DNA of 64,000 nucleotides from Candidatus Obscuribacterales bacterium (GTDB lineage: Bacteria; Cyanobacteriota; Vampirovibrionia; Obscuribacterales; Obscuribacteraceae): the NCBI GenBank assembly GCA_965228855.1, contig CBDDIJ010000002.1, positions 2,336,001-2,400,000 on the forward strand, read 5' to 3'. Positions 1 to 64,000 of the stretch are shown here, piece by piece; position 1 is the first letter of the stretch, and every line of letters begins with the position of its first letter. The translations under genes were made by a program, and so were the position numbers. The notes under the pieces are model-generated. The model did not search any database and was not told the origin of the DNA. It saw only the letters and a program-made list of their open reading frames with translations.

Positions 1-123
1 CATTGTCGCGCAAATGATGCCGTTTTAGATGAAAGATGAACCCTGAAGTGTGGTTACAAGTGAATTTATTAAGATCTCCAGAGGCGATCAGCGTTATGAT
101 GGTCTCTGTTAAGTTCTGATCTA

Positions 124-2112
124 ATGGGACTTTCAGGGATCATGCAAACGCTAGTACAGCATCCGACCTCTTTCCTGGATGCAATTGTGACACCAGCCGA
201 ACTAAAGAAGCTCTCGATAAACGAGCTGAGATCGCTGGCGCAGGAGATACGTGCAGAGATTGTTCGCAATCTCAATAAGACCGGCGGGCACCTGGCTTCT
301 AATCTCGGCATTGTCGAAATTACGCTGGCGCTCCACTATGTTTTTGAGACACCAAGAGACCAAATTTTGTGGGACGTAGGGCATCAAGCGTACGTTCACA
401 AAATGCTCACCGGGCGTCGCGATAAGTTTCAGTCGCTTCGGCAGTTTAAGGGTTTATCCGGCTTCATCAACCCGCAAGAGAGCGAGCACGACTCGTTCGT
501 AGCAGGTCATAGTTCTACCTCTGTTTCTCTTGGCGTGGGTATGGCGATTGCTCGTGACCACCTTAAACAGGATCACAAGGTTATCGCCTTGATTGGAGAT
601 GGTGGTTTGACTGGCGGTATGGCGCTCGAGGCGCTGAATCACCTGGGTCATATCCAACGTGATGTTTTGATTTTGCTGAACGACAATGAAATGTCCATCA
701 GCGAAAACCTTGGTGGCTTCTCGCAGTACATGAAGCGCATTAAGGAAACGTTCTTCTACAAAGATATAAAGCAGAAAATCACTCAACTGGAAGATCAGCT
801 GGACGGAATGTCTCTGACTCCTGCAGTGTGGAAGCTCATCGAGTCCGTTAAACACGAGGCGACCGAGCGAATTGATACTCCCGGAATCGTTTTTGAAAAG
901 CTGGGAGTTAACTACAGTGGTCCGATTGATGGTCACGATGTCGGTGCCATCATCGAGATGTTCAACAAGGTTAAAAACGAGCGCGTTCCGCTTATCGCTC
1001 ATTTGATTACGCAAAAAGGAAAAGGTTTCGATCCTGCCGAGCGCGATTCGATTAAATATCACGGTGTGAAAAAGTCTTTCGAGCCACGCGTGGAGCCGGC
1101 TGCATCGGAGCAAGCCCAGAAATCCAAATCGGCTAAAACCTACTCGGACGTTTTCACTGATGCGCTTATCGATTTAGCGAAAGTAGAACCGAATCTGGTG
1201 GCAATCACTCCGGCAACTGCTGAAGGCAGTGGTCTGGTGAAGTTTGGAAAAGCATATCCTGAGCGCTTCTTTGACGTCGCCATTTGCGAACAGCACGCCG
1301 TCACGATGGCTGCGGGCATGGCGAAAGCCGGATTAAAACCGGTTGTCTCGATTTACTCGACCTTCCTGCAGCGAGCAATCGACCAGGTAATACACGACGT
1401 CGCCATAATGAACTTGCCGGTCGTCTTCGGTATAGACAGAGGCGGATTAGTCGAAGACGGTGAAACTCACCAGGGTGTTTTCGATATTGCGTTCATGCGT
1501 AGCGTGCCGAATTTCACGGTTCTTGCTCCAAAGGATGCTAACGAACTTCGCAGCATGTTGTACATGACCATAAAGGAGTCGAAGGGACCGGTAGCAATTC
1601 GCTTCCCTCGCGACGAGGCCGTTAACCCGGAGAATCTCGCGTCTGGCGAAACTTTTACGACCATCGATTGTACGAAGTGGGAAGTTCTGCAGGAAGGTGC
1701 ACCGCTCAATGGCTCAAACGGCAACATTGTAGTTCTCGCTCACGGCGCCATGGTGAAAGCGGCTACCGAAGCTAGTCTCGGTTTGAAAGAAAAGGGCATC
1801 GACATCACGATTGTGAATGCCCGTTCAGTGAAACCGCTCGATGTTCAAATGCTAAACACGCTTCTCGACAATCCGGAGAATCAGATCATTACTCTGGAAG
1901 AAGGCTGTGTGTCCGGCGGTTTTGGCGCGGCAGTTCTCGAGCACCGCTCACAGTATCGCGTAACCGATCCGAAGAAAAAGCTTGCTGAGGTCGTACCGCT
2001 CGGCGTTCCGGATCGCTTTATCGAGCACGGTGGCAGAGCAATTCTTCTTGATGAAGTCGGTTTAGGTCACAAGAAGCTGGTTGAGTTTATCAGCGGTTTC
2101 GCCGGACAATAG
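124..2112 (+). CDS. dxs: 1-deoxy-D-xylulose-5-phosphate synthase
   Basis: GGHLASNLGIVE, WDVGHQAYVHK, TPP motif GDGGLTGGMALEALN...NDN, FDVAICEQHAV, DGETHQG. Start may be ATG 142. Confidence 0.97.
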   Translation: MGLSGIMQTLVQHPTSFLDAIVTPAELKKLSINELRSLAQEIRAEIVRNLNKTGGHLASNLGIVEITLALHYVFETPRDQILWDVGHQAYVHKMLTGRRDKFQSLRQFKGLSGFINPQESEHDSFVAGHSSTSVSLGVGMAIARDHLKQDHKVIALIGDGGLTGGMALEALNHLGHIQRDVLILLNDNEMSISENLGGFSQYMKRIKETFFYKDIKQKITQLEDQLDGMSLTPAVWKLIESVKHEATERIDTPGIVFEKLGVNYSGPIDGHDVGAIIEMFNKVKNERVPLIAHLITQKGKGFDPAERDSIKYHGVKKSFEPRVEPAASEQAQKSKSAKTYSDVFTDALIDLAKVEPNLVAITPATAEGSGLVKFGKAYPERFFDVAICEQHAVTMAAGMAKAGLKPVVSIYSTFLQRAIDQVIHDVAIMNLPVVFGIDRGGLVEDGETHQGVFDIAFMRSVPNFTVLAPKDANELRSMLYMTIKESKGPVAIRFPRDEAVNPENLASGETFTTIDCTKWEVLQEGAPLNGSNGNIVVLAHGAMVKAATEASLGLKEKGIDITIVNARSVKPLDVQMLNTLLDNPENQIITLEEGCVSGGFGAAVLEHRSQYRVTDPKKKLAEVVPLGVPDRFIEHGGRAILLDEVGLGHKKLVEFISGFAGQ

Positions 2113-2286
2113 ACCTCTTTGCTCGATACAATGCAGTTCAGCTCAGGCACAAAAGGTCCTGATCCTCTTGTGGTTGCTATTGCGATTTTCCCCCTCGAGT
2201 GACAAGGTCTTGTCACTGCGACGGTTGAATTCGACAGTGCGAAAACATTCTTGGCGTAGTTCAATTGCCTCAGGACTTGAGGGTAA

Positions 2287-3909
2287 TTGGATGAATGCAG
2301 TTGTGGCTGGACAAAGAGGTGCGGAATGGATTCAGCAGAGCGAATGCGAAGCATGTGCGAGATACCGGCTCGAAAACCTTCGTTTGCAGACACTGCTTGG
2401 TCGGAGTGTGCTGCTGGTGCTCCTGGAGTTAGTGCTCTGGTTTTCGGCACCGTAGATGGTGTCAAAGAGCAGTTCGACAAATATTCGCGTGGCACAATTT
2501 CCCTTCCTGTGTTGGAGATAGCAGGTGCGGTTGGGCTTGGAGTGGCGCTTAACGCTGCACCGAAATGGCTGGCTGTGCCTGCCGCAGTTGTCGGCGGCGC
2601 AGGCTCATTACAATATCTGCAAGAGGTTCAAACTACTGCATCACGAGTTTTGCCGGCACTAACCGAACGAAGTTCGACGGCGGAGCGAACTCGAAAAATC
2701 GTGGCTTCCGAGGTCGGACCGCTTGCTTCTGAAACGGTTTGTCTGGCGGCGCTCGGTCTCGTCTCTTCCGGTTTTACCTCGCATGTCGCAGGTCGGATAG
2801 AGCGACCTTCTAAGTTGTTGCAGATTCGGAGATCTAAGTCTCATTTCGAAATTGGAACGGAGTCGAATCTGTCCGATTTTCGAAGTTACAAATTACCGCA
2901 TGTGGATCTGAGGTACTTCGCTCCAACCGCCGCTTCTCATAGTCGTTTGCATTACTTCGATGTTTCAAAACTTCAGCGAAATGGCTTCGGCGAAAATGCG
3001 ACGCTGAAGTTTTCTCCCTATATGCAATTGACGAATGACGACGCAAAACATTCGCTGATAAAACAGTTTCAGTCATCTCACAAATGGAATTCTTCACCAG
3101 AAGGGTATGTGAGAGTTCCTATTCTACCGCGTCAGTATTCCAATGTGGCTCTCGGTTTACGACCCAAGACCCATGCCGACAGTAAGTTATATGAATTCGC
3201 GAAAGACTCGATTGTTCAAGTTCATGGAGTCGGTTCCGACAATCAGGCTTGGAGCGGTTCGGGATTTTTCGTCGAACGGGACGGTAAGATTGCGACGGCT
3301 TTGCACGTTGTCGCTGACGCTAAAAAAGTGCGAGTAACATCCAGTGATGGTATTAAATATGATGCCGCCTTAATTGCTCATGACTTTGATTCCGATACCG
3401 CCATCCTGAAGGTGCACAGTCTCGGAACAACGTTTAAACCCCTTCAGTTGGCGGCATCTAATGAACCTGTGAAGAGCGATGTTTTCCTCTTCGGCCATCC
3501 GGCAGGTTCGAAAACCATGTTTATGTCTCCCGGATTATTTCATCGTAAAGGTTATGAGCGGGCATATCTGTCCCCAACGGACAGTAATGAAATCCTTTAC
3601 CGCGGGCGAGTCTTCGAGACCAGGGCCTATTTCTTGCATGACCGGAAAGGAAACTCCGGTGGTCCGGTTTTAAATTCAGACGGCAAAGTTATCGCGCTGC
3701 ATACAGATGGCGATCTGCATGCGTGCAATTCTTATGATGAAGTGAGAGTCGGTGTTGGTGCAGCATCTAGCGAACTGTCAAAGTTGTTGGTCCTGGCGCG
3801 AGGCAAAGAAGACACGTCGCATCAAATATGGAGACCTCATCTCCTCTTTCCGCGCGAAACGGAGTCGCTGTCAGCCAGAAATCGATGGTGGTCGTTTCTC
3901 TTGCCGTGA
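2287..3909 (+). CDS. Trypsin-like (S1C) serine protease with long N-terminal extension
   Basis: C-terminal GSGFFV, TALHVV (His), DTAILKV (Asp), GNSGGPVLN (Ser). No PDZ seen. Start uncertain (ATG 2326 possible). Confidence 0.8.
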   Translation: MDECSCGWTKRCGMDSAERMRSMCEIPARKPSFADTAWSECAAGAPGVSALVFGTVDGVKEQFDKYSRGTISLPVLEIAGAVGLGVALNAAPKWLAVPAAVVGGAGSLQYLQEVQTTASRVLPALTERSSTAERTRKIVASEVGPLASETVCLAALGLVSSGFTSHVAGRIERPSKLLQIRRSKSHFEIGTESNLSDFRSYKLPHVDLRYFAPTAASHSRLHYFDVSKLQRNGFGENATLKFSPYMQLTNDDAKHSLIKQFQSSHKWNSSPEGYVRVPILPRQYSNVALGLRPKTHADSKLYEFAKDSIVQVHGVGSDNQAWSGSGFFVERDGKIATALHVVADAKKVRVTSSDGIKYDAALIAHDFDSDTAILKVHSLGTTFKPLQLAASNEPVKSDVFLFGHPAGSKTMFMSPGLFHRKGYERAYLSPTDSNEILYRGRVFETRAYFLHDRKGNSGGPVLNSDGKVIALHTDGDLHACNSYDEVRVGVGAASSELSKLLVLARGKEDTSHQIWRPHLLFPRETESLSARNRWWSFLLP

Positions 3910-3913
3910 GAAA

Positions 3914-4510
3914 CTAAACTTCGCGCCTGCCCTCGAGAGCCCGCGATAGAGTCAAATCGTCTGCATACTCAAGATCCGCGCCCATCGGCAGTCCGAATGC
4001 GATACGCGTGACCCTGATGCCGAGTGGTTTTAACAGATTGTTCAGATACAGCACCGTCGCGTCACCCTCGATGGTCGGATTGATGGCGAGAATTACTTCT
4101 TTAATGCCGTCTGTGTGAACGCGATTAATCAACTCGCGGATGCTGAGTTGGTCGGGACCTTTGCCTTCCAGAGGTGAAATCAGACCGGTAAGGACGTGAT
4201 ACCGCCCTTTGAATTCGCGGGTTCGCTCTAACGCGATTACGTCTTTTGAGTCAGCAACCACACACATTACGAGTGGTTCTCTACGCTCACTGGTGCAAAT
4301 TTCGCACGGATCCTGTGCGGACAAGTGGTAACAACGGCTGCAGTTTTTAACGCGCTCTTTCGCGTCCACGAGCGCGTCTGCAAATTGCGTGACGTCATCT
4401 TTTGACATGCCTAAAACGAAGAAAGCCATGCGTTGAGCCGATTTCGGACCAATGCCTGGAAACTTTTGAAATTGCTCTATCAGTCTTGCCAGCGGTGGTG
4501 TGAATTGCAT
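3914..4510 (-). CDS. recR: Recombination mediator RecR
   Basis: [11 protein letters not shown]hH, CSRC...CEIC zinc finger, [30 protein letters not shown]. Confidence 0.97.
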
Positions 4511-4516
4511 ACGTCC

Positions 4517-4828
4517 CTAGAACCCGCCCCCCATGCCCGGAGGCATCTTCAGGTTCTGCGCGGTATGTTCCTGGCATTGCACGATGGCGCTGTTGATAGC
4601 GACTACAAGCAAATCTTCCAGCATGCCCAGATCGCTTATATCCACCGCTTCCGGCTTGATTTTGACTGCTTGGAACTCCATCGCGCCATTGCAACGAACC
4701 GTAACTGCGCCGCCGCCAGCCGTGCCTTCCACTTTTTTGAGTTTCAATTCTTCCTGCAATCTCATGACTTCTTTCTGCATGTGTTGCAATTGCTCGTAAA
4801 GCTTGTTGATATCCGGTGGTTGGTGCAT
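4517..4828 (-). CDS. ybaB: YbaB/EbfC nucleoid-associated protein
   Basis: VEGTAGGGAVTV...LEDLLVVAINSA; directly upstream of recR; AGGAGA RBS before ATG 4828. Confidence 0.93.
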   Translation of the reverse strand: MHQPPDINKLYEQLQHMQKEVMRLQEELKLKKVEGTAGGGAVTVRCNGAMEFQAVKIKPEAVDISDLGMLEDLLVVAINSAIVQCQEHTAQNLKMPPGMGGGF

Positions 4829-5045
4829 TGTGTTCTCCTGATCCGCGCATGGCTTTTCACGCACTTTGCTAGGATTATCTCACGGGAAGAATGCGAGGAT
4901 TTACGACTACATGGGCTTCTTGGGAGGCATGCCGTAAATCTTTATTAATGGTGTCAGGCTGCGGCTATCGAAGCATGGCACAAGTATCTATACTAGTCGG
5001 CGAGAAACCCGTTAATCCGCTTCAACTCTTGATGGGGTGAGGAAA

Positions 5046-5234
5046 ATGGCTGAATTCGAAACAAACGCAGAAAATGCCGAAGCATCCGAAGACGGCGACA
5101 AAGAAAGCCTGGCGCATCGCTCTAAGGGATTGCTGGATAAGTCGCTCAAGCGACTCGTTTTATTTGTCTCTTTCGGACCTGGAGTTTTAGGATTTCTGTG
5201 GCTAATTGGACGTATCTTAAAGCCCTCGCGCTAA
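5046..5234 (+). CDS. Small membrane protein, or frameshifted N-terminus of the following acyltransferase
   Basis: GAGG RBS plus ATG 5046, acidic start then one hydrophobic helix; overlaps the next ORF by 37 nt. Confidence 0.45.
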   Translation: MAEFETNAENAEASEDGDKESLAHRSKGLLDKSLKRLVLFVSFGPGVLGFLWLIGRILKPSR

Positions 5235-6106
5235 CAGATCCTCTGGCGTACCTGGAGAAGCGCAACCCGACGTACTGTGAGCGGTACGGCGCGGATGTCG
5301 ACGAATTCGGTTACGACATCCACACTTATGCGCGCTGGGAGCCGCTTTTCAGATTTCTCTTCGAGGATTATTTCAAAGTCGATATTCGCGGCATTGAGAA
5401 CATTCCCCACGAAGGTCGAGGCATTCTAGTTGGCAATCACTCGGGATTGCTGCCGCTGGACGGTGCCATGCTGAGCATCGCGATGTGCAATTACAACCAA
5501 TCTCCGCGCCGAGTGCGGTACCTGGTCACGGACTGGTTTTTCAGCGTTCCAGGAATGGCTTCCTGGATGCGCGAGACCGGTCAGGTCCGTGCCACTCTGG
5601 ACAATGCCCAGAAGTTGCTTGCAAACGACGAACTGGTGGGCATTTATCCTGAGGGAATTCGCGGGGTCGGTAAGCCCTTTCGCGAGCGCTATCGAGTTCT
5701 GGATTTCCATCCTGGATTCGTTCAACTTGCTCTGGAGACCCAGACGCCTTTAATTCCTATCGCGACTGTCGGTGGAGACGAGATTTTTCCGAACTTCGTC
5801 AACTTGAAAGACATCGCTCGACTAGTGGGCATGCCATTCTTCCCGATCACACTGGGTTTTCCATGGCTGCCATTCCCGTTGATGTTTTTCCCTTTGCCGG
5901 TTAGATGGCTCATCAAGATCCACAAGCCGATAGATTTAAACTATCCAGCATCTAAAGCGAAAGACCGGAGATTTGTTCTCGGCATTGCTCGTGATATTCA
6001 GCATATGATTCAGGAAGACTTGAATGAAATGCTGCGGCTCCGGAAAAACGTCTTCACCGGCTGGGACGACGACGACAACACAACCGAAAAAGAGGAAGCG
6101 AAATGA
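5198..6106 (+). CDS. Lysophospholipid/glycerol acyltransferase family protein
   Basis: DEFGYD, GIENIP, NHSGLLPLD (His...Asp), IYPEGIRG, GFVQLA, PLIPIATVG. Confidence 0.9.
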   Translation: MANWTYLKALALTDPLAYLEKRNPTYCERYGADVDEFGYDIHTYARWEPLFRFLFEDYFKVDIRGIENIPHEGRGILVGNHSGLLPLDGAMLSIAMCNYNQSPRRVRYLVTDWFFSVPGMASWMRETGQVRATLDNAQKLLANDELVGIYPEGIRGVGKPFRERYRVLDFHPGFVQLALETQTPLIPIATVGGDEIFPNFVNLKDIARLVGMPFFPITLGFPWLPFPLMFFPLPVRWLIKIHKPIDLNYPASKAKDRRFVLGIARDIQHMIQEDLNEMLRLRKNVFTGWDDDDNTTEKEEAK

Positions 6107-6915
6107 GCAATTTCGTGGCGACCTATCGCGAATTCGTAAAACAATCCGCGAAGTCAGACCAATACTGGGGATTCGATCTTCGTGCTCTGGCGCGGCTGGA
6201 ACCTTTTCTTTCCTTTCTCTACTTCGATTGGTGGAAAGTTAGCTTCGAAGGGCTGGACCGTTTGCCTAAAGAAGGACCTGCCGTAATCGTTGGAAATCAG
6301 GGCAGTGTCCTGCCCTGGCAAGCTTTGATGCTTATTTATGGAATGATGTCCAATGCGGATAATCCGCGTCGAGTGCATATAATGTGTGATCTCGACTGGA
6401 TAGAAGACGAACGGCTCAATGCGTTTCTCATCGAGATCGGTTTTGTGCCGTGGTCCTCGGCAAGCATGAAACGTTTGTTTGCTAAAGGCGAAATCGTTGC
6501 AATCTTTCCTGAAGGTGTTGCGGGGTTGGCGAAACCTTACAGCCAGCGGTACCGTTTGCAGGAATTCGATTGGACTAGATTGCTTCCGGCTGTCGAGGAA
6601 GGCGTGAAGATTTTTCCTCTTTCCACTCTCGGTTGTGATGAGGCCGTTCCGTTAATTTGGAACGCAGAACGTCTCGCTAAGTTTTTGAAGATGCCATACT
6701 TTCCTGTATCGCCGTTCTTTCCATGGTTCCCTTTTCCGCTGAATCTTGCTTCAAAGTCGATTCCGTGGAAGATGAACCTGATGAAGGAAGCGAAGTTTCA
6801 GACCTCCCAGGAGCGCGATGAAATTGAGGACGAAACAAAGACTTTATCCAGACGGCTTGAAGGCGAGATCCAGGCTCAATTGAACCGGGATTTGCGCCGC
6901 CGTTTCAAGGCGTAA
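6103..6915 (+). CDS. Acyltransferase-family paralog with degenerate catalytic motif
   Basis: Colinear with the previous gene (GLDRLP, IFPEGVAG, PFFPWFPFP) but NQGSVLPWQ replaces NHSGLLPLD; ATGA overlap. Confidence 0.85.
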   Translation: MSNFVATYREFVKQSAKSDQYWGFDLRALARLEPFLSFLYFDWWKVSFEGLDRLPKEGPAVIVGNQGSVLPWQALMLIYGMMSNADNPRRVHIMCDLDWIEDERLNAFLIEIGFVPWSSASMKRLFAKGEIVAIFPEGVAGLAKPYSQRYRLQEFDWTRLLPAVEEGVKIFPLSTLGCDEAVPLIWNAERLAKFLKMPYFPVSPFFPWFPFPLNLASKSIPWKMNLMKEAKFQTSQERDEIEDETKTLSRRLEGEIQAQLNRDLRRRFKA

Positions 6916-7025
6916 AGTTATTCGTCGCCGCTCGCTCGGCGCGGGCGTCTGCTAAGCACTTCAAGAGGTCAGGAATACCTAAGTTCTGGTAGTCTTTAAG
7001 AAGTCCGTTAGTTCGATTGGTTGTC

Positions 7026-8630
7026 ATGTATCGTCCAAAGCAATCGCCCATTCGCTTGCCCAGGTTGGAAACCCTCCCCGGGTTAGACGATGTTATGAAC
7101 GCGATGGAAAATGCGCGTGCCCGAATGGGCATGCCCGTCGAGTTGTCCTGGGTGATGGGAGATGGTGTGACCGTCTATCGCCTGGTTGCCACTTGCTCTC
7201 AACAGACCGGAGATTTGACGTGGGATTTGCTGGTTGGTGAAGGTCGGAATGAGGTCCAAGCCTGGACTTATACCACCGGTGACGTGGCTCTTGTTCTCAA
7301 TCTGGTTCTATCCGAGTCGACAGAAAATATTACCGAAGGCACCATGGATCAGGCCGGGTTACTCGGTGAAAACCACGACAGAAACACGGGTTTGTCCAGC
7401 AGTTACAGCACATCGCTAATGGGACTGCAGTCTCTCACATCGACCTCCTCGAAACTTCCTGTTTTTCAAGCGTCGCGTGCACTGCGCCCGGCCAGCATGG
7501 AAGGAACGCTCGAGGACATGCCGATTCCGAACCTATTGCAATCGATTGCGATGGGAAAAAACACAGGCAAGCTCACAGTGACAAACGAAGAGACCGGCGC
7601 AGAGCTATTCTTCGTAGATGGTGAATTGACGCACGCACAGGTTTTAAACTTGAAGGGCGACCTGGCGATCATGGAGTTGGTCACGTGGGACACAGGCCGT
7701 TTCTTCTTCTATCGAGACGAACGCTCTGAGCAAAAAACTGTTCAGCGGCGGGTTGACGCTATCCTTATGGAAAGTGTCACACTGCTTGACCAGAGCAAAT
7801 TCTTGCTCGATAGCGGTCTGAAAATGGACAGCTATATCGACAAGAGAGATGCCGCTCTCACCGAGGCGCAATTCGAGGAGGCGGTGAAGCGCGGGGCGCC
7901 ATGCGATATTGCTGCGCAAAAGCAATTCTATCTGCGCCTCGATGGCAACAGTACGCTGTTCGATATTTTGCGCGAGCGACCCATGGTTAAGAAAGACTGG
8001 GTTCCAGTGCTGTTTAACATGATTCGCTGTGAGTTAATTACTTTATCCGACAAGCCGCGCATTCGCGATAAGGCTAGCTTGTTGCAATCAACCGCTCTCG
8101 ACCGTAACGCGATCGATGCGGTGGCGCGTTCGATGAAGCGCTCCGACACTGGGATTGTTTCTTATCCTGCTTTTCAGTACTTTCTTGAGCAAGAATTTTT
8201 CCGTTTTCAATTTAACAGCACGCCTTTCTCAGTGATTGTTTTTGAAGTCTGGATGTGGGGACAGGACAAGCTCGAAGCTCTACCGATCCCGGCTGTTGCG
8301 GAGGTGGCGCGTCGCATTGGAAGCGTGAAACGCAATATCGATTTGCTCGCCCACTTCGAAGCATTGCACTACGCGATGCTTCTGCCGAATACGGAAACCG
8401 CATCAGCTGCCATTCTCGCGCACCGCTGCCTTGAAGTTCTTACTGCCACCAGTTTGACTTCTGAGACCGCAACTCGACGGCTTGCCCTGGCATTCGGAAT
8501 TGCTGGAATTCCGGAAGACTGTCGTGATGTCGGTTTGCTGCTGTCCGCCGCCAAGGTAGCAAAAAATCTGGCGCAGCAATCCGATTTTCCGATCATTATG
8601 TTTAAAGACCTGCAGGCTCCTCCGCAATAG
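7026..8630 (+). CDS. DUF4388 (PatA-N-like) domain protein with degenerate C-terminal GGDEF-like domain
   Basis: MEGTLEDMPIPNLLQ...TGKLTV...LFFVDGELTHA...WDTGRFFF; C-terminal DTGIVSY...PFSVIVFEV...RNIDLLAHFEALHYAMLLPNT. Confidence 0.8.
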   Translation: MYRPKQSPIRLPRLETLPGLDDVMNAMENARARMGMPVELSWVMGDGVTVYRLVATCSQQTGDLTWDLLVGEGRNEVQAWTYTTGDVALVLNLVLSESTENITEGTMDQAGLLGENHDRNTGLSSSYSTSLMGLQSLTSTSSKLPVFQASRALRPASMEGTLEDMPIPNLLQSIAMGKNTGKLTVTNEETGAELFFVDGELTHAQVLNLKGDLAIMELVTWDTGRFFFYRDERSEQKTVQRRVDAILMESVTLLDQSKFLLDSGLKMDSYIDKRDAALTEAQFEEAVKRGAPCDIAAQKQFYLRLDGNSTLFDILRERPMVKKDWVPVLFNMIRCELITLSDKPRIRDKASLLQSTALDRNAIDAVARSMKRSDTGIVSYPAFQYFLEQEFFRFQFNSTPFSVIVFEVWMWGQDKLEALPIPAVAEVARRIGSVKRNIDLLAHFEALHYAMLLPNTETASAAILAHRCLEVLTATSLTSETATRRLALAFGIAGIPEDCRDVGLLLSAAKVAKNLAQQSDFPIIMFKDLQAPPQ

Positions 8631-8723
8631 CGAAAGAGCCTGAAGGATACCGTAAATCTGGTGTTCTATTTAAGTGGGTTTCTACAGCTTGAGCGTTGCG
8701 CTGCAATCGTTTATCAATTGCAA

Positions 8724-9353
8724 CTAGGCGGTGCGCAAGTCTGTAACCTCACGCATCAAGCGTAGAAGTGTCTTCTGAGCTCGATCCGCTACATACGGAT
8801 TTTCATCCTCGATCAGAACTTTTAAAACGGCGATCGGAACCGTGTAGCTCTCAGCCAGCCGGAGCCTCACATCTGGACTGTTATCTCTTGCGAGTTTCCA
8901 GACTGTTTTCATAGACGTATTTATGTTTTCCGCCACAGCTGCACGAACCTGAGCCTCCTCATGGTTGGCCAGTCGAGTCAGTGTGACAGAGTGTGCCCGC
9001 GGATGCTCCGCAACGCGCTCAAGGAGCTGCGGCGGCGCATTATGAGCGAGATGGTCGAGAACCGGCGGCGGAGTATTGGGATTGATAGCGAGTAGCCAGC
9101 GAATTCTCGCGGCTTCTAACGCTGCATTTTCCTTTTCTGCCGAACGGTCCTTCTTCGGCTTGGTAGCGACCACCTGATCTGTGGTCTCACCAGAATCCTT
9201 ATTGCACAACAACACCTTCAGTGCCTCCCTGATGTGTTCTTCCTTCTCCCAATGGAACGCATAGGCAAACGACAAATCGTATTGCTCAAGTTCGAATGAG
9301 TGCGTCGTTTCGCCCTTCGGCGCAGCACTATTTGCGAACCTTCTCGTGCCCAT
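8724..9353 (-). CDS. Leucine-rich-variant (LRV)/HEAT-like repeat protein
   Basis: Repeats LAINPNTPPPVLDHLA, VAEHPRAH, VRAAVAENINTS, VRLRLAESYTVP. Confidence 0.75.
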   Translation of the reverse strand: MGTRRFANSAAPKGETTHSFELEQYDLSFAYAFHWEKEEHIREALKVLLCNKDSGETTDQVVATKPKKDRSAEKENAALEAARIRWLLAINPNTPPPVLDHLAHNAPPQLLERVAEHPRAHSVTLTRLANHEEAQVRAAVAENINTSMKTVWKLARDNSPDVRLRLAESYTVPIAVLKVLIEDENPYVADRAQKTLLRLMREVTDLRTA

Positions 9354-9570
9354 AGTCGTAGTTGAGTTCGACGGATAGATTGTAGTTGCCCCCAAAATCA
9401 GACACGAATGCCTGATGTATATGCCCTACAACCATTATGCCTGCAGGGTTTTACAACTGTGTCTTGGTTTGGCTATAAATCCCTATAGGGAAGGCTACAA
9501 ATTTCCCGATACTTGCATCAGGGTATCGTCCGGGTTAACGCTTCAGAGTCAAAGGTTTTGCAGTCGCTCG

Positions 9571-10128
9571 TTACTTGTTTCCTGCGCCTGCGGTGAACTT
9601 GCCATAATAGTTTTGATGGTACTGCTCGGCTGCATAGAAGACTTTAGCCGGCTCCAGCAAACTCTTAGCGGCTTCCTGACTATAGCCAAGCGATGATAAA
9701 ACGTCTGCGGCTTCGCGCTTTTGCTGCTCGTCCTGATAAAAGATTGCCGCTCGATACTGACTGGTCGACTCTGTGGAATACCGCTGCGGTTTAAATTCTG
9801 TGAGGTAATGGCGAATCAGGTTTTTAAACGTCAACTCTTTGGGATCGAAAAGAACCTGCACAGCTTCTGCGTGACCGGTTTTTCCGCCGCAGACATCTTT
9901 ATATGTAGGGTTCTTAGTGGTACCGCCCGTGTAACCAGATGTCGCGTGTTTGACACCTTTAATTCGTTGAAGCTCCGCCTCAACACCCCAGAATCATCCA
10001 GCGGCGAGAACGGCTTTATGCAAGTTGCCTTGCTCCGGTAATTTCGCGATAGTGGTGTCTTTGAAGAGCATTATGCAAACCAGGTATCCAGCAATCAGAA
10101 GCAGTATCAAATTCAGTGGTCCGTTCAT
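9571..10128 (-). CDS. msrA: Peptide-methionine (S)-S-oxide reductase, probable selenoprotein (in-frame TGA at 9996-9994, codon 45)
   Basis: Reading through one TGA joins two track ORFs into 185 aa: KAVLAAG-[TGA]-FWGVEAELQRIKGVKHATSGYTGGTTKNPTYKDVCGGKTGHAEAVQVLFDP...QYRAAIFY...FYAAEQYHQNYY. GGAG RBS before ATG 10128. The MsrA identity is firm; Sec versus nonsense mutation is inferred. Confidence 0.85.
9961..9996 (-). other. Putative bacterial SECIS element
   Basis: mRNA UGA-UUCUGGGGU-GUUGAGGC-GGA-GCUUCAAC-GAAUU: 8-bp stem (one G-U pair), G-first 3-nt loop 17 nt after the UGA, possible lower stem GAUUC/GAAUU. Confidence 0.7.
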
Positions 10129-10144
10129 AGTCGTCGCTCCGGCC

Positions 10145-10690
10145 CTATCCTTCCAGTATAAGCATTGGGAGATTTCGTGCCACACGTTTGAATATCTGAT
10201 AGTCTCTCAGCGCGCGGGAAACAATGAGTGAACCTTCGATGGCGATGAGTGCATTTTCTGCTCTCTCCCTTGCCAGTTTTTTATTTAAACCATTCTCGAC
10301 GGCCACACCTGCGATCGCTTCGATCCAGGCTTCGAGGCTTTGCTGAACGAGCTCTTGAAACGGAGCGCTTGCAGCTCCTAGCGTCAAACCCTCAACAATG
10401 CATCCTTTCCGTCCACCGTCATAGAACTCTTCGATGGTTTTTGCCATGGTCGCGAGCTTCAGCTCCGGTTTGCCCTCCGCTTTGAGCGGTGCGATGAAGT
10501 GTTCTCTAACTGCTGAATCGATGTGTCCAAGCACTTCGCGGGCCATTTCTTCCTTTCCGCCGGGAAAGTGGTGGTAAAGACTGGACTTGCCTAGACCAGT
10601 AGCCTTCGAGACCTCGCCTATGGAAACGCCCTCATAGCCTTGTTGGCGAAACAGCTCCAATAGTTCATTAATCAGTGCGGTCTTGTCCAT
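10145..10690 (-). CDS. TetR/AcrR family regulator (LmrA/YxaF/NemR-like)
   Basis: LFRQQGYEGVSIGEVSKATGLGKSSLYHHFPGGKEE HTH; GCIV motif; AAGGAG RBS. Confidence 0.93.
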   Translation of the reverse strand: MDKTALINELLELFRQQGYEGVSIGEVSKATGLGKSSLYHHFPGGKEEMAREVLGHIDSAVREHFIAPLKAEGKPELKLATMAKTIEEFYDGGRKGCIVEGLTLGAASAPFQELVQQSLEAWIEAIAGVAVENGLNKKLARERAENALIAIEGSLIVSRALRDYQIFKRVARNLPMLILEG

Positions 10691-10712
10691 GATTCAGCTC
10701 CTTGCGAACGGA

Positions 10713-10741
10713 AGCGTACCGAACATTCGGTCGCACGTCAA
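10713..10741 (-). promoter_or_regulatory. Sigma70-type promoter of tetR-msrA with embedded palindromic operator
   Basis: Minus strand TTGACG-17 nt-TACGCT; GTACCGAACATTCGGT at 10716-10731 spans the spacer and -10. Confidence 0.8.
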
Positions 10742-10760
10742 CGGCGGAGGTGTTTTGGGC

Positions 10761-10798
10761 AAAAGCACCAGATGCGATGCTATCTGCATCGCCTGGTG
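10761..10798 (-). terminator. Probable intrinsic terminator after the PNPOx-like gene
   Basis: Stem CACCAG..GCGATGC / GCATCGC.CTGGTG followed by TTTT on the minus strand. Confidence 0.55.
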
Positions 10799-10840
10799 TG
10801 GTGTCACCTGTGTAATCGGCTGGACTTCGTCGGTAGCTTA

Positions 10841-11764
10841 TTACTTCGGGTTGAACGGAGAGGCGTCGATGAATTCGAGTTCGAAAGCAGGTATGGTAGC
10901 TCTTTGCCAATGTTCTATATCCAGCGTCCAGAAACGATTGGTACCACCAGTTTCACCGTTTGGATCTTCCTGATCAAGAAGAACCGCAGCTCGTCCGGAT
11001 ATCTGAAGGCTTTGACGGGCGGCAAAGTCTAGAATGATGACACCGGCTCTATCGTTCAGCTGCAGATTGCCGAACGAATTGAACATGCTATTGCCTGCGA
11101 AGTCCGGCACACGAAGCTGCTTTCCGTCGACCACGCGAACAAACCCTTGCTTGCCTCCTCGATGGGAAATATCAAGGTTGCCTTCCGGATTCGAGGTTGC
11201 GGCAAACATCGTATCGCTATTTTGGATAAGCGCAATTTCTTCGGCTTGGAGCGTGGTTCCTCGAGCTAGAGATGTGGTTAATATCGCGTTTTTGTCATCC
11301 GGCAGTCTAACCTTTCGACGCTGAATATATTTCGGGCAGAGTGGAAAGGATTCCTCGACCGCGATGAGCAGCTGTTCTTCAGTATGTGTGGAAACTCGCC
11401 CGTTGATCTTCAACCGTCTTCTCGTGTCCAGTTCGATCAGTAGAGTTCCAACGCGCGGGTCGTCGCTGATGTTTGTCAGCAATGGATCACCTTCTATGCC
11501 AATCGACTGCGTCAAATCAATATTTAATTCCCTGGTGCTCGGTGCGTGCATGAAACCAGGCTTTCCGAAGAGCATAGACGCCCAGAGATCGCCAGTGGAA
11601 TCTTCAGAAGCGACCACGACCAGCGGTTGGCGATCAATGAAATTCAAGGCGCCACCAAGAATTTCACTCTTAACCGCGACAGAGTTCATCATCGCGATAT
11701 CTCGCTCGCCCGTTCGCTCTTGTATGTCGAGCTCGCCTTCATGAAATGGCCCATCAGAAAACAT
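10841..11764 (-). CDS. Pyridoxamine 5'-phosphate oxidase-like FMN-binding protein (two split-barrel domains)
   Basis: PFHEGELDIQERTG, WASMLFGKPGF, TRRRLKING, CPKYIQRR, DISHRGGKQGFV, PDFAGNSMFNSFGNL. Confidence 0.9.
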   Translation of the reverse strand: MFSDGPFHEGELDIQERTGERDIAMMNSVAVKSEILGGALNFIDRQPLVVVASEDSTGDLWASMLFGKPGFMHAPSTRELNIDLTQSIGIEGDPLLTNISDDPRVGTLLIELDTRRRLKINGRVSTHTEEQLLIAVEESFPLCPKYIQRRKVRLPDDKNAILTTSLARGTTLQAEEIALIQNSDTMFAATSNPEGNLDISHRGGKQGFVRVVDGKQLRVPDFAGNSMFNSFGNLQLNDRAGVIILDFAARQSLQISGRAAVLLDQEDPNGETGGTNRFWTLDIEHWQRATIPAFELEFIDASPFNPK

Positions 11765-11849
11765 ACGCTACTCCTTTCTGGCTCAAGGTGCCGGTTTCTA
11801 TCATCGAATCCGTCACCTTGAGCGCAGCACCATGGCCGGTGACTCTGAA

Positions 11850-12230
11850 TTAGAAGTTCACAATCGTGTATCCATCGCTGATCAATTTACGCAAACTGGT
11901 GACACCTGAAGTTCCTGGAACTGTGTTGTCTTTGATTAATGCGTAACCTTCTTTTTCCGCGTCTTCCGAGGCTCCGAACACGTCGGCGCAACCGCAAGAG
12001 ACGCCGGCGACTTTGTCTCGAACCGCTTCGTAAAGTTCGTGTGCCGGGTGATCCGGTTTTCCAAGTTGTCCGACCCAGCGAGTGCCGGCGCCTTGAAACA
12101 TAAGCGTGACGTCGTCGCCGTTTTTCTTAAAGTCGTAAGTGGCAGCGAGTGCGTTGAACAAGCGACCGAGCGCTTCTTCATTGCCGTTTTTCGGATCTGA
12201 GTAAACGAGAATTGCAGTCTTCATTGGCAT
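11850..12230 (-). CDS. DsrE/DsrF-like family protein
   Basis: GRLFNALAATYDF...DVTLMFQGAGTRW...SCGCADVFG...LISDGYTIVNF; AAGGAG RBS. Confidence 0.8.
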   Translation of the reverse strand: MPMKTAILVYSDPKNGNEEALGRLFNALAATYDFKKNGDDVTLMFQGAGTRWVGQLGKPDHPAHELYEAVRDKVAGVSCGCADVFGASEDAEKEGYALIKDNTVPGTSGVTSLRKLISDGYTIVNF

Positions 12231-12336
12231 AGCTCCTTGTTGTTTATGTAAAACCGTGGTTGCTGTTCGTTTGACTTGGCTCGATTCGATTCTTCAAATT
12301 CCGTTCGTTTGCGTCCGGCGAGCCGTTCATGTAGTT

Positions 12337-12365
12337 ACTGTACCGAACGTTCGGTACAATGTCGA
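12337..12365 (-). promoter_or_regulatory. Sigma70-type promoter of the dsrE-like/PNPOx unit with perfect 20-bp operator
   Basis: Minus strand TCGACA-17 nt-TACAGT; perfect palindrome TGTACCGAACGTTCGGTACA at 12339-12358. Confidence 0.82.
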
Positions 12366-13188
12366 CCCCCCAACCTTCCTGTTCGGACAATGGCAAGTCA
12401 GCCCGCTCATATCTGGAAATCAACTCATATATAGAGTGCGAGGCCAGCTTATTCTTACTGCGGCATGGTGGGACTTTCGTAGCAATACCGCTACCCGAAT
12501 GGACTCCTGGCTCATTCCAGATGCGGTATGAAACCTGAATGTCGGCAATTCCGCCAGGCGAATAGACTATCCGTTTGGCAATGGGTCGAAATGCATTCGA
12601 TGGATTTTCGCCGAACCTATAGGCGCGCCGCGCCGAAGTGAAGGCACTAAGAGTGGTGTCGTGCAAGTTTTCTGAAGCTTCCAAAGCGCTCGTTTAGTGA
12701 CCGATATGCGCTTTTGCAAGTGAAAGGAAGGTCTGGAAACCGTTTCCTGCTTGCAACTTGTATAACTTATAAGTTTCCGCCCATAAGAATATAGGAAAAC
12801 GATTACTCCGCTTGCTGAGTGTTTTCGTATTATGGAGAGGTAAGACACAAACGGCATCCGCCGCACAGTGAAGGTCCAAGGGTCGGACGCGCACGAGGTA
12901 CAGATTTAGCACATTGCGGAATATCGGCAAACTGATGCACATTTATAACTAAATGATGTGTGCTTGCTGAAACCCCCCGTGTTCGACCCTCTTACACTCT
13001 TACAAAGATTTCTTACAGCGATTCTGCCATACTCACGAATGGAATTCGGCTCTAAAGCCGGGTTCTATTCGTTTTTAGAGGAATTTTCCAAGAGCGACCT
13101 CAGGGTTTTTCCTATTACCGGACCGGCGAATCTCCGCGAAGAATGGAAGTGGTTAGTCTTTCTCCGTTCATCTCGGGGAGGTTCTTTC

Positions 13189-14151
13189 ATGAACTCTGTT
13201 AGGTCACTAATGATACTCATCTCGCGTATCCCGCCAGCTATGCTGGTTGCCATCATCGTTGGAGTCGCTGGTGTAACTGCCATGCTTGTCTCCGGAGAGA
13301 TGGAAAGAAACCGGGTTGAGTTCGAAAAATCAAAAGCCAATCTCGAGGCGCAAAGAAACGCGATGGGAACCGTAGTGGTTGCATCACGAGATATCCCTGA
13401 AGGAAAGCCGATTGCCAGCGACTTTCTGGAAGAAAAGAAAATTCCGGCCGGCAAAATTCCGACTGATGCAATTACATCATCGGCGATGGCGGCAGGTCGG
13501 CTCTCCAAATACGGTATCAGTCAGGGGCAAGTCGTGTCTCAGCACGATCTAATGCCCATCGGCATTTCCCTCGACTTTGAATCTAAATTGAAACCAGGTA
13601 TGCGTGCCTTGACGTTTGCTGTTGATACCAATTCCGGTGTCGCCGGTTTTATCAAACCGGAAAGTAGAGTGGACATCATGAGCATGGTCGGAAGTGGCGC
13701 TGAGACTAAAGTTGCTCCGATTCTGTCTGACGTCGAAGTAATCGCTGTCGGTCAGATGTACCAGAGAGAACCGGGTGCGTCGCAGGCTATTCCAGCGAAC
13801 TCCGTAACGGTTGCGATCAATCCGGAAGACGCTCAGAAACTAGTTAAAGGCGTTGCTGCAAGTAAATTATATTTGTCGTTGCGCAGCCAAAACGATCACG
13901 CTCCACTGCTTACTGTTGACGTGACTACACTGTTCCCAAAGAAAATCGCTGATGGCGGCGAAGAGATCGCGCAAACCGCGATGATTCCTCCGCCCCCAAC
14001 ATCAGCGATTCCACAAGGCGATTTGCCCGAGCAAAACTTCGGTGCTGGAAATCCGATGGAAATTCCGCAGCCGCCCCCGCCTCCTAATCACGAAATCGAG
14101 ATGTGGAACGGCGGAAGTAAGCAGCTCATCGAAGTTCCAAATCATCGGTAA
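13189..14151 (+). CDS. cpaB: Flp pilus assembly protein CpaB
   Basis: N-terminal TM, SAF domain VVVASRDIPEG, PGMRALTFAVDTNSGVAGFIKPESRVDI, ILSDVEVIAVGQ, LYLSLRS; GGAGG RBS. Confidence 0.9.
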   Translation: MNSVRSLMILISRIPPAMLVAIIVGVAGVTAMLVSGEMERNRVEFEKSKANLEAQRNAMGTVVVASRDIPEGKPIASDFLEEKKIPAGKIPTDAITSSAMAAGRLSKYGISQGQVVSQHDLMPIGISLDFESKLKPGMRALTFAVDTNSGVAGFIKPESRVDIMSMVGSGAETKVAPILSDVEVIAVGQMYQREPGASQAIPANSVTVAINPEDAQKLVKGVAASKLYLSLRSQNDHAPLLTVDVTTLFPKKIADGGEEIAQTAMIPPPPTSAIPQGDLPEQNFGAGNPMEIPQPPPPPNHEIEMWNGGSKQLIEVPNHR

Positions 14152-14239
14152 GGTGGCGGCGCTTCACTCACGCCGATAAAACCGAGTCGACTCACGCTGG
14201 AGAATTCACTTAGACCATCCGGCAACAACACATTTGATG

Positions 14240-14273
14240 CGGCTCCTCGCTACACGAGGAGCCGTTTCATTTT
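14240..14273 (+). terminator. Intrinsic terminator after cpaB
   Basis: CGGCTCCTCG-ctaca-CGAGGAGCCG followed by TTTCATTTT. Confidence 0.85.
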
Positions 14274-14570
14274 CACAAGCAAAGATCGAGCGCGGACGCC
14301 GACAATTTGTCTATGTTTTGAGCGATGAGCGAGTATAGAGGCTGCCTCTCATGCTCTCCCTCCATTCAGCCCCAGAGAAATTACTGAGTGGCAGCTTCTC
14401 GATACTAGGCTCGGCTCCACCGGATGTCAAGTTGTCGATTTCTAAGCATGACGGTCAAAAATAGACCAGATAAGTGTTTTCTCAGTGCGGGAATCACCAT
14501 GGACAGGTCAGTAGCGGCTTTCTAAACTGAACTTACATTCGATTGCAGTTCGCTCGGTTAAAAACGTCTG

Positions 14571-15188
14571 ATGAGAAAATTTGTTCCAGCTCTATTCGCA
14601 ACTCTCTGTCTGGCATTGGCAGTATCTCCGGCGTATGCACAGGACGGCAGCTATCAAAATTACCTTGTGCCGGTTCCGACCGCCGAGGATTTAAATTGCG
14701 CTGCGCAGCCGGCTAACCAGTACTACAATCCTGCTCAGCAGCAACCTCAGTTTAATCAGATGGTATCGCCGGCGCAGGTTCCATGGGGAAATCCCGGGCA
14801 AGCATTTGATCAGAGTGGAATGCAGCAGCAGTTTGTAAACCAAACGCAAGTTCCGCAGGGCATGACGCCATACCAGCAGCAAGAAGCTGCCCTTGAACAG
14901 GCGCAGATGGCTCAGCAAATGGACGACCGAAAGCAAGCGGACGAGACTTTCCGTATGTCTAGCCAGTTTAATGAAAAGAAAAAGGATTCGAACTGGGACC
15001 ACAACAAACCCAACAAAGGTAAGTCTGTCGCGAGTGGACTCGGTCGGCTGGTGAAGGGTAGCATGCGCTACGCCGTTCCAGCAGCTGGAACAGTCGGCTC
15101 TGTTTATCTGCTTAGAGCTGCTTTCGGTGGCAATGGCATGATGATGATGCCGATGGGCGGTGGCATGATGGTAGTGCCCGGTCGCTAA
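14571..15188 (+). CDS. Hypothetical secreted Gln-rich protein
   Basis: Signal peptide MRKFVPALF...AYA/QD; Q/P-rich body; Gly/Met-rich C-terminus. Confidence 0.7.
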   Translation: MRKFVPALFATLCLALAVSPAYAQDGSYQNYLVPVPTAEDLNCAAQPANQYYNPAQQQPQFNQMVSPAQVPWGNPGQAFDQSGMQQQFVNQTQVPQGMTPYQQQEAALEQAQMAQQMDDRKQADETFRMSSQFNEKKKDSNWDHNKPNKGKSVASGLGRLVKGSMRYAVPAAGTVGSVYLLRAAFGGNGMMMMPMGGGMMVVPGR

Positions 15189-15230
15189 GCGACTAGCAAG
15201 TTTTAAAGCAAAAGTTCTGACGCAACATCG

Positions 15231-15746
15231 CTATTCTGCGATGGTATCACCAATGATGCTCTTCAGAATTCGTTCCATCTCGCGTTCGTTTCTTCTACTC
15301 ATCGCAGAGCAGAGACAGAGGAAACCCGATGCGCCTGCGAGGAAAGCAAGAGCCAGAGTGACGAGTTCCAGTCGATAATCGGACACGCCACTATAGATGA
15401 TGGCTGTAATCCCTGTGAGTAGAACAACACTCATTAACGCAAACCAGATGCCGAAGATAACTTTGACGGCTGGTTTGATTGAGAACGTGTAATAAACTAC
15501 GGTTCCAAACCTTTCCTCATTAACGACGCCGAATAGAGAGCGGGCGAAAGGGTTGGTCAGAGAATGTTTTGGAGCTATCACAAATCGTTTGCCGGCGACG
15601 GAGATCGCGAACTTTGCTCCTGCTTCGCTCGAATGCAGGGCTGCTAACGAATCCAAGATTTCTTGCTGTGGCCTGTGGCAAGAGACCAATGTTGTCTCCG
15701 ACTCAGCCGATTCAGGCGGCGCTATTTCTTGAGTATTCGCGGTCAT
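15231..15746 (-). CDS. Hypothetical membrane protein (2 TM)
   Basis: ORF with two C-terminal hydrophobic helices; start uncertain. Confidence 0.65.
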   Translation of the reverse strand: MTANTQEIAPPESAESETTLVSCHRPQQEILDSLAALHSSEAGAKFAISVAGKRFVIAPKHSLTNPFARSLFGVVNEERFGTVVYYTFSIKPAVKVIFGIWFALMSVVLLTGITAIIYSGVSDYRLELVTLALAFLAGASGFLCLCSAMSRRNEREMERILKSIIGDTIAE

Positions 15747-15916
15747 CTTGTCCCCTGGCAATCCCGAAACGCGGCTCGGTGCCTGCCGAATTCGAGAGAA
15801 TTGTACAGTATTGTTTTGATATTCCGCTCAAAGTTGTCCTGTCAAGTGTATCGTTAGTTTGCATTCTATTTAAGATAAACTGTTTGAAGATAGTTCGGGG
15901 GACGCTTAAAAGAGAT

Positions 15917-16795
15917 ATGCTTTCCACTTTCAAATATTTGAGTATTAAACCGAAACGTGCATCTGTAGCGCTTCTAGGCTGCCTCATTATTATCTGCGTT
16001 TCAATCGTGAGCCCGGGTGCAGCGATTGCTCAGGGAAGTGAATGGAGTGGAGTTACATCTGTAACTGGCAACTCGACGAATCCGAATTCAAAAAACGCGG
16101 GCGACGGAAATAAAACGGCTTCGCCTGCTGCCGCGAGCGGTTCCACTCCGGCGGGCGGCGGTTCACCGGATGCATCGACTACTCCTGGTAATTCTTCTGC
16201 GGAGCCGACCACACCTAAAGAGTCGAATGCTGTCCCTGTATGGGACGGGTCTGGAGCGAACCCAAACACTCCGACCGTCGCGCCAGCGGTCCCCGCGAAA
16301 GCTCCTGTTGGAGACGGACGCCCGCAAATTGCGCTTCAGATGCCGCCGCCGAAGCAACTCGCCTATATGCTTCGGATGAACGAACCAGCAGCGCGGTCCC
16401 GGATAAAAATCGCAACCGATCGGTGCCGCCAGCACCTGGCCAAAGCCGGCATGGATGCGAACATTGATGTTGATGACGCTATGGAACTCAGTAAGCCCGT
16501 TATCAACATCTATCTGAAAAGGAGCGTCGGCGACAACATTCTGGCTCACGGATTTTGTATGCAAGCCTTTTTGATGCAGTATCAAAGGAAGCCAAGCGGG
16601 CGGGTCGAACCCGTTCGCTGTGCCCGGATCGGCGAGTCTCCCGAGATTTATTCAGGTGCCGACTGGGAGGACAAAGTTGTAACTCTGGTTGATGCATATA
16701 TCAGTGCGCGCCACCACCAACTCAAGGCAGGCGCGAGTGGCAAAGCTGGCGCTGCCAAAGGCAAGCCTGGCTCTGCAAAAGGAAAGAAGAAGTAG
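15917..16795 (+). CDS. Hypothetical secreted protein with S/P/A/G-rich linker
   Basis: Signal-like N-terminus from ATG 15917, low-complexity linker, globular C-terminal part, Lys-rich tail. Confidence 0.65.
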   Translation: MLSTFKYLSIKPKRASVALLGCLIIICVSIVSPGAAIAQGSEWSGVTSVTGNSTNPNSKNAGDGNKTASPAAASGSTPAGGGSPDASTTPGNSSAEPTTPKESNAVPVWDGSGANPNTPTVAPAVPAKAPVGDGRPQIALQMPPPKQLAYMLRMNEPAARSRIKIATDRCRQHLAKAGMDANIDVDDAMELSKPVINIYLKRSVGDNILAHGFCMQAFLMQYQRKPSGRVEPVRCARIGESPEIYSGADWEDKVVTLVDAYISARHHQLKAGASGKAGAAKGKPGSAKGKKK

Positions 16796-16858
16796 ACTCG
16801 CGCTCTGGTAAAATGACTGCGTGGTTCATCTGAAGCCTGGAAGGGCTGTGGTAAGTTT

Positions 16859-17401
16859 ATGTCGACAAATATCGTTCTAACTGGTGTTGGCCGTGACCGC
16901 GTAGGTATCGTCGCCGAACTCTCGCAGGTGTTGTTTGAATTTGGTTGCAATCTTCTTGATTCGAGCATGACGCTTCTTCGGGGTGAGTTTGCCGTAATTT
17001 TGATGGCTCAACTTCCTGAAACGCACTCGCTGGACCAGTTAAAGGAGCGACTTGGTCACGCTGAAGGCGCGCTTGGGATGAACGTTTTCGTTCGTGAGCT
17101 ATCTGATGCCAGCCTCGACGAGGATGACGACGCCGGCTTGCCATTTATCTTATCGGTTTATGGTGGCGATAAGCCTGGTATCGTTGCTGGTATCACAAAG
17201 GAATTATCGCGAATTGGTGCAAATATCACAGATGTAGAAACGAAGAAGACCAAAGCCGAAAAACCGATCTTTATGATGATTCTAGAAATCACGCTTCCTG
17301 AGAGCGTTTCCGAGCAGCAGTTACGCGATCAATTGGGACGAGTTTCCAAAGAACTCGGCGTCGACTTGAGTATTCGAGCCATTGAGGTCGTGGAGCTTTA
17401 A
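16859..17401 (+). CDS. Tandem ACT-domain protein (GcvR-like)
   Basis: GRDRVGIVAELSQ...CNLLDSSMTLLRGEFAVIL and GGDKPGIVAGIT...ANITDVET. Confidence 0.88.
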   Translation: MSTNIVLTGVGRDRVGIVAELSQVLFEFGCNLLDSSMTLLRGEFAVILMAQLPETHSLDQLKERLGHAEGALGMNVFVRELSDASLDEDDDAGLPFILSVYGGDKPGIVAGITKELSRIGANITDVETKKTKAEKPIFMMILEITLPESVSEQQLRDQLGRVSKELGVDLSIRAIEVVEL

Positions 17402-17402
17402 A

Positions 17403-17972
17403 ATGGCGATACTACCTGTCCTTGTCTATCCTGACCCCGAACTCAAAAAGGTTTCCGAACCCGTAGATTTCAATGAGGATTTGAGCGAAATTCTGAAAGA
17501 CCTTTTGGAAACTATGTATGATGCGCCGGGTTGTGTGGGTTTAGCCGCTCCACAGTGCGGAATTCACAAACGGATTTTAATCGTCGATGCCTCGAGAAAT
17601 CCAAAGGTGGAATCTAAGTATGGATTGATGGTTATCATCAATCCGATCATCGAGTATTCGGAAGGCGAAGTGTTGGCGCGCGAAGGTTGCCTCAGCCTGC
17701 CGGATTTGACTGCGAATGTGAAACGCGCGGAAAAGATCCGCGCGCGTTTTTGGAATGAGAATGGAGAGGAAAGAGAAATCGAGGTTTCGGATTTCGAGGC
17801 GAGAGTTGTACTGCACGAACTCGATCACCTCGATGGAATCTTATTCTTAGACCGCGTCTCATCGCTGAAGACAGATGTTTTCCGCCGAAAGCAGTACATG
17901 AAGAAAGAAGACAAAGCCAACGATAAGCCTCCAATTCCGCAGACGAATGCGCCGGAAGCGGCTGGCAGTTAG
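17403..17972 (+). CDS. def: Peptide deformylase
   Basis: GCVGLAAPQ, EGCLS and HELDHLDG motifs. Confidence 0.96.
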   Translation: MAILPVLVYPDPELKKVSEPVDFNEDLSEILKDLLETMYDAPGCVGLAAPQCGIHKRILIVDASRNPKVESKYGLMVIINPIIEYSEGEVLAREGCLSLPDLTANVKRAEKIRARFWNENGEEREIEVSDFEARVVLHELDHLDGILFLDRVSSLKTDVFRRKQYMKKEDKANDKPPIPQTNAPEAAGS

Positions 17973-17979
17973 GAGTTCC

Positions 17980-18573
17980 TTATTTGCTGAGTGGTGGCAT
18001 AACGACACCGTCCAGTATGTGTATGATGCCATTGCTACAGGGAACATCGACTGTCTGAATCAAGGCTTCATCAGCATACATGTTGCCACCGCGCTCGCTT
18101 ATTGTTATCTCGTGACCTTCGAGCGTTTTGAATTTCTTGTTCTTCTTAAGCGCGTCTGAGTCGAACTTGCCTTCGACTACCGTGTATTCGAGCACCTGAC
18201 GCAGTTTCTTCTTATTCGCGAATAGCGACATCACATCTTCATCCGGCATGCGTTTAAAACCATGATCGCAGATCGCAAAAACCGTAAATGGTCCGTTGTT
18301 CTTCAGTTTCTTATCCAGGTCGAATGCTTGAACTAAGCCGTCGAGCAGTGTGACGAAGCGCGTAACCTCGTTGTCTTTAAGAGTGTTGATAATGTCCTTG
18401 GGCGCGCGCTCGAATCCCTCTTTATTCGAGTATCTCGTCGTTTTTGTCGCGGCGATGAGCAGGCGGTTATTTGCCGAAAAGCCTCGCTCCGATTTTGATT
18501 CGGCTGAGCCGACGCTGAATACAACAAATCCGGCTATTAGTATACCTGTGAAGACTCTATTGGGTTTAAACAT
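17980..18573 (-). CDS. Fasciclin (FAS1) domain secreted protein
   Basis: Signal peptide, GPFTVFA, DVPCSNGIIHILDGVVMP. Confidence 0.9.
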   Translation of the reverse strand: MFKPNRVFTGILIAGFVVFSVGSAESKSERGFSANNRLLIAATKTTRYSNKEGFERAPKDIINTLKDNEVTRFVTLLDGLVQAFDLDKKLKNNGPFTVFAICDHGFKRMPDEDVMSLFANKKKLRQVLEYTVVEGKFDSDALKKNKKFKTLEGHEITISERGGNMYADEALIQTVDVPCSNGIIHILDGVVMPPLSK

Positions 18574-18640
18574 GAGAAACTCCTTGACGGCTCGACCATT
18601 ACTTACCCAATCTGTGCGACTGTTAAATGATCGGTTTGTG

Positions 18641-19219
18641 TCAGGAGAGCAATTTTTCCAGTGTCATTGCAAAAGCGTCAAAAGGGCGCCCGTCGGACTC
18701 AAAGGATGCTAACTTGGCATATCCGAGTTTTTCGTGGGCATGAATTGAGCGTTGATTGCTTTGAGAAACTAGTGTGAGTGCTATGGCGTAATTGCTCAGC
18801 GCCTCCTGTTTTAACAAAGCATACATGTGCTGCATGATTCCCTGTCCTCTGAAATTTCTGGATATGCAGATTGGACCGCAGACAATCGCTTCCTTGGCTG
18901 ATATCGTTTTACCTTCCACGGTTTTCCCTTCAAGCACAGCTATCATGCGCGCTGCAAGCGGGTTGTTGCGAATGTTGTAATCGCAGGATTGTGCAAAAAG
19001 AACTCCTGCTGTTTCTGCTGATGAAACAGCGACAACTGTAATGCCATTCTCCGTCATCTCTCTGACTTCATCCAGAGAAAAGCGTACTGAGATGAATCCG
19101 TCTTTGACGTCTTCGTCTGCCAATGCTCCTCGGTAATTCTCATCGAGTAGCGTCAAGGCTCCATATAGGTCCTGGTCGGAAGCGATTCTATATAGTATTT
19201 CCAGCGCCTTTGAATCCAT
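18641..19219 (-). CDS. GNAT family N-acetyltransferase
   Basis: GPICISRNFRGQGIMQHMY motif A; NQRSIHAHEKLGY. Confidence 0.85.
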   Translation of the reverse strand: MDSKALEILYRIASDQDLYGALTLLDENYRGALADEDVKDGFISVRFSLDEVREMTENGITVVAVSSAETAGVLFAQSCDYNIRNNPLAARMIAVLEGKTVEGKTISAKEAIVCGPICISRNFRGQGIMQHMYALLKQEALSNYAIALTLVSQSNQRSIHAHEKLGYAKLASFESDGRPFDAFAMTLEKLLS

Positions 19220-19256
19220 CAGACGTTCCTCTTAAATAAAAACCACTGGCGTACCT

Positions 19257-19913
19257 TCAACCGAACAATTTTCTTACTTCATCCAATTCCAGTTCTGTCC
19301 ACTCGCCTGGTGCGAGTTTTAAATCACCGAGAGTTAGTGAACCAATCGACCAGCGAACCAACCTCAAGGTCGGGTGACCCACCGCTGCTGTCATGCGACG
19401 CACCTGGCGGTTTTTACCTTCAGTGAGAGTCAAACTTATCCAGCTTGTTGGAATATTTTTTCTGATTCGGATAGGCACCGTTCGCGGTGGCAGGTCCGGC
19501 TCTCCACTTATCCGATGTGCACGACAGGGCTTCGTCTTTCTACCCTGCACTAACACGCCGCGCCGCAATTCATCTAGCGCTGCTTCGGTCGCTTCGTGGT
19601 CGACTTGAACCCAATAGGTCCGTTCATGCTCATTCTCCGGGTCGAGAAGAGCGTTGTTCAATCGCGTGTCATCGCTAAGTATGAGAAGACCTTCGCTATC
19701 GGAATCTAACCGGCCAACAGGATAGACGTCCTTGGGAAAGTCGAAGTTCGCAAGAGATTCTTGTTGATCGTTTTCCGGAGGCGTGAACTGCGTGACCACG
19801 TTAAACGGCTTAAAGAATGCCAGGTAAAGTCGTTCATCTGACGGTTCGAACTTTCTCGCCCGTTTATGTTTTTGTTCGAACGTCTTGCGTCCGCCTCGGC
19901 CGTATCTATTCAC
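19257..19913 (-). CDS. rluE: rRNA pseudouridine synthase (RsuA/RluE family)
   Basis: FFKPFNVVTQF, VGRLDSDSEGLLIL, LTEGKNRQVRRMTAAVGHPTLRLVR; no S4 domain. Confidence 0.88.
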   Translation of the reverse strand: MNRYGRGGRKTFEQKHKRARKFEPSDERLYLAFFKPFNVVTQFTPPENDQQESLANFDFPKDVYPVGRLDSDSEGLLILSDDTRLNNALLDPENEHERTYWVQVDHEATEAALDELRRGVLVQGRKTKPCRAHRISGEPDLPPRTVPIRIRKNIPTSWISLTLTEGKNRQVRRMTAAVGHPTLRLVRWSIGSLTLGDLKLAPGEWTELELDEVRKLFG

Positions 19914-19915
19914 GA

Positions 19916-21127
19916 CTAATTCTCAACGCCATCGCCCGAGCCCTCCGCCTCTTGCTCACCAGGCTCGCCACTCTGGTTTCCAAATGCCAGAGCGGCGACT
20001 TCCGTGGCAATCTTGTACACCGGAGGCTTGCGTAAGTTGCACAGAGCGACAACGCAACTGTTTTTCTCCGGCAAAAGAATTATGGTTGAGGCGACACCAG
20101 GGACGCCACCATTCATTGAAACCGTTCTTGCATTACCGTAACGAGGAGCAATTTTCGAAGCCCACCCGAATGCCCACTTCGATGGTTCACCGGTGGTTAA
20201 TGGTGGACGTTCATACCAAAGGGTTTGATACGCCGACGTTGAAAGTACTTTTCTGCTCAAAAGCGCTTCAGCGTATTTCAGCATGTCATCCGAAGTGCTT
20301 TCAAGCATACCCGCGGAAAACTGCGCGGCTGGATTCATAAATGGTATAGGGTGTGGTGGTACGGACCCGTTATTGTCGCCGTACACCTGCGCGATCAGCC
20401 CCGATTGAGCCAGGGTGACTGTCGTACCGGTGGTGCTCATTCCGAAGGGAACAAGCATCGTTTCGCTCACATAATCCAGGTACGGTTTGCCGGTCACGCT
20501 CTCGATAACCGAACCAAGTAAACGATAACTGTAATTGGAATACAAATATTTAGAGCCGGGGTCGGAAACCAGCGGTGTGTGGACGAGTTGGTCAAACTGT
20601 TGAGCCCAGGGTCTCTGTTCGCCGATATTACTCGGAACACCAGCTACCATCGAAGCCAGCTGGCGAATGGTGAGCTTCTTATACTCAGCTCCCAGGTTTC
20701 GAAGGTATTTGTCGAGCGGATCGTCAAGTCCGATCAGTCCCTTGTCTACAAGAGAAAGAAGGCAGAACGCGGTAAATGTTTTGGTTACGGATGCGAGCCC
20801 GAAAACGGTTTGATTTGTTGCAGGACGTTGTTGCTCTACGTTTTGAAAACCGTAAGAGTTGTGGATGATCAGTCGCCCGTTTTTCACTACCGAGATGGCG
20901 TAGCCTGGAATGTTTTGCTCTTGCAGGCGTTGAACGACCAGGCTATCGATTTCGCGTCTTAGCGTTGCGTCATCATCACCGGTATTACCAGCAGTGCCTG
21001 CGGCGAATTGACCAGGCGCCTCAACAGTCCGACTGAAGTCCTGAGCCTGCGCCGCATCAGGCGAGCTGCAAGCAGCCGTTGCGATTAGCAACACCGCCGC
21101 CAGTCGAAAAACTCGTTGCCGCGACAT
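19916..21127 (-). CDS. Serine hydrolase, beta-lactamase class C/AmpH-like family
   Basis: Signal peptide, ASVTK (SxxK), YLYSNYSY (YxN), AGMLESTSDDM. Confidence 0.9.
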   Translation of the reverse strand: MSRQRVFRLAAVLLIATAACSSPDAAQAQDFSRTVEAPGQFAAGTAGNTGDDDATLRREIDSLVVQRLQEQNIPGYAISVVKNGRLIIHNSYGFQNVEQQRPATNQTVFGLASVTKTFTAFCLLSLVDKGLIGLDDPLDKYLRNLGAEYKKLTIRQLASMVAGVPSNIGEQRPWAQQFDQLVHTPLVSDPGSKYLYSNYSYRLLGSVIESVTGKPYLDYVSETMLVPFGMSTTGTTVTLAQSGLIAQVYGDNNGSVPPHPIPFMNPAAQFSAGMLESTSDDMLKYAEALLSRKVLSTSAYQTLWYERPPLTTGEPSKWAFGWASKIAPRYGNARTVSMNGGVPGVASTIILLPEKNSCVVALCNLRKPPVYKIATEVAALAFGNQSGEPGEQEAEGSGDGVEN

Positions 21128-21213
21128 TGTGTGAAACCTCGTTGATACTCGATGCGACGCCCTTGCATGGCGTCGAACCTTGGACGGATTTCATTATCCC
21201 ATGAGATTAGCGA

Positions 21214-21555
21214 TTAGATATCAGTTTGCTTTTCTTCGGCATTATCGCGCAAAGAATTAGGTACGCCATATGGATTGGACGGAGGCTGCAACGCATCATT
21301 AAATCCTAAAGGCGACTCGGCTGTGCGTAGTCTCTTCGTGGCATTCGAAAGTGGAGGCGAGATTACTGTTTGTCTGGTCAGTTTCACGCACCACTGGCGG
21401 TGCAGCCGTTGTGCTTCTAAAATTCGTGGAGCCCAGGGAGCGAGGTGAGCCACACTGCTCAGATCGATTATTTCGATCGTTTCAGCCAACGAGTCGGCAA
21501 TCGAAGAACCGCTTTGCGGCTCAGTCTTTGATTGAGAGTCTCGAGTGGAAGGCAT
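21214..21555 (-). CDS. Hypothetical protein
   Basis: 113-aa ATG ORF on the same strand as its neighbours, filling a gap; no motif recognised. Confidence 0.3.
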   Translation of the reverse strand: MPSTRDSQSKTEPQSGSSIADSLAETIEIIDLSSVAHLAPWAPRILEAQRLHRQWCVKLTRQTVISPPLSNATKRLRTAESPLGFNDALQPPSNPYGVPNSLRDNAEEKQTDI

Positions 21556-21813
21556 ATTTCAGTGTTTGACGAACCGTAGGCTGGACCGCACAATGCGGTC
21601 CAGAGTGGGCTCACCGTCCCCGTCAATTATATGCGGTGCGATTTGCACGCACCGCTTAAACTTCGTATGCATGTATCCTAAATTCGGATTGCATCGAAGT
21701 CAATGCAACAAAACATTTCTGAGAGAATGTTCGGGATGTGTATATGTTATCGTTTTGCGCGACATATTAATCCGATCTGTGATGTGCGTGCAGAAGCTAT
21801 CACGGTGTTGAAA

Positions 21814-24117
21814 TCAGTTTTTCCGAAGAAGGACCATCAAGTCTTTGCGATGGTCAGGCCAATCTGACCACAGATCCCCAATGCGGTTTAAACGCTCTGG
21901 TAATGTCGACATGGTGTGATGAATCGGCAACTCCGTCCCCAGTTCGTCCCATCTCAGCGGCGTTGATACCGCCTGCTCTTGCACGAGGCGTGGTGAGTAT
22001 GGTGCGATTAAGGTTTTCCCTTTGCAATTGGGACTTACATCTATAAGAATTTTTCGTTCTCGCTTGGCTGCGACCGGATCGAGTGAGACGCTATTGCTGT
22101 GCTTGTTGAGAACGAACTTACTAATAATCTCTGCGAGCACTCTGACCTCATCATGGTCCAAGGTATTCTCTATTGGAACAAAGACATGCAATCCATTGCG
22201 ACCTGATGTTTTCAAATAGGAGTGCAGAGAAACCGTTTCCAGCGCTTCTTTAAGCCATACTGCAGCTTCCGAGACTCTGAGAAATGCATCTTTCCTATAT
22301 AGACGTTTGTCCTTTTTCTCATCATCGAAGTGAAGGTCCAGATCGAAAACCATGAAGTCCGGTTTTTTGCCAGGATCCGCCAGGGTTAACCTCGATAGCC
22401 AGACGTGGTGCTCCATCACACCATGCTGTGAATACCACAATAAAGATGCGAAGTTGTTGCACATCGCCACTTCGGTGTCATCGTCGTTTTGTCTGTCTAC
22501 AAAACATGTTTCTACAAAGTCAGGAATCGGAAATTTCCAATGTTTCTGGTAGAAACTTTTGCCCTTGAGCCCATCCGGTGAGCGCACCACCGATAGTGGT
22601 CTATCTTGAAGATATCCAAGAGAATACGGTGCTGTAACCGCGATGTAGCGAAGAAAATCTCTCTTTGTGACTACCGGAAGACCAGCGGATGCAGGCCACA
22701 TTACTTTGTTGAGATGCGAAAACTCGATAGTATCTCCGTTAACGACTGCTTCCATTTTGTCGTCATTCTTCGTAGCCTCCAGCTGTGCAGCAACCGCTGC
22801 ACAAGCCGCTTTCTGTTCGCTGGAAACTTGTTTAAATGGAACAACTACGGCATCGTATATCGACTGTCTTTCGGCAACTCGCGGTTCTTTGCTTCGCGAT
22901 TTTGCTGCTGCTGTTTTATCCTTCTTTGATTTCGGCGCAGTTTTAGCAACTGCGCTGGTCCCGACCTTGGCAGATTTTTTACGTCCGGTTTTAACCGAGC
23001 CCTTCGGAAGCGCCGCGCCTTCGAGTGTCAGTGTCAGCTGCGTCGGTTTCGTTGGAACATATTTACCCGGATCTATTTGAACGATTGCCTGGGGGGCGCG
23101 CCTCACAAGGCGGACTTCCTCCGGACCTTTATCTTCTCGGACGCGAAGAAAAACAGGGGCTCGCAAATGATTATCGAAAGTCCAGTCCATGAACTTTATT
23201 TCAATCACGATCCGTGGATTCAGCCAGGTTACTTCCTTCTTTTCGTCAGGTCGTTTAATAAAGGGATGCTTTTCAATTTTGTGAGGCTCCATCCGGCGGC
23301 ACATATCTCTTAGGAGTCGCTCGTCGAAGCCGGTTCCTACACTTCCGCAGTAAACAAAATTGCCGTCATCGTCGTATGACCCGAGCAGCAAGGCACCGAA
23401 CGTGGAGGTTCGCCCTCCCTGACCTCTGGTGAATCCGCCCACGACAAATTCGTCTGTTTGTTGAGCCTTCACTTTTATCCATTGTGGTGAACGTCTGCCC
23501 GGTTCATAAAGACTGTCCAGGCTTTTGGCCACTATACCTTCGAAGCCGTTATCCACGCAGACTTCGTATGCTGCCATACCATCGTTCTCGAACGCTGTCA
23601 GGTGTCTGATGCGCTCCGACTCAAGCAGAATTTGTTTGAGTACCAATTTGCGGTTTGATAGCTTACAGGCAGTCAGATCAGTGCCGTCAACTTCCACGAT
23701 GTCGAACGCGAAGAAGAAGGCTGGAACAGTTTTCTCCGCACGTTCGATGTCAGCGCTGCGAATCAGGTTCATCCGTTGCTGCAGGTGTTGAAACGAGGGG
23801 CGACCAAGTTCATTCAAGGCGATAATTTCGCCGTCAATTATCGCGTCCCGAGAGCAGAGCTTCGAAATTTCGTTTGCGATCAGCGGATACTGTTTGGTTA
23901 TGTCGAGCGCTCGCCGGGAGTAGATTTTGCAGACGCCACCTCGGATAACGATGATAGCTCGCATTCCATCGAGTTTGGGCTCAAAAATCCAGCCTGCGCG
24001 CGCGAAATTATTCTCCGGCAAACTCGCCAACATCGGCGTGAATTTGTTTGCGGTGATAATCGAGCGTCGAGCACCAGGAATTTTTGAAGCGTCGAGCATT
24101 CCAGGAACCACTAGCAT
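21814..24117 (-). CDS. ligD: NHEJ DNA ligase D (ligase plus polymerase/primase domains, no phosphoesterase domain seen)
   Basis: EPKLDGMR, EGIVAK, WIKVK, OB fold LRAPVFLRVREDK; Pol domain VFDLD, KTSGRNGLHV, TLIAPYSPR. Confidence 0.95.
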   Translation of the reverse strand: MLVVPGMLDASKIPGARRSIITANKFTPMLASLPENNFARAGWIFEPKLDGMRAIIVIRGGVCKIYSRRALDITKQYPLIANEISKLCSRDAIIDGEIIALNELGRPSFQHLQQRMNLIRSADIERAEKTVPAFFFAFDIVEVDGTDLTACKLSNRKLVLKQILLESERIRHLTAFENDGMAAYEVCVDNGFEGIVAKSLDSLYEPGRRSPQWIKVKAQQTDEFVVGGFTRGQGGRTSTFGALLLGSYDDDGNFVYCGSVGTGFDERLLRDMCRRMEPHKIEKHPFIKRPDEKKEVTWLNPRIVIEIKFMDWTFDNHLRAPVFLRVREDKGPEEVRLVRRAPQAIVQIDPGKYVPTKPTQLTLTLEGAALPKGSVKTGRKKSAKVGTSAVAKTAPKSKKDKTAAAKSRSKEPRVAERQSIYDAVVVPFKQVSSEQKAACAAVAAQLEATKNDDKMEAVVNGDTIEFSHLNKVMWPASAGLPVVTKRDFLRYIAVTAPYSLGYLQDRPLSVVRSPDGLKGKSFYQKHWKFPIPDFVETCFVDRQNDDDTEVAMCNNFASLLWYSQHGVMEHHVWLSRLTLADPGKKPDFMVFDLDLHFDDEKKDKRLYRKDAFLRVSEAAVWLKEALETVSLHSYLKTSGRNGLHVFVPIENTLDHDEVRVLAEIISKFVLNKHSNSVSLDPVAAKRERKILIDVSPNCKGKTLIAPYSPRLVQEQAVSTPLRWDELGTELPIHHTMSTLPERLNRIGDLWSDWPDHRKDLMVLLRKN

Positions 24118-24999
24118 CTACGAGCCGGTTTTGCGCTTTCTCGTGGTTTTCTTTTCGCTTGCCACTGCTGCTTCCGGTTCTTTCGAAACCTTTGCAGCTT
24201 TAGCAAGCGTGGGCATCGGCGCTGTTTTCTTCGCCTTGATGCTTTCCATACTGGCTTGCAGCGCATCCATCAAATCTATAACTTTGGCTGGTGCCGCCGA
24301 TGGTGCCTCGTGAACTTCCTTGCCTTCGAGTTTTGCTTCGATAACCGACATGAGCGCCTCTCGGTAACCATCTTTGTAGGACTCAGGCTCGAAGTCTGCG
24401 GCCATCAAATCAATCAAGCTTTCTGCCATCGCCAATTCTTTGTCTGAGACTTGAACGTCAGGCAATGCCTTATCCTTATCAACCCGGACTTCGTCCGGAT
24501 ATAAGAGCGTGCTCATCATAAGTGTTCCACCGTATCCGCGCAGGCAGCAGAGACGTTCCTTCGTTCGAATCGAAACCTTCGCGATCGCCACCATTCCTTT
24601 TTCATTCATAGCGCGCATGAACAGTGTAAAAGGTTTTTTCGCAGCCTCCTCAGGTTCGATGTAATAAGCCTTGTCGTAGTAGACGGGGTCAATGTCTTCT
24701 GCTGTGATAAATGAGGTTATTTCGATTGTGTTTTTGTTCGGTAGCGGCAAGTTGTCGAAATCTTCTTTCGTGAGAACGACATATTGCCCTTTCGAGTACT
24801 CGTAGCCTTTCTCGATTTCGTCATATTCTATTTTTCTGTCGCAGGTCGGGCAGAAACGTTGTTCTTTGACCCTGCCCTTGCAATCTTTATGCAGTTGGTT
24901 GAAATGGATATCCTTGTTGTCGGTTGCCGAGTAAAGTTTGACCGGAATGCTGACCATACCGAAGGTGATGATTCCGCTCCAAATAGCCCGTGCTGCCAT
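24118..24999 (-). CDS. ku: NHEJ Ku protein
   Basis: ARAIWSGIITFGMVSIPVKLYSA, KGYEYSKGQYV, VIDLMDALQAS, basic tail; stop abuts the ligD ATG. Confidence 0.97.
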   Translation of the reverse strand: MAARAIWSGIITFGMVSIPVKLYSATDNKDIHFNQLHKDCKGRVKEQRFCPTCDRKIEYDEIEKGYEYSKGQYVVLTKEDFDNLPLPNKNTIEITSFITAEDIDPVYYDKAYYIEPEEAAKKPFTLFMRAMNEKGMVAIAKVSIRTKERLCCLRGYGGTLMMSTLLYPDEVRVDKDKALPDVQVSDKELAMAESLIDLMAADFEPESYKDGYREALMSVIEAKLEGKEVHEAPSAAPAKVIDLMDALQASMESIKAKKTAPMPTLAKAAKVSKEPEAAVASEKKTTRKRKTGS

Positions 25000-25346
25000 A
25001 AAATTTACCTTTCTGCTTAATGCTGATGATACTAAATGCGGTATCAGCGATCTGAAACCATCCAGAGGCTGATAATTGGCGCTGTTCCCGAGTTATAGCG
25101 ATATTCTTCCCATATAGCATCGACATTATTCAAATATGTCGGCTGGCGCTTGGAGCCATACGTGTGTATGTGGGGCGTCTCTGAGCCCATGTCTTCGTGA
25201 TGGCTTGATGTCCCTAGACTTCATGCAACCGGAGGGCACGTCACTTTTGTGTTTCAGGTGCCCGCAGCCGCAGACTATCGAAACGAAACGGAAAGAAGTA
25301 AACACCCATAATCGCTTGGTTGGCTACAGTCTATATTTAATGAGCT

Positions 25347-27800
25347 ATGGATGACTTAGAGAAAATCGTTTTGTCTCACCTTTCGCGAAACCCGCAAAGC
25401 GACGAAACGGCAAGCAGCGAAGCGGAATTGCAGTCTATGACCCACCAACACGAGATAGATGTGGACTCGGCAGCTCGGCGCGACGCAGAACTTGATTCAT
25501 CAATGGAGCAAGATCTCGACGCCGGTTTGATGCCTGAGGATGAAGGCGTACAATCGTTTAGTGACAGCCGTACGACGAAAGCCGAGGTAGATCTGACCGA
25601 ACAAGTTTCAAACAACGACCCGGAGGTCGCAGCCGAATATCTGCCTCCGTATGAGCCTGACATGCGACCGCTTTGTCAGGGTATGCCGTTCGTCTTGACT
25701 GACTCTGCCCATCCCAGGCATGCGGTCAAGCACGGCAGTCACTTCCTGGTCCTCGACGATGCAGGCTTGATTCCGAGTTGCAATTCAATGGGGTACGGTT
25801 ACTATCGCTATGATACAAGGCATCTCAGCTCGTGGGAACTCGAGCTGAACAATGCTCCTTTATCGCTGCTGTCCTCTGATTTCACTAAAGGATACGCAGC
25901 TGATTTGCTGTATACCAATAACCACTCAGAATCGGTCCCTCAGCAAAAAGTGACGGTGGAGCGCAAGATTGTTCTAACGGACTTGCTCTGGGAGCAGATT
26001 ACTCTTGAGAATTTCCACTCTGAACCTGTCGAAGTCGAGTTAGCACTTCGGTTTTACTCAGACTTCGCGGACATCTTTGAAGTCAGAGGTGTAAACAGAC
26101 CTGTGCGCGGGCAGCGTATGAAACCTACAGCGCCAGGCGGTTCATCGATTTTTCTCGCGTACAGAGGTGTTGACAATATACTGCTTGAAACGGTTATCGA
26201 TTTTAAAAACATCCGTCCGACGTCGCTCAATGACGGTGAAGCGATTTTTAAAATGACCTTGCCTGTCAGGCGGCCGGTCAGCATGGACATTTGCATCTAT
26301 ACACGTTGGAATCGTGGTGCACCGAGGGCGGTGGCAAATGGAGCGGACTTCAAGGAAGCAGAGCAAATTGCCGATACGAATTACGAAAGTTGGCGTAACG
26401 AACTCACCACGATCGAAACAGATCTGAACATGTTCAACATCGCTATTGATAATTGTTACCGCGATTTGTACATGCTAAGGCAGCCGACTCCAAAGGGTCT
26501 TGGTATCGCTGCTGGTATCCCATGGTATTGTTCTTTGTTCGGTCGAGACACCGCTATAACAGCGCTACAGATGCTGCCCTTCGCGCCTGATCTGGCGCGC
26601 AGTTGCATCGATGTGCTGGCAGCATATCAAGGACAGAAAACCGACACCTTCAGGGCCGAACGCCCCGGAAAAATTTTGCACGAATTGCGAGTGGGCGAAA
26701 TGGCTCGCATGAAGGAAACTCCGCACGATCCCTATTATGGAACGGTCGATGCGACGCAACTCTGGCTCATCTTGATCGCGGAGTACATCGATTGGACTGG
26801 TGATCTTGAGTACGCAAATTCGCTCTGGCCGAATATAAAACTGGCTCTTCGATTTCTCGATAACGCCGTGAAAACGGGCTACATGAGCTACAAGCGCGAG
26901 AGCCCACTCGGACTTGAAAACCAGGGCTGGAAAGATTCCGGCGACTCAGTGACGCACCTCGACGGCAAGCTCGCAGAACCTCCAATTTCTCTATGTGAAG
27001 CGCAAGGCTACCTGTTTCTTGCCTGGATGAAAATTGCTAATCTTGCGAATCTCTTGGGACAAAATTCACTCGCTTTCAAGCTACGCCAGCGGGCAATGGC
27101 TTTGAAAGAGCGTTTCCAGAAAGATTTCTGGATGGACTCCGAGCAGTTTATTGCTATTGCGCTTGATCGCTACGGCAATCAGGTTCAGACGGTTTCATCC
27201 AATCCCGGTCACTGTCTATGGTCCGAGATTTTAGATGATGAAAAGGCTCACAAGGTGGCGGACCGCATCATGAATGCCGATCTCTTTTCCGGTTGGGGGA
27301 TAAGAACGCTGTCCACGGAAGCGCCGTCATACAATCCGCTTAGCTACCATAATGGTTCCGTCTGGCCTCACGATAACGCGATAATTGTCGATGGGTTGAG
27401 AAAGCTGGGACGTTCAAAGGACATCGTCGTAGTTCTCACGGCTATGTACGATGCCATGCGACGGCAGTCCGACTTCCGCTTGCCCGAATTGTTTTGCGGA
27501 TTCGAACGTTCGAGTTCTCCGCATCCTATCGATTATCCGGTCTCCTGCCGACCACAGGCATGGGCTGCTGGAGCCATTTTTCAAATGCTCAAGGCGTGCA
27601 TCAATCTGTCTCCTGACGCTGCAAAAAATCAGCTCAGAATTGTCGATCCAGTTTTACCGCCCTGGTTGACTCAGGTGCGGATATCGAATTTGCGGCTGGG
27701 CAAATCGTCTGTGGATCTGGCTCTTCGACGAGACGGCACCTCGACGTTTTGCCAGGTTTTGAAGAAACAGGGTAACATCCGGATCGTGATTGAAACATAG
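25347..27800 (+). CDS. Amylo-alpha-1,6-glucosidase (glycogen debranching enzyme family)
   Basis: DFADIFEVRG, AAGIPWYCSLFGRD, PGKILHELR, NQGWKDSGD, SYHNGSVWPHDN, RLPELFCGF, PQAWAA. Confidence 0.93.
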   Translation: MDDLEKIVLSHLSRNPQSDETASSEAELQSMTHQHEIDVDSAARRDAELDSSMEQDLDAGLMPEDEGVQSFSDSRTTKAEVDLTEQVSNNDPEVAAEYLPPYEPDMRPLCQGMPFVLTDSAHPRHAVKHGSHFLVLDDAGLIPSCNSMGYGYYRYDTRHLSSWELELNNAPLSLLSSDFTKGYAADLLYTNNHSESVPQQKVTVERKIVLTDLLWEQITLENFHSEPVEVELALRFYSDFADIFEVRGVNRPVRGQRMKPTAPGGSSIFLAYRGVDNILLETVIDFKNIRPTSLNDGEAIFKMTLPVRRPVSMDICIYTRWNRGAPRAVANGADFKEAEQIADTNYESWRNELTTIETDLNMFNIAIDNCYRDLYMLRQPTPKGLGIAAGIPWYCSLFGRDTAITALQMLPFAPDLARSCIDVLAAYQGQKTDTFRAERPGKILHELRVGEMARMKETPHDPYYGTVDATQLWLILIAEYIDWTGDLEYANSLWPNIKLALRFLDNAVKTGYMSYKRESPLGLENQGWKDSGDSVTHLDGKLAEPPISLCEAQGYLFLAWMKIANLANLLGQNSLAFKLRQRAMALKERFQKDFWMDSEQFIAIALDRYGNQVQTVSSNPGHCLWSEILDDEKAHKVADRIMNADLFSGWGIRTLSTEAPSYNPLSYHNGSVWPHDNAIIVDGLRKLGRSKDIVVVLTAMYDAMRRQSDFRLPELFCGFERSSSPHPIDYPVSCRPQAWAAGAIFQMLKACINLSPDAAKNQLRIVDPVLPPWLTQVRISNLRLGKSSVDLALRRDGTSTFCQVLKKQGNIRIVIET

Positions 27801-27860
27801 GAAACAGGATCGGGCACGTCTACGACGCCGAGACCGAGATAAGACTGAGAGGAGATTACT

Positions 27861-28961
27861 GTGAAGATTGCTCAACTGGCACCACTCTCGGAAGCCGTCC
27901 CTCCTAAGGGCTACGGTGGGACCGAGTTAGTTGTGAGTCAACTGACTGAAGAGCTAGTACGTCGAAACCATGATGTCGTACTGTTCGCCAGCGGCGATTC
28001 TGAAACGGATGCTGAGTTGGTTTCAATTACTCCTAAAGCGCTGCGAATGGAAAAGGTGCCATCGCACCGCTGGGCGGCTTATGAAGTGCGCTCGTTGCTG
28101 CGGTTTTTAGAGCGTAAAGATGAGTTTGACGTCGTTCATAACCACATGGGTTTTCTGGCTTATCCGTTCCTCGCGCAAGCGAACTGTCCGGTTGTCTCGA
28201 CTATTCATAACCCGATGCTCGATTACTGTGCGGACATTTATCGCACCTTTAGTCACCTTCCTATCGTTTCTATTAGTGATGCTTATCGCAAATTGAACCT
28301 GTGTGATGAGTTGAATTATGTTGCTCGCGTTTACAACGCCGTCGACTCCAAAGGTTTTGATCCAGGCGAACTATCAGCTGACAAAATTGGCGACCAGGAC
28401 AGAAAGTATTTGTTGTTTCTGGGACGGATTTCACACGCAAAAGGAACTGCTGATGCGATAAAAATCGCGAAGGCAAAGGGCTTGCCTCTCAAAATCGCAG
28501 GAAAAGTCGATGATACCGACTTGAAGTATTTTAATGAGAACGTCGAGCCCGAGCTGGGCGGCGGCATCGAGTATGTTGGTGAAGTAGACTTCGAGCAGAA
28601 GAGAAGCTTGTACAAGAACGCGATGGCGATTGTTTATCCTATCCATTTTGAAGAACCCTTCGGATTGGTCATGGTTGAAGGTCTTGCATCCGGTACGCCT
28701 CTTGTCGCGCTGGCGCGGGGCAGTGTGCGGGAGATACTAACTGATAAAACAGCTGTCATAGGAAGCACCGTCGATGAGTTAATTGAAAACTTCGACCGGG
28801 TTTTCGACCTGCGTTCCTCTGAGTGCATTGCCAGGGCGAACGACTTCAGCGTAGACAAGATGACATCTGGCTATGAAGAAGTTTACGCGAAGGTCATTGG
28901 AAGTTTCACAAAAGGCAAACCGCTGTCTTCGCAGTCGGACAGTGCTCTCGCGGTTAAATAG
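27861..28961 (+). CDS. Glycosyltransferase family 4
   Basis: MKIAQLAPL..VPPKGYGGTE, FLGRISHAKG, EEPFGLVMVEGLASGTP. Confidence 0.93.
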   Translation: MKIAQLAPLSEAVPPKGYGGTELVVSQLTEELVRRNHDVVLFASGDSETDAELVSITPKALRMEKVPSHRWAAYEVRSLLRFLERKDEFDVVHNHMGFLAYPFLAQANCPVVSTIHNPMLDYCADIYRTFSHLPIVSISDAYRKLNLCDELNYVARVYNAVDSKGFDPGELSADKIGDQDRKYLLFLGRISHAKGTADAIKIAKAKGLPLKIAGKVDDTDLKYFNENVEPELGGGIEYVGEVDFEQKRSLYKNAMAIVYPIHFEEPFGLVMVEGLASGTPLVALARGSVREILTDKTAVIGSTVDELIENFDRVFDLRSSECIARANDFSVDKMTSGYEEVYAKVIGSFTKGKPLSSQSDSALAVK

Positions 28962-29071
28962 CCTTTCCCTGCCTCATGACCGGTTTTGAGGGGATTGCGT
29001 GGTTTCTGCATCGATTTTCAAATGCGTGCTATGGCGAGATCAACTAATACCAATATGCCTTTGGCGGTCAC

Positions 29072-30268
29072 ATGGTTTCCCGAGAACATTCTATTATCAA
29101 TCGTAACGTCTGCCGAGCCGTTATTGCGGCTCTTCTCGTGCTTATCTGGAGCACGGGTCCGGTGCGCTGTGAGGCCGTGGCATCTGATTCGCAGGCGAAA
29201 AAGACCGATGTTCATATCTACGCGAATGAGCTTAACATCACCAATCTAACCGTCGATTCCGTAGACGCCGCGGCAAAGCCTGTGCCGCCGGTAGATTCGG
29301 CGAAGACCGAAGCGTCGGAAAATGAAGCCGAGAAAACAATCAAGGCCGTGCCACCACCGCCGGAGCGTTTCACCGAAGCCGCCCCGTCCGGGCGTCGCAT
29401 AGCGCTGGTGCTCGGGGGTGGTGGTGCCCGCGGTGCTGCCCACATAGGAGTTCTCAAAGTTCTGGAAGAGCACAACATAACGCCCGACATGATCGTTGGC
29501 AATAGCATGGGCTCTGTAATAGGCGCGCTCTACTGTGCAGGCATTCCATTGAGTAAGATTGAAAAACTCTGCTCCGACGGCTCCGTGAAAAAAGCATTCT
29601 TACCGACCCCGATTCCTATTCAAATGGTCAAGAAGGCACTGAGACCACGCATCCCTTTCAAAAAGAGCAAGAATCGCTTCCCGGGAATCTACTCAGGCAA
29701 AAAGTTGGAAGAGTTCATCAACGAGACGGTGGGCGAGGAACACCAGCGCATCGAGTCGTTACCCATACCACTTGCGATAACTACAGTGAATCTTTTGGAT
29801 GGCAAAGCGTATAGGTTTACGCAAGGTAATTTAGGATTGATGGTACGCGCGAGTTGCAGTCTGCCGCCGATGCTCAAGCCCGTCAAGTTTGAGAACATGG
29901 TTCTTGCCGACGGCGGAATCAGGGCTAATCTGCCCACACTCACGGCACGCGATCTTGGTGCTGACATCATAATCGCTGTCAATGTCGACGAAAAATTGGA
30001 GACGGTGAATCAGAAAGAAGTACAAGACCTCACCGGTCTTGCAAATCGTGTCGCGACGATAGTCCTGGCTGTGCGTGACGAGCAATTCTCGAAAGAAGCG
30101 GACCTGGTCATTCAGCCTGACGTTGCCGGAATTTCCATCGTCTCCAAAGCTGATGAGGACTACCATAAAGCAGTCGAAGCTGGTCGCGTTGCTGCTATCG
30201 AATCGCTGCCAGCTTTGCGAAAGATCCTGGATTTAAAAACCGCCGAGAAAAACAGGATGCGGCTTTAA
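29072..30268 (+). CDS. Patatin-like phospholipase, probably exported
   Basis: LGGGGARGAAHIGVL, GNSMG, DGG motifs; N-terminal hydrophobic segment. Confidence 0.92.
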   Translation: MVSREHSIINRNVCRAVIAALLVLIWSTGPVRCEAVASDSQAKKTDVHIYANELNITNLTVDSVDAAAKPVPPVDSAKTEASENEAEKTIKAVPPPPERFTEAAPSGRRIALVLGGGGARGAAHIGVLKVLEEHNITPDMIVGNSMGSVIGALYCAGIPLSKIEKLCSDGSVKKAFLPTPIPIQMVKKALRPRIPFKKSKNRFPGIYSGKKLEEFINETVGEEHQRIESLPIPLAITTVNLLDGKAYRFTQGNLGLMVRASCSLPPMLKPVKFENMVLADGGIRANLPTLTARDLGADIIIAVNVDEKLETVNQKEVQDLTGLANRVATIVLAVRDEQFSKEADLVIQPDVAGISIVSKADEDYHKAVEAGRVAAIESLPALRKILDLKTAEKNRMRL

Positions 30269-30403
30269 GATAAAAGTTGTTGGTATCCAAATGGACGCCG
30301 AAAAATTCTGAATTTAGCGAAATGGAGGGGCATACGGAGCGTTGAGAGGCAGTTAATCGGTCATGGTAACGGGTATCATAGAGGTGCCGACCAGAGAGGT
30401 CAT

Positions 30404-32203
30404 ATGGAACATCTACTAGGATCAGAAGGTTACGCTCCACTCGGAATGTGTTTCAAGTGGGATGCAACTTTGCTTGTTCTTACAGTAGTTGGAAACCTTC
30501 TTGCAGCTCTGGCGATGATTATCATTCCAATCGCCCTGCTAGCCTTTCTTCGACGTGGCGAGCAGTATAAGTCTTTTCACTGGGTTTTCTACCTTTTCGC
30601 ATCTGCATCATTTGCCGGTGGCGCTGCGCACGCAGTCAAAATCTGGAATGTCTATCATCCGGCTTTCGCTCTGGAAGCCGGTCTCGACTTTTTCTCCGGA
30701 GTCGCATTTCTTTCAACAGCGATATTGATGTGGCCGATGATGCCGAAAATTCTTGCTTTGCCAAGACCAGAGCAGATGGATAAGGCTTATGACGAGCTCA
30801 AAGCCGAGATGATTCGCCGAGAGTCAGCCGAGTATAGAAATCGACAGCTCGCTTCAATCGTGGAGTCGTCCAACGACGCAATTGTCAGTTTTATGTTGAA
30901 TGGGACTGTTCTAAGTTGGAATCGCGGTGCCCAAGAACTATTTGGCTATTCGGTCGAATCGACTATGGGACGCGCGATGCGCCAGCTAATTGGTCCTGAT
31001 ATGGACATGATCATCGAAGTTCTTCGTGAAGGACGAAAACTCGACACGATCGAGTTACCCTACACCACCCATGATGGCAAACAGATCTATCTGTCGCTAT
31101 GCGTTTCACCGATCAAAGATGCCGAAGGTAAAGTGGTCAGCGGTGCTGCAATCTTCAGAGACATAACTCAAATGAAACAGGCGGAGAAAGATTTGGTTCA
31201 TACGTCCGAGCAACTCTCGCATTCAAATAAGGAACTGGAAGACTTCGCCTGGGTTGCCGCGCATGACCTTAAGGAGCCCGTGCGAACGATGGCTACTTAC
31301 TCAAAGCTTTTGTCGCAGGAATGCGAAGCCACTCTAGATGAGCAGGGTAAGCAGTTCCTGAACTTCATTCACCGCTCGTCTATTATGGCGATGGCTCGGA
31401 TTGACGACGTATTAAAGTTCAGTGCGGTTCGACGTGAAAAGTTCAACCCTCACAAAGTCGATTTGAACGATCTCGTCGCGCGCGTAACGCAAGATTTGAA
31501 CTCTGCGATCAGAGAATCGCATGCGAAAATCGATGTGCCGGTTGAGTTGCCGGCAATTCAAGGCAAGGCTGAATATGTCTCCCTGCTGTTTCAGAATGTT
31601 CTCAGCAATGCAATTAAATACCGCGGCGAAGCTGTTCCTCATATAACGATCACTGCCGAGCGCGATGGCGAGTTCTGGCACGTCAAGGTTCGGGACAATG
31701 GTATCGGTTTTGAACAGGAACACGCTGACAAAATTTTTCAGATGTTTCAACGGCTGCACAACGATGAGAAGTATTCAGGGACCGGTCTTGGACTGGCTAT
31801 GTGCAAGAAGATCGTTGAATTGCATGGTGGAAAGATTTGGGCCGAGTCTGCACCCGGCGAAGGTACTACATTCCACTTCACTCTGCCGGTTTACGAAAAG
31901 CCAGCCGTAACTGATCTTCGCGTGACCGACAAATTAGCTGACGTGAAGACGGACCTTCGAGCAAAAGACAAACAAGCGGAATCGAGGGCGGCGGCAGAGA
32001 GCTTGTCTCGTGCTGAAGCTAAGACGACTCCGGAGAAACGACCAGACCTTAGCGCTACCGACAAAATCACGGAACTGTTGCCGGATTCTCTCCCGACTGG
32101 AGCGCCTATGGAAATGACTGCCGAGATCAGCACGGAAATTGGCATCGCCGACAAGGTTGATGCTCAGCCAGGCGCCAATGATTCTCCTGCTGAAGTCGGG
32201 TGA
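30404..32203 (+). CDS. Sensor histidine kinase: ethylene-receptor-like 3-TM domain, PAS, HisKA, HATPase
   Basis: IIIPIALL...GGAAHAVKIW...PKILALPRP; IVESSNDAI...SWNRGA PAS; AAHDLKEP H-box; N, G1, F, G2 boxes. Confidence 0.92.
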   Translation: MEHLLGSEGYAPLGMCFKWDATLLVLTVVGNLLAALAMIIIPIALLAFLRRGEQYKSFHWVFYLFASASFAGGAAHAVKIWNVYHPAFALEAGLDFFSGVAFLSTAILMWPMMPKILALPRPEQMDKAYDELKAEMIRRESAEYRNRQLASIVESSNDAIVSFMLNGTVLSWNRGAQELFGYSVESTMGRAMRQLIGPDMDMIIEVLREGRKLDTIELPYTTHDGKQIYLSLCVSPIKDAEGKVVSGAAIFRDITQMKQAEKDLVHTSEQLSHSNKELEDFAWVAAHDLKEPVRTMATYSKLLSQECEATLDEQGKQFLNFIHRSSIMAMARIDDVLKFSAVRREKFNPHKVDLNDLVARVTQDLNSAIRESHAKIDVPVELPAIQGKAEYVSLLFQNVLSNAIKYRGEAVPHITITAERDGEFWHVKVRDNGIGFEQEHADKIFQMFQRLHNDEKYSGTGLGLAMCKKIVELHGGKIWAESAPGEGTTFHFTLPVYEKPAVTDLRVTDKLADVKTDLRAKDKQAESRAAAESLSRAEAKTTPEKRPDLSATDKITELLPDSLPTGAPMEMTAEISTEIGIADKVDAQPGANDSPAEVG

Positions 32204-32314
32204 CAAACGGCTCTTTTGAAAGCGGACTGAAGCGTTTCTCCTAGGCATCAGCAAACGGGTGTTGCGCTACAACGTTGGTGAGATCACAAATCATGTCTCA
32301 CGAGGGGTTTCGAG

Positions 32315-33238
32315 ATGTTAGAAAATATTGCTCAAAAAGAAGTGGCGGCAAGAAACCACCGCAGATGGCTGCCACTTATGTCGCTTGCACTCGCATCAGT
32401 TAGCACCGTTGTACTGGGTCTGCCAGGTTTCGCAGCAGATACAGTCGTGCAACGCAAGATATTAATGACTAACGATGGAATGACTGAAACAACCACCACT
32501 ACTACCACGGAGCGCGCTTATCCGGCCATGGTCAATGTGGACAGAGTCGTAGTTCCGGCTGACCGAGTAGTTGTACCGACAGTAGAACGCGTCGTAGTCC
32601 CCGGTCCGGTAGTTGCGGACTCGGTAGTAGTACCCGCGGTGCCTGTGTCAACGACAACAGTAGAGAAGGTCGTAGTACCGGCTACTCCCGTGGCTGTGCA
32701 GAAAGTCACCATCGATGGTGCGATTTACAAGTCTGCTCTGGAAACTAGATCGAAAGCCATTCGAGCCGTTATTGCATCGAACATTTCAAATGGAACGCTC
32801 ACTGCCGAGCAAGCTGCTCGCTATAGAGCAGAGCTCGACCGTCTATCCGCGCTGGAACTGGCAATGGATAAGGGGGGCGCATGGACCTACGAAAAGGTTC
32901 TTCCGCTCGCTTACGAATATGACCTTTTGGGCACCAACCTGAAGGTGGTCAACTACACACCGTTTGTACAAAGCGGTAAAGTGATCTTCTCTGACGCCCA
33001 CGTTGTTCAAATCGACGATTTGATGAATCGCCGAGCTGGACTGGAAGCGAAAATCAGCATGCAATATGCAGATGGAAAACTTTCGGCATCGGAAGCCGAC
33101 CGCCTTCGCGGCATGCTTAATCATGTTGCTGTTGTAGAAAGTGGGTTCCGTGCTGATGGTGAAATTTCAGACAAGGAAGCGAAAACACTTTATGGGGAAT
33201 TCGACAAAGTCGGTTCCGCTATAGACAAAGCGCTTTAA
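32315..33238 (+). CDS. Hypothetical secreted protein with (D/E)xVVVP repeats and two helical repeats
   Basis: Signal peptide; DRVVVP/ERVVVP/DSVVVP/EKVVVP; GTLTAEQAARYRAELDRL and GKLSASEADRLRGMLNHV. Confidence 0.75.
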   Translation: MLENIAQKEVAARNHRRWLPLMSLALASVSTVVLGLPGFAADTVVQRKILMTNDGMTETTTTTTTERAYPAMVNVDRVVVPADRVVVPTVERVVVPGPVVADSVVVPAVPVSTTTVEKVVVPATPVAVQKVTIDGAIYKSALETRSKAIRAVIASNISNGTLTAEQAARYRAELDRLSALELAMDKGGAWTYEKVLPLAYEYDLLGTNLKVVNYTPFVQSGKVIFSDAHVVQIDDLMNRRAGLEAKISMQYADGKLSASEADRLRGMLNHVAVVESGFRADGEISDKEAKTLYGEFDKVGSAIDKAL

Positions 33239-33290
33239 ATACGTTGCACCGCATACGGTGACAATAAGTGATGGTTAGCCAGGAGGGTAC

Positions 33291-33605
33291 ATGAATAGAC
33301 TGCGCATGTCGGTAATGATTTTAGGATTTGCCGTCATGGTCGGAATGCTCGTGTATCCGCCCTGGGTTGGCCAGGGCGCCGATGGGCAATCTCAGCCGAT
33401 GGGTTACGGTCTCCTCTGGAGTCCACCATCACACAACGTTGAGGTTCCAGCGCTCGAATCCAAGTGGATCAATATCAACTTAAGTGAAACCCGGAAAGCA
33501 AATTCGGTCGACTTCGGCCGATTGCTACTTCAAGAAGCAATCGCATTTGCCGTCTTATTCGGTTTCAACCGGATGCTGAGTGGTGGCCGCTCGAAACAAG
33601 CATAG
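33291..33605 (+). CDS. Small membrane protein
   Basis: AGGAGG RBS; two hydrophobic segments; YPPW...GYGLLWSPP. Confidence 0.7.
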   Translation: MNRLRMSVMILGFAVMVGMLVYPPWVGQGADGQSQPMGYGLLWSPPSHNVEVPALESKWININLSETRKANSVDFGRLLLQEAIAFAVLFGFNRMLSGGRSKQA

Positions 33606-33731
33606 CTTGCAGATCGCCGTCGACTCAGTGGAGTTTACGTGCTGGCTTTTAATCCTACGAATTTCTGTTTCACTCTATTATTGCTGAGGTCCTCTATGGC
33701 TGCCACTATTTTTTTCCAGGAGGATAGTTTT

Positions 33732-34085
33732 ATGGATACGGAGAAAACTCCTTATGTTGATGATGGCGGACGCAAAGTCATCATCATCGAGAGAGACTCC
33801 GGAATCGGATGGGCAGTGGCTTTCATTGTTCTTGCGATTGCAATTGGGTTTGGCGTCATCTTCTTCATGGATCAGCAATCCATGATTGAGTATAAAATCG
33901 AAAAAGCAGTTTTGAAGATGCAAAACGAAAACGTCGCGCAAGACGGCTTGCCGGATTTACAAATCCCGAGCAGAGCTGGACTCGTAAATCCTAGCGAGAC
34001 GATTTGGAGCGCCGGCGAAGTGAAGCCGAGCGCAACCGATATGGCGAGCAAATCGGCGTCCCTGAATGCCGTTGTAACAAGATAG
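33732..34085 (+). CDS. Hypothetical single-TM protein
   Basis: AGGAGG RBS before ATG 33732; VIIIERDSG followed by a TM helix. Confidence 0.65.
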   Translation: MDTEKTPYVDDGGRKVIIIERDSGIGWAVAFIVLAIAIGFGVIFFMDQQSMIEYKIEKAVLKMQNENVAQDGLPDLQIPSRAGLVNPSETIWSAGEVKPSATDMASKSASLNAVVTR

Positions 34086-34124
34086 TCCCTGCGACGACGT
34101 TGGCCGCGCCAATCTCCGGCTCTA

Positions 34125-34787
34125 CTAATCACCCATGTTTTTAGTGAAAAGAGCGAGAACGTTTGCAACCTGCGACTGATACTCTTGAGGGTCGACAGGT
34201 TTGGTCATGAACGAGTTTGCAAAGTGACCATATGTTTTGCGAACATCCTGCGGGTTCGAAGACGTCGTCAGGATGATGACAGGTATATGGCGCAGAACGT
34301 CGTTGCTCTTTATGTCGATGAGCAAATCGTAGCCGCTGCGACCCCCGCGAAGGTTTAAATCCAGGAAAATAATGTCAGGCAGCTCATTCGAACTCGCCTC
34401 TTTTAACTTGTCTATTTTCTCCTGAGCTTTCTTGCCGTCTTCATAGACTTCTACGGTTGTTGGAAGCGCGGTAATTTTTGCCAGGCTTTGTTTAAACAAG
34501 AAGACGTCGGGCTCGCTGTCCTCGACCAGCATGACTTTGATGGGCGGCTTAGCATCATCGGTGGCTTCGGCGGAAAGCATCAATTCTGAGATATTGGTGT
34601 TCAGAGCGTCGGCAATTCCTTTCAGGCTGTCGATGCTTATATTTTTGGAACCGCCTTCAATGTTGTTTATGTAGGTCCGGTGGAGGCCGGCGCGCTCGGC
34701 CAGCTCCGTCTGCGATATGCCCATCGCCTCTCGACGCTTTCTTATAACTTTTCCTATCGCTCCGAGAAGGTCTGATGAATCGGCCAT
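34125..34787 (-). CDS. XRE-family HTH fused to an Rcp1-like receiver domain
   Basis: ISQTELAERAGLHRTYINNIEGGSKNISI; MLVEDS...FLDLNL...LTTSS...MTKP. Confidence 0.92.
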   Translation of the reverse strand: MADSSDLLGAIGKVIRKRREAMGISQTELAERAGLHRTYINNIEGGSKNISIDSLKGIADALNTNISELMLSAEATDDAKPPIKVMLVEDSEPDVFLFKQSLAKITALPTTVEVYEDGKKAQEKIDKLKEASSNELPDIIFLDLNLRGGRSGYDLLIDIKSNDVLRHIPVIILTTSSNPQDVRKTYGHFANSFMTKPVDPQEYQSQVANVLALFTKNMGD

Positions 34788-34820
34788 GGTCGCAATTCCT
34801 TATATATGTGCGTGTTTCTA

Positions 34821-35038
34821 TGTAGAGTATACCCTACAAAGCCCATGCAGTCACTGTTTGTAGTTTAGAATCACTGTTCTTGTATTTTAAAAACTGCTGG
34901 CGCTGTCTCTTTGTTTACGCCTGGTTTCCTGTAGGTGAGTATCCGTGGGCTGTTGGGTTCAAGGTTAATGTATTGAACTGTAGTGTGAATTCTACAAAAA
35001 CGTTGACACATGTATTCTCGTGTAGTATATTTAGTACA
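34821..35038. promoter_or_regulatory. Divergent promoters with three TGTAG-N8-(C/G)TACA palindromic sites
   Basis: Sites at 34821-34838, 34979-34996 and 35021-35038; TTGACA(35003)-17-TATATT(35026) on plus; GTGACT-17-TATACT (34854-34826) on minus. Confidence 0.7.
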
Positions 35039-35149
35039 GTAGGCGGTTGGGGCAAGTAGGCTAAACCAATTACGGAATTAAGCGGAAGCCGAGAGCGAAT
35101 GGGCGTATCCATTCGGTGGCTTTGCTGCGAACATCCCAGGAGGTCAGTT

Positions 35150-36130
35150 ATGTCAGCGCTAAGCGGAAAGCGTTATGTTGAAGATTATAATGAACAGAAC
35201 GAGTTCAACTCTTCTGACAGCGCAGTCGTTCCATTCTCGCGAACTCAAGCCGACGACATCGAGCATGCGTCCAACGTTCGAGTCTTCGACAAAAGAAAAA
35301 GTCATCAGCCCGTTAAGAGCTACATGGATACTATCGGGCACATCAAAGCGCTTTCGGTAGAAGAAGAAAGAGAGCTCGTTGTTTTGGCAAAGAAAGGCGA
35401 TCAGCGCGCGCGAAACGTCCTGACTCTTGCTAATTTAAAGTTGGTGGCATCGATCGCGAAACGGTATGAAGACCGGGGTCTCCCCATGATCGATTTGTTA
35501 CAGGAAGGCAGTATTGGTTTGATGTCTGCCGTGAAGAAGTTCGACCCTCAACTCGGTCATCGATTTTCAACTTACGCTGCATGGTGGATCAGAGAAGCAA
35601 TCACTCGCGCTCTGTCGAACAAATCGAGAGTAGTTCGATTACCTGTTCATTTGAATGAATTGATGACTAAGGTACGTCGCGTGCGTAGTTCGCTTGCCGT
35701 CAAGTACGGACGCCAGCCTACCACTCAAGAAATTGCCGACGATCTGCAAGAGAGTCTGGAGAAAGTCGAAAAGGCGCTAAACAGCTCTCAACCATGTTTG
35801 TCGCTCGATCAAAAAGTTTCCACTGCCGACGACGAGGGTTGCACTCTCGGTGAAACCATCATGGATGAAGACGGTGCGACGCCAGTCGATGAGGCCGACA
35901 CTCACTATGTTTCTTCGCAGATCAGCACGCTGCTTTCGAGCTTGAACGAGAAGGAGCGTAAGGTCGTTAGAATGCGATTCGGACTCGGTACTGGTGAAGA
36001 GAAATCGCTTAGAGAGATCAGTGCAGAGATGGGTCTCACTCGCGACCAAGTTGGAAAAATCTCGTGCCTCGCAATGAGAAAACTCAAAAAGTTAGCCCGG
36101 AGAGAAGAGTTTGAAGGCTATCTCGCCTAA
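35150..36130 (+). CDS. Sigma-70 family factor, RpoD/RpoS-like without region 1.1 (group 2-like)
   Basis: ANLKLVASIAKRY, DLLQEGSIGL, RFSTYAAWWIREAI, VRLPVH, region 4 SLREISAEMGLTRDQV; AGGAGG RBS. Confidence 0.93.
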   Translation: MSALSGKRYVEDYNEQNEFNSSDSAVVPFSRTQADDIEHASNVRVFDKRKSHQPVKSYMDTIGHIKALSVEEERELVVLAKKGDQRARNVLTLANLKLVASIAKRYEDRGLPMIDLLQEGSIGLMSAVKKFDPQLGHRFSTYAAWWIREAITRALSNKSRVVRLPVHLNELMTKVRRVRSSLAVKYGRQPTTQEIADDLQESLEKVEKALNSSQPCLSLDQKVSTADDEGCTLGETIMDEDGATPVDEADTHYVSSQISTLLSSLNEKERKVVRMRFGLGTGEEKSLREISAEMGLTRDQVGKISCLAMRKLKKLARREEFEGYLA

Positions 36131-36149
36131 GGACTCAGCCTGAGAGAGA

Positions 36150-36203
36150 AAATCAGATGCCCGCGACTGCTTACACGGATGGCAGTCAGCGGGCGACTGA
36201 TTT
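36150..36203 (+). terminator. Stem-loop after the sigma gene, possible terminator
   Basis: AAATCAG..GCCCGC.GACTGC / GCAGTC.GCGGGC..CTGATTT interrupted inverted repeat. Confidence 0.5.
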
Positions 36204-36450
36204 GTGGACGTTCTCTGGAAACTGACAGCCAGACTAGTTTTGAACAGATCTTTGAACATCCTACTCAAAACTGTTCAAAACCTCGAAACAGTTTTTGCTT
36301 TCTTGGTTCGATGGCGCAACCACCAGCACCTGATGTAGTGGCGTTGTGATCGGAAGTCGGGTAAATCAGCACAGAGACAGCCGCTCTGCGCTATGTATTC
36401 AGTGTCAAGGGTTACATAATGATACCAACGATAGTGTCTTGGAGGTAAAG

Positions 36451-36843
36451 ATGGTTTTCTTAATTAGACTGGTTCTGCTAGCACTAGCGTTCCAATTCAT
36501 TCTGCCAATGATTCCTGGAATCCAGGTACATGGCGGCTTTGTGACATCCTTGCTCCTGGCTCTGATGTTCTCCATTTTGGGCGTTGTAGTAAGTTGGGTC
36601 GCTGCGCTTATCACTGCATTCCTCGCGATTGGAACGCTGGGGCTTGCGCTGATCGTTCTAATACCACTGTGGCTGGTCGGCTTCTGGCTTCTTCCAGCAT
36701 ACACACTGATGTTGACTTCAGACATGATGCCAACGTACCTGAGTGTAGCCGGTTGGACTCCAGCCATCCTCGGCGGTTTGCTTACGCTGATTATCGGTAT
36801 TGCCACCGATTCTGATAACTTCAGGAAATCGAGAGCTGTATAG
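36451..36843 (+). CDS. 4-TM phage-holin-superfamily (YvlD-like) membrane protein
   Basis: IPGIQVHGGF...TLGLALI...LSVAGWTPAILGGL pattern; GGAGG RBS. Confidence 0.75.
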   Translation: MVFLIRLVLLALAFQFILPMIPGIQVHGGFVTSLLLALMFSILGVVVSWVAALITAFLAIGTLGLALIVLIPLWLVGFWLLPAYTLMLTSDMMPTYLSVAGWTPAILGGLLTLIIGIATDSDNFRKSRAV

Positions 36844-37075
36844 ATTATTTTAGAAACAGGTATCGAGCCAAGTTTGAAGATGTGTTCGGGATCCATAGAG
36901 AGCTGCAAGTATGCAGCTCTTTTTGTTTCAACAGAACTGACCATGGTGCTTCGCACTTTACGCTCACTCATGTACACACACACATACAACAGATACTTAC
37001 GAGCTAAACTAGCTACCCAGCCCCCTATTTTTCTTAGTAATCGTTTTCCTAGCATTATTCTATGTATGTGCATAT

Positions 37076-37117
37076 AAATGCGAGAGGAGACGCCTATCGG
37101 CTTCTCCTCTTGCATTT
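37076..37117. terminator. Probable bidirectional terminator
   Basis: AAATGCGAGAGGAGA...TCTCCTCTTGCATTT inverted repeat between convergent genes. Confidence 0.65.
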
Positions 37118-37227
37118 GGGCGGGGTATATTTGTTGTGCTTCGCTATCGTTGCGAATTTGGGGTCCGGTTATGGTCGACTTCTTAGTGAATAACCGTTAA
37201 CAAACGCACCGCATGTGGTATCGTTAG

Positions 37228-37482
37228 TTAAACTCTCGAGCGTCCGATCAGTGACATCAAGAAGATCAGAAGTGCTGAGCCGAGAATTGCCGGGAGCAGC
37301 GAAACGCCTGCCAGAGCCGGTCCAACAGAACCCATCAGGGCACCACCAATCCAGGCACCAATAATGCCTACGACAACGGCGGCGAGAAATCCACCAGGAA
37401 TTCGTCCTGGCGCGATATAGTCAGCGATACCTGCGCAGACCGCTGCAACCAGACAGTAGAACAAAAATCCTAGTATACTCAT
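37228..37482 (-). CDS. GlsB/YeaQ/YmgE (transglycosylase-associated) stress membrane protein
   Basis: IAPGRIPGGFLAAVVVGIIGAWIGG...PAILGSALLIF; GGAGG RBS. Confidence 0.9.
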   Translation of the reverse strand: MSILGFLFYCLVAAVCAGIADYIAPGRIPGGFLAAVVVGIIGAWIGGALMGSVGPALAGVSLLPAILGSALLIFLMSLIGRSRV

Positions 37483-37617
37483 AACGCCTCCAGTAATGTG
37501 GTTTGAACGTGCCTTAACGAGTGTTTAGTAGCACTGTCGTTGCAAACCGTTGCCGGATGTAGGCGTCCTTTGTCGCTGAAGCGGCGCTTTCTAAGGCGTT
37601 TTACGCCGTAGCTGCTC

Positions 37618-38496
37618 CTATGGATTATTGGCTGGATTGGAATAATTTCTATCCCGCGACTGACCCATGTCCTGGTTGTGATTAGTGTAGTATTTCGGTC
37701 CCCAGTTTTTCTCACCAGCTTCCCAGCGTCCCCTCATCTCCTTATAAATCACATCGCGCTGTTCATACAATTTACGCCGAAGAGTGGCGTCCTGGCGCTG
37801 TTCTCTGGGAAGCATGTCGACAGCATTTGCGAACCACTTATTGGCTTTTTCGCGAAATAACGAATCGCTGCCTTTCTCTTTGCCAACCCACTTAACGCGA
37901 ATAATTTCGACATCCTCGTCGGCAGGTGGTTTCGGTTTCTTCGGTCTATATGCCTGCATCTTACTGCTGTCACTAACCTGGTTGCGAATGCTCCTGCAAA
38001 TCGCGTCCAGTTTCGATTTCACCTCTTCCTCCGGTGCGCCTGATTTGACGGCATTTTCCATGTCGTCCCAGGCAGGTATATATGCGCCCAAACCGACGCC
38101 GCGCTCTCTGGCCGTCAGCAGCCATTTTCGAACGTTCTTCCGATCCGTCTCATAAGGTCCCGGAGAGGCTTCGCTCGGCTCAAGTGTTGATGCCGCAGAA
38201 GATGCGCTCACAGGCGACCCTGCCTTAGCTGGTATTGCAGCGGTCGGCTCCGCATGAGGTGGAGGAACCTGTGAACCTGTCGGAGAGGTCACTGGTGATG
38301 TCGAAGGCTTTGTCGCAGAGGTCGACACTTCACCGTTGAGTTTGGTTTCCGTGGGAGGAGCCAACGGAGCGCTTGATGGGACCGCGGGAAAGCTCGTGCT
38401 TTGCGGTTTCGGCACATCTGTGACTTCGGCGGTCGCGGCGTAGGCCGGAGCGCATGCTAGAGAAAGGATGAGCGCAAGGTTTCGGGCTTTTCTCAT
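37618..38496 (-). CDS. Hypothetical secreted protein with P/S/T-rich linker
   Basis: Signal peptide MRKARNLALIL...AYA; low-complexity linker; charged helical C-terminus. Confidence 0.7.
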   Translation of the reverse strand: MRKARNLALILSLACAPAYAATAEVTDVPKPQSTSFPAVPSSAPLAPPTETKLNGEVSTSATKPSTSPVTSPTGSQVPPPHAEPTAAIPAKAGSPVSASSAASTLEPSEASPGPYETDRKNVRKWLLTARERGVGLGAYIPAWDDMENAVKSGAPEEEVKSKLDAICRSIRNQVSDSSKMQAYRPKKPKPPADEDVEIIRVKWVGKEKGSDSLFREKANKWFANAVDMLPREQRQDATLRRKLYEQRDVIYKEMRGRWEAGEKNWGPKYYTNHNQDMGQSRDRNYSNPANNP

Positions 38497-38551
38497 GGTT
38501 AAACTCAAAAAGTGGAGACTCTGAATTCTTTATACCTTGAGATGCCTGTTT

Positions 38552-39226
38552 CTAAAAGTGGGATTTAGAACTGCAATTTCGGGTGTGCTCGTTCCAGCTG
38601 ATACTTCGAATCTTGGTGGCGCGACTCTTCAAATCCAGAGTGTGGAGGGCGCGACTGAGAAATCTGTAGGTGGTGAGAGATGAGCAATTGCCGACAAGAG
38701 TTGCTGCAGTTTCGCCCTCACTGTCGACTATAACCAGTGTGGGAAAAGCGAATATGCGAAATTTCTTCTGGAGGTCGGTTACAAGACGCGGGTTTTTGCC
38801 AAGATCTTTCAATCTGTCTGTGACGCGGACCGGCATGAAGTGCTCATCTATGAGTTTATCAACCTGCGCGTTGCTAAGTGAGGTGTTTTCCATCTTTTTG
38901 CAAGGGTCGGACCATGGTGCGTAGAATTCGTAAAGAACAAACTTGTTTTGTGCGCGACTTGCGGAAAGCACTTTCTCAATTTCTACCATGCTGTCCGGTG
39001 AAACATCCATCACCGGCGGTGGTACAAATTCCTGCCTACTAAGCGCCGCTGGTGAGTTTAACGGAACCATCTCCTGCCATTGAACCGATTCACGCGTTGG
39101 TTGCGGCGTCGACGATTGCGCTAGACTAACTCCTGTCTCTATCAAGCGAGCACAGAGTAAAATTGCTGCCATCACTACCAGTGCGCGAGGCATGTCTGAA
39201 GTCGATCGTTCTCTAGTTTGTTCCAT
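38552..39226 (-). CDS. Thioredoxin-like fold protein (SxxC variant)
   Basis: VLYEFYAPWSDPCKKME...FPTLVIVD; start overlaps the permease stop. Confidence 0.8.
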   Translation of the reverse strand: MEQTRERSTSDMPRALVVMAAILLCARLIETGVSLAQSSTPQPTRESVQWQEMVPLNSPAALSRQEFVPPPVMDVSPDSMVEIEKVLSASRAQNKFVLYEFYAPWSDPCKKMENTSLSNAQVDKLIDEHFMPVRVTDRLKDLGKNPRLVTDLQKKFRIFAFPTLVIVDSEGETAATLVGNCSSLTTYRFLSRALHTLDLKSRATKIRSISWNEHTRNCSSKSHF

Positions 39227-40001
39227 AGAAAAACTCCCGTTTGTTTGTCGTCGCAATGGCGAAAGCCAGGTACAGTGAAACTGCGGAGCCATAGGCAATA
39301 AGGGGGGCAAGACTGAAAGCTTTTGTGCTGATCAAGTCATAGACATTCACCGTGGGTAGTATCAAGTCTGCTATGTAGGTTGACACCGACAGCATAAACT
39401 TAGTCGCCTCCATTGACAGGTCCCCTCCGACGCTCATGCCTGCGACGCTGACAGGAGGGATGGTTTGACCGGCGAGCCAGATGTAGAAGGATAGAATTGC
39501 CACTATCTGAAAGGCTGGATTTCGATTCAGCATCGTCAGTATCATGGCTGCGGAAATTAGCCCTGCGTCCAGAAATCGTTCAACGATCATACTGAGTACT
39601 GCTGAGGCGGTTATCGCTTCGCCAAATCCGAATCCGATTGCGCAAATAATTATGTTTTGCAGAGCGGCGAAACCGCCTCCGATCATCGTAATCACGAGCC
39701 ACTTGCTCAGCACGTACTCCGAGCGCGTAATCGGTCTCGTGAATATGAGTGGCAGGTACTCTCCGCCTCGGCCCTGAGTTGCGCTATTACCCGCCAGACC
39801 GAGACAAAGCACCATGAGAACAAAGGCAACACCAACTTTTCCTGTTAGCATCTCGAAGGTTTGAGAATCTGCCGCCCCGTGAAACATTGATGCGACTTTC
39901 ATGCCAATCGGCATGACGAAACCGAGCATCGCCACGTATAAGAGTTTCAGTGGATCAAGGCAAGCTGACATTGCTGTAAATTGCATAATTGTTCTATTCA
40001 T
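39213..40001 (-). CDS. ABC-2 type transporter permease
   Basis: Multi-TM; LIFTRPITRSEYVLSKW; coupled to the upstream ATPase. Confidence 0.85.
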   Translation of the reverse strand: MNRTIMQFTAMSACLDPLKLLYVAMLGFVMPIGMKVASMFHGAADSQTFEMLTGKVGVAFVLMVLCLGLAGNSATQGRGGEYLPLIFTRPITRSEYVLSKWLVITMIGGGFAALQNIIICAIGFGFGEAITASAVLSMIVERFLDAGLISAAMILTMLNRNPAFQIVAILSFYIWLAGQTIPPVSVAGMSVGGDLSMEATKFMLSVSTYIADLILPTVNVYDLISTKAFSLAPLIAYGSAVSLYLAFAIATTNKREFFYGTN

Positions 40002-40950
40002 TATTTGCTTCACCTCCTGACTCGCCTGTGAACAATTGCTCGAGGCGCATGCGCTCGGGAACGGCTTCCTCTACAGGAACACCTCTTGCAACCAATTCCT
40101 TGATTAGACCCGTAGCGGCGTGGTGATCTCTGACGCGGAACCGTCCCCACTCGTGGTGGCACTCGGTCAACACAGATTGAGACAGGTTGGCCGCCTCTTG
40201 TACAATCGCACCGAGCGAGCCGTTGAGAAGGTTTTCACTCCATCGAACGTACATCATATAGTCGGTGATATTTCCGCCTTTGATTGTTTCAATTGATGCG
40301 ATTTTACCCTGGCGAATGAACGCAACGCGGTCGCAGAGTCGTTCTACTTCATCTAACTGATGCGAGTTTATGATTGCAGTAATGCCGCTATCGCGCATAT
40401 TCTTTATGATGTTCCGAACGACGGCCACTCCGGTCGGATCTAGCCCCAGAGTTGGTTCGTCGAGCAGAGCTAGCTTCGGTTTCCCGATCAGAAGTTGTGC
40501 CAGGTTGAGCCGTTGCAGCATTCCTCTGGAGTAAGTGCGAAGACGCCGGTCCCATGCCGAGCGTGCTAGCTCGACCATCTCGAGCGCCTCCTCGATGTCT
40601 TGCTTTTGGGTTCTGTGATCTCGCCCGGCCAAACCGTGATGATATTGAAGAAATTGTCGTCCGGTCATCCAGTGCTCGAAGTCTGAGCGTTCCGGTACAT
40701 AGCCTGTCTCCTTCCGGACAGAGACATAGTCTGCCGGTCGCCCCAGTATGCGAATCGTCCCGGCGTCAGGTTTGAGAAGCGCGAGTAGGCACCCGATCAA
40801 AGTTGTCTTGCCTGCTCCGTTGGGACCGATTAGACCAAAAATCTCGCCTTTGGCAACTGAGAAGCTTATGCCATCAAGCGCACAAGTGTTGCCACCCTTG
40901 TATGTCTTGCGAAGCTCATTGACCTCGACGGCGGTTTCGTCTTGATTCAT
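39994..40950 (-). CDS. ABC transporter ATP-binding protein
   Basis: GPNGAGKTT, YSRGM signature, LLDEPT, SHQL. Confidence 0.95.
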   Translation of the reverse strand: MNQDETAVEVNELRKTYKGGNTCALDGISFSVAKGEIFGLIGPNGAGKTTLIGCLLALLKPDAGTIRILGRPADYVSVRKETGYVPERSDFEHWMTGRQFLQYHHGLAGRDHRTQKQDIEEALEMVELARSAWDRRLRTYSRGMLQRLNLAQLLIGKPKLALLDEPTLGLDPTGVAVVRNIIKNMRDSGITAIINSHQLDEVERLCDRVAFIRQGKIASIETIKGGNITDYMMYVRWSENLLNGSLGAIVQEAANLSQSVLTECHHEWGRFRVRDHHAATGLIKELVARGVPVEEAVPERMRLEQLFTGESGGEANNE

Positions 40951-41223
40951 TATTCAGGATGTCCTCTGGGCTTTCCTGGCACGCGTGGGCGTAGTGCGGT
41001 TGATCGCAAGCGCGACGGAGCCAATGGGAATGCCCATTAGTAAGAGGGAAGTGTCCGGCTCACCCCACAGTACGCATTTTTCTTGTCCGAAACACTGGGG
41101 TGATCCCTGAGTATCTACCCGGGATCACTTTGAATGTTGTCCGATTCGAGGGGGATGGGTTAAAATTCCTCAGTTTAATCTCAGGAGCCAGCCGCTTTCG
41201 CCTCCTGATCTATACGGATATAA

Positions 41224-42063
41224 ATGACCGCAGGTATAAAGAGACTTGATAGACAGATGCCACCGAATCCGGTGCGGCTCCTATTTGTCTTCGCTCCGGC
41301 CATGATGCTGGCGATGGTCTTGCTGTGCGCTGCAGGTACTAAAACTCCAGCCCATCAATTCTGTGACGATGGTGACAAGGCTGCCGGTGTCGGTCGCTAT
41401 GATGAGGCTATTTCCTTATATAACAGGGCTATAAAGGCGGATGCTGGGCTCAGCAGAGCTTATTTAAACCGTGGGATCGCATACGACAATCTCGACAAGT
41501 TTGATTTGGCACTGAAAGACTTTGATAAGGCACTTGAGCTATGCCCTCCGGATGATAAGTTTCGCCAGGAGTTCTACTACAATCGCGGTATGTGTCTGCA
41601 TCGACTCGGTCGTTTCAATGATGCGATAAAGGATTATGATGCTGCGATAAAGCTTCAGAAGGATGCGAGCTTTCACTTTATGCGCGGTAAGAGCCATCGC
41701 TCGGCGGGCAGTCCGGGTAAGGCGGTGAGCGATTTTGACATTGCTGCTTCGCAAGCCGAGGGTGATGATCGTGCGATGAGTTTATTTCACCGGGGGCTAG
41801 CGTATCGGGATCTTGGACGAAATGATAAAGCGCTCGACGATTTCACCCTGGCGATAGCGAATTTCGAGCAGGGCTATGATGGTAAAGATTCCATGCAATT
41901 GAAAGGTTCAAAACATAACCTACCGGCTGCGTACTGGGAGCGTGGGCATCTTTACGAGAAGCTAGGCAAGAAAGAACTTGCGGCTAAGGACTTGAAGAAA
42001 GCCGAGGACTTCCATTACAGACCGGATATCGAACATCGCCTACCGGTTCCGGTCGCTCAGTAG
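41224..42063 (+). CDS. TPR repeat protein
   Basis: AYLNRGIAY...ALKDFDKAL, YYNRGMCL...AIKDYDAAI repeats; N-terminal hydrophobic segment. Confidence 0.88.
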   Translation: MTAGIKRLDRQMPPNPVRLLFVFAPAMMLAMVLLCAAGTKTPAHQFCDDGDKAAGVGRYDEAISLYNRAIKADAGLSRAYLNRGIAYDNLDKFDLALKDFDKALELCPPDDKFRQEFYYNRGMCLHRLGRFNDAIKDYDAAIKLQKDASFHFMRGKSHRSAGSPGKAVSDFDIAASQAEGDDRAMSLFHRGLAYRDLGRNDKALDDFTLAIANFEQGYDGKDSMQLKGSKHNLPAAYWERGHLYEKLGKKELAAKDLKKAEDFHYRPDIEHRLPVPVAQ

Positions 42064-42118
42064 GCACCAATTGCGGTGGCGAAGCTCAAGGCTTTTGGTG
42101 CAACCGCGGGCGGTGACC

Positions 42119-42703
42119 CTAAATCATACTCTTTCGCTGCGCGAATAGCATGGTCAGCGGAATAGCAATGGTTACGGGGCTGTCAAAACCCGGAATTTGC
42201 GTTTCTGTCGAAAGGACAAGCTGATTTTTTTCGTTACGAGACAAAAGCGCACTACCTTTGACATCAATTACTTGTTCGAGCGGACCAAGTTTAAACGTCA
42301 TCGAAAGGCCTCGGCGAATGTTCATTCGCAGACCACGTTTTTCTTTGTCCACAATCGCACCAAAGTTCAAATCCTCGCCAAACTTAACGGCTGTCAAATC
42401 CACCAGAGGGGCTACGGGATGTTTGAATTTGAGCACAAGCTCCTTCTTGCGTTTAATGTCGACGTCAAGCTCCATCTGCCCTTTCGGAATGATCTGCACC
42501 GACTTTACGCCCGTCAGCTCGGTACACAGTTCGCTAATCAGGTCCACCGCAAACTGATAACCGTCTTTGCCCAGACGAAAAAGTTCAGTAATCATATTTT
42601 TTGCCGCTTTTTGATTTTCTTCCGAAACCAACGTCAGCAACTGGCGTTCTATCTCTTGGTAGACGAAGGGACGCTTGTCCTCTTCATGCGGCTTATCGGC
42701 CAT
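42119..42703 (-). CDS. Hypothetical protein
   Basis: GAGAGG RBS, ATG, protein-like composition; no motif recognised. Confidence 0.7.
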   Translation of the reverse strand: MADKPHEEDKRPFVYQEIERQLLTLVSEENQKAAKNMITELFRLGKDGYQFAVDLISELCTELTGVKSVQIIPKGQMELDVDIKRKKELVLKFKHPVAPLVDLTAVKFGEDLNFGAIVDKEKRGLRMNIRRGLSMTFKLGPLEQVIDVKGSALLSRNEKNQLVLSTETQIPGFDSPVTIAIPLTMLFAQRKSMI

Positions 42704-43121
42704 TTGAACCTCTCGCCCTGACTAGGGACTGCATTATGCCTGTGATTATACCAAGCTATAGTGCAGCCTGCATTGGCCCGCTTAATGCGTTGTCACCGGG
42801 TGCCAAAGTTGCTCGGTACGTGTGGAAATCACCATGTTCAGATCTGATGGTCTCGACTATGATGGTAAGTGTTTTCTCAGTGGGAACCGCTGGTTGCGCA
42901 ATGACAGAACCTGCCAGAAACACGGATACGAGTCTAATTAGCCTTCTTGCTGGCTTTAAGGTTGAATTGCAATGCGGTGAGCTTAGAGCGTCCGCGGTGG
43001 AGATTGAATGCAACATGACCGACTCAGAGGTCGCCGACGCGTTTGCCGGCATTCAAAAGCTATCTATTGAATCCATGAAGTCGATCGTTGACAGTTTGAG
43101 TTAGCTGATTCTGACATTGAT

Positions 43122-46100
43122 TCAATGGCTTTTGGGGCTTAGAATTTCATTTGAGTTGACTTCGCTTGTCGCTGGTTCGCCACCAGTAGCGGTACCGTCC
43201 GTCGGAAAGTGTTTTAAAACCCACTTCTGAAAATCGTCCATGTATGTAAAAACAACTGGCACCACCAGTAGTGTCAATATCGTCGACATGAACAGACCGC
43301 CGACTACAGCAATTGCCATTGGCGCGCGGGCCTCCGCGCCGGCACCCAAGCCGATTGCAATCGGTAGCATCCCGGCTATCATGGCGGTGGTCGTCATGAG
43401 AATTGGACGCATTCTGGTTCTACCAGCCGTAAAAATAGCTTCCTCTCGACTCATACCTTCCTTCATCGCTACCAGGCAGTATTCGACGAGCAGAATCGCG
43501 TTTTTGGTCACCAGACCCATAAGCATTACGATCCCAATCAGGGCATACATATCAATTGGCTTGTTGAACAACAGTAGTCCTATGAGCGCTCCGCCCAGTG
43601 ACAGCGGAAGCGACATCATGATGGTAAATGGATGGAGAAATCCGCGGAAAAGAAGCACTAAGACAGCGTAAATTAGAAGCACGCCGGTCACGATCGAATA
43701 GCCGAAACCGCCGAAGATGTCGCTCTGGATTTCGGCGTCTCCTGCCTTGTGCTCACTGACCGATGGAGGCATGTGTTTAAAAGACGGCAAATTGTGGATC
43801 TTCGAGATTGCCTCACCGAGCGTCAAGTTGGCTCCGGACTTTGCTGTTATGGAAACCTGGCGAGCGCGATCGTAACGATCTACCTTAAACAGACCGCTGT
43901 CAAATTCTACGTGCGCAACACTCGAGAGGGGAACCAGGCGACCGTTGTTTCCGACAACTCGCAGGTTTCCTACGACAGACATCTTTTGTCTGAACTTAGG
44001 ATCGAGTCTGACGACAATCGCGATCTGTCTGTCGCTGAGATCAAATTTCGGTCGATTGGCGTCGATATCACCCATGGTGGCAACCAGCGCCGTTCTCGCT
44101 ATTGACTCGACCGAGACTCCTTGCTCTGCTGCACGAGCGAAATCAGGATGGACAACGATTTCCGGCCGCAATGCGGCCGCACTGGACTGAATGTCCGTTA
44201 GACCCGGGACGGTTCGAATCTCCTTTACGAGTTCAGTTGCAGTGTTCTGAAGGGCCTCCGGGTCGTGACTTGTCAAAAGTACATGCACGGCTCCTGAACC
44301 CCAGCCTCCACCGAATGTTACACGGGCTCCGGGAACCAGTAATAGCTGGGGTCTAATCAGATCTTCGAATTGATCTTGCGTTAATTTGCGCTGGTCTCTT
44401 GGTTTTAGTAGAACAATTAGCCGACCTTGATTCACCTCTCCGCCGCTTCCGGCGCTGGAGAAAATAGTCTTGACCTCTGGGCGTTTAAGAACAATCCTGT
44501 TCAACTCCTTCAAGACTTCTACGGTGTCCTTGAGCTGTGAACCGGGCGGAAGCTCAACGCGTATATGAGATTCACCTCTATCTATCCGGGATACCAGAGA
44601 TGTCGGCAGGGATTTGAATAACCATATGCTGCCGGCGAAAAACATAATTCCAGCAATCACCGTTATTAATCGATGTTTGATGACGACCTTCAAGGCATCG
44701 TTATAAACCCTGTTGATCCAGGTCTCGCTATGGTTCTCCTCATGCTTCTTCAGCCAGTATGCCGCCATCACGGGAGTGATCAAGCGAGCGACCAGGAGGG
44801 AGCAGAACACTGCGACCGAGACGGTCAGTCCGAATTGGCGGAAAAATTGACCTGGAATTCCTCCCATGAATGCTACCGGTAAAAACACGACTACAGCAGC
44901 CAGAGTCGTCGCCACGACCGCAAGCCCAATTTCATCCGCCGCATCTATCGAGGCGAAGTATGGTTTTTTCCCCATATTCATGTGACGAACTATGTTTTCG
45001 ATTTCAACAATTGCGTCGTCTACGAGAATGCCGATCACAAGAGCAAGACCAAGCAGGGACATGTCATTCAACGTAAAATTCATTGCTTTCATGAACGCGA
45101 ATGTCGGTATCACAGATAGTGGCATTGCCAGAGCGGATATCAATGCCGCTCGACTGTCCCGAAGGAACAACCAGATAACGACCACTGCCAGGATCGCGCC
45201 CAAGATTAGCGATTCGAAGGTTGCCTCGCAAGACTCGCGGACGAATTGCGCGCCGCTAAACACCTGAGTCAATTTCACGTCCGGATATTTCTTTTCGAGT
45301 TCCTTGACCACGGCGGCCGCATCTTTTTCCACCGCCACGATGTTATGACCACGGCGTCTGACGACTTCCATGCCGACCGCCGGCTTACCATCGAGCAAAG
45401 CCATGTGGCGCTGCTCGGAACTGCCGTCGGTGATGGTGCCAAGCGAGTTGAGTTCTACCCATCTGCCTCCGGGCAGCGAAATACGTTCGGACCCGAGCGT
45501 ATCGATGTTATGGGCGCTTCCCAGTGTTCTGATTGACTGTTCCGACGATCCGATTTCTCCGCGACCGCCGGGCAGATTGACGTTTAAACCACGCAGTTGC
45601 TGGTTGACCATGTCGGCTGTGACGCCCATCGCTTCCAGTCTTACCGGGTCCAGATTTACACAGATTTGTCGGTCCACGCCACCGAAACGGTAGACTTGAC
45701 CGATGCCTGGCTTCGCCATGAGTGCACGCGAAAAATCGTTCTCAATCAAGTATGTGAGCTCTTTGGCTGAGCGTCGAGGAGATTCGACGGTGTAAGTGAT
45801 ACCGGAATCCTCGACAAAATCCTGGCGCTGAATAATTGGCTCGTCAATGCCACGCGGCAACTGAGCGCGAATCCTGGTAACTGCTTCGCGAACATCGTTG
45901 GTGGCACGATCGCTGCTTGTTCCCAATTCGAATTCAATATCGGTGTTCGATACACCGGTGTTCAGCGTGGAGCGAATGTGTTTAACGTTAGCAACGCCGG
46001 CGACTGCGTCTTCGACGCGTCTGGTTATTTGAGTTTCCAATTCCAGAGGCGCAGCACCGCTCTCCGTGACCGTTACGGAAACCCAGGGCACATCGATGTT

Positions 46101-46220
46101 TGGTTGCTGTTCAATACCTAGCGACATCAGTGCCTGGATGCCGGCGACGCTCAGAAGGAGAAAAAGTATTATCGGAGGAATTGGATTGCGAATGCACCAG
46201 GCCGATATGTTCCAGTTCAT
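43122..46220 (-). CDS. RND efflux permease (AcrB/CzcA family)
   Basis: GILVDDAIVEIENI, GQFFRQFG, LVTKNAILLVE, RMRPILMTT. Confidence 0.96.
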   Translation of the reverse strand: MNWNISAWCIRNPIPPIILFLLLSVAGIQALMSLGIEQQPNIDVPWVSVTVTESGAAPLELETQITRRVEDAVAGVANVKHIRSTLNTGVSNTDIEFELGTSSDRATNDVREAVTRIRAQLPRGIDEPIIQRQDFVEDSGITYTVESPRRSAKELTYLIENDFSRALMAKPGIGQVYRFGGVDRQICVNLDPVRLEAMGVTADMVNQQLRGLNVNLPGGRGEIGSSEQSIRTLGSAHNIDTLGSERISLPGGRWVELNSLGTITDGSSEQRHMALLDGKPAVGMEVVRRRGHNIVAVEKDAAAVVKELEKKYPDVKLTQVFSGAQFVRESCEATFESLILGAILAVVVIWLFLRDSRAALISALAMPLSVIPTFAFMKAMNFTLNDMSLLGLALVIGILVDDAIVEIENIVRHMNMGKKPYFASIDAADEIGLAVVATTLAAVVVFLPVAFMGGIPGQFFRQFGLTVSVAVFCSLLVARLITPVMAAYWLKKHEENHSETWINRVYNDALKVVIKHRLITVIAGIMFFAGSIWLFKSLPTSLVSRIDRGESHIRVELPPGSQLKDTVEVLKELNRIVLKRPEVKTIFSSAGSGGEVNQGRLIVLLKPRDQRKLTQDQFEDLIRPQLLLVPGARVTFGGGWGSGAVHVLLTSHDPEALQNTATELVKEIRTVPGLTDIQSSAAALRPEIVVHPDFARAAEQGVSVESIARTALVATMGDIDANRPKFDLSDRQIAIVVRLDPKFRQKMSVVGNLRVVGNNGRLVPLSSVAHVEFDSGLFKVDRYDRARQVSITAKSGANLTLGEAISKIHNLPSFKHMPPSVSEHKAGDAEIQSDIFGGFGYSIVTGVLLIYAVLVLLFRGFLHPFTIMMSLPLSLGGALIGLLLFNKPIDMYALIGIVMLMGLVTKNAILLVEYCLVAMKEGMSREEAIFTAGRTRMRPILMTTTAMIAGMLPIAIGLGAGAEARAPMAIAVVGGLFMSTILTLLVVPVVFTYMDDFQKWVLKHFPTDGTATGGEPATSEVNSNEILSPKSH

Positions 46221-47791
46221 TTTGCCACTCGCACCAGATCGCGGTCTGCAAGGAATCTAGCGCCTTTCTCGACGACGATTTCGCCTGCCGCGAGACCGTT
46301 TCTAATCTCGGCAAATTCTTCGGTCTGGATTCCTGGCTTCACGATAGTGCTGAGTGCTCTATTTTCTGCGTCTAGTTTAAATACTACTGATTCGCCGTTT
46401 CGCGTTACGATCGATGATACCGGCACTGTAACGGCGTCCCTCATGCCGACGCGAACTTCACCACGAACGAACATACCCTGTTTTAATCCGGCGTTACTAG
46501 GAAGGTCGATTCGCACGATACCATATCTGGTGGCGGGATCGACCAGCGGATTGACCAGTCTGACCGTGCCCTTGATAGGCTGTGCATCATCTTCTTTGAT
46601 GGTGACGTCTACCGATTGACCCGGCTGAATCCTTGCGATGTCAATGTCGGAAACTTGAGCTCTCAGTTCTAACCGATCCATTCGGACCATAAGGAACATC
46701 GGCGTTCCGGCAGCTGTGATGTCACCGATGTGCGCATCGCGACGCGATATCAATCCATCGTCCGGGGCACGTATGATTGTCTGAGCAATTTGCTCTTCGA
46801 GTTGTTGGATCTGTGCTTTAGTCTCGGCAACAGTTGCGCGTGATATTTGAACATCTTCCAGGCGTCCGCCACGAGTAGCAATCAGAAATCGTTGCCGCGC
46901 CTGCTGAACCTGTTGGCTTGCCGCTTTGATTCGCTCATCCGCGGACTTAACTTCTTCGCGCGCATTTACTGCAGTGACTTGCTTGTTCTCCGCGTCTTGC
47001 ATACTGATCGCGCCGGCTCTGGCGAGTTCCGTAAATCGATGGGCGGCCGTTTCGGCATTTCCGAGATTGGCATAGGCCTGTTTTCGCTTAGCTTCTTCTT
47101 GCGCGACATTCGCCTCTGATTGCGCGAGAGCGGCTCGCAGAGCGATTATATCTTCGGGTCTGTTAGGCTGAATGGCTTTGCCGAGATTTGCGTGACTCGA
47201 TTGCAGGCGCGCTTTTGCCTGGTCGAGTTGCGCGCGCAGCAGTGCGGAGTTGAGTGTGGCAAGCACCTGCCCTTTGCGTACCCTATCGCCTTCTTCTACG
47301 TTTATCTCGGTTATGCGCAATCCGCTGACTTCAGAACCTATTGCCAGCGGGTCCCATGCCCAAACGGAACCTGTTACGCTCAGGTCATCTTCGACGCTCT
47401 TGATCTGGGCGACAGCTTTAGTGACCGTCACCACAGCTGGTGACGCCGTCAACTGCGTCTTTGCGGTCTGAGCCTTTTGATATTCGTTGAAACCGTATAC
47501 AGATCCCGCCACAACACCGATTAAGACGAGGACACTGACCGCCACTGCTTTGGGGCGTTTTAGGAAGTTGGCGACATTCGTGTTTGCTGTTTCTCCATCC
47601 GGTTTCGTCTGTTGGGTTGCCTTCTTTGACGCAAGGCTGCGATGCACGGCGGAAACATCCTGAATTTCCATCTCCAGCGAGCGGTTTAGTTGTTGACGAG
47701 TTTGCTCGTCGGAACTTGAAGATTCCGCATGCGCGTTCAAGCTCGCCGTAAGCCGTTTAGCCTCAGCTGCTTCGGATGTTTCAGGCTTCAC
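46217..47791 (-). CDS. RND periplasmic adaptor (membrane fusion protein)
   Basis: TM helix, VEEGDRVRKGQVLA, long coiled coil, IRAPDDGLI, GLAAGEIVV; overlaps the permease start. Confidence 0.93.
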   Translation of the reverse strand: MKPETSEAAEAKRLTASLNAHAESSSSDEQTRQQLNRSLEMEIQDVSAVHRSLASKKATQQTKPDGETANTNVANFLKRPKAVAVSVLVLIGVVAGSVYGFNEYQKAQTAKTQLTASPAVVTVTKAVAQIKSVEDDLSVTGSVWAWDPLAIGSEVSGLRITEINVEEGDRVRKGQVLATLNSALLRAQLDQAKARLQSSHANLGKAIQPNRPEDIIALRAALAQSEANVAQEEAKRKQAYANLGNAETAAHRFTELARAGAISMQDAENKQVTAVNAREEVKSADERIKAASQQVQQARQRFLIATRGGRLEDVQISRATVAETKAQIQQLEEQIAQTIIRAPDDGLISRRDAHIGDITAAGTPMFLMVRMDRLELRAQVSDIDIARIQPGQSVDVTIKEDDAQPIKGTVRLVNPLVDPATRYGIVRIDLPSNAGLKQGMFVRGEVRVGMRDAVTVPVSSIVTRNGESVVFKLDAENRALSTIVKPGIQTEEFAEIRNGLAAGEIVVEKGARFLADRDLVRVAK

Positions 47792-48049
47792 TGGGTGGAC
47801 CTCCGGGCAAAGGCCATCCTTCTAATGGGCTTTACTATTGGCAAGGGTAAGGGAATTATGAGACCGAATCAATCCTTTGTGGGGAAATTTTGATATTCCT
47901 TTAATTTTGCGAGCTAATTTTGATAGATTCCAAGAAGAATTTACGGATGCTGTGCGTAATCAAAACACAGTCCAGTGTACGCGAATTCAGAAACGCGCGC
48001 TTGAAAATTCACCCTGGAGCATGTTCGATTCTGCGCTATTCTGGTTTTC

Positions 48050-48664
48050 ATGGAAAGCGAATCATTTGTGGTATTGAAAACGGCTGCGCTCAACGGCGAC
48101 GTCGATTCGCAGTTTGAGCTGGCTATAAAATACGAGACTGGGAGCGGCATTGAGCGCAGCGGAGCGGAGGCTTTCGAGTGGCTCAAAAAAGCCAGTGCCG
48201 CCGGTCACATCGACGCTACTGTTGCATTGGGAAAGAAGTACGAGCATGGTGATGACGTGAAGCAGAACGTCAGGCTGGCCTGCGCGACCTACCGGAAAGC
48301 TGCTGACGCCGGTGACGCAAACGCACAGATGTGTCTGGCTAAAATGTACTTGCTTGGTAAAGGGGTTCATGCTGATGCTGAGGAAGCCTTCGAGTGGTAT
48401 CAACGCGCGGCTCAGCAAGGACATGCGATTGCACAATTCAATATTGCGGAGATGCTGTTGAACGAAAGGGGCGTTGAACCTGATGACGCTCGGGCATTCA
48501 TGTGGTGTCTCAAAGCTGCTGAGCAAGGCGTTTGCGAGGCGATGACGCGAGTCGCGAAACTTTATCAAGATGGTCGTGGTGTGGAGAAAAACGAAGGACT
48601 TGCTCATGAGTGGTATCAGCGCGCCGCGGAAAGCGCTCTGGCTGCGGAGCAAGCCGCCGATTAG
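48050..48664 (+). CDS. Sel1-like repeat protein
   Basis: AQMCLAKMYLLGKGV...AFEWYQRAAQQG repeats. Confidence 0.92.
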   Translation: MESESFVVLKTAALNGDVDSQFELAIKYETGSGIERSGAEAFEWLKKASAAGHIDATVALGKKYEHGDDVKQNVRLACATYRKAADAGDANAQMCLAKMYLLGKGVHADAEEAFEWYQRAAQQGHAIAQFNIAEMLLNERGVEPDDARAFMWCLKAAEQGVCEAMTRVAKLYQDGRGVEKNEGLAHEWYQRAAESALAAEQAAD

Positions 48665-50472
48665 CAGCTAACTTCGTCCATCATCGTCGCTGTTTTTTCT
48701 GAATCGACCCTATTCCACAATTCAGCAAGGCGTCCATTTTTGTCGAGCAACGATCGCAAGCTACCGTGTTCTACAATTCGACCATCATCGAACACATAGA
48801 TGTAGTCGAACATATCCAGCAGGTGCAATTTGTGTACGGCTGAAATGATGCACTTATCCTTGAACGTCTTAAGCAGATTCTCGTAGATGATGTGCTCATT
48901 CTGCTGGTCCACGCTGCTTGTTGGCTCGTCGAGAAGAACGATATCACTGTCTTGCGCGAAGAAGATTCCGCGCGCTAGTGCAAGACGTTGTTTTTCGCCG
49001 CCGCTCAAGTTTATGCCTTTCTCGGCGATATTAGTTTCCAATCCTGCCGGCAGGCGAGCGAGTACGTTGTCGAAACGTGCCAGGCGTATAGCTTCCTGAA
49101 CGTCCGTTTCATCAGCTTCTACGCCGAACGTTATGTTAAAGCGAATGGTGTCCGCAAAAATTTCTGGATCTTGCGGCATCAAAGTAGTGCATCCGTGCAG
49201 GCATTTTAGCGCGCCCGGCAACTCTACACCGTCGCGTTTCAATCTGGCATTGTCAGTGTACTGTACGCCTCGAATTAGGCTCAGCAAGGTACTTTTACCG
49301 CTACCGCTCTCACCTACGAATGCAATCGCTTTTCCACGTTCTAAAAACACATCTATCTCGGTAAGATGATGCGAGCGATGTTTCTCATCTTCGTAAATGA
49401 AGTCCAAATCGCATATTTCAACGGACCTCCAGTCCTTTGGCAGGTCGAATTTCTCAGGTGTGTCGGCGCGTTCTGCGTGTGCTGCTTCCAATGTTTCAGC
49501 ACTTTGAACATCGGCTGCTTGCCGTGTCACTGAACCATATAACCAGGCAAAGTTGTAGAACGAATCACCGATGCGACGAAGGTATTCGAACAGAGTGAAG
49601 AACGTGCCTGCCAGCAAGACTTTGCCTGTGGAGAGCGTATCGTGGGTGTACCATCCGAGCACAACGACAACCATAACTCCAATCGTAACGGTCGTCAGGC
49701 ACCATTTGATCTCGACCAGGTTATTGTTATGTTTAAACAGGTTCAAAGGCGCGTTCAACCGTCGCAATACCTCGGGCAATACTCGCTGCTCAAGCCGCAA
49801 GGTAATGACGGTCACAATGTTGGTGATGTAATCATGTATAGCGGATGCCGTAGTATTGTCAAACTTGTTCAGCTCTTTGTAGTTGTTATAGAGCAATCTA
49901 TCGAACCAGAAAATGATACCGACTGAGGTGGCAGCGATGGTGAATGAAACCGCTCCAGCAACAGGCATGAAGCACATCAAGACGATTTGTGCTCCAACCA
50001 GTCGGAACAGCATGTACGCGACTTCGAATGTGTTGTCGAAAAACTCGGTCAGCGCGATTGATGCACGATTGATTTTGTCGATGCTCTCACCGGAGTGATG
50101 CTCTCGGTGCCATTGCATTGGAAGCTCAGTGATCTTTCGAAACATCGAACTTTTGTAATTGACCTTTATATGGAAAGCAACGAATCGCTCGATTAAACGT
50201 GCGGGACCGTGGAATATCCAGAAGCCGACCTGTGTGAGAAAGTAAATGAACAAATAGAACAAAATGTCGTGTTCTAATTGCTGATGATCCGCGAAGTTTT
50301 TTGTAGCGCTTATTTGGACGCAGTTTATCACCTGACCGATGACGAACGGCTCTGCAAGCATGATAGCTTGAGAGGCTGCGTACATAACCAGATAGCAAAG
50401 AAACAGTGGGCGATAATTTTCAGCATATCGCCAGCCGGTGTAAAGCAAGTAGATGATTGGGTTTTTGCTCAT
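48661..50472 (-). CDS. ABC exporter, fused permease/ATPase
   Basis: N-terminal TMs, GESGSGKST, LSGGEKQR, LLDEPT. Confidence 0.94.
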   Translation of the reverse strand: MSKNPIIYLLYTGWRYAENYRPLFLCYLVMYAASQAIMLAEPFVIGQVINCVQISATKNFADHQQLEHDILFYLFIYFLTQVGFWIFHGPARLIERFVAFHIKVNYKSSMFRKITELPMQWHREHHSGESIDKINRASIALTEFFDNTFEVAYMLFRLVGAQIVLMCFMPVAGAVSFTIAATSVGIIFWFDRLLYNNYKELNKFDNTTASAIHDYITNIVTVITLRLEQRVLPEVLRRLNAPLNLFKHNNNLVEIKWCLTTVTIGVMVVVVLGWYTHDTLSTGKVLLAGTFFTLFEYLRRIGDSFYNFAWLYGSVTRQAADVQSAETLEAAHAERADTPEKFDLPKDWRSVEICDLDFIYEDEKHRSHHLTEIDVFLERGKAIAFVGESGSGKSTLLSLIRGVQYTDNARLKRDGVELPGALKCLHGCTTLMPQDPEIFADTIRFNITFGVEADETDVQEAIRLARFDNVLARLPAGLETNIAEKGINLSGGEKQRLALARGIFFAQDSDIVLLDEPTSSVDQQNEHIIYENLLKTFKDKCIISAVHKLHLLDMFDYIYVFDDGRIVEHGSLRSLLDKNGRLAELWNRVDSEKTATMMDEVSC

Positions 50473-50626
50473 TCACCTAATCGTACAAGAAATCATTTAA
50501 AAGAACGCGAGTCATTAATAACGTCAGTAATAAACTGGAATTATCACAATCCGGTCACATGGAAGTTCCGGCGTGAAAAATCTTTTGCGGGTCGCCTAAA
50601 ATGGACCAACGCGAGGTCATACAGAC

Positions 50627-51430
50627 ATGAAACCAAGAAATATTACCCTTACTATTTTTACGTTGACCGCTCTGGTCGGACCATTTCAGTTTCCTACTCC
50701 GGCAAGGGCGGAAGACCCATATGCCGCCGGAATGAAGTATTTTGAAAAAAGTGATATGCGTAATGCTGTCACGCAATTCAACAAAGCGATTCAAGCGAAA
50801 CCGACCGACGCGAATTTGTATAACAAACGCGGCGAAGCCTATGAGTTTCTGGACCAGCGCAAAAACGCTCGTAAGGATTACAATAAAGCGATTGCTCTCG
50901 ATCCCAAGAACGCCAGAGCTTATTTCAACCGTGCGCATCTTCTTAGAGGCGAGAACAGCTTAGAAAACGCAATCGCTGACTACGATCAGGCCGTCAAGTT
51001 TGATCCTAAAATGGTTGACGCCTTCGGTGATCGCGGAATGCTCTATAAGGAGTTGGGCAAAACTGACTTAGCAATCAAAGACTTCACCTCAGTCATCGCT
51101 GTCGATTCAAAATTGCGATGGCCACTGGTTCAACGTGGTCTCATCTATCTGGATGCGAAAAAATTTGACAAAGCAATCGCGGATTTCGATCAAATAGTGA
51201 AGTTGGATCCGAAGAATTTTGACAGTTACGAACTCCGTGGTCGGGGTTATTACGTCAAAGGCGATTACAAAAAAGCGATTGAAGATTTTACGCGGGTGAT
51301 CAAAATGAGCCCGGACTACGCGGGTGGTTACAAGTACCGATATGATGTTTACGTGAAAATGGAAGGCAAGAATTCCAAAAACGCGAAAGCGGATTTGGCA
51401 TTAGCCAGGAAGCATGGATATTCGCCCTAG
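50627..51430 (+). CDS. Secreted TPR repeat protein
   Basis: Signal peptide; several YxxRG...AIxDF/Y...DP TPR units. Confidence 0.9.
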   Translation: MKPRNITLTIFTLTALVGPFQFPTPARAEDPYAAGMKYFEKSDMRNAVTQFNKAIQAKPTDANLYNKRGEAYEFLDQRKNARKDYNKAIALDPKNARAYFNRAHLLRGENSLENAIADYDQAVKFDPKMVDAFGDRGMLYKELGKTDLAIKDFTSVIAVDSKLRWPLVQRGLIYLDAKKFDKAIADFDQIVKLDPKNFDSYELRGRGYYVKGDYKKAIEDFTRVIKMSPDYAGGYKYRYDVYVKMEGKNSKNAKADLALARKHGYSP

Positions 51431-52455
51431 CTGATTTGTTTAGTGGGCGGATGCTGGCGTAAAACCACTTCTTTTACGATCGAATCGACATGATCCATAA
51501 GCTGAATATCTTTTGTTTTGTCGTTGGGAAACAGCTTGGCGTTCAGTTGATGAAGGCGCGGGAGCAAGTGCATCTCCGGATATGTTCTACCAAGAGTGTG
51601 CTGTTCGCACCATGCCACTCGTGACAGCAAGCGTGCGCTTTCCGGTGGCGGTGTTGGAAGCATTGCAACCGGATCGATTTCCTGATCCGGCGCCGCTTCC
51701 GGTGACGGTCCATCGTCGGCACGAGCGTCGTCGGCAAAAGCAAAGCTGCGATCTTGATGATTGTCGAATGGTTTTTTACGCAAATGAATTTCGGCGTAGC
51801 GCTCGAGAGCGTCTGTGCGATTGCTGAAGTCCGGGTCTTGTGATGGTGCGCCGAACGCCTTTTTCTCCAATCGCGCTAAGCGGGTCTCAAGAGGTTGTCC
51901 GGGAAAATCTTGACCGAGAATGTTGTCTTCGAGGTAGGTCACGTGCGGATAGTCTGTGGCGTCCGTCTGCGCTTGTGTCTGCTGCTGGATGGCGCGACCG
52001 CTGCTTGCCGCCGTAGGGGGGACGCGAGGGGGATTGACTCCGGGCATGCTAGACAGCTTAGTTTCGGAGTCGTGGTTTTCCAGAATGTCAGCCAGATGAG
52101 CGACTCTTGAATCCGGCGTGCCGGTTCTTACTTCACCCAACGTGAATTTCTCCATGCGTTGAAGGCGATGATCAATAGGCTCTTGCGTGAAATCGTGCAT
52201 GAAAAAACGTTTTTCCAGTTTCTGCAGTTCAGCGCTTGTATCCGCTGAAAGTGCCGCCGATTCGCTACTTGCTTTCGCATTGTTCTGTTTCGCCGACTTA
52301 GGTGCAGGCTGTTTAGCTACCGGTACAACAGGAGCGTTGGCCGCCAACAATTGATGATGAGATTCAGGCAAATCGCCAGCTGATCTAAACGCAGATGCCT
52401 CGCCCGGCACGCTAATCGCCACGGCGGACAACAACACAAGTGAAGTCCAGTTCAT
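51427..52455 (-). CDS. Hypothetical secreted protein with three helical repeats
   Basis: Signal peptide; LEKRFF...RLQRMEK, LEDNILG...RLARLEK, CEQHTLG...RLHQLN. Confidence 0.75.
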   Translation of the reverse strand: MNWTSLVLLSAVAISVPGEASAFRSAGDLPESHHQLLAANAPVVPVAKQPAPKSAKQNNAKASSESAALSADTSAELQKLEKRFFMHDFTQEPIDHRLQRMEKFTLGEVRTGTPDSRVAHLADILENHDSETKLSSMPGVNPPRVPPTAASSGRAIQQQTQAQTDATDYPHVTYLEDNILGQDFPGQPLETRLARLEKKAFGAPSQDPDFSNRTDALERYAEIHLRKKPFDNHQDRSFAFADDARADDGPSPEAAPDQEIDPVAMLPTPPPESARLLSRVAWCEQHTLGRTYPEMHLLPRLHQLNAKLFPNDKTKDIQLMDHVDSIVKEVVLRQHPPTKQIS

Positions 52456-52606
52456 ATTCGTATCCCCGATCCGACGCCACATTATAGATCAGAGTGGTCG
52501 CAGAATCAGGTTTCAGGGAGATTCTAAACGAAATGCTATGAACGGCGGTTAAGGATTCGCCACTTATACATAATGTGTTTAGGCTGTCCTCAGCAGGAGA
52601 AGCAAA

Positions 52607-53482
52607 ATGGAATCCAAGAAAGTAGTCAGCACGCACCAGCCCAACCCGCCGCATATGGTTGGCGATGGCTTGCCTGTGCGCAATATGTTTTCCTATCGTG
52701 ACCTGGGCAAAGCGGAACTTAGTCCGTTTTTAATGCTCGATTACGGTAGTCCGTCTAAATTTCCACCGACCCAGAAAAAGTTGGGCGTCGGTATGCATCC
52801 GCATCGAGGGTTTGAAACGGTCACGCTTGTTTTTCAAGGCGGGCTTCAGCACAGGGATACGGCTGGAAACTTTGGCGAGATAGGTCCGGGAGATGTGCAA
52901 TGGATGACTGCCGGTTCCGGTGTGTTGCATGAAGAGTTGCACTCCAACGCGTTTCGCGAGTCCGGCGGCACGCTCGAGATGGTTCAGCTCTGGGTAAATT
53001 TGCCGGCCAAAGATAAACTGACTGCGCCTGCTTATCAAACCCTGCTTGCCTCTGAAATTCGAACTGTCGAAAGTTCCAACGGCAAGGTTAAAACTAGAGT
53101 TGTCTCCGGTACCATAGGCGGTACCGATGGTCCGGCGAGGACCTTTACCCCAGTCAATCTGTACGATGTAAGTTTTGAAGATGCCGGGGAGCTTGTGCTC
53201 GATCTGCCGGAGGGATTCACGACAGCGGTTTTCGTAATGGATGGAACTGTCACTATTGACGGTACCACCTCCGTCTCGGGTATCGGACTGGCGGTTCTGG
53301 AGCGCCGCGGTACGCAGCTGAAGCTCGGCGCTAATGGAAAAGCTCACTTACTGGTCATGAATGGCGAACCAATTAACGAACCGGTGGTGGGATACGGTCC
53401 TTTTGTCATGAATACTCATGAGGAAATCAGTCAGGCGATGAAGGATTTTTCGAGTGGGCGTTTCGCCGGTTCCTTGACGTAA
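52607..53482 (+). CDS. Pirin family protein
   Basis: PFLMLDY, HPHRGFETVT, VQWMTAGSGVLHEE, QLWVNLP, GPFVMN. Confidence 0.95.
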   Translation: MESKKVVSTHQPNPPHMVGDGLPVRNMFSYRDLGKAELSPFLMLDYGSPSKFPPTQKKLGVGMHPHRGFETVTLVFQGGLQHRDTAGNFGEIGPGDVQWMTAGSGVLHEELHSNAFRESGGTLEMVQLWVNLPAKDKLTAPAYQTLLASEIRTVESSNGKVKTRVVSGTIGGTDGPARTFTPVNLYDVSFEDAGELVLDLPEGFTTAVFVMDGTVTIDGTTSVSGIGLAVLERRGTQLKLGANGKAHLLVMNGEPINEPVVGYGPFVMNTHEEISQAMKDFSSGRFAGSLT

Positions 53483-53544
53483 ATGACGGAATGATTCGAG
53501 TTTAGACTTGAAAGTTGAACTCGGTCGAGTCAAACAAGATCGCT

Positions 53545-54636
53545 TCAGGAAAATTGCAGCGTGAGCTGGACGACATCGTCTTGCTCACGCTCGCTATCTA
53601 AGTTAGACAGTGCCAATCCAAGAAGTCGAGCGTTTCGAGATTCAACTTCTGTAGTGTCTAAAAGTTCGATGGCGATTTTCATGATGGTATCGAAAGTGGC
53701 GATACTTTCTATTGTTGTGCGGCTGCGCGTGACTTGTTGATAGTTCGCATACTTCGCTTTGAGCGTGAGTGTACGACCTCCGCCATTGTCGCCAATCCTC
53801 CGCACTAGCGTTTTGGCTATTTCCTCAAGAGCGTCGATCATTGAATCGCGCGATGCCAGATCTTCTGCGTAACTTTCCTCGGCGCCGACCGATTTGCGTA
53901 TGCGATTTGGCTGTACCGTTCTATGGTCGATGCCGCGAACGACCTGGTAGAAAAAACTTCCCATCTTTCCAAACTTGTCGATCAGTTCTGTTTCGCTCAA
54001 CTTCTTCAAGTCTGCTCCAGTGCGGATGCCGTGCGAAAACATTTTTTTCGCCGTTACATCGCCGACTCCATAGAATTTCTCAATTTTGAGGTTTTCCATA
54101 AAAGTCTCGACTTTGTCCGGTGGTATCAAACACATTCCGTTTGGTTTATTGATACCAGATGCGGTTTTTGCCAAAAATTTGTTGATTGAGATTCCGGCTG
54201 AGGCGGTGAGCCTTGTTTCTTGAAGAATGCGTTCTTTGATTTCCTTCGCGATCAATGTCGCCGATGGTAAACCGCGCTTGTTCTCAGTAACATCGAGATA
54301 TGCTTCATCGAGCGCGAGAGGCTCAACCAGGTCTGTATATTCGTGAAATATTCCACGAATTTGCTTTGAAATTTCATGATAAACATCGAATCGCGGTCTA
54401 ACGAAAATCAAGGTGGGGCACTTTTGAATCGCCGTGCGCGACGGCATGGCGGAAAAAACGCCGAACTTGCGCGCCTCATAACTGGCCGCGCATACTACTC
54501 CCCGCCCCTCGGGTGAGCCGCCCACGGCAAGGGGCTTCCCTCTGTATTCCGGATTGTCGCGTTGCTCTACCGATGCGTAAAAGGCATCCATGTCAACGTG
54601 AATTATTTTCCGTACAATTGGAGGACTTGCGCTCAT
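53545..54636 (-). CDS. dinB: DNA polymerase IV
   Basis: IIHVDMDAFYASVE, ASYEARKFGV, LDEAYLDV, KPNG, RKSVGAE. Confidence 0.97.
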   Translation of the reverse strand: MSASPPIVRKIIHVDMDAFYASVEQRDNPEYRGKPLAVGGSPEGRGVVCAASYEARKFGVFSAMPSRTAIQKCPTLIFVRPRFDVYHEISKQIRGIFHEYTDLVEPLALDEAYLDVTENKRGLPSATLIAKEIKERILQETRLTASAGISINKFLAKTASGINKPNGMCLIPPDKVETFMENLKIEKFYGVGDVTAKKMFSHGIRTGADLKKLSETELIDKFGKMGSFFYQVVRGIDHRTVQPNRIRKSVGAEESYAEDLASRDSMIDALEEIAKTLVRRIGDNGGGRTLTLKAKYANYQQVTRSRTTIESIATFDTIMKIAIELLDTTEVESRNARLLGLALSNLDSEREQDDVVQLTLQFS

Positions 54637-54704
54637 CGTTGCACAAATTATCGCATAGACTGTGTTAGGATGCAGCAGTTCAATTGTTGCAAAGGAGGAT
54701 GTTC

Positions 54705-55064
54705 GTGGCTGACAAAATTACTGTTTATGAAAAACCGACTTGCAGCAAATGCCGCGAGGTCAGCAAAATTTTGACTGCGCGCGGTGTAGATTTTGACAAG
54801 GTCAATTACTACATTGAACCGCTCAGCGCCTCGAAGCTGAAAGACTTGCTCAAAAAAATGGGAATTAGTGCTCGTGATTTGTTGCGCACCACTGAGTCTG
54901 TTTACAAAGAACTCGAATTGTCGAAGCGAAAAGATTTGAGTGACGACGAATTGGTGACTCTGATGGCCGAGCACCCAGATCTCATTCAGCGTCCTATTGT
55001 GGAACGTGGAGCCAAAGCTGCTCTCGGTCGACCGGTGGAAAACATCGATAAACTTTTCAGCTAG
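54705..55064 (+). CDS. ArsC/Spx family protein
   Basis: YEKPTCSKCR...HPDLIQRPIV...GRP; AAGGAGG RBS before GTG 54705. Confidence 0.88.
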   Translation: MADKITVYEKPTCSKCREVSKILTARGVDFDKVNYYIEPLSASKLKDLLKKMGISARDLLRTTESVYKELELSKRKDLSDDELVTLMAEHPDLIQRPIVERGAKAALGRPVENIDKLFS

Positions 55065-55101
55065 AGAAGAAACCATAGAAAATCTTGCTAGTGAGGATCC
55101 G

Positions 55102-58074
55102 TTGACCGAGTGGAAAGATCTTTTCCATTTTCAGTTTCCCCTGCGAAAGTATCAGCAAGACATAATCGATATCTGTAATCGAAAGCTCGCCGATGGCGAA
55201 AAACAGCTGCATATAGTGGCGCCGCCCGGCAGTGGAAAGACAATCATTGGACTGCAAATAGTATCTCAGTTCAAGTGTCCAACGCTGGTCGTTTGTCCCA
55301 ATAGCACGATTCAGGCTCAATGGGCCCAGAAGCTAGAATTGTTTTTTCCAGCGGACTTCGCCGACGTCGCCGTAAGTCAGATGGTCGGCTCGCATGAAGA
55401 CAGACCGCCTCGTCCAATAACGATTGTGACGTATCAGGCGTTGTCAGTTCCCGGGCGGGAGCAGGAGTATGTGAGCGAACTGGCGCAGGGGGAGTGGCTC
55501 GAAGAGGTTTCGCGCGAGCAAGGTACGTCCCCAGAGAGTGCAAGTGCTCGAATTGCTGAGCTTAAACTCAATAACCCCAAAGCCTACAAAAAAGAACTTG
55601 GGCGACATGTGACACGGCTTCGGAAGAGGCTCGGTGCCGTTTTAGAGCTAGAACAGGTACTGCATAGAAACGCCCTGGACTTAATTGACAAACTCAAACT
55701 GACGGAATGTCGTTTAGTGATTTTCGATGAGTGCCACCACCTCACTGACTACTGGGCGACCGTGATGGCTAAAGTGGTTGAGGCGCTTGGCGACCCGGTT
55801 ATCGTAGGGCTGACGGGAACGCCACCCGAGAAGAAAACAGCCAGCCAGCAGAACCGATATTTAAAATTGGTTGGTGAAATCGATTATCAGGTGCCCACGC
55901 CCGCACTTGTTAAAGAAGGTGGACTGGCGCCATTTCAAGATCTGGTCTATTTTACAGAGCCGACTGAAGTTGAGTTGGAGTTTTTGCGCAAGCAGCATGA
56001 TGAAATTCATCATTTGCTCGAGACTCTCAGCGGCAGCGATATAGAGTCCGCGCCGCTTTCTCGTTGGATCGTCGGTCGTATGGATGATAAAACCGGAGAG
56101 GGGCGGTGGAGCGAGTTCGTCGAGCAATCGCCGGCGCTTGCCATGGCAATGGCGCGATATCTTCATACCTACAAATTGACCTTGCCTGCTGAACTCGAAC
56201 TCTCGACGTCGGTTCGTCAGGCACCTGTTATAGATGATTGGATCGTGCTGCTGGAAGATCTGGCTCTAAACAAGCTTAAGACCAGTGATAGCGAAGTCGA
56301 CCATCAACTGCTCGAGCGGATTTCGCTGGCTCTTCGAAAAATTGGGTTCAGTCTATCGGAAAGAGGAATTCGTAAAATTGCTTCTCCGGTAGATCGCGTT
56401 TTGTCGTTCAGTAAAAGTAAGGTATCTGCAGTTTCTAAAATTCTATCGGCGGAGTTCAGCACTCTCGAGGATCGGCTCCGCGTGCTCGTAATCACAGATT
56501 TTGAGAAACTCTCTGCGACTACCGCTGTTACTGTTAGAGATGTGCTCGATGAAGAAGCTGGTAGCGCCTATGGTGCCTTTGTAGAACTTTTGCGAACGCC
56601 TGAAGGCGTTAATGTCAATCCGTGTCTGGTGACAGGTTCACGAGTTTTGATCGACGGACGAGTAGCTGACAAATTCCTTGAGGGGGCTCAAGCCTATTTG
56701 AGAGAATTGCAGGTTAAAACGTCTGTTGTCCTCGAAACTGACGAGCAAAACGGGTTTGCTCGGTTAGTGGCGGACTCGGGCAGTTTTGGCCCGCGTGTCT
56801 ACGTGGGTCTCGTAACTGCGCTTTTCGAACGTGGCATTACTAAATGCTTGATTGGAACTCGTGGAATCTTTGCGGAAGGGTGGGATAGTCAGAAACTCAA
56901 TACGATTATTGATCTGACAACGGCGACCTCTCCCGTATCTGTTAAACAATTGCGAGGGCGTGGTATTCGGCTCAACATGGACGATCCGCTGTCGGAGCGA
57001 AAAGTCGCGAACAATTGGGATGTTGTTTGTATCGCTCCGGAACTCGAAAAGGGGTTGAATGATTATCGACGATTTGTGCGAAAACATGATGGCTATTTTG
57101 GTATCGCAGATGATGGCAGAATCGAATGCGGTGTCGGGCATGTGCATCCATCGTTTTCGGAGTTGACTCCCAACGAAGTTTTTGCATCGATCGAGGACTA
57201 CAATACCGAGATGCTTCAACGCGCGTTGGTTCGAGAGAAAGTGTATGAGTTGTGGCAGGTCGGCAAGCCTTATGAGAACCGGCAGTTAGGCTGCGTTGAG
57301 ATCTCTGGTTTCAGAGAGCCTGGTATTACACCCGCGCATACCGGAGTTGTGGGCGGATACAAAGCTCATGTTTCTCAGATGCGTGGAGAGTTGAACGGTG
57401 TCTTCACGAAATATGGCGCCGTTGGTCTGGTTGTCTCGGTAGCGTCTGCTGCGGTGGTCTCTACCCTGGGTATTCCAGTGATACTAAGTGCGGTTCCTCT
57501 TTTGCTTGCTCTTGTTTTTGCTAAATTACGTCGCGAACGTGTCGAGCACCAGTTCCAACATGAACTTGTCACTCCATCTTCGAGAGAAAACGCCATCATC
57601 GCAATGGCGACCGCCGTGCTTGACGCTTTGAAAGAACGGAAACTGTTGCCTTCTCAAGTTAAACCTTCTTCGATTCAAGTGACTGTTCGCGCCGACAAGA
57701 CCTTCCGTGTTTTCCTCGATGATGTAGAAACCCGCTATTCAGATTTGTTTGTCAAATGTCTGGAAGAGTTGTTGGCTCCAGTATCCAATCAACCATACGT
57801 TGTCCCAAAGTATGAGTTTGATTCGGCTCTTCGCTCCGATCCTGACTCATTTTTTCGCAAATACATAAGTGGCGAAGCCGAGCCGGAGGTCTGCACTTAT
57901 CACGCTGTTCCCAAAATTCTTGCGCGTTCGGAAAAAGGGCGTGATGCTTTCGAGTTCGCCTGGAACCAACATGTCAGTCCCGGCTACGTAACGCCGACGG
58001 AACGCAATCCCGAGGTGCTCCAGAAATATTTTGGAATGGGACCAAGTCTGTCTGAGCGCATGCTATGGGAGTGA
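55102..58074 (+). CDS. SF2 DEAD/DEAH (ResIII-like) helicase with C-terminal hydrophobic segment
   Basis: LRKYQ, PPGSGKT, DECHH, GLTGTP, AEGWD, QLRGRGIR; start chosen at TTG 55102 after GAGG. Confidence 0.9.
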   Translation: MTEWKDLFHFQFPLRKYQQDIIDICNRKLADGEKQLHIVAPPGSGKTIIGLQIVSQFKCPTLVVCPNSTIQAQWAQKLELFFPADFADVAVSQMVGSHEDRPPRPITIVTYQALSVPGREQEYVSELAQGEWLEEVSREQGTSPESASARIAELKLNNPKAYKKELGRHVTRLRKRLGAVLELEQVLHRNALDLIDKLKLTECRLVIFDECHHLTDYWATVMAKVVEALGDPVIVGLTGTPPEKKTASQQNRYLKLVGEIDYQVPTPALVKEGGLAPFQDLVYFTEPTEVELEFLRKQHDEIHHLLETLSGSDIESAPLSRWIVGRMDDKTGEGRWSEFVEQSPALAMAMARYLHTYKLTLPAELELSTSVRQAPVIDDWIVLLEDLALNKLKTSDSEVDHQLLERISLALRKIGFSLSERGIRKIASPVDRVLSFSKSKVSAVSKILSAEFSTLEDRLRVLVITDFEKLSATTAVTVRDVLDEEAGSAYGAFVELLRTPEGVNVNPCLVTGSRVLIDGRVADKFLEGAQAYLRELQVKTSVVLETDEQNGFARLVADSGSFGPRVYVGLVTALFERGITKCLIGTRGIFAEGWDSQKLNTIIDLTTATSPVSVKQLRGRGIRLNMDDPLSERKVANNWDVVCIAPELEKGLNDYRRFVRKHDGYFGIADDGRIECGVGHVHPSFSELTPNEVFASIEDYNTEMLQRALVREKVYELWQVGKPYENRQLGCVEISGFREPGITPAHTGVVGGYKAHVSQMRGELNGVFTKYGAVGLVVSVASAAVVSTLGIPVILSAVPLLLALVFAKLRRERVEHQFQHELVTPSSRENAIIAMATAVLDALKERKLLPSQVKPSSIQVTVRADKTFRVFLDDVETRYSDLFVKCLEELLAPVSNQPYVVPKYEFDSALRSDPDSFFRKYISGEAEPEVCTYHAVPKILARSEKGRDAFEFAWNQHVSPGYVTPTERNPEVLQKYFGMGPSLSERMLWE

Positions 58075-58088
58075 TAGCGATAGATTGA

Positions 58089-58229
58089 ATCTGGTCAACT
58101 GAGTCCGAAGTGACTCCTGACGGCACTCGTGCTTACATCACCAAGGTTCGGAAAAAGTTGGAGACCGAAGGTGCAAATATCAGAATTTCAACGCGAAAAG
58201 AATTCGGTTATGTTCTCGAGCATCCTTAG
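58089..58229 (+). pseudogene. Remnant of an OmpR/PhoB-type winged-helix domain
   Basis: Translates IWSTESEVTPDGTRAYITKVRKKLETEGANIRISTRKEFGYVLEHP*, preceded by in-frame TGA; no receiver domain or start. Confidence 0.7.
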
Positions 58230-58554
58230 AATGTGCGTGCATTGATGAAATCTTCAGAACGCGACTTCGCCCGGAAAGCGCATGGTAAGCGTCTTACTCA
58301 AGGTTTACAGGGCGCGTAAAAGCCCACTGTATTTGCTTTGACACCACATTGCATATTTGCGTTGCGGTGTTTTGAGTACGATGGGCGATTGTCGATTTTT
58401 TGTTTTGATGTATGCTGATTTGAGACAACTGAAAACGCATGGTTGCATACTCTAATGCAGCTCCCCATGCGTGTTGCATCGCCCTTGGAAGTATCTTTGT
58501 TCTCCGAAAGTTTGGAAGCCGACAGGCTTGCGCTTTCGCGTGGAGATTTCTCAT

Positions 58555-60117
58555 ATGAATAACATTCGACTCGTTGTGTTGTCAGCTTCAGTGCTTGGAT
58601 TGCTGAGTGACTACTTATTTCACGACACTCTATTCAAATCTGTCCCCTGGGGACTAAACCTCTTTGTGTGGCTAATGTCAGTATCTGTTGCATCGTTGAT
58701 CCTTACGTGCCGCACAAAGCCAACCAGCCAGTGGAAGAGTATGTGGTTCCTTGTGCCACCACTCTTCCTGGCTGCTGGTTGTGCCTGGCGCGACTCTGGT
58801 GTTTTACGCATTCTCGATCTAATGTTGATTGCATTCACGCTCAGCGTCGGGGCAACATCGACTATGGGCTGCCGTTTGCCTCATGCGGGCGTGACACAAT
58901 ACTTGCTGTCAATCGCAGTCGCTCTTCAATTTTTATTCAGTCGCCCGATTCAATTATTTTTCGAAGACATTGAGTGGAAAGGAATAATTGATGAGAGTAT
59001 GCGCGCACAAGTAAGCGCGGTGTTAAGAGGGGTGGCAATTGCTTTGCCGGTTCTCGCTGTTTTTGGCGTCTTGTTTGCCTCAGCGGATGCGGCTTTTGCG
59101 ACGCTGCTCGGTAAGACTTTTCAGTTAGATTTCGGTCAAACCGCGACCCATCTTTTGTTAGTCTTTGGATCGGTTTGGGCCGCTGGCGGATATCTGCATG
59201 GTATGTTTAATTTCAGTTTGACAAACGCTGAGTTCGATCTGCCTAGGGAGGAGAGTTTAAAACTGGGTCTGGTAGAAGTGGGCGTAGTCCTCGGTTTGAT
59301 CGATCTGCTGTTCTTGTCGTTTGTCCTGGTTCAGGCGCAATACTTCTTCGGCGGTGCAAATCTCATAGAGGTCACAAACGGAATGACCTATGCAGAATAT
59401 GCTAGACGAGGATTTTTTGAACTCGTTACGGTGGCATCGCTGGTGATACCAGTATTGTTGCTGTTGGATTGGCTTGTCGATAAGGCTTCTGCCGCAGGTG
59501 TCGTAATTATTCGGGCTCTCAGTTGCGTCCAGATCGGTTTGCTCTTTGTAATCATGCTTTCAGCCGTTCAGCGCATGCGGTTATATCAGCATGAATATGG
59601 TATGACCGAATTGCGTTTGTACACCACCGCATTTATGGCCTGGTTGGCAGTCGTATGTGTGATTTTTCTCGCTACGGTTATGCGGGGCGAACGGAAAGCG
59701 TTTGCATTCGCATCTGTTGTTTCCGGCTTGCTGGTTATAGGCGGACTGCACGCGATAAATCCGGACGCGATGATCGTTTCCACTAACATTGATAGAGCCA
59801 GAGACGGAAAACCTTTCGATGTGGATTATGCTCTCAAGCTCAGCAATGATGCGATTCCTACTCTGATCGTCGGCTTGCCGGAGTTGAAACCGGAAGAGCA
59901 GCGAGCGGTTTATACAAAATTGCGGTCCAGTTTCGGTCGTGCCTGGAAGGCTGATTGGCGCGCGTGGAATTGGTCGGGGAGTCGTGCCTTTTCTTCGGCA
60001 AGTGATTATTTAAACCGAACTTCTCCCTCTTCCTTTGACAAAATTTCGCTGTTGCGTACGACAAAGAATGCTTGCGCATCAGAAGGTAAACCGAAAACTG
60101 CAACTCAAATCTTTTAA
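58555..60117 (+). CDS. DUF4173/DUF4153-like multi-TM protein
   Basis: LFASADAAF, QAQYFFGG, TYAEYARRGFFEL, RMRLYQHEYGMTELR, DVDYALKLSNDAIP. Confidence 0.85.
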   Translation: MNNIRLVVLSASVLGLLSDYLFHDTLFKSVPWGLNLFVWLMSVSVASLILTCRTKPTSQWKSMWFLVPPLFLAAGCAWRDSGVLRILDLMLIAFTLSVGATSTMGCRLPHAGVTQYLLSIAVALQFLFSRPIQLFFEDIEWKGIIDESMRAQVSAVLRGVAIALPVLAVFGVLFASADAAFATLLGKTFQLDFGQTATHLLLVFGSVWAAGGYLHGMFNFSLTNAEFDLPREESLKLGLVEVGVVLGLIDLLFLSFVLVQAQYFFGGANLIEVTNGMTYAEYARRGFFELVTVASLVIPVLLLLDWLVDKASAAGVVIIRALSCVQIGLLFVIMLSAVQRMRLYQHEYGMTELRLYTTAFMAWLAVVCVIFLATVMRGERKAFAFASVVSGLLVIGGLHAINPDAMIVSTNIDRARDGKPFDVDYALKLSNDAIPTLIVGLPELKPEEQRAVYTKLRSSFGRAWKADWRAWNWSGSRAFSSASDYLNRTSPSSFDKISLLRTTKNACASEGKPKTATQIF

Positions 60118-60139
60118 CCGGCCTCCTCGCACGACCGCC

Positions 60140-60186
60140 AAAAGGATCACACCCGGTGCAGAATGTCCTGCCCGGGTGTGGTCTTT
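60140..60186. terminator. Probable bidirectional terminator
   Basis: AAAGGATCACACCCGG...CCGGGTGTGGTCTTT between convergent genes. Confidence 0.7.
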
Positions 60187-60210
60187 GATCTGCTAGTTAT
60201 CCTCGTATTC

Positions 60211-61284
60211 TCACATTCCGAGGTAACTGCGGATAGTCGTAAGGATGCCGGGTTGACTGTTGTTCAGATAGTCAACGAATCCGGGGTCCGAATACTGGGA
60301 CCATCCGTAACCGCCATTCCAATTGTTATTGTGATAGGCGGAAAACGAACCTCTCATTTGTGCAAGCAGTTGTTGTTCTTGCAAGGGCGTAATCCGTCCT
60401 GCCAACGCGAGTTGATGTATCCGGTACATATTCTGGGCAAGTTGGTCTCGCTCGACACCCCAGTCTGATGAATAGAGGTAGCCGTTGCCGTAGCCATAAC
60501 CGCCGTTGAGCGGACCCATCCCTAAATAGCCCAAGATTCTATCTAACAGAGATGGCTGATTGACCTGCAGATAATCTAAGAACTGAGGTTCCGAGTAATA
60601 GTCCCAGTTGTATGGACCACTCCAGTTGTTGTTGTGATACGCAAGATATGCTGATTGCATTTGCGCATTTAATTGCTGTTGTTGAAGTGCATTTAGCTTG
60701 GCGATTTGATTGATCTTCCTCAGGTTCGCTTTGAGATAATCGCGCTGATCGTTCCAATTTCTGAATCGCCGATCTAAAGCAGCTTGCTGACGATTGCGGT
60801 CATACCAGCGCTGATCCCGGTGGTTGCTTCTGTCGTTACGATCGCTCCAGTGATTGTCGCGATTGTTCCACCGATTGTCACTCGTCCGTCTGTCCCACCG
60901 ATCGTTGTCATTGCGCGATTGTGGTACTGGCACATTAGCGGCAGGTCTTCGTGCCTTGTTCTGCGCGCGTTGCTGATCACGCTGCGCTTGCTCGATGGCA
61001 CGCTGCTGGTCTCGCTGTCTGACTTCGTTAGCCCTCTGCTGATCCTTTTGTTGATTCATTGCCCGTTGCAAGTCGCGCTGTTGGTCGCGCTGTTGGTCGC
61101 GCTGTTGGCGTTGCACGTCCTTTTGTTGCTGGTTGTTCACCTGCCTCTGAGATAAATCGGCACGTCTCTCAGCGCGACGCTCGGCCTTGCCGCTCTGCCC
61201 ATCTCGAGCCGCGAGGGCCGGCGCTGACGCTGACAGTAACAGCGTCAGACTGAGAAGTAGTTTCAACGACAAAGAAGTATTCAT
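60211..61284 (-). CDS. Hypothetical secreted Q/R/D/N-rich protein with duplicated C-terminal domain
   Basis: Signal peptide; QQRD repeats; two copies of AYHNNNW.G.Y.W..YS.P.F.DYL...QP.....I..YLGM; GGAGG RBS. Confidence 0.78.
   Translation of the reverse strand: MNTSLSLKLLLSLTLLLSASAPALAARDGQSGKAERRAERRADLSQRQVNNQQQKDVQRQQRDQQRDQQRDLQRAMNQQKDQQRANEVRQRDQQRAIEQAQRDQQRAQNKARRPAANVPVPQSRNDNDRWDRRTSDNRWNNRDNHWSDRNDRSNHRDQRWYDRNRQQAALDRRFRNWNDQRDYLKANLRKINQIAKLNALQQQQLNAQMQSAYLAYHNNNWSGPYNWDYYSEPQFLDYLQVNQPSLLDRILGYLGMGPLNGGYGYGNGYLYSSDWGVERDQLAQNMYRIHQLALAGRITPLQEQQLLAQMRGSFSAYHNNNWNGGYGWSQYSDPGFVDYLNNSQPGILTTIRSYLGM
61072..61107. repeat. Perfect 12-bp tandem repeat x3
   Basis: GTCGCGCTGTTG x3, encoding QQRD units on the minus strand. 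Confidence 0.9.
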
Positions 61285-61639
61285 GGGGCCCTCCGCAGGT
61301 CTCACTCAATCTAGGAATAAAAATTACTCAGGAGCCAGGTGGTTCATCCAAGCTGCACTACAAGACGGGCTGCATGCTCTGTTGTTCCATGTTCTTCCGT
61401 AGCATGTTAAACAGCCAGCAGTGCCTTGGTCGGCATGAGGGCGCTTGTGCTTTCGTGTGCCTTGTTTAAGCGGTGAGAGGACACGGACTCAATCCTCTCG
61501 TCTTCGCAGAACATTTAAAAAAGTAAGCCTAATCATTCGTATAACTACCACTGGGGCGATTGACCTGTTCCCAGGTCTGATTTATTGTGGAGGCTGCCCG
61601 AAATCAGTGGCACGTTTCCGACACCTGTGGTGAGAACCG

Positions 61640-62695
61640 ATGTCGAATTTCATTCAGCCGAAAACCGTTGGTTATTTTAGCCTTGTCGCAATAACTCTCT
61701 TCCTGGGGACGGCGCCCGCTGTCGCCCAGTCTGCTGATCCTATGACCGCCGGAAATGCTGCTTATCTCAAAGGCGACTACAAGCTGGCTCGAAAGTATTT
61801 TGCATATGTTTCTGTTAATCGTCCGTCATGGCTGGCCTTTTACCAACTCGCAAATTCGGATGTGAAACTTGGTGATCTCAATCGAGCGGAGCAAGAATAC
61901 AAAAGAAGCATGATGCTGTCGTCTGACAGCAAGGTAATTAAAACGTGTCAAGCTGCTGTCGAAAACATAGCGCATATTCGAAAGTATGGTGCGTCATCGC
62001 CGGCGGTGGCATCCGCGCCTGTCGCGCATCGCTCCGGCACAGTTGCGGCGAACTCTAATGGCGGAATCCCCGCAAACGCTGCTGAGATTGCTGCTGGTAA
62101 CGACATCGTTGCGAAAAAGGCATTGTTGAGAAAACTGCAAGCGGAGCACGAAAAGAATCAATTGGCACTGAAACTCGTTGTTCAAGCCTCGGATGACTTC
62201 ACTAAACGCCGCAAAGAAGCAATTGCTAAGCGTGAGGCGATTTTGAAAGAGGGGCTGGAAGATGCAGAACGCGCTCGTGAAGCTGGTCGTGCCGAGATTA
62301 GAGACAACAGCACTTATCTCTGTCGAAACCGACGAACGGGCGAACTGAGTATAAACATACCTACGGTCATAGAGGAAGACATCGAGGCTAAGTGGGAGGC
62401 TGAAGCGCAGCGCCGCATCAAGAATTCCGAACTTCGCGCAAGAGGTGTCCATATTCCGGACTACGACAATACAGCTCATCACATGCTCAACGGTTTGAAG
62501 GACGATGGTAGAGGGGGGACGCGGATGAGCGCCCAGGGCACGAATCTTCACGTCAGGAATTACGTTCACGAGCCTCGAAGAACTGCTGTTGCTTCTCAAA
62601 ATGCCGGCGCTCAGACCCAGATGCCCACGACAGAGAAGGTTGAGCCGAATAAACAAGTGGCTGGAACTCCGTCAGCATCTACTCCTGCGAAGTAG
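61640..62695 (+). CDS. Hypothetical secreted protein, N-terminal TPR-like plus coiled coil
   Basis: Signal peptide; GNAAYLKGDYKLA...AFYQLANSDVKLGDLNRAEQEY. Confidence 0.75.
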   Translation: MSNFIQPKTVGYFSLVAITLFLGTAPAVAQSADPMTAGNAAYLKGDYKLARKYFAYVSVNRPSWLAFYQLANSDVKLGDLNRAEQEYKRSMMLSSDSKVIKTCQAAVENIAHIRKYGASSPAVASAPVAHRSGTVAANSNGGIPANAAEIAAGNDIVAKKALLRKLQAEHEKNQLALKLVVQASDDFTKRRKEAIAKREAILKEGLEDAERAREAGRAEIRDNSTYLCRNRRTGELSINIPTVIEEDIEAKWEAEAQRRIKNSELRARGVHIPDYDNTAHHMLNGLKDDGRGGTRMSAQGTNLHVRNYVHEPRRTAVASQNAGAQTQMPTTEKVEPNKQVAGTPSASTPAK

Positions 62696-62810
62696 ACCGC
62701 TGCAGGTCAGTCCGCTTCTACTCCATCTCGACTGCATCTCCTCCTCAATGGAAACGCGCCCCTTGTTGGAGGCGCGATTCTGCTTTAGGAGAGTGGAAAA
62801 AACCTTTTTG

Positions 62811-63884
62811 TCAGTTATACCAGCCACGTTGCTCTGCCGCACGACGCATGAACTCCCGCATGACTGCTTGCCTGTTCATTCCGTGTCTGAAGCGCGGACC
62901 ATGATGCATGTAACTTCTGTTGCCATTCATCCATGGTGGCGCATATGGTGCCGGTTGGTTTTGAAGATCGCTGTTGTCGAATGGCACAATTCCGTCGTCG
63001 TCAGCGAACTCCCGTCTCATCATGCTGCTCCGAGTTGATGATGCAACAGTGTTCTGGGCTCCCATCGAATATAGGCGTGCCAGGGTGTTTACGTCCCTCG
63101 CCTTAAGACGTGCCACCTGGTGCTCGTTCACGGTGGGATACATGATATCGGTTGGAACATCGGAGTGACCTTGCAGGCCGAGCGCATGTCCGACTTCGTG
63201 GAGACAGGTTTTGCGCATAGCGTCCTCGTTGAAAGGGCGTCCCATCAGTTCTGTGAGAATGCTGATTTGTGCATTCATAATTTTTCCATCGCCCGTTAAC
63301 TTGTTCTGTTGAACAAGCGTTTTTGTTTGTCCTGCTTCTACTGCTCCCGGACGAATGTTCGGACTGCTAGTCCAGGAAACCATCACATCGGATTTGTTCG
63401 GATTTTGAACTTCGCGCCAGCTCATACTTCCGCTTGAAGAATCGCACCACGCATTGAACGCGTCGATCATCATCTGCCGATATCCTGGTTGGTAGCCAGA
63501 GACGCCGTATCCATCAGCGATATATACATCAATCGGCAGCTTGTCCGGTGACCAGCGAAAGTTTCCCTCGGTGTTTACTGCATCTAGATAGTCGGGCTCG
63601 TCGGCTGTTGATGGTCTATTGGTCGGCGTCATTCCCGGAGGTACAAAACCTCCGGGATAGCCCTGTGGCGTTGAATACGCCTGACGACGTTCACTGAAAA
63701 CTGCCGGTATCTTATTCTGTCCTGGGCGAGCGACTTGCTCAGATTCTTTCTGTTGAACCTGCGTCGCTGTTTGATGAAGCGGAGCAGGCGTTTGAAAGAG
63801 ATAGACGCCGGCGATCGCCCAGACGATTGCCACGATGGTGAATGGCGCTGTCAGTGCCAGCGACCAGAATTTTCTGTTTTCCAT
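62811..63884 (-). CDS. Matrixin-like (M10/metzincin) metalloprotease, membrane-anchored
   Basis: HEVGHALGLQGHS zinc motif, DIMYP Met-turn, N-terminal TM. Confidence 0.9.
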   Translation of the reverse strand: MENRKFWSLALTAPFTIVAIVWAIAGVYLFQTPAPLHQTATQVQQKESEQVARPGQNKIPAVFSERRQAYSTPQGYPGGFVPPGMTPTNRPSTADEPDYLDAVNTEGNFRWSPDKLPIDVYIADGYGVSGYQPGYRQMMIDAFNAWCDSSSGSMSWREVQNPNKSDVMVSWTSSPNIRPGAVEAGQTKTLVQQNKLTGDGKIMNAQISILTELMGRPFNEDAMRKTCLHEVGHALGLQGHSDVPTDIMYPTVNEHQVARLKARDVNTLARLYSMGAQNTVASSTRSSMMRREFADDDGIVPFDNSDLQNQPAPYAPPWMNGNRSYMHHGPRFRHGMNRQAVMREFMRRAAEQRGWYN

Positions 63885-64000
63885 TTTACACCCGAGAGAA
63901 TTGCGCCCACGTGGCCACACGTGGGAAAGCCCGCCCCGAGCCGCTCGTGCTCTGGGCATCTGATTAAGAACATTTGACTATGTGCGAATCTTTTTGTTCC

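Follow-up and report, generated by a model that had tools for sequence, protein, structure and literature searches.

Sec-MsrA, with its GUFWG/H motif, is given as an experimentally verified selenoprotein family in the accessible text of PMC13188914, and the available portion of PMC4479559 credits the Sec form of Clostridium oremlandii MsrA with 20-fold more activity than its Cys mutant. Cyanobacteria are reported to be without the Sec trait in the accessible parts of PMC1794560 and PMC9312934, which concern oxygenic genomes, and the cyanobacterial entries in the available part of PMC5029168 have an orphan SelD only. The phylum Cyanobacteriota is unmentioned in the accessible text on deep-Sep (PMC12013277), and the part of BSepDB (PMC13326102) that was available includes at least 18 Vampirovibrionia genomes, with none named Obscuribacterales among the rows listed. 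No published report of the Sec trait in Obscuribacter, Sericytochromatia, Melainabacteria or Vampirovibrionia was found in the literature open to searching, and subscription papers could hold one.

The locus described here is in a 64,000 nt stretch of an Obscuribacterales genome, referred to as the window (GenBank assembly GCA_965228855.1, contig CBDDIJ010000002.1, positions 2,336,001 to 2,400,000). It includes an msrA gene with TGA at the catalytic position, and on genomic grounds the probability that this TGA encodes selenocysteine, in a real selenoprotein gene, is put at roughly 0.94. The features of the locus are:

9571..10128, minus strand: msrA coding sequence, 185 aa with predicted Sec at residue 45 (profile scores, alignment, predicted fold)
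9994..9996, minus strand: in-frame TGA at the catalytic position, GUFWG (translation, ortholog and metagenome conservation)
9966..9984, minus strand: SECIS-like hairpin, 8-bp stem and 3-nt loop beginning GG (fold, codon freezing, pairing)
10066..10122, minus strand: N-terminal hydrophobic helix, residues 3-21 (model helix, hydropathy)
9889..9891, minus strand: Cys80, the sole conserved Cys, with no C-terminal Cys (alignment)
10137..10140, minus strand: GGAG, a ribosome-binding-like site 8 nt before the ATG at 10128 (sequence)
10145..10690, minus strand: gene for a TetR-family regulator, upstream, 16 nt before msrA

The first-pass annotation had proposed that a single TGA interrupts an otherwise intact MsrA at its catalytic site, and this description holds. 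The sole internal stop in the minus-strand frame 10185-9571 is the TGA at 9996-9994, within AAG-stop-FWG, and the GYTGG, NPTY, TGHAE, QYR and AEQYHQNY motifs are all present in the read-through product. This product scores 137.3 bits against TIGR00401 (cut-off 108.1) and 153 bits against PF01625 (cut-off 23.7), and the catalytic motifs are invariant across 15 aligned MsrA rows. The gene starts at ATG 10128 and stops at 9571; GTG 10185 was rejected as the start, as it is inside the upstream TetR gene and orthologs begin at the position of ATG 10128. Among 18 loci, TetR is beside msrA only in the host genome (G000) and the near-identical G193, and in this set msrA was not found to belong to a conserved operon, whether with TetR or with some other partner. 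A promoter and terminator scan at the msrA locus gave a result at chance level. The region upstream of msrA on the same strand (window 10145-12230 (-)) carries genes for the TetR regulator, a PPOX-type flavoprotein and a small protein of 126 aa.

A hairpin with its loop 17 nt after the UGA had also been noted initially, and was located at 9984-9966 (stem 9984-9977, loop 9976-9974, stem 9973-9966) with the same measured spacing in our own scan. Its position and early loop G fit the bacterial SECIS consensus. The 60-nt fold behind the UGA has a z of -2.8. Taken alone, the hairpin is modest evidence because equally stable ones are found behind 33 of the 1290 TGAs that terminate long ORFs and behind 56 of 5000 random TGAs, and the weight of this evidence lies instead in its conservation across the aligned genomes. 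Codons for invariant residues are monomorphic at 5/5 hairpin columns versus 1/27 elsewhere (15 sequences, mean identity 72%), with a Fisher p of 3e-5 that overstates the difference because the genomes are related and not independent. Stem pairing is kept in 99.3% of cells of a 17-sequence alignment, in which 6 of the 8 pairs never vary, one varies on one side and none on both sides; with 500 of 500 shuffles equal, this alignment is uninformative on covariation. Of the two signals that had been proposed as a check on relatives, TGA/Cys alternation is seen, in a protein designated P0002 (see below), and two-sided covariation of the hairpin is not (0/8 pairs); in a wider set, one change on both sides is seen, in the pair that closes the loop. 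The encoded protein likewise constrains the stem. At least 6 of the 8 pairs are retained in the window's register by 26 of 34 distinct TGA-form sequences versus 12 of 82 Cys forms, and the other 8 TGA forms, with 5 pairs or fewer in this register, may use another hairpin.

The host assembly (8.2 Mb, 6 contigs, 95% complete, 5.8% contaminated) contains all four of the genes, selA, selB, selD and tRNA-Sec, for which a genome-wide search had been suggested, and they are spread over three contigs. SelA scores 520 bits over the TIGR00474 cut-off, SelB, encoded on the same contig as the window, reaches a summed 267.5 bits (cut-off 242), SelD is the Cys form, and the tRNA-Sec has a UCA anticodon, is present in one copy and scores 73.5 bits on RF01852. 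That the UGA is translated as Cys or Trp, either through reassignment across the genome or through a suppressor tRNA, is very improbable against this background. Cys at the UGA would give the normal MsrA active site, but TGA ends 708 of 2339 long ORFs, which does not fit a UGA-reassigned code (table 4 or 25) and bears out the earlier statement that TGA is an ordinary stop here, the triplets at 3907, 32201 and 58072 all being TGA. The only UCA tRNA among the 74 called is of the Sec type, which argues against a suppressor, and a Cys or Trp reading leaves the selected hairpin unexplained.

In 401 genomes searched from the class, 16 close msrA orthologs (51-100% identity) were recovered, all within the host's family of 104 genomes. 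TGA is at the site in 16/16 ortholog loci, the others being 51-98% identical to the window gene; one is from a near-identical strain and another (L035, genome G190) looks broken downstream. Hence 15 other genomes keep the TGA down to 51% identity, and the downstream frame is intact in 14. A metagenome pattern allowing any TGN codon found TGA in 7/7 matches, three of which share one protein and one of which is near the window's own, so the TGA is not private to this strain, a point on which comparison with relatives had been recommended. The in-frame UGA aligns with Cys in 82 Cys loci and in P0002, a Cys-form ortholog that is 60% identical and nested in the Sec-MsrA clade. The P0002 protein is uninterrupted and has Cys where the orthologs have the UGA; its hairpin-coded residues are changed and it has three C-terminal Cys.

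Two database entries for orthologs (131 and 123 aa) start behind the UGA and are without the active site, so annotation misses Sec-MsrA, as had been anticipated for standard gene calling. Products of this kind are what would be expected if translation truly stopped at the UGA, releasing a 44-aa peptide, and restarted to make the C-terminal part, or if the hairpin were a regulatory element. This explanation is nevertheless slightly less probable than a Cys or Trp reading: neither database piece contains the catalytic motif, the segment preceding the UGA is conserved and corresponds to MsrA strand 1, and P0002 has both parts in a single protein. Least probable, with a negligible chance, is a nonsense mutation or assembly error in a dead msrA copy that would be dispensable given the three intact Cys-type MsrA paralogs in the genome, since, despite a private TGC-to-TGA change known elsewhere in the assembly (in carbonic anhydrase), the conservation of the msrA TGA refutes it and contigs from two runs of other studies, with dozens of differences nearby, have none at 9994-9996 or in the hairpin. 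The carbonic anhydrase TGA, at a zinc-ligand Cys (L053:441-1130 (+) = G000:C5:1258618), was itself rejected as a selenoprotein codon, with TGC or TGT in 19/19 relatives, one of them 98% identical; it is a nonsense change or an assembly error, and a control for a mere stop. For the msrA TGA, assembly error, pseudogene formation and global recoding are rejected, and we infer recoding of the UGA from genomics with high confidence.

Further Sec-MsrAs occur in the family. Among weaker matches flagged for an internal TGA, the TGA is at the catalytic site in 16 of 17, and it is also there in L036 and L041; L038 and L130 were left out of the active-site codon reading. Sec-MsrA is present in at least 31 of the 104 family genomes, a lower bound because it comes from the 150 of 329 matches listed. 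Each of these 31 genomes carries at least one of selA and tRNA-Sec, and 28 carry the two together. L217-L225, L227-L233, L036 and L041 represent additional Sec-MsrA lineages, most with N-termini that are signal-like by eye and several with a C-terminal Cys. A single origin of all Sec-MsrAs in the family is not supported: a quick MsrA tree of 74 rows, from which near-duplicates and roughly half the outgroup had been omitted, requires 5 Sec/Cys changes, 3 of which are forced by strong branches.

The predicted structure of the window MsrA (pLDDT 78) gave 45 structural matches at E <= 0.001, and those listed are nearly all MsrA entries. Hydropathy over 19 residues at the N-terminus is 1.85-2.96 in 13 of the 14 members of the clade; the remaining one is cut at a later ATG. 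There is no C-terminal Cys in 14/14 clade rows, and Cys80 is invariant. In the proposed mechanism, SelB would bind the hairpin behind the UGA and deliver Sec-tRNA(UCA) made by SelA and SelD, and the ribosome would read through the UGA to complete the 185-aa protein. By homology, Sec45 is expected to reduce methionine-S-sulfoxide, attacking oxidised methionine in proteins with formation of a selenenic acid as in MsrA chemistry. The lack of a C-terminal resolving Cys in all 14 rows suggests that an outside thiol partner probably recycles Sec-MsrA, as in the 1-Cys type, and Cys80 might serve in this step. The idea of a TlpA-like selenoprotein as the obligate MsrA reductant is not supported, since it was found in just 4 of the 16 genomes that have an ortholog. 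Hydropathy and the model make it very likely that residues 3-21 are a membrane anchor, probably uncleaved, which would tether MsrA to the membrane; the periplasmic side is somewhat favoured over the cytoplasmic side. The host genome encodes three DsbD-type membrane domains, and these could feed a periplasmic enzyme.

A scan of the host genome found no Sec-formate dehydrogenase and seven more selenoprotein candidates, namely SelW-like, ArsC-like and TlpA-like proteins and four of an unnamed group. The SelW-like CxxU protein (L050:574-918 (-)) and the ArsC-like UxxC protein (L051:500-844 (+)) each have a hairpin, score over NCBIfam cut-offs and belong to known selenoprotein families. The third is a TlpA/ResA-like lipoprotein with UxxC (L052:432-1379 (-) = G000:C5:1078754) that is present in 11 of the 104 genomes, with TGA in 11/11 loci parsed and apparent compensatory changes in its hairpin. 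The unnamed group includes three paralogs of about 350 aa (L054:286-1353 (-), L055:220-1293 (-) and G000:C3:1903093-1904022 (+)) whose N-termini resemble signal peptides and whose genes contain an in-frame TGA together with a conserved hairpin. This UGA-split family is found in 88 of 104 genomes, with TGA at one site in 30/30 loci read and four frozen hairpin codons, and is absent from 9 of the 10 genomes that have neither selA nor tRNA-Sec. Its Cys homologs are labelled Planctomycetota. It has no match in Pfam or NCBIfam at E 0.01, its predicted fold (pLDDT 58) has no structural match at E <= 0.001, relatives give weak thioredoxin-like hints, and no recognisable entry is present in the 119-family table of the available part of PMC13188914. 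It is probably an undescribed selenoprotein family. Its entries are split at the UGA in protein databases and, because annotations truncate the affected proteins, ordinary searches do not see the selenoproteins of these genomes, this large unnamed family included.

A distant relative of this family (L056:384-1460 (-) = G000:C3:1338742; hhalign 96%) has a Cys-TGA dipeptide and a similar hairpin. At L057:189-1391 (-) = G000:C3:1875419, an in-frame TGA without a good hairpin separates the frame of a short membrane protein from that of a cytochrome c-like lipoprotein, and these are probably two genes. Also seen in the genome were 21 tRNA genes, some atypical, clustered on one strand (G000:C3:724518-727973), and a second cluster of 5 (C3:1529761-1530653); a mobile element is a possible origin.

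No photosystem II reaction-centre gene is present in the host genome, consistent with the first-pass suggestion of a non-photosynthetic cyanobacterial relative. Within its family, selA is found in 83 and tRNA-Sec in 87 of the 104 genomes. In other families of the class, selA is over the cut-off in 5 of 42 chosen genomes, from two families (3/3 and 2/2), and it is found in 0/169 genomes of the largest small-genome family. In the phylum sample, selA is over the cut-off in 24 of 401 genomes. PF00124, the photosystem II reaction-centre family, is present in 0/24 of these selA-positive genomes and in 3/3 genomes picked from two selA-negative families (selA 0/25 and 0/45). One of the selA-positive families clusters with entries that carry the label Sericytochromatia. 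NCBI already names SelA in some Sericytochromatia entries, so the sel genes are annotated there even if unremarked.

In a quick SelA tree, 26/26 phylum sequences are on one side versus 16 of Bacillota/Desulfobacterota type (SH-aLRT 97). The grouping fits inheritance and then loss in oxygenic cyanobacteria, which is favoured rather than shown because the outgroup has few members, taken from the best matches of a single query, the branches are long and the compositions differ. A joint reading, which we rate at even odds, is that Sec decoding was ancestral in Cyanobacteriota, was kept in non-photosynthetic branches, and was lost on the way to the oxygenic cyanobacteria and, in a separate event, in the class's small-genome families. 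Obscuribacterales would then use it for a mostly exported redox selenoproteome, made up of anchored or secreted Sec-MsrAs of several lineages and the undescribed multi-copy thioredoxin-like family split at the UGA, and not for formate dehydrogenase or SelD. The host bears on a question left open in 2006, in the accessible text of PMC1794560, of whether the absence of Sec in the cyanobacterial phylum reflects undersampling or loss. Since non-photosynthetic sister groups commonly have the trait, and none of the sampled photosynthetic families was found to have it, a loss could be placed relative to the rise of oxygenic photosynthesis and put to a phylogenetic test.

Compared with known systems, the window MsrA has its catalytic motifs and fold in common with Cys-type MsrA (TIGR00401, PF01625), which includes the periplasmic MsrA domain of Neisseria PilB, but differs in having a predicted Sec, no C-terminal resolving Cys and a divergent segment before QYR. 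The host has all four genes of standard bacterial SelA/SelB/SelC/SelD decoding, with a SECIS-like element directly behind the UGA; unlike the standard examples, it belongs to the phylum Cyanobacteriota, its sel genes are scattered, its SelD has Cys, and no Sec-formate dehydrogenase was detected by the scan. The bacterial Sec-MsrA family has the same GUFWG/H motif, whereas the hosts named in the accessible parts of PMC13188914 and PMC1794560 are Clostridium and Syntrophobacter, with no mention there of a membrane-anchored form. The Sec-MsrA of Clostridium (Alkaliphilus) oremlandii (PDB 4lwj, 4u66) shares the MsrA fold, the catalytic Sec and the lack of a C-terminal resolving Cys, with 36% identity and a Foldseek E of 1e-8, and the window MsrA is no closer to it than to the Cys MsrAs of poplar (39%) and Neisseria (38%). 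According to the available portion of PMC4479559, the C. oremlandii enzyme is 209 aa long, has no Cys and is recycled by glutaredoxin, whereas the window MsrA carries a hydrophobic N-terminal helix and a single conserved Cys, which is internal. What is newer here is the host, as our searches did not find the Sec trait of non-photosynthetic Cyanobacteriota in print. The Sec-MsrA family itself is known; the window form adds an unusual predicted N-terminal anchor and has no C-terminal resolving Cys.
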